From positions 14,250,642 to 14,314,641 of the forward strand of contig OZ037770.1 in the NCBI GenBank assembly GCA_964035545.1: 64,000 bases of DNA, given 5' to 3'. Below are positions 1-64,000 of this stretch, piece by piece. A model generated the notes under the pieces. That model searched no databases. It had not been told where the DNA came from and saw only the letters and a program-made list of their open reading frames with translations. The stretch comes from Bugula neritina. Its lineage: Eukaryota; Animalia; Bryozoa. Position numbers and translations under genes: made by a program. How positions within the stretch are numbered: position 1 is the first letter of the stretch; each line of letters begins with the position of its first letter.

Positions 1-877
1 TTCATGCAAACTGATTGCACTACTAAAACAAGAATTGTAGCTATTGTGTTCGTAATTCTTATTATTACTATCAACGCCAAGTCTTTAATCAGGGAACTAA
101 GAGCTAATTCATATCAGGATGAACAAGGTGATAAAGCAGATGGATTAAGAGAGGACATATTACTTAGAGTCTTAGACCATTAGAGGAATTCTATTAGAGC
201 AGGAATCATCTCCCACGTGAATATGACATAAAAAGCTAGCCACTGAAATATATGAAAGATTGTAAACAACCCAGAAATCTGTTAGCAAAATGAAAATGAG
301 GCCATCCCATTGAGAGTATTGAAAAGATAATTGATAACAATAGTTTATTCCAGACATGCTTTTCCCTGGAATTGATTACATATCTTGCAATAAAGTAGCC
401 AAAGTATGTGTCCCCTGACCCCCCCCCCCCACTGATGTTGCTGGGAACTTATTCTACAGTGCAGTTGGATGTAAACATTTAGAATACAAAGTAACTCATA
501 CATAGGAAAGTTCATGGAATAGGGGAGGTGTTCGTGGAACATGTTGGAACAGAGCCAGGTGCCAGGGAAGCTACTAAAAGTTGGGTGCAAGCGGACTTAA
601 ACTAAACCAGTCTAGTGCTTTTTTCCCTCCACTTTTATGCATTGATGAAGGCTATTGCCAAGTATTACTGCTTTCCAAGCATTGAAACAGGAATTCATGT
701 ACTGGGACTGCATGGGTTAAGGAAAATAAACTTTACTACGACATCCAACAATCTCACTGCCAAACTGCAACTATTGCACAGGTAGGAAATTATTCAAAAG
801 ATTGCAGTAAAAAGATTGCAATGTTTTTATTAGCTGGCAGCCAACTAGTCAAGGCTTAGCAATCGTATGAGAAAATA

Positions 878-1104
878 TAGCCTGAGTGAATAGTTAGCAT
901 AGCCTGAATATACAGTTAGCATAGCCTGAGTGTACAGCTAACATAGCCTGAGTGTATAGTCAGCATAGCCTGAGTGAATAGTTAGCATAGCCTGAGTGTA
1001 TAGTTAGCATAGCCTGAGTGAACAATTAGCACAGCCTGAGTATATAGCTAGCATAGCCTGAGTGTGTAGTTAGCATAGCCTGAGTGTACAGCTAGCATAG
1101 CCTG
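878..1104. repeat. 22-bp minisatellite (TAGCCTGAGTGTATAGTTAGCA), about 10 copies, in a hexokinase intron
   Basis: Directly visible tandem units ending about 10 nt from the exon 6B donor. Confidence 0.95.
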
Positions 1105-1113
1105 CGATCATAC

Positions 1114-1213
1114 CTAGTATGAGGCCAATACCACAAGCCCGGTCTTCATATGCACCAGTCATCAGGGTGCCTACTGCATCGTTTAGTATAGCCACTACTT
1201 CTACGTTAATATC
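1114..1213 (-). CDS. HK: Hexokinase alternative exon 6B
   Basis: Bounded by ttgcAG|GAT and CTAG|GTatga; 100 nt, phase 0 to 1, [33 protein letters not shown](G). Confidence 0.93.
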
Positions 1214-4200
1214 CTGCAAGCAAATCAGCACTTCATGATTTAGAAGCCGACAGTTATGAGAGGAGCTGTAAGTTCCCGAGAAGTACATATCTCTAACTAA
1301 CCAATGAGCTGGTTACACCAATGAACACTGAACGAAGAATAGCAGACGTGAAAGGAAAGGATGGGCAAAGATGACAACTTCATAACTGAAAGAGAGCAAA
1401 CATTGGAAACACAACTCCTGAACACGACAGCTAAGGTTCCATCATACAGTACTGTGTTGCCTTACAGACCCTGTGTAGAGTAGGTGGGGAGAATGTAACT
1501 AGGCTGAGGAATGTTAGGGGTGTACCGGCAGGTTACTCTGACTGGCGCAGCCCTAACAGAGAACAGACAGACTAAGCAGAGCATGCGGAGAGATGCCCAT
1601 ACCTAGACCAAGTCCCACAACAGTGTCTCTATCATAGTACGAGCCTGTAAGTAGGACCCCCACAGAGTCGTTGATGATAGCTATAACTCTTAGTCTAGCA
1701 GGGAAACCCTAAAATAGATTTTATCTGCCAATTGATAAGTGAAGAGTGCTTTACTCCAAGATGATCTTTTATTTATACTTATCCAAACCTAATCATTAAA
1801 TAAAACAAACAATTCACAAATATTCTCTTCTAAGCCTCACATTGGACAATTTGTGTGCTTTGTTACCACCAAAAATAAAAATATAAAAAGCTCCATCATG
1901 AGTAAATTAACTAAATAAGTCACAACTAAATATGTCATGAACATGACACTTGCAGCCCGTGTCACAATACCACACATAAAACACATGATGGCATGTGTCA
2001 CATAACCAGGTCGGTCATACCACCCAACGCCATGTGTCATAACTGCATATGTCATAGGCATGTCACCAGTATGCTTACATATAACCTCCTGACAATCTGA
2101 CTGAAGATGCCACATAGCTCCACATGTCAGTATGTGTCACATGTTGACACAGCAAAAGCACCTGCTACGCAGTGCCTGCTGCAGATTTCACTCAAATAAT
2201 TCACTGCATTACCTTCCGTCTTTCGATCGCCGCTTCCAACATCTCCACAACATCCTGCATGACTGTGTCGGTGCACTTGAACTTCTTGGTCCAGGTTAGC
2301 AGCAGTGCATTTCTCAGACTACTTTGGATCATTGGGAAGGAAAAAGTAAATCCTAAAATATAAATCACAATACTTAGAATAATATTTTAGAAAATATTCT
2401 AATACTTATAACCCAGCACAGTTTCGATAAAATGATGGTTTTCGAAAACAATATTGTCAAATCCTAAGGAAATGTTAGACATAAAAGTCTTGTTAATTTT
2501 TCAAAGCTTTCCAACTACCTGTATTCACTTTTTAAAAACTCTGGGCATTAGCTTGGAGCAAATTTATCCTGATTCAAAATCATTTCCAAATTATTCGACT
2601 CAAAGGGCATTTACCACTGAATAGCAGCTAAGCTAAACACAATAAATAGAAGCCATTACCTAGAGGTATAGGGCTGGCAGATTTGATGTTCTCCGAGTGT
2701 AGAAGTTTTGCTATACTATCAGCTAAATAATCAAATAGACTGGCTCCAGTACCTGTCAGTATTCTACAAAACATGGTATCCATATTTACGCAATAACTAT
2801 CAGTGTAATTGGAAATTAACCCAGAAATATATATTCAGAAAAACTAATTATTAATCAAATTGGAAATTGACATACATCCGGGAAATAAACATCAACAAAA
2901 TCATATCAAGGTCAAGTTTCATCAGTAAGACGTGCAGTGAGCAGTATAATATGTACATCAATCAAATGAGAGAGAAGACAACAACCAATTCTACGGCAGT
3001 CTGAATCATAGGTTACAGTCAAGAGCAATGGCCATTTTTGTAGTCTATAATGCTGCATCATCAGCATAAACTCAGACCACGGCCTGAGTTCTTGTAGTAT
3101 AGACTTACGGGTCGGGTATGACATAATGCTGCATAATCTCCTTAGTCTTCTTCCCTGCTCTCATCTCCATGTATATGACCCGGAAGTTAGTTCCACCTAG
3201 ATCTAGGGCTAGAAAATCTCCATTTTCTACAAAATTCAAAATCTTAATCTAAGAAAATATTTGTGTACAAGTTGCCCGCTCTCTCCATGACAGGATTTTA
3301 GGCTAATATTTACAGCTACAACATGTTTCAACTGCTGCCGATTGTTTGGTAAACAAATGCTGCCACATGAACAAATATTTACATAACTGTTTGCACAAGA
3401 GAAATCAATGCCAATATCAGCTGATATTTGCAAAGGTCAGGCAAAGAAAAAAGATCTACAATCATTCTGATAAACTTGAAATTGCTGTGTGAGGGTTTAG
3501 TGAAAAATAAAGTAAATATTATGCAATGTGATTGCCTGCTTAATAAATCTGTTATTTGCATGTACAAGTTTGAAACCAGGAAGCAAGCCAATACAATAAA
3601 TCAACTTACTACAATTTACTTTACACTTTTTAACTTACTTATTATTCATAACTTACCTTATACGTATGACTTACTTCAACTAACAATCAACTTATAATCA
3701 ACTAAGAAGCTGAAAATGCAGGAAATAAGCAAATTTCTGAGACTAGAGAGACCTAACAAAAGAAGTGAATTAAACTGGTGACTTCATTGGTTATACCCCA
3801 AGATCACAGGTGTTTACTGCACTCTAGTTCAGTAGAGAGAGCGGGCAAATCCGAAATACTTGTATTGTGACCACGTAAACAACTCTATAGCTAGCACATT
3901 ACAATAAACTTGCTAAATATTAATAGTAGGGGGTTTCACTCAGCGTTGCCAATCCACGTAGTATTGCAAATGTGCACGCCCTGCTATGGTCATGCTAGTT
4001 GCTCTACCATATAACGTGCAGCTAAAAACAAGCCCTACTACTTTTCTAGTGCATATAAAAAAAGAGAAGATAATTCTAAAAACCGGCTGATCAACGGTTT
4101 TTTATTCCACTGCTTAGTATCAGGTCATTAATAAACTGGTCTATCAGCTTATTTTTGAGCCACAAAAATACAATTTTTACCTCCAATAAACAAATTAGAA

Positions 4201-6685
4201 TAGTACATGAAATAGCAATAGTATTGTATATATAAAAAGTATATTCTAATTTTCATTATCAACAAACACCAGTAGCAAAGTAATGAAACAGTTGATATAA
4301 GGTGTACTACACACCTGTGCCGTTTATAGTTTCGTGAACAAAAGTGTTCTCCATTTGCAAAGAGCTTTTCTTCCTGTCTTCAGGGTTTCGACTCAACCCG
4401 AGTTTCATTTCCGTCTCCATAACGGACATAATCTGCTCCATGGTGGTCTGAGTGAGGAAAAACTGGCCAAGGACATTGCGAACCTGCCGGTAAACGTAAC
4501 ACGGTAAACACGATGTCTGTCTGTTTGTCTGCCAGTACAAGCTACACGGTAAACACGATGTCTGTCTGCGTGTCTATCAGCATATTATATAGTAAGGCAG
4601 TCTGTTGCATTCAATCAAGAGTTTTAAAATATATGTAGCTGCGTCTGACTCTTGAAAAAGGCCAACACTAAAACTTATGCCAGTCAAACTACTGCTTCAA
4701 TTTTTCATTCATAGAATAGTTCATTAGAAATACATGTGAGTAAACCAACTTCCTTTACATATGTCTATTAGTGGATATATGTTTTATTGTTTACTAAAAT
4801 TACCACCACATTCCAATATCGTATGAAATAAAACATTAATAAGCATGATCCTGACTGACATTTAGGAAAAGATAACTCCTAAGTATATAGAAACTACGAA
4901 ATCTCAACCCTCTCTCTCCTGTGACCTTTTGTAAGATAGCAAAGTGTACCGAAATCTTTTTAACATAAAGCAGACAACATTCTGCTTAGCAAAAAATTAC
5001 ACATTTAGTTGGACTTATACCAAAAATATGCAAGCATCAACAATAAAAGTAATTTTAGATTTCCATGTTAGTTTTACAAACTTGACCTTGTGCGATATGC
5101 TATGATTATCGTTACTAAAATAATGTAATATATCATAATACAATAAATATATTCTGAACCACATCCTTAAAGCTATGGTCATATGTAAACATTCTTTGTA
5201 CATCAACTGCTCCATGGCTTCCAGACAAACATGTTTGTAACAATCTTGCGTAACATAAATATTTTATGAAGCAATATGACTGCCATATAATCTGATCCAG
5301 CATTTGATGAATTACTTAGGCATTGTTATTATTTAATTGGAGACAAATGGTAGCAAATTGATGCACTCTGAATTCTTGAGTTGAACTAGTGAAGCTAAAA
5401 AAACACAAGTAGATCTTTAATCTGATAAAAATGCGTATAGTGTGCCAAGTCGTATCATATTACCAACTAGCGTATCATATTACCAACTAGCGCTGGAAAA
5501 TCTACTAGATATTCTTTACTATAAGTCAGCAGTTAAATTTGAGATTATATTGCCAGGTGGAAACAACTCTTACAAAGATGTTTTCTAATGGCAAGTGTTA
5601 GTAGTGTTTGCACATTGTGAGTAGTATTGGTTATATCGAAACTTGGTAACGTTGGGAATTGTCTGACCATAAAAAACTGTTGCCCTGGATCCATCCTATC
5701 AGAGATACTGAATTAACAATAATTTCTTTGACTAAACACTTTAGTTATAACTACTGCAGTTTAATATTTTCTAAGGGAACTAGAATTGTGAGACACACCA
5801 TATCTTTTTGTTCAAATATAATTAATAACTAAAGAACATTTATGTTCATACTTCGAAAATGAAAATAAAAATTTAAACATGCGAAAATTCATCAAATAAA
5901 CAATGAGTAATATCGCACAATCGTGTAAATAAAACGTCTAAAAATTCGGAAGCAGGGAACACTAGGCCCAAAGTGAAAGGGAATATTTCATGCTGGTACC
6001 TTGAGGTAATTTGCATTTACTTCAAAGTGTAACACATCACAGCATATTGTACCGGTCGGGATACATTGAGACTACTGATACATCCGTAATACTTACGCTT
6101 CAGACATTTGAGTTATAAATTACAACTGGAATACAAATTAAACTTAAAAACCAGGAAATAAGCAACTATTCCACAAAACATAAAAAATATAATTTGGTTA
6201 TTTGTGGAGACAGCTACAGTGACCATCATTGTGACTATCACTATGTCTATTCTATTACAGTACAGCATCTCCATGAGTTCATGATAATGAGTATCACTAT
6301 CACTGTGACTATCGTTCAGTACCATTGTGACAGTCTGAGTCTCACTATCTGTCATCTATAGTAATAGTAATAGTAATACTAAAACTAAGTCTAATACTAT
6401 AGTAATAATTATAGTTATACTGTTATAGAAATAGTGAAGACTGAAGTTATACTAAGTATGAGTATCACTCTGTTATACTTGTAGTATTACTATTAGTAGT
6501 ATTATATTTAGTTATACTTGTACAATCTTGTACTACTACTTGCACTCACTGACTCAGTACTTCAACTTGTGATTCAAATTGAAATTCACTTGAAATTGTG
6601 TAAAAAAACTAACTTTTTCCAGTTTCTCCGAATTATTTGGCAGATTAAGATTGAGCCTGACTTTTTCAATAACTGATCCTTCCAT
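1114..6685 (-). CDS. HK: Hexokinase, 5' part (3' exons run off the left edge)
   Basis: Phase-compatible GT-AG exons: 6685-6614 (MEGSVIEK...), 4483-4315 (...[10 protein letters not shown]), 3226-3109 ([15 protein letters not shown], phosphate-1 motif), 2763-2660 (LFDYLADSI...PLG), 2352-2213 (GFTFSFP...LLTWTKKFK, sugar-binding motif), then 1708-1603 or 1213-1114 (ND-x-VG catalytic motif). Confidence 0.96.
1603..1708 (-). CDS. HK: Hexokinase alternative exon 6A (paralog of exon 1114-1213)
   Basis: Bounded by ctattttAG|GGT and CTAG|GTatgg; 106 nt, phase 0 to 1, open frame [35 protein letters not shown](G), collinear with exon 6B. Not in the ORF track. Confidence 0.85.
6220..6600. repeat. Degenerate 6-nt-periodic ACT/AGT-rich low-complexity tract at the start of hexokinase intron 1
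   Basis: Runs such as gtgact-atcact-atgtct and agtaat-agtaat-actaaa; translation gives alternating-residue patterns ([15 protein letters not shown]). Confidence 0.7.
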
Positions 6686-7940
6686 TATCGATTGGTAGCT
6701 TGCTGAAATGACTTGCACCAACAATTACACAGCACCTCCTAGTTCTACTTCTAGTTATTCAATCCATTCATTGACAAAAAATCTAACGTGACCAGAATAG
6801 TAGCCTTAGTGTTGACAATTTCGCAAAAATATTATCGGCGCTGTATAGTATTAATAGGTGAGTGCGTCCTTTTCTGGATGTAATTAGGATACCCAAATTA
6901 ACCTTGCAAAAATTTTAGAATCGCTGAAAGCAGCACTAAGTCGCGAGCGACTAAACATAGTATTTGTATAAACACTATTGTTCGAACTCCAAACTTCCTC
7001 ATAATAATATGAATTATGAAGTCAAAATTTTTCAACTACTGCACTCAGTGACCAATAACTTAGCATTGCTTTAAGCGATTTTCTACTAGTCACGTCCTAT
7101 GGAATGTATTATAAGGAAGTTGTATTCCCACGAGAAACAGGGATGCTTTGCAGAAGTTTTAATGATCATTTCATAGCATAATATTTATTTTTGTTTAATC
7201 ATGTCTGTTGCTCCCATTTTAAAATTTAAAAGAGTACCAGAGAAAAATAGAGATATAATGCTGTAAGAATATTATTGACAGATAGAAAAGAAACAAGGAA
7301 TAGATAATAATAAATTCAAGGTCTTATAATTACAGATTTACATTTCATGCACAATTGTCAGTTTGTAAGCCGTGAAAGAATTGGCTCGTGAAAGTCAAAT
7401 ATGAGCAACTCTTTTAAATTAATGTGTTTTAAACTTTATAATAATAATTGTTATATACACACATATGCAAGGTAATCTATACTATGTAGAATTTATAATA
7501 TTAAAAACATATAGCCTATGTATGTACTTCGAAAACCGTGGTTTTAACCACAATATTATAAGCAAGAAAGCTCCTATGAAAAAATTCTGATGAAAATCCA
7601 ATTTATCTCATTCTATATAATAGTTTTACAAATGTAGATACTACTTTTTATTTACTAACCAATTTTTTTAAAATAATATTTCAAAATATTTTAAGATATG
7701 CAAAAGCTAGTGTGAAATTATTTATATATTGAAATAGCATACAGATCAGCTTGCACATAACGCAATAAAATATTTCAGCATGTTTAAAACATTTTCCAAA
7801 GTTTATTTATAGCATGAAACAAATAAAAATAGAAAATCATAACATTTAGACTATAAATAGTTTTTTGTAGCAGCCATTTTTGTACATGTCACTAGTAATT
7901 ATGTGCTAACTTAGCGTAATAATAGCCCAAAACGTATTTT

Positions 7941-16212
<8,272 letters not shown>

Positions 16213-17141
16213 CCAGCTGTCCGATTGTATGCATCTACGTAAAAATCATTGGTATATGGTGAAAGAAATGATTAAAAACTAGATAGGTGTGCTAGAATTT
16301 ATACAGCATAATATAGAGTAAAGTGAAATAGAACGGACAGCCAAATGGTACAGCATAGAAACAATTACTAGCTATTGTATACTTTATAGAAGTTGGCAAA
16401 ATTGCAGCCCACTAGATATGAACTTTGGTTAGCATTTTATTTTGGCTTTCAGCAATTGCTTTAATCAATAATCTTGGTAAAACCAATATGTTTACAAATT
16501 AACACCTCCACTAGATAGGTATACAGGTCAGAATATTCCCATTGGGGACATACTAAAAGAAAATGTATATTTATTCATCTTTAAAAGATTGCTATTAATT
16601 TATAAAACAGCGTCAAAATCACTAAAGTAACAGCTCAAATAAGTTTATTAAACAGCATTATAGGATTGCCTATTACTAGTTTCATGAATTCTATTATTTT
16701 ACTGGTTTCAAACATAATATAGGCTGAAAAAGCAATATTAGTTCTCTCACTTTTGCTTACTACATTGCTTGGAAGGCCATCATAATTAGATTAGATCAAA
16801 GAAATGTGTTGACAGGTAGACTGGAACAGGCCTAAAATTTGCAAGGTATAATTTAAATTTATCTGGCCTGAAATTGCTGAAACTGACAATACAATATTAT
16901 GAGAAACGAGCACGGTTTTTTATTAAAGCTAGCAAAAATAATTCCTCTACATATAATTAACATACAGTCCATACATATAATATATTACTATGTCCAGGCA
17001 GCAGTGCTTGTTCTAGCCAAAAGAAAACTGATTTAATGGCCGCCAAGAAATTTATGGCACACAGTGGCATTGTCACATTTTTAATATTCAAAATTACAGT
17101 TCTAATCTATCAATCATTTTATCAATACTACTATACTATAT

Positions 17142-17201
17142 CTACTACTACTACTACTACCACTACTACTGCTGCTACTACTGCTACTACTGCTGCTACT
17201 G

Positions 17202-17233
<32 letters not shown>

Positions 17234-17272
17234 ACTACTACTGGCACTACTACTGCTACTGCCACTGCTACC
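17142..17272. repeat. (CTA)/(CTG)n trinucleotide repeat
   Basis: Directly visible. Confidence 0.95.
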
Positions 17273-18852
17273 ATACTGCTGAGTAATGCAAGCTAAGTAA
17301 TTTAAATTAAAATTAAAAAAATTATCGGACTTTCTTTTCTATTACCTGTCCAGTTTAGCATTTCTTTCATCATAGCTTGCCATAGTAACTTGAAAATTCA
17401 CAGGGTTTGAGTTAGACCTATGGAATATACTTACAAGTAGAATGAACCCACAGTTCTACAATAGATCATAAAAACATTCAAAATAAAACTATAGGAAAAC
17501 CAAGTAAATGCTTCTAAGTATTATCACAAGTAAAGATGCTATGCAATCCATCCAAGATGCAGTCAAATGTCTCAAAATAAGCATCAGAGTTATAAATATA
17601 AAATGTTACCAAATCAAGGCTGGCAACACTTCTGTTGTTCTGATAGCAAATTTTGCTTAATAAAGTAAGGAAACCAGCTTCTCTTCCATAAATATTTTAG
17701 TATGAAAGTATCGAATAACTTGATAAAAATGTATGCTGATTAAAAATGTGACTAAAAGCAATATTTATATGACTAATTTGGAGTTATCTAACCTTGCCCC
17801 ACTGGATGACAAGATGATGATATGGATAATAGGCAGCAGTGCATGGTGAGAGATGAAATCATTACTTACTGCATATATTCAGAGAAACCAGGTAATCATT
17901 CATTATGCAAAAACTGTATTGAAATTGAAAAGAGGCTTCCTACTACTTATAGCAGTTTCTTGTATCATCATACAACTTGAGTCTCATTGATTAGAACCAA
18001 CATGCTGCATTTACATATATACATGCATGCACATACACACATGCATATATATTATTCAATGGGCAAATGTAGTAAACCACCAGCTCTCACATGAAATAAA
18101 AACTTAAGGTGGTTTTCTCCCCAATGCTTACTACAGCAACTTAAAAATCCACTATATCAAAGATCAATGAAAACAGCTTGTACCAATCGTCAGTTCTGTA
18201 TTATATCATTAAAACAAATTTTTAAAGCTGCCAAAAGTGACGAATTCTTATCATGAGATACCTAGCAAATTACTCATTAAAATCACATTTGGATACTACA
18301 CATAATAAACATAATATGCAGTAAGATGGTTCAAAAGCAGCACCACAGTTACAAAATCAACAAAGGGACAACATACTGTTAAGCAAGCAAAACTAAATCA
18401 TTTTAATAGTAAATGCACAGCTAAATGAAATTACTAGTAATTTGTCTAGTTTCACCCAACCAACCACTTTTCACAAATGAATATATAACTATATGCATAT
18501 TAGTATTGTAAATGTTATTATGAGCATTAATCTGATTAGGTGACTGAAATCAGACATATAATCATACTTTCAAAAATGGTATAAGTTTTGTACACGGTAC
18601 ACATCAATATAAATTAACTGAAATACAAGTTTGGTACTATTTGGTAGTTAGCCTTACTTTTAGTGAAAACTAAAAGTAAATGGGTAAATAATTTTAACTA
18701 AATTAAAATGTTTATGTTGAGCTCAGTCAAAATCAGAATCATAATGAATGTTTAATACTTATTTTTAATCTTAGTTATACTAATACTAAAACTAAAAGCC
18801 ATAACATTAAAGAGTAATATAGATTAAAGTTTAAGTCCAAACAGTTATACCT

Positions 18853-19404
<552 letters not shown>

Positions 19405-19499
19405 TTATATCTAATACCTATACTAGTAGTAACCACTAGCATAAGAATTAAATGCAATAAAGAAGTAAACTTATAGCATCATTCAAGTGGTTATTCGGT

Positions 19500-21200
19500 A
19501 GATTAAGTTATTATTTATTTTGTATACAAAATGACACTGACAGTAACTGTAAGTGTAACTCTATAGTGTCACAGCCCTTCCTCCCTCTAGGGTGCTCCAG
19601 TTTGAGTTTGATTATCACTTCCAGTAGTAATAGTGTTATCAGAAAGAGAATGGCTATTTGATAGTCATAATTATAATTAATATGATTGTCATTGACATGT
19701 TCATTATGATCACCTAGTATCAGGATAATTCTGATAACCAAATTAAACTTAACGATAATCAATATAATTATAATAATATTGATAATGATAATAACTATAA
19801 GTATAACATTATTGATTATATTTATAATCATAATGATCATCAGTATCACTATCAGTATAGCTCTAACTCCAAGTCTATGAGTATCAGTATGAGTATAACT
19901 ATAACTATAAGTATATCATTATCATGTATCAGTGCGAGTGTATCACATTCAGATTCACTGATACCCATAGTCATACTATGACTATCACTATGACTATCAG
20001 TATAACTATAAGTATGACTATCAGTATCACTATGAGTCAAACTGTATATGTAATTGTATGACTGTGAGTATGCTGTATGAGTATAAAGTATAAGTATAAT
20101 GTTAAACTCAAGCTATAATAGAATTATAATAATAATAATAATTTAATAAATATAATTGAACTTATTACTTAGACTTAAACTTAAAGTTAAAGATAATCTT
20201 TACATCGATTTAATAATTGAAATCATTAAACTACTACTACAGTTAAAGATGTAGTAAATTTTGAACTAGTTCCAATTTCAATTTAATTTAGTGATTTGCA
20301 GTGAATAAACTTGGAGTTGGTTAGAAATTTAGATAAAGTATTAAATTTGGTAGTTAGAGACTTCTTATCATCAGTTGTCTGTGAGCACGATTTGCTACGA
20401 GCTACTTTGCGACTCTATGATGACCTTGACTATATTATACTGAAGAGCTTTCATCGTGAACTGACCGTGACGTTTTTAATTTAAACAACGTTTGGCGCAG
20501 CACAAAATGTATGGTCGCTGAGTGCAGTAGTTGAAAGCTAGGGGATTGGGCTTAGAGTTTAGACAACTCACACTCATGTGGTGCGCTTAAAATCTGGACA
20601 CTCACTCCTGTTACTTCAACGACAACTGTTACTAATTTGATTTAGTTTAATTTAATTTCTTTTATTTAATTTGAGTTTTCGTACTTTATATTTTTTAATT
20701 CAATCTGATCATTATAATTGCTAGTTTAAAAGTGACGCATTGATGGCTGAAAGTAATGACAATACATCACTCAGTTTGACAGTTTCAATGTCTCAATCAA
20801 TATGAATATCAATATCACTCATCACTGTCATTGTATCAATCATTCAATGTGAATCAGAATGTATGACTTAATAGTATTAGTTATAGTAATGTCTTAGTGA
20901 TATTGATAATGACTAATGATAATGATAGTAATACTAATTAGTAATTAGTATTGTACTCATATTATGACTATGAGTATACTATGAGTCATAGGCCATAGCT
21001 ATAGTCATGGTGATACTGATAGAGATAAAACTGACATTCAAGTTCACGGAAACTGATAGTGATATTCTATTTCGGATTTTAATTCATTATCGTTATGATT
21101 ATTATTATAATATTAAAAATAATGATAATTTATTATTATTTAATATAAAATTAAATGAATATAAGTTATATTTATAATCATAATGGTATGAATTATGAAC
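19500..21200. promoter_or_regulatory. Putative promoter core (about 20340-20640, CpG-containing) flanked on both sides by 6-nt-periodic ACT/AGT-rich tracts
   Basis: Local CpG/GC enrichment between two low-complexity periodic blocks (19500-20300 and 20740-21200), upstream of the minus-strand FTP/FN3 gene. Promoter status is inferred, not shown. Confidence 0.4.
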
Positions 21201-21202
21201 TT

Positions 21203-24138
21203 GGGGTAAAATACATGAACTTTCCATGCTATTAGATCAGCAATCGCCAGATATCTTTTGCTTATGTGAAACAAAACTAGATTCATCAGTTTCCGATAAT
21301 GAGTTAACCAGAGACTACACCCTGTACCGGCGTGATCGAACTGACGGACTAGGACGTGGAGGTGGAGTCCTTATAGGCCTATCCAATAAATGTCCCTTTC
21401 TCGTTAGTAGAATCAATGTCTCACACCCTGGGGAAATCATTGCCCTTGATTTATCAATCTGTGGATACTCTTTCACTATTGCATGCTATTACCGTAGGCC
21501 CTGTATAAAACAAGTAGAAGATATAGTAAATTGGTATTATGATCAAACCAATCCGAACATTGTTATGGTTGGGGATTTTAACCTACCTGACATTGACTGG
21601 AATGATAGTAACAGGCCTGTACTTAAAACAACAAGAGAAACTAACTTGCATCAATTGTTCGTAGATTTTATAATTTCGAATAATCTTTCTCAGGCTATCA
21701 ATAAACCTACTCACGACAAAGGTAATACACTTGATCTAGTTGTTACAAATGTAACTACCACTAACCCTGAGTTGAGTCATCCTGCTCTGACCATTTTATT
21801 ATCAATTTCAATGTGTTGGCGGATAATGTTATTAAAAGGACAGCATCTTTAACCAAACCAAAACCATATTGGCAGTTTGAAAAGGCAGACATAACGAACA
21901 TCACCGTGGACTGTTACTCCCTACATTGTAAAATCACCTCAGATATCTCTAAGAAATGTAGCGCTGAACAATTATGGCATAATCTCAAATCTGGAATACT
22001 TCAGGTAGCACATTCCAATATCCCATACAAATTTAGAAAGAAAAAATCAGAACTCTGGATATCCCAAGAAACTAAAAGTGAGATCAGAAGAAGAAAACAC
22101 CTCCACCTAGCTTGCCTTAACGATCGCACCCCGCACAACATTTTAAAACATGCCACCCAGTCCCGGTACTGCAAGAAATTGTGTAACAGGGACTATAATA
22201 ATTATATAAACAAACACATGCAATACATTAGAGCAGGGTGATTCAAAACCTCTTTATCGGTTCATAGCAAGTAAAAAGGGCAGCTCAAATACTGTACGCC
22301 AACTGGACAACATCCCCCCTAACAACAATACTGCTATAGCTGAATCTTTTGCGGACTCCTTTGCTTCTGTGTTTTCTATTGATGATGGTAATATCCTCCC
22401 TGCATTCCACCTCAAACTATATCATCTCCTATACAATTTGATCATCGGGGAGTCCTAACACAGCTCACCAAACTCGATCCACGAAAAGGTGCTGGCCCAG
22501 ATGAGCTTTCTCCTGCACTTCTAAAATATCTTGCACATTATATATATGAGCCCCTGACAAAGGTTTTTCAATACTTTTACGATACATCTCAGACACCACA
22601 AGACTGGAAAACAGCAAACATTGTACCGATCTTCAAGAAAGGAAGTCGTACAGACCCGCTGAATTACAGGCCAATATCACTCACTTCTATCATATCCAAA
22701 ATCTTCGAGCATATCGTATCACATAATATCAACTGTTTCCTCGAATCAAATGACCTGTTTTACCCACACCAACATGGTTTCAGGACAAATCATGGCTGCG
22801 ATACTCAGTTGTTGAATACTGTGAGTGAATTTATAGATTTTTTCAACGAAATGATACCGGTTGACCTCGCTGTCTTGGATTTTTCAAAGGCCTTTGACGT
22901 TGTGTCGCACCAAAAACTACAGGTTAAACTGCTAAATATCGGAATAGCTGATAAAACTGTCAAATGGATTTTTTCATGGCTTCAGAGCCGTCTTCTTTCA
23001 GTCTGTGTCAACAACGTCAAATCGGCCACTAGACATGTGACCTCAGGAGTGCCCCAAGGCAGTGTATTAGGACCATTGTTATTTAATGTGTACATAATGA
23101 CATGCACTCTGTGGTAGCCAACAGCAAGCTTAAACTATATGCAGATGATTCCTTGTTGTACAAACCAATCACAACACCTGCTGGTTCTAGTTTATTTCAG
23201 AATGACTTAGACCATCTTATAACTTGGGCAGACGGTTCTCAGATGAAGTTCAATATAAATAAATGTGAGCATATGACAATTCAACGCTCCACTGTAAATC
23301 CTCTAGTGTCTCAATACAGCATGAATATTGACCCCTTACAATGTGTTGACAAAGTATTATACCTTGGTGTCACGATTGATAATAAACTGTCATTCGATCA
23401 ACATATAATAAACATTTGCTCAAAAGCTAATAAATTATTACACATGCTGATGCGCTGTCTAAAAAAGGCTAAAAGTAAAACCAGAGCCATAGCTTATAAA
23501 ACAGTCTGTCGCCCTATACTAGAATTTGCGACCCACACCTGGTCTCCATTTAAATTGAAAAACATCAACATCATAGAAGGTATAAATAGAAAAGCCTTCA
23601 GGTGGACATTCTGTAAGAGAAAACGAGACCATATAACTGAGCTCATGACAAATTCTAATTGGGATAGCCTTGCACAAAGACGTGACAATGCAGACCAAAA
23701 AATGTACTTTCGAATGCTTTCTGGTAGTGCCGCTATAGACCAAGACCGGTTCTCCCTTCATTTTGCAGAGTCTCACAATACCAGACATGGTGCTATTAAG
23801 GGCAATATCAATGCCAAAACTGCCAAACATTCATATAAACATCGCATTCATAAACTTTTCTAATGATTCTAGCTGCTTTGCCTAACTGATTATAAGCACT
23901 TAACACCGACTCTGCTTCATAACATCTGAAGCTGTGCTGTGTATTTTCTTTTTTCTCTCCTGGCAGTAGCTAGCTATTGAGCTTTGAATCAAAGCATAAT
24001 TAACTATATTCTTATCTCGTAGACAAAATGGTTTTCTTCCTTACTACTGATAATCTAAACAATTGTTCATACACCACTGCATCTCGATAAAGGAGCCAAA
24101 GCGCTCCGAGTGAGATTAATTAGATGAGATGAGATGAT
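21203..24138 (+). mobile_element. 5'-truncated, frameshifted non-LTR retrotransposon (APE endonuclease plus RT; CR1/L2-like group)
   Basis: APE motifs CLCETKL, RGGGV, GDFNLPDIDW, NTLDLV; RT motifs NYRPISLTS, QHGFR, DFSKAFD, GVPQGSVLGPLLF, YADD; C-terminal RPILEF..WSP; at least 4 frameshifts; 3' tail of (GATGA)n near 24124-24138. Confidence 0.93.
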
Positions 24139-24899
24139 ACTGATAGTAAATTAATTAGTATTTTTAATTATACTCCTAAAAAGATTATTATGATTATTAA
24201 ATCATATTCCAATTTCAATGTTATTATAAATTTCAATTCATCAAAATCATTATAATGAATATGGTTATCAATTATGATCATTATTTATATTATAATTGGC
24301 ATCATCATTATGATTAGAATCACTTGAATTTGATTATTTAAATTTTAACCAAACACATTTATTTTGTTTACTGTCGTTCCATACACAAGTCGTTTCGTAA
24401 ACAAAATGGATCTTATGTACACAAACGACTGTCTATCCCAAACACAAAATGAATAATGGATTAATCCACTAGATGACTACTTGAATGGTACTAATTTACT
24501 TATTTATTGCTTCCCAGCATATATCTTTAACACCTCCCATGTCGCTTATTGATCAATGTTTTATAATTATCTTTTAATTTATTATCTATAACTATTTTGA
24601 TAAATGAGGTAATATTTATTTTTATTGAACACGGTACTAGTACTACCTTTTGGTTTTATTTTGATCAGTGGTTTATATTAATCTATTATGAAATGTGCAA
24701 GTTGCTTGTGAGCAGTACTGTTTGGCTCATAGTCTCATACATCAAATAATGAATATGTATTTCAGACAATTCATATTGAAGTGTGTACAAAATGACCTGC
24801 ACCTATTAATTTATATTAAATATTCTTATTTGATATTGTAGTTTCTTTTATAAACACAGAATTAGATAGCTTTTTAGTACTTGTAGTTTTACTACTACA

Positions 24900-25979
24900 A
24901 TTATTATTATTATTATTAACATTGGTTGTATCACAGCTTTTTTAGCTGGTGTAACCTTCTACCATCGACCTAGTTTCATTAGGCTGGGATGGATAGAACT
25001 TTCCTCAAGATGTGAGCTGATCCTAGTAAGGCTGTCTGCTGAATCAGTGGGTATTTGTTTTCAGCTACTCCAAGTAGTGCCATCCAGTCTACAGTCTTGT
25101 GTGAAGCTCCAAGGGCTCCAATTACAATGGGGATGACTTTTGTTGATGTTCTCCAAAGGCGGGTTAACTCTAGTGCTAAATCCTGATATTTTCCTATCTT
25201 CTCTGATTCTTTTTCTTTTACTCTGTAGTCACCAGGAACTGCGATATCGATGATTGTTGTTTCAGCATTAGGCTTGTCAACGACTACTATATCAGGCCTC
25301 TTAGCTTCGATGACTTTGTCGGTGTGTATGTTGAAGTCCCACAATATTTTTACATTGTCATTCTGCTCGGTGGTCGTACCAATTTTTGCTTCTCTGAAAT
25401 CCATGAAGTTCACACAACTCCCAGTGAATTATCAATGCCACAGGGTCGTGTCTTTTCTTATATTCTCCTTGTGCTAACTTCTCACATTCACTCAGTATAT
25501 GCATCACAGTCTTGTCCCTTGCATTACACATCCGACCCGACAATTCTTGCTACCTTGTTCTCAGCGAGATCGATCTGAGATCGATACATGGAAAGCCCGT
25601 GAATGAGCACGTTTTCATGTCCTCCACCTTTCTGATGTACTGACCATGTAGAGCCTTTTCTTTCCACCCATCAGCTCTTTCTACCGATTTATCGTTCTTG
25701 ATTTCTATTGATGCTTTGTCCTTTAGGAAGGTATTCAGAGTGGTGTCCCCATCAGTGCATGTCCTCTTTATGTAATCTGACATGCTGCATTATTCAATCC
25801 TTACACATTCTTCAATTGACACCATCCCTCTTCCACCTTCCCTTCTGCTAACATACAGCCTGTCTACATCTGCTCTTGGATGGAGTGCACAATTTATTGT
25901 CATAAGCTTCCTTGTCTTTCTGTCCATGTCTTTTAGTTCATCAACAGCCCAGTCAAGTATTCCAGCTGTGTAACGCTGT
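24900..25979 (-). mobile_element. 3' fragment of an RLE-type non-LTR retrotransposon (R4/Dong-like), disrupted
   Basis: CCHC knuckle remnant (RMCNARDKTVMHILSEC), RHD motif, restriction-like endonuclease WDFNIHTD..RPDIV..IDIAVP..KIGKY..IVIGALG; ends in a (TAA)n run at 24900-24917 with TAA-rich sequence at the 5' junction. Confidence 0.9.
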
Positions 25980-28515
25980 ATTATTAATATTAATAAATAT
26001 TATTGTTTTTTAATTTGTACTACTACCACTTACTCAGTTACTGAGTGAGTCAGCAACTATAATAATAGCCCTTAGAGTATTATTTTCATTACTTAGATTT
26101 ATACATATACCGCTAAAATTTGAAGTTGTACAGAATGATTAAGAATTGTTAGTATAGTAAATAAATAATTCATTGTAGTCATACTCATACTTTAAGGTGA
26201 CCGTGATACTAATGCTGATAGTACTATTTTTTCTAATACAATAAATATATGTAAATAAGTATAACTATAGCATTTACTAGCAAGACATCAAAGACTCACA
26301 TTTATAATAATGATAAATTGATTTGGATCATAATTAAGATCATCATGGTTTTAATTATTTTCACTACCATCATTATTTACATTAATAATAATATTGCAAT
26401 TATCATTACTAGTTACGTCAGTTATAATAACTGCAAAGTGTACTTTTGATTAAGAACTGTGAAAATCATTAGTGATAACAGACTACCACTGTAAGTCTGT
26501 TATCACTAATGAGTCTGTAAGTGTTTTAGTACTAGATGTACCACAAGTATCAATGCTTTAGGTTTTTATGGTGTTGGATACTCATTTTGTTACAGTGATT
26601 GTTATTTTATTGGTACATGTTCTGATTAGTGTGAGTATTAGTTACAATTCCAAATGAATAAGCCATTCTTAGTAAATACTCTTATACTGTGTGAATATTG
26701 ATATGAATTATATGTTTCACATTTACGAATTAGTTTTATTAATACGATATACATTTTTTTAATAATAATGATCATAAAACATTTATAAGTTCATTCATGG
26801 GCAATGCAAAAAAACCGATGCGGTTATATTAGGAAACTGGTAAGAAAGCTTTCAAATGTTGTTTTCTTGTAATTCTTCTTTAAACTAATCACATATATCA
26901 AGGGGGGGGTTCTTTCATATGACATCAAAAATACATGTACAATACAAATACATTTCTCGTTTTATGTTTTCATCTTTTCTGTTTTGAATAGGAGCAAACA
27001 AGTAAGAATTGTATGAGTATGTTAAATTATTATTTAATTTTTCAAAATATTTCAGTTGGTGACCACTGTGGAGGAATTGAATGGAAAGCTGCAAAGACAG
27101 CTTCAGGCACTTATATGTAAGGCATTAGATATGGAGAGAGGCAATCTGAGCTTATCCTTATATAATGCAAGTAAGTTAATTAATGCAATGCTGACTTTTA
27201 TTTATATGCATATAATGTTTGTTTAATGACAATTTGTGCCTGAAATTACTTGCGAAATTTAATTTGTCTTCTGCTTATAAAAATCTATTCGGAACTTTTT
27301 GCCTGTAGAATCTTCAACATTTTAAGAAGTCATCATAATTGTTTTTACTACAGAACATAGTCAAATTATTATATTTACTTTTACATGAATAATCAGTTTC
27401 TCAGTTTTTTTCTTTATCTTCATGAACAAGCATTAACTTTGAAGACCTAAAAATAATGTACACAATTTTGAGGTATTTTTCTTAAGTGTTTAAAATGTTT
27501 GGCTGTGGGAAGAATATTTGGACATGATGTCAATATGTTTCCTAGTTTTTCATATGATTGAACTTGATTTTTGCAATCCTCCTATAATATACTCAATCGT
27601 GGAGTCCTGAATGTACACTTTAACTACGAGATTGTTTAGGGTTGTTTTAATTTTACTCTGTTACTTAACTATATTTTAATCAAAAAACCCTTAATTTATA
27701 TTGATGGTATTTATGCTGATATTTTAGTCAAGCTGACCTAACACTTGTTCAGTTCAGGCTCGTCAATGTATGTTTGGTTTCAAAAATTAAACTGCAATGT
27801 AAAGTATTCCGACTACTTAACTTGAAAATGCACTAAATGCAGGGAAATGTTATGTTGATTTTTGTTACCATAGTTCATTTCAAACTCATACATGTGATTA
27901 ACAAAATACTTTATTTTGTTTTGCAGTGTTATCAATATGAAATTATGGATGATGAAATTATGGATGGCAGCCAATTTATTTTGACTATCAGACAAGGACT
28001 ACAGTTTTTTATGGTAATTTCAATTTTTGAATATATCTCTTCTATTATACATAAAATGTTCACCTTCTGCTTCAATTTGCAGCCAGGTTTTACTCATTGC
28101 TGCTGAATTCAAGTCACCTCATCACACAGCCAATCTACAAGACTGCACTAAAAAGCTGCTATTATATTTTTTCACCAATTAATTAAAAGAAATAGAACTT
28201 CGGCTTCACAAGTGATGTCACTCTCATACTCCTTGTTTTACTTAATTTCGCCATCCCCCTATTTTTCACTGTATTCTTTTAGGTCGCAGTGTTCTGCATT
28301 ACCAACTCAATTGATGATTTCTTTTAATTTTTAACCCCCATGCTTAAATGTTTTGGTCTTGCTCCCTTTCTCTCGAGTTTCACAGTGATGTAGCTGATTC
28401 CCTTCTTGTTTTATTGTTCTCTGCTGCATAGGTGCCCATATTATTCCAGCCTTCCCTTCCCCACAAATATAGTTACTGCTTTTACTGCTGCCCTGTCTCT
28501 GATCCCCTCATTTCT

Positions 28516-29027
28516 GGGGACGAAGCACTATTCCGAAGGCCAATTGCTCCGAAGGCCCATTGCTCCGAAGGTCCATTAGTCCGAAAATTAGTACACACAG
28601 GATTTCTCACTGAGAAATCATTAATATCACTCACAATTCAGTTTAAGTTCTTGCTATATTATTGCTCTGTGGGTGGCATGTGTGTTGTCTACTTGCTACA
28701 TCATCTATCAACATGATTATGCATATGGTACATTATTAATTACAGGCTTGCTAGGTGACAGGCTAGTGAATAGCTTGGTGTGTACTTTGTTTATGGGAGC
28801 AGCCATAATGGAATGTTGATATAAGCCGGCGATCATAGTGTAATCTCAGTCTAAACAATCACAAATAGGCAACACACATGCCACCCGCAGAACAATAATA
28901 TAGCAAGAACTTAAACTAAATTGTGAGTGATATTAATGATATTCTCAGTGAGAAATCCTGTGTGTACTAATTTTCGGACTAATGGACCTTCGGACTAATG
29001 GACCTTCCGAACATTGACTAGTTACCC
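28516..29027. mobile_element. Foldback-type MITE with about 170-bp TIRs and 16-bp subterminal repeats
   Basis: 28516-28695 is the reverse complement of about 28862-29027 (ccgaaggtccattagtccgaaaattagtacacacaggatttctcactgaga...); TSD tcatttct/tcatttat. Confidence 0.92.
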
Positions 29028-31908
29028 TCATTTATTATGTATAGCACAACTCATCTCCATGAAACCTAATTGATCCTCTATAGATACTAAGAACTAGGCG
29101 CGGCCTGCAGTCATAATTTATTGCCATAAGACATTGCCAGTCAAATGCACATTTTATATCAGCATGTTCAATTTTGTTGGAGTCTTCTTGTTGGAACCTT
29201 ACCCTATGCCTTTCTCTACCCCTGTTTTGCATACTCTATTGCTATGTGTCACTTTAATGAAACCATCGCTTCAACTTATTTAGTTTGACTGTTGAAATCT
29301 ATTTTGCTTTTACAGGTCTAAAAGAAAGTGGCCATTTGAGTTTAAATGCAGCTTCACTATTGACAAGAGAAGAAAAGCATCTAGCTATATAATTAAGATG
29401 ATTTGCAGTGATTTGCACCCTGATGTTACCCTACCAGTGGTTCTGTTGTCATACTATTGTTCTTTCATACCTTTGTACTTTTTATTGTAAAGAGCTAGGC
29501 TTGAGCTCTGTAATAGGCAAGCCTACAATATATATTGACTGACCACAAATATGTCATCTCTCTCTCACATAATCGCACTAGCATTGGTTCCAAAAACTCA
29601 TACCTTAGTAATTAGATGCATAGCACAAAATTTTAGCAATAGGAGTATTGGTAAATTTTCCACATGAGTGGTGAGGAAATAACACTAACTTGAGACATTT
29701 CTAAAACTATGAACATTGCTTTGCAAATAATCTGTACAGACCAAAAAGCTATACTTATCGTCTTTTATTCAGTGCTATAAGCCGGTATTTTTCAGAATTT
29801 TGGCCACAGCAAAGTGTTTTGCCTTTTTTTTGTACACATAATATTTGATTTGGAAAACTTGGAAGCTGCGGCTTACATGCACTGCATTTCATCATTCTCA
29901 TTCAGAAATGAATTTCTCATCACCTCATGGAACTAATTACATATCAAAAGAAACCACAACTAATATGTTACTGCAACTACGAATTCACACAATGCTCAGT
30001 CATAGAAGCAAGTAATAAAAATCTCAATGTCAGCCCTGGTCAATATTTACCTAAATGGCAACAAACAAATTTTACTGCACCATTTCAACAAGTTAAGATG
30101 TAAAACGCCTATTCTTTTAATTTGATTGTTCAGCTTTATTTTATTTTTAGATTGTACTGGCTGGTGCAATAAAAATATATTTGGAAAGGCTTTAGTTTTA
30201 TAGAGGAAAAACAGTGAAATAACTTTCGTTTTACCATGCACCCCTAATCAACGCTGTTGTAGTTTAAGAGCTTAGGCTAATAAAGTTTCTCAGCTAATTA
30301 ATCCCACCTGCACACATCTTTACACATAATTATCAGTCATCTCAGCACCACGCAGTTTTTGGTTGCGTATTTCAAGTTATTCTTTTATTGTAAATTAAGA
30401 GATAAAAACAAAAACTGCAGGGCTTACCTACAGCCAAGTAGAGAAATATTCAATATGCTGTCAAAGGCAAACAAACAACACGAACTATTATAATATGATA
30501 TTAACTATATGCACATGTGCTATGCTTCTATTTATTTTTGAATTTTGGCTCAGATATGCTAAATACTCAAACTTGGCTTACTTCTTTTTCTGTTCAGCTG
30601 TATAAGTCAATAGCTAGTATTTTAGGAATAAAGTTTCTACTTAAATAGAATTTCCATAGGGTAGTCTTTAGTATTATACATTCTTTGTCTGCTAAAATTT
30701 ATGTGCAAAGTAATATTTATAGTACTGTTTTGAAAGAATAACACACCATTTGGTGCAGGAATGTGGTCCCTATAAAAATGCAAGTGTTGGTGATGGAAGT
30801 AGTAAACAAATTGCTACTGCAAGTGTAGAGTAGTGTGACTTTCAGCCATGACAGAACGTACTTCAGAGCGTAATGACATAGCATAACGTCAATAGTTGTG
30901 CATTACATGGATTAGTTGCCTGCTAGCCCGTTTGTAACACATTCTGTTAGTGCAAATAGTGGTAAACCAGTAGGCCTAATGGGGCTGCATTCGCGAACTA
31001 TTAATAGTTAACATATTATGCCGACCACACTGTCATTAACCTTTGACCATATTAATTGTTTTCCATATGCCTATTGTGAACTGCATTATGTTAGCCGCAA
31101 CGCGTTTGGTAAGCTTATCAGTTTAGCTATAGCTACATAAGTACTTGTAAGCTCGCATGCACCAGGCAATACCATGGTAGGCCAACTGCTAGGACCATGA
31201 CTAGTGCAGCCACAATTAATGTAACCAACCAGTTTTGACTGTAGTGTGGCCATATGTTTGGCTTTGTTGGTATTTTGTCAGAGTGCAAGTCTCAACTGAT
31301 GCCATAAATTGCAATGTGAAAGCTATCATGAATCAAGTAATATGTTAGTAAAGATATGCAAAACTGTATAGCAAGTCACAAAGTTATCTCAAAACAATCA
31401 GGGTTTCAAATTTTATCACTGATGGCCATAGCTCAAGCAAGTTGAATGTCATTGCAACAAAAGATATAAAAAATGAAGCAACTTGTGTTCTCCAAAAAAT
31501 TAGTTATTGTACAAAATTTACCTCTAATATTAGTTTAGATCTTTTCATGATTTGCTGACGTAAACCTAAAATTGAGGCTGCATGTGTTCTTAAACCAAAG
31601 TGTGCTCACCTATAAAAGATAATTTGACTTGTCAATCTATTATCTAGTACATCAGTACCATAGCTCTGACCACTGGCTGTGCCTTAGTAATAATATACAA
31701 ACTACTTATTTCTAACTGTTGGTTCATTTAATCAAGATACCTTTACAAGTAGCAACGGAGTCATAGGCTAATTTTAAAACAAGATTGCAATCCACTGCTA
31801 GTGAACACCCTGATGGAATATAACCCACTCATTTCTCTAGCTCAGGAGTCTAGCTGCATGTTGTTTATATTATTATAATATAGTTGCTCATGTATTGGCT
31901 CTGTTCTG

Positions 31909-31997
31909 GAGATGATGAATTGGCTTAGTGGTAAACAGTGTCTCCATTGCACCCTGTAGGTATGGGTTCAAGCCTCAGCAAAAGCAAAATTTTTTTA
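31909..31997 (+). mobile_element. tRNA-derived SINE head (degenerate)
   Basis: A-box tggcttagtgg and B-box ggttcaagcc; no complete cloverleaf seen. Confidence 0.55.
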
Positions 31998-32443
31998 CAA
32001 TCTACTCTTGCCAAATACTTCCACTAAATTTTTTATACTAATTCTACACAATGATATGCGTAATAATAGTGATGGGTCAAATATGACTATAACTGTAGCA
32101 TTTCTTTCACTTTTCAAATATCATTCAACATGCAGGTGGACAATATATATAGTACATGCATATTAGTTAGATACTGAACACTGGGCTAAATATAGTGTTT
32201 AATTAATAAGTAAATATTGAGAGTTGGTGCAATAATAGAGAAATTAAGTTATGTTCTTGTGATTACATTTTTATTAACCGGCACCCTACGCTAAAATTTA
32301 TTATCCAGATAAGGAAGGTTAGGCTATCAAAGCTTTTAAATTACTGCACAGAAGTGTAAAAATAGCAGCCTAGCTATTTCTTCTTGTAATAATGAAATGA
32401 CATTCATTATGTAAATAGGCATATATATCGTCTATACGTACAT

Positions 32444-32631
<188 letters not shown>

Positions 32632-33061
32632 TTTTTTTTTAATTCTGTTACATCATATTTTAGCTTTAAAACATGCATGTTATGTGCATTTGTTTATCAC
32701 ACCCATGCAGTAAATATGTCAAAAATTCCTTACTTTTGGTACCTAAAATTTCTTTTAAAATATAAGCAGCTATATATAGAGCATTTTTTCAAGTTAAAAA
32801 ATATGTATATATATTTTTTAACTATGTTTTAAAAGGAATACAAATATGTAAACCACAAAGCAGTGATTGCCTTCTTTCAATGCCATATTTTTGATGACAC
32901 TAAGAAAGAAGGTGATAATGCAACTCCTAAGAGCATGTTGCACTATGTCGTTCCTCTGTTTGCGAGTATACCATTTGTATTAATGTATGAAGTCTTCAAC
33001 ATATATTTCAACTTATTTTTGCAAGTAACTCGTGACAGTAAACTATATGCTTGCCTTTCTT

Positions 33062-33435
<374 letters not shown>

Positions 33436-34653
33436 GAAAAATGCAGCACTCATAATAGTTGTTATTTTATGAACAGCTTACTATAGCTACAGTTATATGT
33501 AATTGCATAGGAATGTTGCAAGTGTATGCTAAAAGATGGTATATAAAACATGTTGACGAATTTGTTGTGGAGAAATTTAAATAATTACTTAGCATTTAGC
33601 AATAAAATTGTTCATGTACAAATCAGAAACACCAAGTTGTAGGCATATATTTCAAATAGTATGCATGAATTTGCAAAAGAAAATGTAACCTAAACTCTAC
33701 CAACGTTGTGTTTCTTAAAGTTAGGAGATATTTACCAACAAAGCAAAAAATTAGAACCTATACTTTTACTATGAGTATATATGTTTTATATATGTGCTCA
33801 TTTTGTATATACTGCACAATATGTTATGTACAATGTTAAACCAAAAGAATCAGAACTTTATAGTGTAATACAGGCACATCTACAATGTTAACAAATATAA
33901 CATTAAAAACAAGAAACAAAATTGTTGGTCTCTTTTACTTAATTTTTTACAAGCAGAAACTTATTATTGCAGCAAACTAAATTTAAATGCTGAGGTTCGT
34001 AAAGGTATATGTTTGTTAAATTATTTCACATTTGTTTATATTCTACAAATAATTTCTACATCTTTTCTAATTGCGATATTTCTTTTCGTCTACTACATGC
34101 AGCTCATTATATAAATATGTATATACAACGCAGCATAAAATTTTATAATACTAAGCAAAAAATGCTAGAAAATATTAAAATTTTACAAGATGATATTATA
34201 TTATGGTGGCAATAAAGTTGTAATAGACTATTATTTAATGAGAAGACAATTATGTTTTTATAATGAAGATTGATAAATTTATAATATGAGCTGAAATTGA
34301 GTGAGAAGACAATTATGCTTTCAAAATACTTACAAGACTAAATTCTTATCTAATAGCTACAGTAATTAATATCCTTTGTTTAGAACAAAGTCTAAAAGGA
34401 GCGGATTTAAATAAAAATTCAGACCTGCATTTGTTAAAGCTTTTCAATCAAAATTATTACATTATATTATTTTTTCTCATAACTCCTAGCTCCTAAAACC
34501 TTTCGCATAAAAAAATTGATTTTGAATGCAAATTACTGCTAGAAATTGTCGTGTTAATGTCAACCCTAACTGTATCCACCACATGTTATAGTTGTTACGA
34601 TCGTTGCCTAACCAATGAAGTTGAACTGGTTGTACCTCCAGCCAATCAATTAC

Positions 34654-38121
<3,468 letters not shown>

Positions 38122-38644
38122 CTGCACTGCAATGAAATTATATTATGTAGGTATATATATATTATAACTTATAGGTTTTAATTGACTAAGATATTTATTT
38201 AAAATCAATTGCCTACAAATTTGTTTAGTAGCAGGAAAAGAGTTTTGTTCAACTTCTCAACAATAGAAAATGACTGATCAAGCAAAAATATATACAATAT
38301 AAAATAAATAGTTTAGAAAAAGCAAAAGTATTATAAGATGCAACAAACATTATAATGTGGTAAAAAAGCTCAGATATTTAAAACAAGTTAAATATAATTT
38401 AGAACTATTCCTGATGGTAATTTGAATCATTTGTGTAAATTGCATAGGTTATAGGTTTGCACATGATACATAGCTTGCATTGTTTCGAAGTAAGTTTATA
38501 TAGCCAGGGCAGGGCTGATGATATTCTATGTATTTTCATAGCTTTTTCTTTTGTCCTTGAGTTACCGTATGTGCTTACTTAACTCAGTGGAAATCACCCT
38601 ACTGCCATGCATCAATGAGAATAAGTATAATATATGTTAGACAA

Positions 38645-38870
38645 CATAATATAATACAATATAGTGCAATACAATATAATATAATACAATATAATATACA
38701 ATATAAAATAGTACAATAAAATGCAGTATAATATATTACAATATAATATATTACAATATAATATAATATAATATAATATAATGCAATATAATATACAATA
38801 TAAAATAGTACAATAAACTGCAATATAATATACTACAATATAATATAATGCAATATAATATAATATAATT
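38645..38870. repeat. (AATAT/AATAC)n pentanucleotide repeat
   Basis: Directly visible. Confidence 0.9.
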
Positions 38871-39695
38871 TATGTCAAGCTATTCTTGCATGCCTAGGAG
38901 ACATGCAACTGCAAGGAGAAATTCACCTGCCTCTGGATTGAAAGTGCTTATATTTTAACAACATATATAACCAGGTAGAGTGAAATCCTTAGGTAATACA
39001 GACACATATGTGAAACAGTCACTGCATAATCACATCCATGGTGCTTTCATGCATTATATAAATATAAACATTCCACTTAGCCAAGTGATAGAGAGCTTAC
39101 CAATATTCTTACAAGATTAAGTTTATTGTATTGTGGTCATTAGGTTAGGAGCCCGTTTGTTCCTTATTCTAGTTGTAGGATTTAGGGCTATTGCAAATTT
39201 TAATTCCATGCAGTCATTCGAAGGCATTAACACTTTATATAACCTATACTTTGGTTTGGCTCAAATGTGGAAATTGTTAATTTACCTTTATCAGTATATG
39301 TAAATAGATTAGGTGAACTCAACTCAAGCTAACCTCTCAGCTGCAAATAGTGAAACAGAAATAACTAATCAAAAATGTTTAAAGCACTATTTATGTGTAT
39401 TCTAGGTAAAACTTACTGTAGTATGTAAAGTGTACACAATAAATTAGGTAATAAAGTGTTTGTGTGCATCATGTACATATTCGTCTTGTATTATTTTTCC
39501 TACTTCTTGTACAAAAATCATTGTATAATAAAATGATTTGGTTCATTGTTATGATTAATGAAATAGTATATCATTTTGTTACACCTACTATATATACTAT
39601 ATTGTATATATTGTTATATAATGTATAGCCTATATATTTATATAATATATAATTATATTGTTTTATAATATATATATAATGCAATATAATATATA

Positions 39696-39938
<243 letters not shown>

Positions 39939-40171
39939 ATTTATAAAGACTAAAGATAAACTGGATAAAATAGGTCAAGTCAAATTGATATTGGTTTGAA
40001 TTTATTAAACACAGAACTCAGTATAAAATTTTAACACAAAAATATGAAAGCATACTGAATTTGAAAAATATTTATCAAAGGTTAAAATTGTAGTTACTTC
40101 ATCAAAACTGGATAATTATCAAATAGCAAATAGCATTTATAGCTTATAGAGAAATCCACACCAGTTCATGG

Positions 40172-43100
40172 TTAGCAGTGGTACAGCACTAGGGGGTCTA
40201 GCACCACCGTCCACGTTGAGTTGGACACCAAAGCCTCAGTTCTGATTCGAATCTACAAATGCAGTCATTGAATGTTGATTATGCTCAATTTTAATTAAAT
40301 TACATATTTCTTAACTCATGGTATTTTTTAAGAATAAATGTCAATTATGTTTTTCCACAAAAGGTTTGAAATTTTGCTAACCTTGAAGTTGAAAAATTCG
40401 GAGAATATTCTCCACTTGACCGTTCGGCTATGCAGCATCAAGCTACAATTACAGTGAAACAATATGTAGATAGAATTATTATAAACAGAAATTATATATA
40501 TTAAAACATTTCTTTTCAACTTGTACCAATTTTTTAAATATATTTTTTAACTAAAATATCTAACTTTTTGGACAGAAGCAGCCGCATCTAGCAATTAGAG
40601 CACTGGCTTAGTAAGTGAATAAAATCAATCGTGAAAGTCCATTGGTGATGTTAAGAAAAGCCATCAGTCATAATTGCTCCTGTGCCACAATACAAAGAAC
40701 CCCGCCTTTCACAAACCCCTTCAGGATTTATGTTCAACTTGTTGAACACATTGAATCAATTTGTTCTGCGAATTTTTTTCTTATATTTGCTTTACTTTCA
40801 TTTTTATTATAATATAATTTCAAGGTTGAAGAAATTAACAAATTCTTGCAAAAATATAATATTTAAAATCCTTAAATTTTTCTGTATAAGAAAAGTTCAA
40901 AATCTAAGAACTGGCAAAAGGTTTCAATTTTTAGTTTTTCTAAATTAACCATACAGTACTTCATGAGTGCCGTACTGTAAACATAGAAATGTATATTTCA
41001 AGAGATATTTTTGTATTGGCAGAAACTTTGCTCCAAGTCTGCTCTCATTGGTCAAATACTTACATGTTGTCAGTAACAGAAAAGAATGATGTCCAAGTAA
41101 TGCCTCTATTCCTTGAAAACTCAAAAATCAGCCCAGCTCTGCTTCGATAATAGTTGAAGTAAAAGCACCAAGATTGTTGTCTGCGCAGCATTGGAGTTTC
41201 TAATGCTGCACTCTCGGATGACTAAACACATAAATAAACTGGCACGGAGTAAAATTATTTAGCTTAGAGCATAAAACATTCTTAACAGTGTTGAATCGTA
41301 GACAGATCTACTATTAGTTTATCAAAACTGCTGTCAATTTGGTAATTTTAAGTTATTTTTAACGTATTTAACAAGTAAATGATGTGAGATTAATTTAAAA
41401 GAAAGAGCATACTTTTCATTGTAGTGATGCGATTATGCAGTGGTCCCTGTGGTGTAATGAATAGCACACCTGCTTGCAAGTCAGAGGTGTAGGGTTTAAA
41501 TCCCAGTGAAGGCAAAGATTCTATACTTACATTTCCTGTGGCTACAAGAATGTAGTCGTTTGATGGGAGTCCAAACTGGGTTGACGGTTCGTTTCCCATC
41601 ATTGGCGTGAATTGAGTTCGTAGATCTGAGTTAAAAAATGGGAATACTGTGGAGCTGTCGGTAACAAAATGATTTCTTCGTCTGACGCAAGTATTACCAC
41701 GTTGGGTAAAGTACATAGAGCACAGACATTGTCTTTCGCGACAAGTGCTGTACCTTAAAAGACGGCAGCCATTTTGTTGAAGGTGGCAGTTGCATGACGG
41801 ATCTGTCAGTAATGTGCATACTACAAAGATAAGATAGGATAAGGTTTCACTGCTGATAAATATTCTGAACTTATCACAAGCATTATATATACTATGCATA
41901 TTGACTATACTACATACTATGCATATTGACTATACTATATACTGTGCATATTGACTATACTACATACTATACATATTGACTATACTACATACTATGCATA
42001 TTGACTATACTATATACTATGCATATTAACTATACTACATACTATGCATATTGAATATACTATATACTATGCATATTGACTATACTATATACTATGCATA
42101 TTGACTATACTATATACTATGCATATTATTAACTATACTATATACTATACATATTGACTATACTACATACTATACAGATGGATTACAAAACAGTAAAAAG
42201 GATTTGAGTTAAAACCGCTATAAAAAAGCTTATATCATTTTGTTACAATAAGAATTGACCTCAAAGGCGTTGCTCACATTATTTCAAACACCCTCCTTCC
42301 CCCCTATCCCCCCCTCCCCCCCCCCTGGTATGTAATGCTTCAGCTTTGAAAGATGTTTAGTTTAGTTGCTCAGCAGTTAAATGTTCATTGTGCGTAAAGA
42401 ACTAGTCATTATATCACCGTTTCGTAGGATTCACTCACATAAATTGTTGCTGGTTGTAGTAGCAGATGTGGTTGTGGTAGTGGGTGTGGTTGTGGTGGTA
42501 GGTGTGGTTGTGGTGGTTGGTGTGGTTGTAGTGGTAGGTGTGGTTGTGGTGGTTGGTGTGGTTGTGGTGGTAGGTGTGGTTGTGGTGGTTGGTGTAGTTG
42601 TGGTGGTAGGTGTGGTTGTGGTGGTTGGTGTGGTTGTGGTAGTGGGTGTGGTTGTAGTGGTAGGTGTGGTTGTGGTGGTAGGTGTGGTTGTGGTGGTTGG
42701 TGTGGTTGTGGTGGTAGGTGTGGTTGTGGTGGTAGGTGTGGTTGTGGTGGTTGGTGTGGTTGTGGTGGTAGGTGTGGTTGTGGTGGTAGGTGTGGTTGTG
42801 GTGGTTGGTGTAGTTGTGGTGGTAGGTGTGGTTGTGGTGGTAGGTGTGGTTGTGGTGGTTGGTGTAGTTGTGGTGGTAGGTGTGGTTGTGGTGGTTGGTG
42901 TAGTTGTAGTAGCAGGTGTGGTTGTGATTGGTTGCGTACACTCGACAGCGGGAAAGTTATAGTCTGTACCAGCACAGAAACATGTACAGTTTGGTCCTCT
43001 GACAGCATCAGCTGGACAGTCGGGCTGCTGGGAGCAATTATAAATACCTGAAACAGTAATTAAAAAGAAAATATTAAGCTAAATAAAGTTATACTAATAT

Positions 43101-46100
43101 AATACTTAGAGTTTCAGCTAATTGGTTCATTTACCAAAGAAGCTTACGAGTTAGAAATGTATCTTAAGAATTGATTAGTCATTATTGAAGAGAGCATGTT
43201 TTTTTTAGCAACAAAGAAACTATACTTTTAATTTATTTGACCAGCGCAATATTGACAGAGAGTATAAGGTAAAGCTTATGACTTTATAGTTGTTTTAGAT
43301 TTAACATAACATTGAAGCAATTTTATTGAAACATGATGTGGAAATTTGCAAATTTTGATCCTATAAAATATGTTAATAGTAATATCTTTATATACCAACA
43401 TTTGGATATTTTTAGTAAATAATAAAATAATCAATTTTTCTGTATGAACAATTTGCCATAATCACTAAAAGAAAAAAACTTAGTATGCAGTATCCTCATT
43501 GCTACCTTGAAATTGAATAATAATTTTCTTTTAATATTACATAACAAATAATATTTATCACTCACCATCACAACCGTACATAGCTGCTACTATTGTTAGA
43601 TCTTTGAAAGAGAGGGTTGGGGCTTTACCTATTATGTCTAAAAAAGTTTCGTTTAGCGGGACAATGGTGTTCAGTGAGTTGCGGTTCTTTGAAAAGAACT
43701 GAAACAAAGAGGGTTATTTCACATATGTGACTGGTGCATCACAAATACTGTATAACTTTAAAAACTGCAGCAATATTTCTATCTTCTCAATAAAAACACT
43801 AAAAAAATGCAGTTACTTTCAATTAAGAATTATTGATGTTGTTTTATAAATTATTTTAAATAGCTAATCATAAAAACCTCACGCAAGCTTATATTCATCA
43901 TCCTTGTGAGAAACCCCTGATGAGGCTTACAGTAACTTATATATTTTATTATACTTGGAAAAACTGAAAAAAACTTATATAGCCAAATAAGTTTCAACTA
44001 CTAAATGTTAAATTTTGTAACTTCAAAACAAAATGGTGTAACACAGTGAGCAAGTTTTGGACTTACATTTTTTCCATAATGCATCACACTTCTGTAGTCG
44101 TACTCCGTGCCAAAATCTTCGCTGCCCGTAGTTACAGTAAACTGGGAACTTAAGCCAGGGATGATGTTGTCCCACAGGATCTTCACAGAGTCATTTCTAT
44201 CTGGTCGATTGTGTTCGTGGAACACCGATAGAGCGTGTAACAGCTCATGCACTATGATTCTTTTCTAACAAAATTCAATAAAATGACTAATTAGAATAGT
44301 GAAATGAAGTGTAGAGTTGCACAATAAGTTGCACCACATAAACCAACAGATCTTAAACATATACATGATCATCACTACTTAATTGCTGGTTAATTTGCTT
44401 CTCTAGTGAGCTATGATCATAAATTATACAATTTATCAGGCGTTAAGTCATTTATTTTTACAAGAAAGTATTTTGGCATTGGCTATGCTTTCATTGCAAA
44501 CAAAGTCAATTGGGCATGTTTCGTTGAGACTTACGGAAACGCAACCATTTGACAAGCTTAGATTTTGTGCTCCACCAACTCTGCCAATATAGGAATAGCA
44601 ACCTCCGTCGTCCACCACTTTGACGTAGTTTGCATCGCTAGAAACCCTAGGCCGAATGGTTACACAAGTATAGGTTGTAAAATCTTCAACAGCTTTGTCA
44701 AACTCGGCCTCGTCGTCGTCGTCTACAAAAGATCGTGTTTGCGTAGTAGTGAGTTCAACACTGTAATGATTTATGTGCATGTTTGCAAGCCAGTCTCGGG
44801 TTTGAATCCCATCGGAGGCAAGCGTTTTATAGTTTCTAAAGTGATTGAAAAATACATACTTCATAAGCATGTGTGCAAATATTCGCACAGTATTAACTCA
44901 TTAAAAATGCTAAAATCAGATTCAAAATATTAACGTGTTTAGAAGTAAAGGAATATAAGTACAAGCAACAAAGAGGAATGTGTAGCTAGCTTTTTCATTT
45001 CTATTTTAGAAAATAATTTATAATTATTGTTAAATAATGTTGCTTTATTACTACTAGCAACTGTTGTTGACATATTCAACTTTATAATAATGATGCTTTT
45101 TAGTTTAAATTTGGGAAATTCTATCAGCTTTCCTAACGAAACAAATGTATACTAATATAAATAAGTATTTTGTTTGTGCTAGGTTTTTTGGAAACTCTAA
45201 AGATATGAATGTTGCTCTCAGACTTACCGAAGAAAGATGGGAGTGTGTACGGTACAACATTGTTTTCCCAATATCTGTTGGCATTTGCGGGCAAAGCATG
45301 CCTCTTTTGTCTTCTTGTTGGAGAAGCTAGCTTGTTTCCACAAGCACCACTGTCGTCTTTTGTTTTCAGTGTCACTGTGAAGCCTCGAATAATATTTCTG
45401 GGAACTTCCAGACAATCATCTGGGTCAACCAGCATGTCTAACTCTGTTAGCTTCTTTCTCTTTATTAAAGGTGCTGTCACGAAAAATTAGTGTTTTCATT
45501 TATTTGAACGGCTTTGCCATAAATTGTCAGCACAACAGCCAAAGTCAAGAAGTAATTCATTTTAAAGATTGAAATTAAAAATTATCAATAATCTAAAAAA
45601 CTTCAATTATGTGTTTTTTCAAAAACATAGTTCATTATGATTTCAATAAAACGAACAAAAAAAATTTTTCGTTACGGTTTACTCACTTTAACTTGATAAT
45701 TCTAAATTAAAACTATTTTTGATTATTGTATCTGCAATATAATATTTTAAAATGGATGCAAAGATTTTGTTGTAAATGAAAATGTCATATGTGTTTATTG
45801 TGTGCATCTGCACATTCAATATATAGATAAAGAAGCTTCTCATTAAGAGAAAAGTTGTACCTATAACTAAAGCCTATGATAGCATTTCCTTTAATTATTG
45901 GAGAAATTCAGCTATACCTACTCCATTACTAAATTTTAAGTTTTTACAAAAGTTTTCGCAAAGCTTTGTAAGCTAAGTTAAAAACTGTTGAAGTTATATC
46001 TTTTTTAAACTTAACAATTTATTCATATAAGGTATTGTAACTTTTCAACAGATAATGAAACTGTCATTAAAATAATTTGAAAATTTCCAAAGCAAAACAT

Positions 46101-46255
46101 AAATTTTGTAAATATTATTTTCATCATAGACTTTTTCATTAATTTAATCATTTTCATGGCAAAGCGTTTGTGGTAGAATACTAAACGTTTTTTACAACTT
46201 TTAATATATAATATATTTAGCTTTGTACCTAATGTTTTTCAATTACATACTAAAC

Positions 46256-46294
<39 letters not shown>

Positions 46295-46612
46295 ATTCAC
46301 GCACACACACACACACACACAAACACTGCAAACACTGCACACACTGCACACACTGCACACACTGCACACACACACACAAACAAATACACACACAAATACA
46401 CACACACACAAATACACACACACAAACACACAAATACACACACACAAATACACACACACTCACACACACACTCACACACACTCACACACACAAAGACCCA
46501 CACACACACACAAAAACACACACAAAAACACACACACAAATACACACACACACAAATACACACACACAAATACACACACACTCACACACACACTCACACA
46601 CACTCACACACA

Positions 46613-46688
<76 letters not shown>

Positions 46689-47082
46689 ACTGTTGTTTAC
46701 TTACCAGACACAGAAAGTTTACTAGACTGTCTCTCGAAGTTAATTTCATTTAATATGTCATCAATTGTTCTGCCTTTACTCACATTTGCTAAACCCTGAA
46801 ATTTATTTGTAGAGGTTGTTTGAAATAGGAATCAGGCAGAAATATGTTAAGCTTGAAACAATATATAAGCTATACTTGGAACAAGAATGCATCTATATTC
46901 AAGCTATCAGATAGCTTAATTCATTTAAATATCTAATTAGACAGACCTCCAACATTTTAATTGGGTAGTTAACAGAGTTATCCTCTTTTCTTTAAGCAGA
47001 TTTAAATTCGAAACTAAAAAAATTAGATATATAGCCCAGAGAGACTTACCACCAAAATTAAAACACTTAGCAGTTTATACAT
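40172..47082 (-). CDS. Secreted astacin-family (M12A) zinc metalloprotease with Cys-rich modules, Thr/Pro mucin stalk and MAM-like domain (~690 aa)
   Basis: Eleven phase-compatible exons: 47082-47050, 46795-46705 (signal MYKLLSVLILVGLANVSKG), 45473-45228 (RRQKR furin site, W..NVVPY), 44722-44535 (GCYSYIGR), 44264-44067 (HELLHALSVFHEHNRPDR; Met-turn SVMHY), 43698-43566, 43047-42439 (Cys-rich plus (PTTTTT)n), 41820-41531, 41221-41064 (ALETP...CFYFNYY), 40427-40382, 40252-40172 (stop). Confidence 0.92.
40575..40730 (+). mobile_element. SINE, degenerate copy of the 48883-49071 family
   Basis: Shares gcagccg...ccattggtgatgtta...ataattgctcctgtgc...ccgc with the reverse complement of 48883-49071. 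Confidence 0.7.
41442..41525 (+). mobile_element. tRNA-derived SINE (family also at 44765-44835 and 53356-53435)
   Basis: tggtgtaatg.atagcacac.tgcttgcaag.caga...gggttt.aatcccagtg is shared among the copies; A- and B-box-like motifs. Confidence 0.75.
41889..42175. repeat. 23-bp minisatellite (TATACTATGCATATTGACTATAC), about 12 copies, intronic
   Basis: Directly visible tandem units. Confidence 0.95.
42460..42927 (-). repeat. Coding 18-bp tandem repeat encoding (PTTTTT), about 26 copies
   Basis: In frame within astacin exon 43047-42439; the frame is fixed by the splice phases. Confidence 0.92.
44765..44835 (+). mobile_element. Partial tRNA-derived SINE copy
   Basis: ttgcaagccag..tcgggtttgaatccca...ggcaa matches the 53356-53435 copy. 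Confidence 0.6.
46259..46687. repeat. Degenerate (CA)n microsatellite
   Basis: Directly visible. Confidence 0.97.
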
Positions 47083-48882
47083 AATTTTAAAACTGTTGAG
47101 TTATTTTAGTCTGTTACGTGATAATTATGGCTCAGGAAGATATTCATTAAACACCCAGCATAACCTGTATCTTTCTACTTGTGGAATTGTAGTTTTTGCT
47201 TCAACTTTTATATCAAAAAATACTATTTTCCTTATTTAATGGACTAGAAATTTATACTCAGTGTAAATCAATTAATATCACTAGCCTCTGACGCCGTATC
47301 TAGACCATGTTAAAGCACTGTACTGCCTCACGCCATGTTGACATGATGCAGAAAACTTATGGCTCGTTACAGGCCTTAACTGCATGATGCCTTTATTACA
47401 TGCTTTAGAAATGCCTTCAAACATTTAGCAATGCTGAAGTTGTTGTTTTGAGTCCGTCGGGTAATAGAGTGTTGATTATCTGCAGAGATTCACCATTGAC
47501 TGATTGCAAACTTCTTATCTAAAATGACATTTATATAATTTATATTTATATTATTTATAATAATTATATACTTTAAAATATAATATTATTAAATATGGCT
47601 AAACATGCTCAATAAGTTTGGCTACATTAAGCTCTTGCAAGACCATTGGTAGCTTTTGCTGAGTTTTATTAGCAAATGTAGTAAAAATTTAAATTTGGAT
47701 TAGTAAACTATGCCATATATTTGGATGTTTATGATTACAAAGCTCTCTAACTAAAATATGCTTATTGGTTAGTATTTTTACATAACCTAGCTTTTCAGTA
47801 TAAAAGGATATTTGGAGTTTGAATATTAAGAAAGGTTATGGCATGACTCCATGCAGTTGACAACCATCCACAAGCTGTTTAGAAGGTAACTTATATATTG
47901 CGACACTTCTTCAACATATAACTATAATATTGATTTGGTGTTTTTTTCAACATTGTGCCCTCCCCTCCCCCCATTTCAAGGAAGTATGTAAGAAACACAA
48001 CTCATTTTTAGTAGATGGTATGACAGCATAGTTTCAGTGTTTTTCGAACCTTCATGATAACAGGTAATCACCACAATTATTGAAGCCATATAGAATTTTC
48101 AATTGAGCAATGGAACATGCAGTTTTATATAAGTCACCATAATTTGTTTAATTTTATTATATTGACTTGGAGTGTTTTTCAGTGAATTTAGAGTTATACT
48201 GTATTTTATAATATTTTTTGCTTGGCAAGCCCGTGAGAGTTTGACTGCAAAACTGTGGAATCAAAAATAAAAGTTGCAGCTTTTATCCTATAGCATCAAT
48301 TATGTTCCATTTATTTGTAAACAAGGAAAAAAATGGTTGCTAAATAAGATTGAAAGAGAGCATGGTAAAAGCACTAAAACTTAATGAAGTGAAACCTACA
48401 ATGACTTAGATATCATCTGTATTATAATTAGCAAGTTAGCAAATGTCTTTCAACAGCTGTTATTATGCAAGTTTATTTAATAACTTTTTAATGCATCCTG
48501 TTACGAGTAATTGCATGCTGAAAAGAAAGCTAATGATAATACTTTTAGCTAACACTTGCCCACTAGTAATGGCCTAGTCAGACTACATCTTATATAAGTA
48601 GATTTTCATCAAGCTTTTTAGGTTCATTGCTCTGATGCGCATCTCAGTTTGCAGTAAATTATTTAAACTGCCGAGAATAAAATAAAGTCTTTTATGAGTT
48701 ACGATTAGCAATTACCAATGGCTGATGTAATTAAATTAAATTCACTAGTATATAATCTAATTTTATAATTGCTAGCTCAATTTAATCAAATTGACTATAG
48801 TTTTATTTATTCAAATTTACTGACTTAACTTAATGGGGTTATTTACGTACAATGTGAAATGTATATATATATATATATATAT

Positions 48883-50114
<1,232 letters not shown>

Positions 50115-51325
50115 AAATAAAGACGCATGTGGCCATTAATATAATCATTTTATAATGACTTGGCGATTACTAAACAAACTACTTAAAAAAGTTCTATTTG
50201 GAAAACGTTAAGGAAAAATAAATTCCTAATAAAGTTTAAAGTACCCAATAAAACCTATTACAGGTAGTTTGCTTCATTACGCACATATCATTGTATCAGA
50301 GGTTACATAATTATGCATAAGTTATTTTACAGCTATATTTGACATTGCAAGTTGTTCAATATGCCAACTTTCAGTGCAGATCTTTTCTACTTGAATAGAT
50401 CAAAGATGTAATTGCTCATCAATCAAACCCTGTGGCTTTCCTGACTTTAGCTCCTATGCTGTTCTAAGTTTAACTCACTGGCTTTTACAGACTCCTTTAA
50501 GTTTGTTGATAAATGATGGCATTTACTGCAATGACTATCATTTACAAGTTCTGTTGTTTGCAAATTGGGAGACAGCTTTCATGGCCCTCTGACCTTGGTA
50601 TGAAGCAGTAATGGCTGATAGGTACTATGTGACTAATTATAGTAAGTGGAGATATGACTAGCTGGTGGGCGGAGATATTACTAGCTGGTTGCGGAGATAT
50701 TACTTATTATAGCTGGTGGGCGAAGATAACTTTTCTCATGGTACCAAAAATTCCTCATCAAGGTGGCACACAAAAATTCAAATATAACAATAGAACTACT
50801 AGTCATCACACAAAAACAGTCTTCTATTTAGGTTTCTCCAGCTACTAGTGTTTTCAAATATAACTTATAGCTAAGCTCTATCCATTAATTCAACCGATTA
50901 TCATGCAGTTAAATGTTAGTGAATTATTGCAATACAACCTCAAACAACACATATGAGATCACGCAGCATTGCTAGGTATTTCGAGTTCATAAAAATGTAA
51001 CTTATTTAAATTCTAGCTATTTATTAGTTGAAAAATTCCCTTTAGCCGATTTCAATACTATTTATTTTGAGAAGGGAGGACAACTCTATAAACTAAGCTC
51101 AAATTTCTAATACCTTATAGAACTGTGTCACAGCAGTTACTAAATACAATAGAATATTTGCTTAAAGAAACAGGCATTGTTGATCTTGTCATTATGATTC
51201 ACATTGAGCTATTGTTATGAAATACAAAGAAAACTGTACTGCTTAGGAAAAGTAGCTGAAAGTTATTGATGACAGAGGCAGTGCAACTCTACTAACTACA
51301 GTAGTTTTAACTAACCCACGGAAAC

Positions 51326-52857
51326 ATGCCATCAAATAACAACATTCTAATATGCACAACCATTTGCTTAGGCGCTGTATGCTTGGTTGTTTTTGCATTT
51401 CACAATGCAAGTCACAAAAAGGCGTTTTCCAAGACCATGCGAAATTCTGAAAAAGCCAAAGATAGTAGCAGGGCTACTAGCAGTGGATACCAGTACGAGA
51501 CATCTACTTGGGCATTTATGCCTTCAGGTAAGATCTAGGGCTGTTTTTGCTGAAGACAAATGCTTATCATAAAAATATGTTAACACTAAAGATTTGGGTA
51601 GAAATAAACTTTTCTCTTTTAGTCAGTGTAAACTGTGGTTGAAACTTTTGAAATAAGAATACATTTGTCTCAATAAATTCATTCCGGGCAATTATTTTTG
51701 GTTATGAAAATATATTTTCTAAACTGCAATTACTTAGGAAAGTAATAATATTATGAATCAGATATAATAGGTTCAATAGTGCATAAAGGGTAAGTCTAAT
51801 TAATGATCTTTAGGATTAACTGTACCTTGCCTGCTAACTCAACTTCTGTGTTAGAATGGAGTTGCATGGTTAGAAAGTTAAGAATTATTCATAATATTCT
51901 AATTTTATAGCTATTTTTGTTTTTAATTTTCTACTTGTTTCAACTTTTTCAAAATATTAAAATAAAGGTTGCTAAATTATTATTTCAATATTTATTTTTT
52001 GCGTATTTTATTGTATTGCTTTTGGTGTATAGCAAGTTAATATTGAGTCTTTTATTTGTTGAAATATTCATAACACAATAAATTCTGAAAGATAAACTAG
52101 TGATATTTTCATAGATCATTATAATTGACAAACTACATTAGTGTGTTCATATTGACATTTTACTCAAAGCCAATCAATATGAATATCAACATATAGCTAG
52201 CAGCTAGTGCTAGCTAGCATGTATACCTAACATTGTAATTGTGTATCACGTAGACCACATACAATTGGAAATAATAGCTTACTTAGTTTCCTTTAATGCA
52301 TCTTACATTTAACAGCATATTAGTTTATTCATAAAACAAGTTTAAACGGTTCGCTAGCCAAAGATTTTATTAAAAGAATTTCTTTACCAAAATTGAAGGT
52401 TGCAATCATCATGCAAGTTTTTCATTTGCTGGTATTTGATGGAATTTATCTTTTTTAGTATAGTTATGAAAAGCTAGTAGTTATAAATTGAGATTTATCT
52501 AATCTAGATTGAATTAAACTAATTTTGATTCAGCCATTATTCTGACAATATTGGTAGTGACAGTGAGTATATATCATATATTTTATAGGAAGTACATATT
52601 GGTTGTCGCTCAGCAGTGAATGGTACTCTGCTAACACTCTCTCAACAGTCTACCCCAAATGGTTCTTTTCGGATAACCAAGGACCCACAACTCCTACAGC
52701 TTCAAGGGAAAATGGAAAACCTCTTGAAACAAAAGATGATAAAACAGCAGGACAACCAAATACAGACATAAAAGCTCAAAATCGAGCAACAGTTGAAAAG
52801 AAACTTTCAAAGTTAATAGGCAGTTCAACAAAAGACGGCAACATAGTCCAAACTTGA
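51326..52857 (+). CDS. Small type II membrane-anchored protein (~156 aa), two exons, no catalytic domain recognised
   Basis: Exons 51326-51527 (ILICTTICLGAVCLVVFAF anchor; CAG|GTaag) and 52589-52857 (tttatAG|, phase 1, open to stop). Confidence 0.5.
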
Positions 52858-53355
52858 AAGATATTTTTACTTCTTTACTGCCGATACAATTTACCCTTTT
52901 TTATGATATTGTGGAAGTTAACAAACACATATTTCTCTTTTTTTAAGTATTACTAAATAAATATTTTTTTTATAAACTAATTTTTATTCCAAGTTTTAAG
53001 CTACCATCCCATTCTAACTAGAGCATAATATGCTGCTTTCTTTAGTCAAATTATCAACTAATATGACAGGTCATTAGACAACAATGTTTAGAAGCATTGC
53101 TGTTTCTAGAAGCTTAGGCTTGAAAACTTTCTTCTATAATTAGAATTTAGACAATCATTTTAATCTGAAGAACCTAAACAATAGGTTGATACATGCACAC
53201 TGTATATCTTTTTATTGGATAAGTTATATTCACTGTCTCTGAAAATATTTCTAGTCCATTGGATTTGGCAGGCAGTTGGTTGTTCAGTATACAAGATCAG
53301 TTTGTAAAGCTGGGATTGTCTATAGTTGAAATGCATAATGATACAATTCCCCAGT

Positions 53356-53435
53356 AGTCGCTCTGGTGTAATGGATAGCACACTTGCTTGCAAGCCAGAT
53401 ATTTCGGGTTTGAATCCCAGTGGGGTAAAGGTTTT
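53356..53435 (+). mobile_element. tRNA-derived SINE copy
   Basis: tggtgtaatgg A box and gggtttgaatccc B box; same family as 41442-41525. Confidence 0.75.
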
Positions 53436-54377
53436 TAGTTAGCACCTACCAAAACTTATAGTATGTTATAACTATTAAATTTTTGAGTAGTATATATCAA
53501 TAACAGTAAAATGTTTAAATAAGAATGGCAATATATTATTATCAGATGTGTGTATACATCTATGAATAGTGTGCACCTATGTATATTATGGCGATTGATT
53601 AATTCCCCATGACTTTTATTCAGAAATAAAGTATGATAACATAACCTGCTTGCTTTAGTAGGAATCCTAAAGGTGCAGCATTTTCTCCTATAGATTTTAA
53701 TTATTAAGTTACAAGGGTAACCATGGTGAAAGAGAGGATAATTTTTAACTAAAGGAAGTTGTCCTCTCCAATAATAAAGTAATGAAAGAAGTAAACAAGT
53801 AGGGGTTAAATACTGCTCGTTATATAGTTTACCTTCTTTATAGCTACTCAACTATAAAAACAAAAATAATTTCACATATGAGTATTTTGTAAGTTTATTA
53901 AAAAAAGTTTATTATGTAAAGTGCACAGTTGTCCATTGATATCTTTTCAAGGCTCGGCACTCTAAGTACAAAAAAGCGCACGATAACTTGAAATATTTTC
54001 CTCTAAATTTCTTTACGTATTTCGCTAACATCGATGTGGGAGAACTAGATTATATTTTATTTATTTGATTGCTTTTACTTTACTGCACAATAAAATTATA
54101 GATAAGCTGTATTATATCAGAGCTAAAGTGCTAATCTAATTTAGTTATATACAAATCAATTATAAGATATAAATACGCATTATATAACGATATATAAAAG
54201 ATTGTGTAAGCAGTTTCAAATATTTAAATAATGCAACAAAGGAGGTGGTTGAGATGAATTATAAACAATCTATTCTGTAGTACAGTTTCAGAAATGCAAG
54301 CTGTACAGTAGATTTCAGTATTTAGTATGTAAAAGAAGTTTTCTAGACTTACACTGCGGTTATATTCTGGATTTTAC

Positions 54378-57300
54378 ATGGCTAGATGTATCCAGGTATC
54401 CGCTAAGCAGCTGGTACTTCTGCTAGTGGTAACCTTGGCTGGACTTCTAGTCATTCTACACAATAATACGAATACAGCATTTCCAAGATTGTCTTATGCA
54501 AGGCTTTTAGAGAATAAAGTTGACCTATCAAAATTAGCAACAGGTAAATTGTCTTTCTATAATCTATACTATATAAAATCATAGCCGTATAGTATATGTA
54601 TAGAAAAGGCCTGTGTTCTAGATTGAAAATGTAGCAAAAGAAATTAAGCTCTCGCAATAATTTCAACCTAACCAAAACTTAAAATTGAAAAACTTAGGCT
54701 ATCTCAGTTTCTCCACTACTGCTCCTTATAAATGTCATTTTGCAGGCTCCGTTTTCTAGAAAAATAATTCGTTGTTTCTTAGCTTTAATATTATTTATAA
54801 ATGACCTTTTTTAGAAAATGTTATAGGCAATTAAACTTATAACCCTCCTTGTTACATGGTATTTTATCAGTCACCTAGCTATTAAATTTAAGAATGTGTT
54901 TATATTTTAATCCATAAAGTGTATTATTTTTAGTGTATACTAATTCTAATTTACCTATTTGATTGTTTTAGGTTTATGCATGTTATTTATGCATGTTTTA
55001 TTTGTATAAATATAATATCTTATATCAAGTAAGGCAATGTGATATAATTAATCATTTTCCTCGTAAAAATCTGAAAAGTAAACTAATTTAATCTTACATA
55101 GATAATAAACACAAGTGATAATATTTTTGTCTCAGTTATCAAACTTACAGCTCAAAATTCTTTTTCTTTGGTTAAAATGGCTGTCTGACAACTCGCAGAT
55201 GAAAAATTTAAGAAATTAAATTGTGCATCAGCATACACTATTTTCCCTAAATTTCTGCTTATTTAAGACTTGCACACTTGTAAAGAAATTGAAAGCCCAT
55301 TGCATCTTGAGGGCTAAAGTTTGCAGTAAAACGTTTAGTGTATACCTGTCATTTTCTTCATAATTTGAACACTGTTAAGTAGTTTAGCAGTTTGAAATGT
55401 TAAGTTTACTTTGCCTGTATTCTCCAAGCCGCCATGCGAGAGTCAGAATATATTTTAGTTTTACTAGGTAGGTGCCTCTGAATTATTTATTAGCATTTAA
55501 AAGCTATAATTTAAACTCTTTGAAAATCTATCTTAAGCTTATCTTTCAATAGAAGCAGCTAACTTAATATGAAAATAGCATTACTGATAGAATTATAATA
55601 TAAAGTTATTATAATTCCTTCTTTATTACTATACAAAACTTCCTTGGGGGGGGGGGGGGGCATACAAAGCTGTCATTGAGAGTTTATATAATAGCTTATT
55701 AGAGGATAGAAATATTAGCTGTCATTTATTTAAAGCATATGCGGATTTATTATTAGAAAATAATGCTAATTTTGACAATCGAGACTGATAACTTTGAAAA
55801 TGCAAAGTTTGCAAATTTATAAACCTAAAATGTCAAGTTTTTCAAACATGTTTTTAATCATTGCATAAACTCATGTTTCTTACAGCATGCACAGGTGTAC
55901 AAATATAAGTTAAATAATGCACAGATCTAATGCAAGAGTAAGAAGCATCTTACCATGATTTGTCGACTATAGATTTGACCTTGACATGAACTTTAGGTCT
56001 TGGCTGCTTTTAGTTGATGAAAGGTTGGTGAGAGGAGAGAGGACAGTAGAGATGTTTCCATGCCCTAAGAGCATAGGTGAAAATTTCACCTGCCAATATT
56101 ATAGACCTGCATGGGAAAACAGGACAGATATTAAGAATGTTCTAGAAGAAAGAATGAACAGAATTAGGTATTTATATGTAGTTTACTTATATTATGTTTT
56201 GAAGAAGACTTACATATACTGTGATTATATGTTTTGAAAAAGACTTGCATATACTGTGATAAACAAATAGCACTTGACATATAATCATGAAGATATATAC
56301 AAAATTACAGACACTATATATTCGAAATAAATAAATGCAGAAACAATGAAAACCAAACAAATAATGTTTCTCACTTGTGGGGATTATGTGTTCCTGCTTT
56401 TAGAGCTGCTGCTACTTCATCTATTATACAAGCCTTAGCAATGACACATAGACAATTTAGTCTATTCCACTACATCTACTTTTTATAGTTTTAAATGTTC
56501 AAGCTTAAAGAACTCTGCAAAAAAATGCCAAATGAGATAGATTAATAAATTTATTTTATAAATTACATTTTTATGTTGGCTCATAAAACCATTCATGATA
56601 TAATTTTATTATAATTTAAAGATACTATTAAGTTAGTTAAATAGTATTTCACAGTCTATAAGGCGATTGCCTATTGCCAGTTGCTAGTTACTAGCTATTA
56701 GTTATTATTTTTAAGTTGCCAGTTATTAGTTATCAGTTGCTTCACACTGGCCTGAAGTTGTGGTAAGCAAAGTTGAAAGTTAAATTTTTTTTTGCGTTTG
56801 TATTTAAAGGATCAAGCTGAAATATTTTGGTCTGCTGTGTTTCAGATCAGTATGCAATGCTTACTACCCTCACCTGTTCAACACGTCTCTCTCCAGATTT
56901 GGTACTAAGGCCAACAGCAGAACAAAAACAGTGAGTCTGATTGAGCTATTTATACTTTTTAAAATCTATTCTATAACTTATATACAACTATAACTTCAAA
57001 AATAAAAGTGCTGCAACAAGTATTTCTTTCACAGAGAATTTTTAAAAGTTCGAATTTGAAGCTTGGATTTTGCTTTATGCCAAAGATGGGATCAACATTT
57101 TGGAAGAGAGCCTGGGTTCCAGTGACGAACAGCAAAACAAAGTTTGGAAGGCTGCTTCCTGTACTGAGGACATCAGCTAAACCTTCAGCTACTCAAGTAA
57201 AACTCTATTATTTCTTAGTAGTTTCAATAATATTTTTGAAAATGTGTCATATAATATAATTTTATATTATAATATATGTGATGGTTGAGTGTTGAGTTTA

Positions 57301-59069
57301 CCCAGCAGTCCCCAGTAGTTTCGGAGGTCCCGGGTTCGAATCTGGGGGGGAGGCAAATTATTTTATAATAGTGATTCTGATGTAAGCATTAATTATTTGT
57401 TTGAACAACATTTGATGAACGATGTGATATAGTTTGATATGTTATATGATATAATATAATATAACATGATATATCATATCATATATGATATGGTTTGAGA
57501 CCACATAATATAATATAATATGATGTGATGTAATATAATATGATATATATCATATGACATAACATAGCGCATGTTATATTATATTATGTTATATTATAAT
57601 TATTATTATGATAATATTATATTTTGCATAGTATAATGGCTACACCGTGTACACGATATCGAGGAACCCCTGGCTGAGAATGGTCAGTGTATACAGAGAG
57701 AAATGTAGCTTTTTTCGGAATGGCAAGTATAGTCTAATTTTAGATCTCACTTTCATGTGAACTCCGCGGTTAAGTAAGTGAGTGGGTATATATCAGTTTA
57801 GCATTATTACGTCTTTTAGAATCCGAATCTAAGAGAAGTGTTATTCCTATAGGCTTTAAATCATACTTTGATGCATATTTCTTTTATTTTAATTGATACC
57901 AATTTCCTTAACACTTTCTTTAAATACCACAGAAACCTTATTATTTAATTAAATTTTGTATAAGAATTACATTTAAAATAAAACATGTAAAAATCAATTT
58001 CAGTTGCTTGACTTTTATATTTTTAAAGCTTTAAATTAAATCAATAATTTTCATCCGTCATTCTGTTTATATGTTTTTAAACCGAAACATGGCTTGTTGC
58101 AGGACGCTGTAAGCTTAACTTTGGTAAAAGGAAATGCGGCAAGTCGTTTGCAGAATTTGTAAAATGTTTTATCAAGATGTCATCTGTAGAAAAGACAGAG
58201 CGGTACGGCCACCTGGATGTGACGTACAGGAAGTGTTTGTTGTGCGATTACCCGTACAGATATGTCGGTAAGCCTATAGCGGGTACAGTTGTTGTACAGT
58301 GAAACTTCAATGCTCCATGCGTTACACATTTAAGCAGTATTTTGAAGTTTTTTAATAGTATTTCGAAACTTTAAAGGTACTAATTTTTTTATCAGAACAA
58401 AACATTTTGTTTTAAGAGTTATTTTGTATGCGGTATGTCTTTTGAGCCAAGTTGTTATTTACTTTTATAAATTGATGTGTTTTTGGAAATAGAAACGAAA
58501 CATTGCATCTTTTTGTATATATACAACTTCAGTTTTTTGATGTGTGTAGATTTCACAATAAAATATTAATGTTGACAGCTCATTTTATAGCTTTTTTAAA
58601 ATATAAATTTTATTTTTAATTTTTATTAAATTAAAATTAAAATAATTAATTAATTAATTATTCAATTAAATTAATATGGCTGCACGTTTGTACGATTCTT
58701 TTAAGTGGTCTATTATATCTATTATAGGTTTAGAAATATAGTATTGTAATGTAGTTTTCAATGTAGTTTTTATTTTGGCATAACATTGAAACATCATGGT
58801 CCGTTAATTTTTTAGTTTCTATGGAAAATATGGAAAAAGAAATGGAATACATACTCACTGAAGCGGGAGTTGTCAGTCCTATATCTATCATGAACAAAAT
58901 TCGCAATGCAACAATTCGAGAAGTAGAAAAGAAAAACCAAAACATTTCATATCTAAACTTTTGGAAGCAAGTGCCTTCTAAGTTAATAGATAAAGTTAGA
59001 TTTTATTATAGATATGAGATATTCTTGTTTCAGTATCCAGAGACTCCATTTTATATTGATAATCTATAA
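54378..59069 (+). CDS. Golgi carbohydrate sulfotransferase (Sulfotransfer_2; CHST8-14/HNK-1ST-like), ~358 aa
   Basis: Exons 54378-54543 (type II anchor), 56014-56167, 56846-56930, 57035-57196 (FCFMPKMGSTFWKR, 5'-PSB), 57632-57722 (RNPWLRMVSVYREK, 3'-PB), 58103-58267 (SFAEFV...GH...C..C..Y.YV), 58816-59069 (YRYEIFLFQY). Confidence 0.9.
57275..57365 (+). mobile_element. tRNA-derived SINE head (degenerate)
   Basis: B box gggttcgaatct preceded by ggaggtccc; no acceptor stem. Confidence 0.5.
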
Positions 59070-59863
59070 ATTGCAGTGTTACTGTCAGTTCCGATTTTTC
59101 ATTCAAGTACTTTATAAGTTTTATATGAAATCGTTTCCAAAAAAAGCCTTTTTCTCAAAACAAAGTCTACAATATTATCTTTGCTGGTTTATGTGATTTA
59201 CTGCTTGCTATAATGACAACAATATGGCCTCAGTATATGATGGCTATTCCTGTAATGTAATTCCATAAATTCCTTTATAAAATTGTCAACAAATCTGTAC
59301 AATCAGATATTAGTATTACCATCTTTCGCCAAGCCATTATACAAATTTACAAAAACAGTTCTTCTAGATGAAGAAACAGAAATGAACACTTTATTAGCAT
59401 TGTGCTATTTCTTGCGGTATAGACATCTACTTTCAGGCTCCAACTTGTGAATAATTATTTTTTCTAGAATCATTTTAATAATTTCAGAATGCACTGCAGC
59501 AGCCAGTTGCAGACTAATTTAGTAGTGTATATTACTCATTGCATTTGAAGAGTTTTTTCTTATTCAGATCGATTAAAACAATCAATTCGCTGCATATGTA
59601 GCATTTCACAGTAGATATCTATTGGCCTATTAATCCTGTTGTGTGTTTTATAGTTATATAGAGTGTCTTCTATCTGCAGTAAACATTATATATTATCTAT
59701 TTTACATATAGATAGTATAATTTGCAAAGCAAACTATTTGCATTACACCGGAACATACTGTACAGTAACTGAAGTACACATTATCTCTAATATTGTATTT
59801 CACATTACTTGTAATACAGTATTACACATTATTTGTTATACAGTATTACATAGTCTCTGTAAT

Positions 59864-60609
59864 ATGCCATTTTTGACTGATCATGGTCATCCCCGACAAG
59901 TTTTATCCTCCAAAAGTGGAATTTGATTAGTGGCGGCCATGTTGGCTGTCAGAGTAATACTATCAAACGTTCAAAAACTTGGTTTGGTTAAAGAGAATTA
60001 CAAGGAAGTCAGACTTGCTAAGTTCAACTGGAAAGGTAGAGTTGAATCAGGCATCAGTTATATATTAAACAAATTTAAGTTTAAAGAGTATTAGTATGAG
60101 AGTTTAGAAACAAAGTGTGCTAATTGAGTAGGTTTTGTTTGACCTTAGATTTATGTAGGATTAAATTTCAATTTGAAGCAGTTAGAAAATTAAGTAAGCT
60201 ATAGCCTATGTAGTATATGCATCAAAGGGTAGGGCTTTAAAACTCCATGTCAATATTTTTTTGTTTTTTCTTAGTTCTTCTTAAAATAACAAAACAACAG
60301 TGCAATTCTTTCAAAAACTGACTGCTTTCAGACACCATAGTAATACCCCATTTGATGCACCATTTCAATAATGTGACCGAATATGAAGAGCAACCAAAAG
60401 TAGATAACTCCAAAGAAACTAATCCAATTGGCAAAAAGCTGGAAGCTATAAAAAGGAAGAATCTACTGATAAAAAGAGAAAAAACAGTAAAGATGTTTCC
60501 ATGTCCTATAGGCTATAGGCACAGAGTTTACCTGCCAATATTATAAACCTGCATGGAAAAGCAGGACAGATATTAAGAATGTTCTGAGAGAAAGAATGAC
60601 TAGAATCAA
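59864..60609 (+). pseudogene. Truncated pseudogene paralog of the adjacent sulfotransferase (exons 1-2 only)
   Basis: 60482-60609 closely matches exon 56014-56167 (MFPCP...FTCQYY.PAW..RTDIKNVL.ERM.RI) but has a +1 frameshift at ctataggctataggc; the putative exon 1 (59864-60035) has an in-frame TGA; no downstream catalytic exons seen. Confidence 0.8.
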
Positions 60610-61630
60610 GTAAGTAAACAAATAAACAGATTATACAAACAATTGTTGTTTAGAAGCAGAAATTTAGGTGAGTATCTAAACATGCACAAGTCACAAATAT
60701 ATTTAGCCAGCTTTTCTGTGACCTTAGCTTCAGGTTGAAAGTTTGCTATGCGGATCTGTTAACAAATTTTGGCCCGTAAGTCACTCGGGGGCAGGAGCGT
60801 TTCCTGTGCAATTAGTAAATACATGTACCAGCACGCAGCAATGTTTTTTGTTCGTTTCATACAGATTTATCGCGTGCGATTGCAATAACCGCGCATTTGC
60901 GGAGTTATTTATTCGTGCAATTGTTTTATATACATGCGCTGACAACTCTTAAATACTTATAATATCAGTAATATTTATTTTTAATAACATTATAAATTTT
61001 CAAGGGTTATCAGGGCATAATATGTATAACAATGTCCTTTGTCATTGTCATATATATTCATTCAATGAATAAATTGTTAGTCAGCAAGGATAGCAACAAA
61101 AAACATAATGCATGTAAAGGCGAGTTGAATAACAGAAAACTCACAGTATATAAAGTGGAACAGATTCAATAATTGTGACTATAGATATGTATTACTTTAT
61201 TTTTATAAAATATTATCAATTAGCATATAAATGGATCTCTTTTTGTACCCATTCATGCATGCATCCTCTATAAGGCTCTGTGTCACATATTTTGACTAGT
61301 ATGATATATATCATAAAATAAACTGTGTGCTTAAACAAAATTTAAAAACTGTGTAAGTGTAAAAAGCAGATTCAAAACAGTAAAACAAAACTATACCAAA
61401 ATTATCACAATTAGCTTTAAAAGTGACAAAATGATTTTTATTTGCATGCATGCAGGTTGCCTAAATTTTGAAAAAAAACTCCATAACAAAAACAAAGCTA
61501 AAGTTAAAAAATATAACAATAAAGAATAAAGTGTCATCCTTTCTACATGCATTTTATTTTGAACAAATATTATATAACTTTTGTGTGTTACCTATTATAA
61601 ATACATTATTTTTTCAACTGCATACAGCAA

Positions 61631-63600
<1,970 letters not shown>

Positions 63601-64000
63601 CTGGTAATCATAATGAATTATAACTAGAGATACAATTCATCTCTTGTAATACTGAGGTCGAGCAGGAACGGGGGGGGGGAAATTGAGAAAAAAAATTTCT
63701 GTGTTTTAGATTAGTAGCAAAATAAGTTATGTTCTCACAAGAACTTCAACCTGCGCTTCAAACAAAATTTATAAAAAGATTTAAAAAACTTAGACTATCT
63801 CAGTATTTCTGCTCCTAAATGAAAATATTATAATAGGAAACACAATTATATTACCTACATATACTTTTAATCACCACATCGCCATGCTAAGCATTATTCT
63901 AATAGATTTTTTATTTGATGCATGGGGACAGTGTCATTCGAATGAAACAACAACCATAGGTTAACACCGCAAACACTAATCCATTCATCGAGGATCCATT

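Follow-up and report, generated by a model that had tools for sequence, protein, structure and literature searches.

The hexokinase gene carries two copies of the catalytic-loop exon

In Bugula neritina, we found a hexokinase gene that holds two homologous, tandemly arranged copies of the exon encoding its catalytic loop, here called exons A and B, which are likely to serve as mutually exclusive exons and so to give two full-length enzymes from one gene. The gene lies on the minus strand, in the first 4.5 kb of the window, the 64,000-nt stretch of DNA analyzed here (C6:14250642-14314641 of the assembly G000, 216 Mb in 321 contigs), and continues for about 3 kb past its left edge. Positions in the segment L014 (G000:C6:14245001-14255000), which spans that edge, are converted to window coordinates by subtracting 5641.

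Searched exon by exon, the gene matched both hexokinase domain models (PF00349 Hexokinase_1 and PF03727 Hexokinase_2) along its length. The matches at this locus covered model positions 2-54, 54-95, 131-182, and 179-201 of Hexokinase_1, the first of them at C6:14254957-14255124 in the N-terminal exon, and positions 5-70 and 72-123 of Hexokinase_2, above the cut-off. All expected segments, from VRNVLGQFF... to ...GSGMGAAYVAAVAHRIEQK, were visible in the six-frame translation of L014, and the coding segments had no internal stop; a lone TAA flagged within a Pfam match is intronic, immediately upstream of exon 2. The phosphate-1 motif (LDLGGTNFR) is present, and the phosphate-2 motif G-T-G spans the junction between A or B and exon 7 (G/TGCNASYME). 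We identify the gene as a 50-kDa-type hexokinase. An ATG-bearing exon further upstream of 4315-4483 was not located. In an independent DNA run, X1, contigs span both alternative exons with zero differences, and the 6-kb locus was recovered as colinear genomic DNA without joints, which supports the assembly.

Table 1. Features of the hexokinase locus and the matching exons of its paralogues. Positions are window coordinates unless a contig or segment is named; a slash marks an exon border.
Feature	Position	Strand	Remarks
N-terminal coding exon (VRNVLGQFF...)	4315..4483	-	acceptor cag/GTT, donor CAG/gtgtgt
Phosphate-1 motif exon	3109..3226	-	Hexokinase_1 positions 54-95
Exon 3	2660..2763	-	splice sites read directly in sequence
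Exon 4	2213..2352	-	Hexokinase_1 positions 131-182
48 nt directly upstream of exon A (branch-point and polypyrimidine region)	1709..1756	-	perfectly conserved in L020
Exon A, divergent alternative copy	1603..1708	-	106 nt, phase 0 to 1
Exon B, canonical copy	1114..1213	-	100 nt, phase 0 to 1
22-nt minisatellite, 10.4 copies	877..1104		intronic, begins 10 nt downstream of exon B; outside coding unit
Exon 7 (GTG exon), outside window	L014:5352-5160	-	289-481 bases before window position 1
Further downstream coding exon	L014:4537-4373	-	borders read in sequence
Further downstream coding exon	L014:4063 onward	-	border read in sequence
Paralogue exon match	C1:7367281-7367370		single copy
Paralogue exon match	C2:9918516-9918611		single copy

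Only one of the two copies fits the reading frame at a time

The anatomy and homology of the exon pair, the logic of its reading frame, and the selection on both copies are shown by the sequences themselves. Exon 4 is the upstream partner common to both copies, with its donor (AAG/gtaatg) after a complete codon, and exon 7 opens with gt acc ggc, completing Gly-Thr-Gly; A and B are therefore both of phase 0 to 1. Exon A, preceded by ...ctattttAG and followed by GTatgg, encodes 35 residues and the first base of a Gly codon, and exon B, lying between ...gcttgcAG and GTatga, encodes 33 residues and the same first base. The two share canonical AG...GTATG splice sites, phase, and a similar length, and the polypyrimidine tract of exon A is weaker than that of exon B. 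Reading and extraction of the sequence bore out the earlier note, which had described a second exon inside an apparent intron that aligns with 1213-1114, with AG/GT borders and phase 0 to 1 for both.

The further claim that including both exons or neither breaks the frame also held. When A and B are joined, a stop appears two codons into B, reading G-Y-TAA in the window and G-H-TAA in L020, the orthologous contig of a close relative. When neither is included, the frame of exon 7 is shifted and runs into a stop. Transcripts of these two kinds would therefore be non-productive. The intron between A and B measures 389 nt, so steric exclusion is not applicable.

Exons A and B are homologous hexokinase segments

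At the protein level, A and B are identical in 16 of 33 amino acids, find each other reciprocally in a whole-genome search (E ~1e-3), and cover the same two stretches of human/rat hexokinase I in PDB (residues 199-230 and 648-677), in agreement with the proposal that they are homologous. The Asn-Asp of both exons falls on hexokinase I 208-209 / 656-657 (human HK1 N208-D209 / N656-D657), as expected from the claim that both bear the catalytic N-D motif; Asp657 serves as the catalytic base in the C-terminal half of that enzyme. Exon B has the higher scores, about double those of exon A (54 versus 27 bits against PDB and 22.8 versus 15.7 bits against Pfam). A 35-codon open frame by itself is not rare, and the open frame of exon A and its similarity to hexokinase might be put down to chance within an intron, with no real feature present. 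However, exon A specifically matches hexokinase residues 202-228 and 649-676 (PDB) and Pfam Hexokinase_1 at E 0.013, a genome-wide search with it returns hexokinase exons only, and it has changed less than its introns and in the manner of coding sequence. A chance origin is effectively refuted by these observations, and we give it next to no weight.

Hexokinases of the nemertean Tubulanus polymorphus (P0012 and P0152) share 76-79% identity with exon B, and among the 272 hexokinase sequences and fragments compared, none exceeds ~52% identity with exon A. In a conservation profile built from 147 distinct hexokinase family segments, the catalytic pair has D in 100% and N in 97% of the segments, and Ala8, Asn11, Asp12, Gly15, Gly30, and Gly34 are kept in both copies. 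Thr13 of N-D-T, found in 95% of the segments, is replaced in both, by Ala in B (window 1175-1177) and by Ser in A (window 1666-1668). Since neither exon has this near-invariant Thr, the paralogue is unusual whichever exon is used. Three changes are confined to A, with Val at position 16 (Thr in 93% of the segments), Thr at position 27 (Cys in 85%), and Gly at position 32 (Ile in 99%). Because exon A departs from these three near-invariant positions, the protein containing it might be a poor or non-classical enzyme. Judged by these comparisons, exon B appears to be the ancestral, canonical version and exon A the fast-diverged one.

Canonical animal 50-kDa hexokinases, such as those of Tubulanus polymorphus (XP_074656699.1) and Lingula anatina (XP_013391804.1), have the same domain order and exon content as this gene, but they have a single version of the segment, with N-D-T, whereas this gene has N-D-A in B and N-D-S in A. 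Two Tubulanus isoforms differ in length (446 versus 472 residues, compared as lengths and unaligned), and a swap of this exon would not yield that difference. No pair resembling such a swap was found among the cluster members of the full-length relatives. The full-length search with P0012 was dominated by vertebrate 100-kDa hexokinases.

Both copies are under purifying selection

Compared with each other, A and B are identical at 18, 24, and 10 of the 33 first, second, and third codon positions, respectively. Their synonymous sites are saturated (pS 0.75) and third positions are at random level, whereas 73% of the second positions are identical. This does not look like the pattern expected had A drifted neutrally since the duplication, because drift long enough to saturate the silent sites should also have decayed the second positions, the frame, and the splice sites.

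A second comparison came from the open reading frame around exon B, which matched a 73-aa protein (P0151) encoded on L020, a 3,638-bp contig of a JGI metagenome. L020 is colinear with the window from position 2080 down to -1647 at 84-90% identity, and its introns are 86.6-90.5% identical to those of the window, with numerous indels, one of them a 74-nt gap immediately following exon A. Exon A itself keeps its AG and GT, its length, and an open frame in L020, and differs at 8 nt (2, 0, and 6 at codon positions 1, 2, and 3). Seven of the differences are silent, and the eighth replaces Phe with Leu at residue 2, so that pS is 0.239 and pN is 0.013; with 29.3 of 105 sites synonymous, the binomial probability of at least 7 of 8 silent changes under neutrality is ~8e-4. 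Exon B is identical at 98 of 100 nt (pS 0.039, pN 0.014), and the constitutive exons 7 and 8 show pS/pN of 0.142/0.020 and 0.244/0.045, respectively. Being intact in L020 with a synonymous excess like that of the constitutive exons, exon A is a selected coding exon read in this frame and not a relic. Judged from one close relative, both copies are under purifying selection. Stops or lost splice sites in orthologous copies, either of which would have counted against the earlier note, were looked for in L020 and were absent, both exons being open with AG/GT intact.

We consider it unlikely that just one of the exons is in use today and that the other was recently silenced, whether A as an unused relic or B as a copy replaced by A. 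The divergence of A at near-invariant positions and its absence from a more distant relative (L026, see below) would fit such a history, but both exons are open, with AG/GT borders and low pN, between taxa whose introns differ by 10-13% and by many indels. On that history, silencing must have happened only very recently, either in the two lineages alike or before they separated, and would have left no decay.

Exon A could also be a regulatory poison exon, whose addition to B would create a premature stop and lower hexokinase through nonsense-mediated decay. The stop produced by joining A to B occurs in both taxa, and the sequence around the 3' splice site of A is strongly conserved. On the other hand, the protein sequence of a poison exon need not be conserved, whereas A retains the hexokinase N-D-x-V-G...G-L-x-L-G pattern, seven of its eight changes from L020 are synonymous and none falls at a second codon position, and it has exactly the same 3' boundary and phase as B. 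A poison exon is, on this evidence, highly improbable.

The duplication is specific to this gene and may be lineage-restricted

Beyond this locus, the whole-genome search with either exon returned only two paralogous hexokinase genes (G000:C1:7365366-7371398 and G000:C2:9913983-9920221), with one matching exon apiece; each of these genes has a single canonical N-D-T-V-G exon. As both paralogues are single-copy, the doubling is specific to this gene. A weak Hexokinase_2 match was also seen at C4:11006294-11006548.

In L026, a 429-kb ENA contig of a more distant relative reached through P0048, the matching exons are ~55-74% identical to ours. One B-like exon lies between exon 4 and the next exon, and we found no trace of a second copy of the catalytic-loop exon in this contig. 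As neither L026 nor the two in-genome paralogues have a second copy, the exon pair may be lineage-restricted, with copy A fast-evolving. Either the duplication postdates the split from L026, with A diverging fast before coming under constraint, or A was lost in L026. The suggestion that alternative splicing here is both old and selected is therefore only half upheld: the substitutions in L020 speak for selection, but the age is uncertain, as the divergence between A and B is large and L026 and the paralogues have one copy. The pair that was to be sought in related hexokinase loci was present in L020, and L026 had a single copy.

Contigs L019 and L025 (~79% identity) end short of the A/B region. 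The 51-aa open reading frame around A shared no words with any candidate of the protein collection, a search so limited by length that a blank means little, and a scan of JGI metagenomes with the same frame confirmed no A-type exon. A degenerate exon-A pattern picked up four contigs, which we take to be bacterial, in the JGI metagenomes, all of them chance matches in unrelated open reading frames. As a separate observation, the assembly and L020 encode TGCNASYME...IIDIEWGAFGDNG...GSF in one 193-nt exon (exon 7), and the more distant relatives L019, L025, and L026 have an intron ahead of "(E/T)IIDIEWG". This suggests that an intron before "(E/T)IIDIEWG" was lost in the lineage of the assembly or gained in the others.

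Intron features around the alternative exons

The 48 nt directly upstream of exon A form the longest perfect non-exonic stretch in the 3.6-kb alignment with L020. This conservation would fit a regulated 3' splice site, although it is suggestive only. The stretch comprising A, the intron, and B folds no better than shuffled sequences (z = -0.58), and its folding revealed no conserved competing RNA structure or docking/selector structure. Two candidate elements were rejected: a 12-nt complementarity between exon 4 and the donor of exon A, which is at chance level and made weaker by a substitution in L020, and a GCAUG motif 3' of exon A, which sits in the 74-nt segment absent from L020.

Repeats were observed in the introns as well. 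The minisatellite downstream of exon B has the plus-strand consensus ATAGCCTGAGTGTATAGTTAGC, is present as an array in L020 too, and resembles arrays elsewhere in the genome, e.g., at C6:44787-47041 and C4:23795669-23796468. A cluster of short direct and inverted repeats of the GTGACACAT / ATGTGTCAC type, largely conserved in L020, lies at window 1900-2150 in the intron between exons 4 and A and may represent the decayed remains of a small inverted-repeat element. Downstream of exon B, the intron also has a run of ~12 G (minus strand) at window 421-432.

A putative splicing switch in the active site of one hexokinase

Taken together, these observations argue for a catalytic-loop exon duplicated in tandem, each copy encoding a strand, the Asn-Asp loop, the next helix, and the strand ahead of the phosphate-2 motif G-T-G. 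Splicing would join exon 4 to either A or B and the selected copy to the GTG exon, so that the two enzymes would differ only in a segment of ~34 residues at the active site and hinge. Exclusivity would be enforced at least by the frame, and A would be a fast-diverged version now under purifying selection. We infer the alternative splicing itself, its regulation, and a functional difference between the forms from this arrangement. In glucokinase, the corresponding helix lines the hinge and allosteric region. Since the segment holds the catalytic loop, this helix, and the phosphate-2 strand, a difference in affinity, cooperativity, or inhibition between the forms is plausible, and the isozyme containing exon A probably has altered kinetics or regulation.

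Tandem-duplicated mutually exclusive exons are known from Drosophila Dscam, Mhc, and aldolase exon 4 variants and have been predicted genome-wide in Drosophila and human from neighboring homologous exons of similar length and the same splice phase that break the frame if both are included. All of these sequence features are found at this locus. A full-text literature search returned no report of mutually exclusive exons in a hexokinase.

The nearest functional analogue is exon 9/10 of vertebrate PKM (PKM1/PKM2), a comparison by analogy only. In both cases, a glycolytic enzyme gene has two adjacent homologous exons of near-equal length. The PKM exons are used one at a time, and the resulting isozymes differ in one internal segment, with kinetic and regulatory effects. 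However, PKM catalyzes the last step of glycolysis and hexokinase the first, and the segment swapped in PKM is the FBP-binding and subunit-interface region, as against the catalytic Asn-Asp loop and hinge helix in the present gene. The PKM exons are equal in length, whereas A and B have 106 and 100 nt, and exclusivity in PKM is set by hnRNP/PTB repression.

It is possible, though we would put it forward only tentatively, that the pair acts as a PKM-like isozyme switch at the entry to glycolysis, where splicing would swap the catalytic-loop/hinge segment between a canonical form, B, and a rewired form, A. Form A would have Val for Thr beside the catalytic loop, Gly for Ile in the strand before the phosphate-2 loop, and a Tyr-Tyr pair like that of glucokinase helix 5. 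It might then differ in sugar affinity, cooperativity, or product inhibition, or act in a sensor-like manner, and it might be deployed by tissue or life stage.

Hexokinase isozyme diversity normally arises by gene duplication, as in vertebrate HK1-4, and the three hexokinase paralogues in this genome are likewise diversity of that kind. If our preferred reading of two mutually exclusive exons is true, alternative splicing would in addition swap the active-site segment inside one hexokinase gene, although this opens no new category of mechanism. If confirmed, the gene would supply a natural pair of enzymes whose only differences are at ~17 of the ~34 residues surrounding the catalytic Asp and the domain hinge, useful for learning how this segment sets affinity and regulation, and it would be a metabolic example of tandem-exon mutually exclusive splicing from a little-studied phylum.
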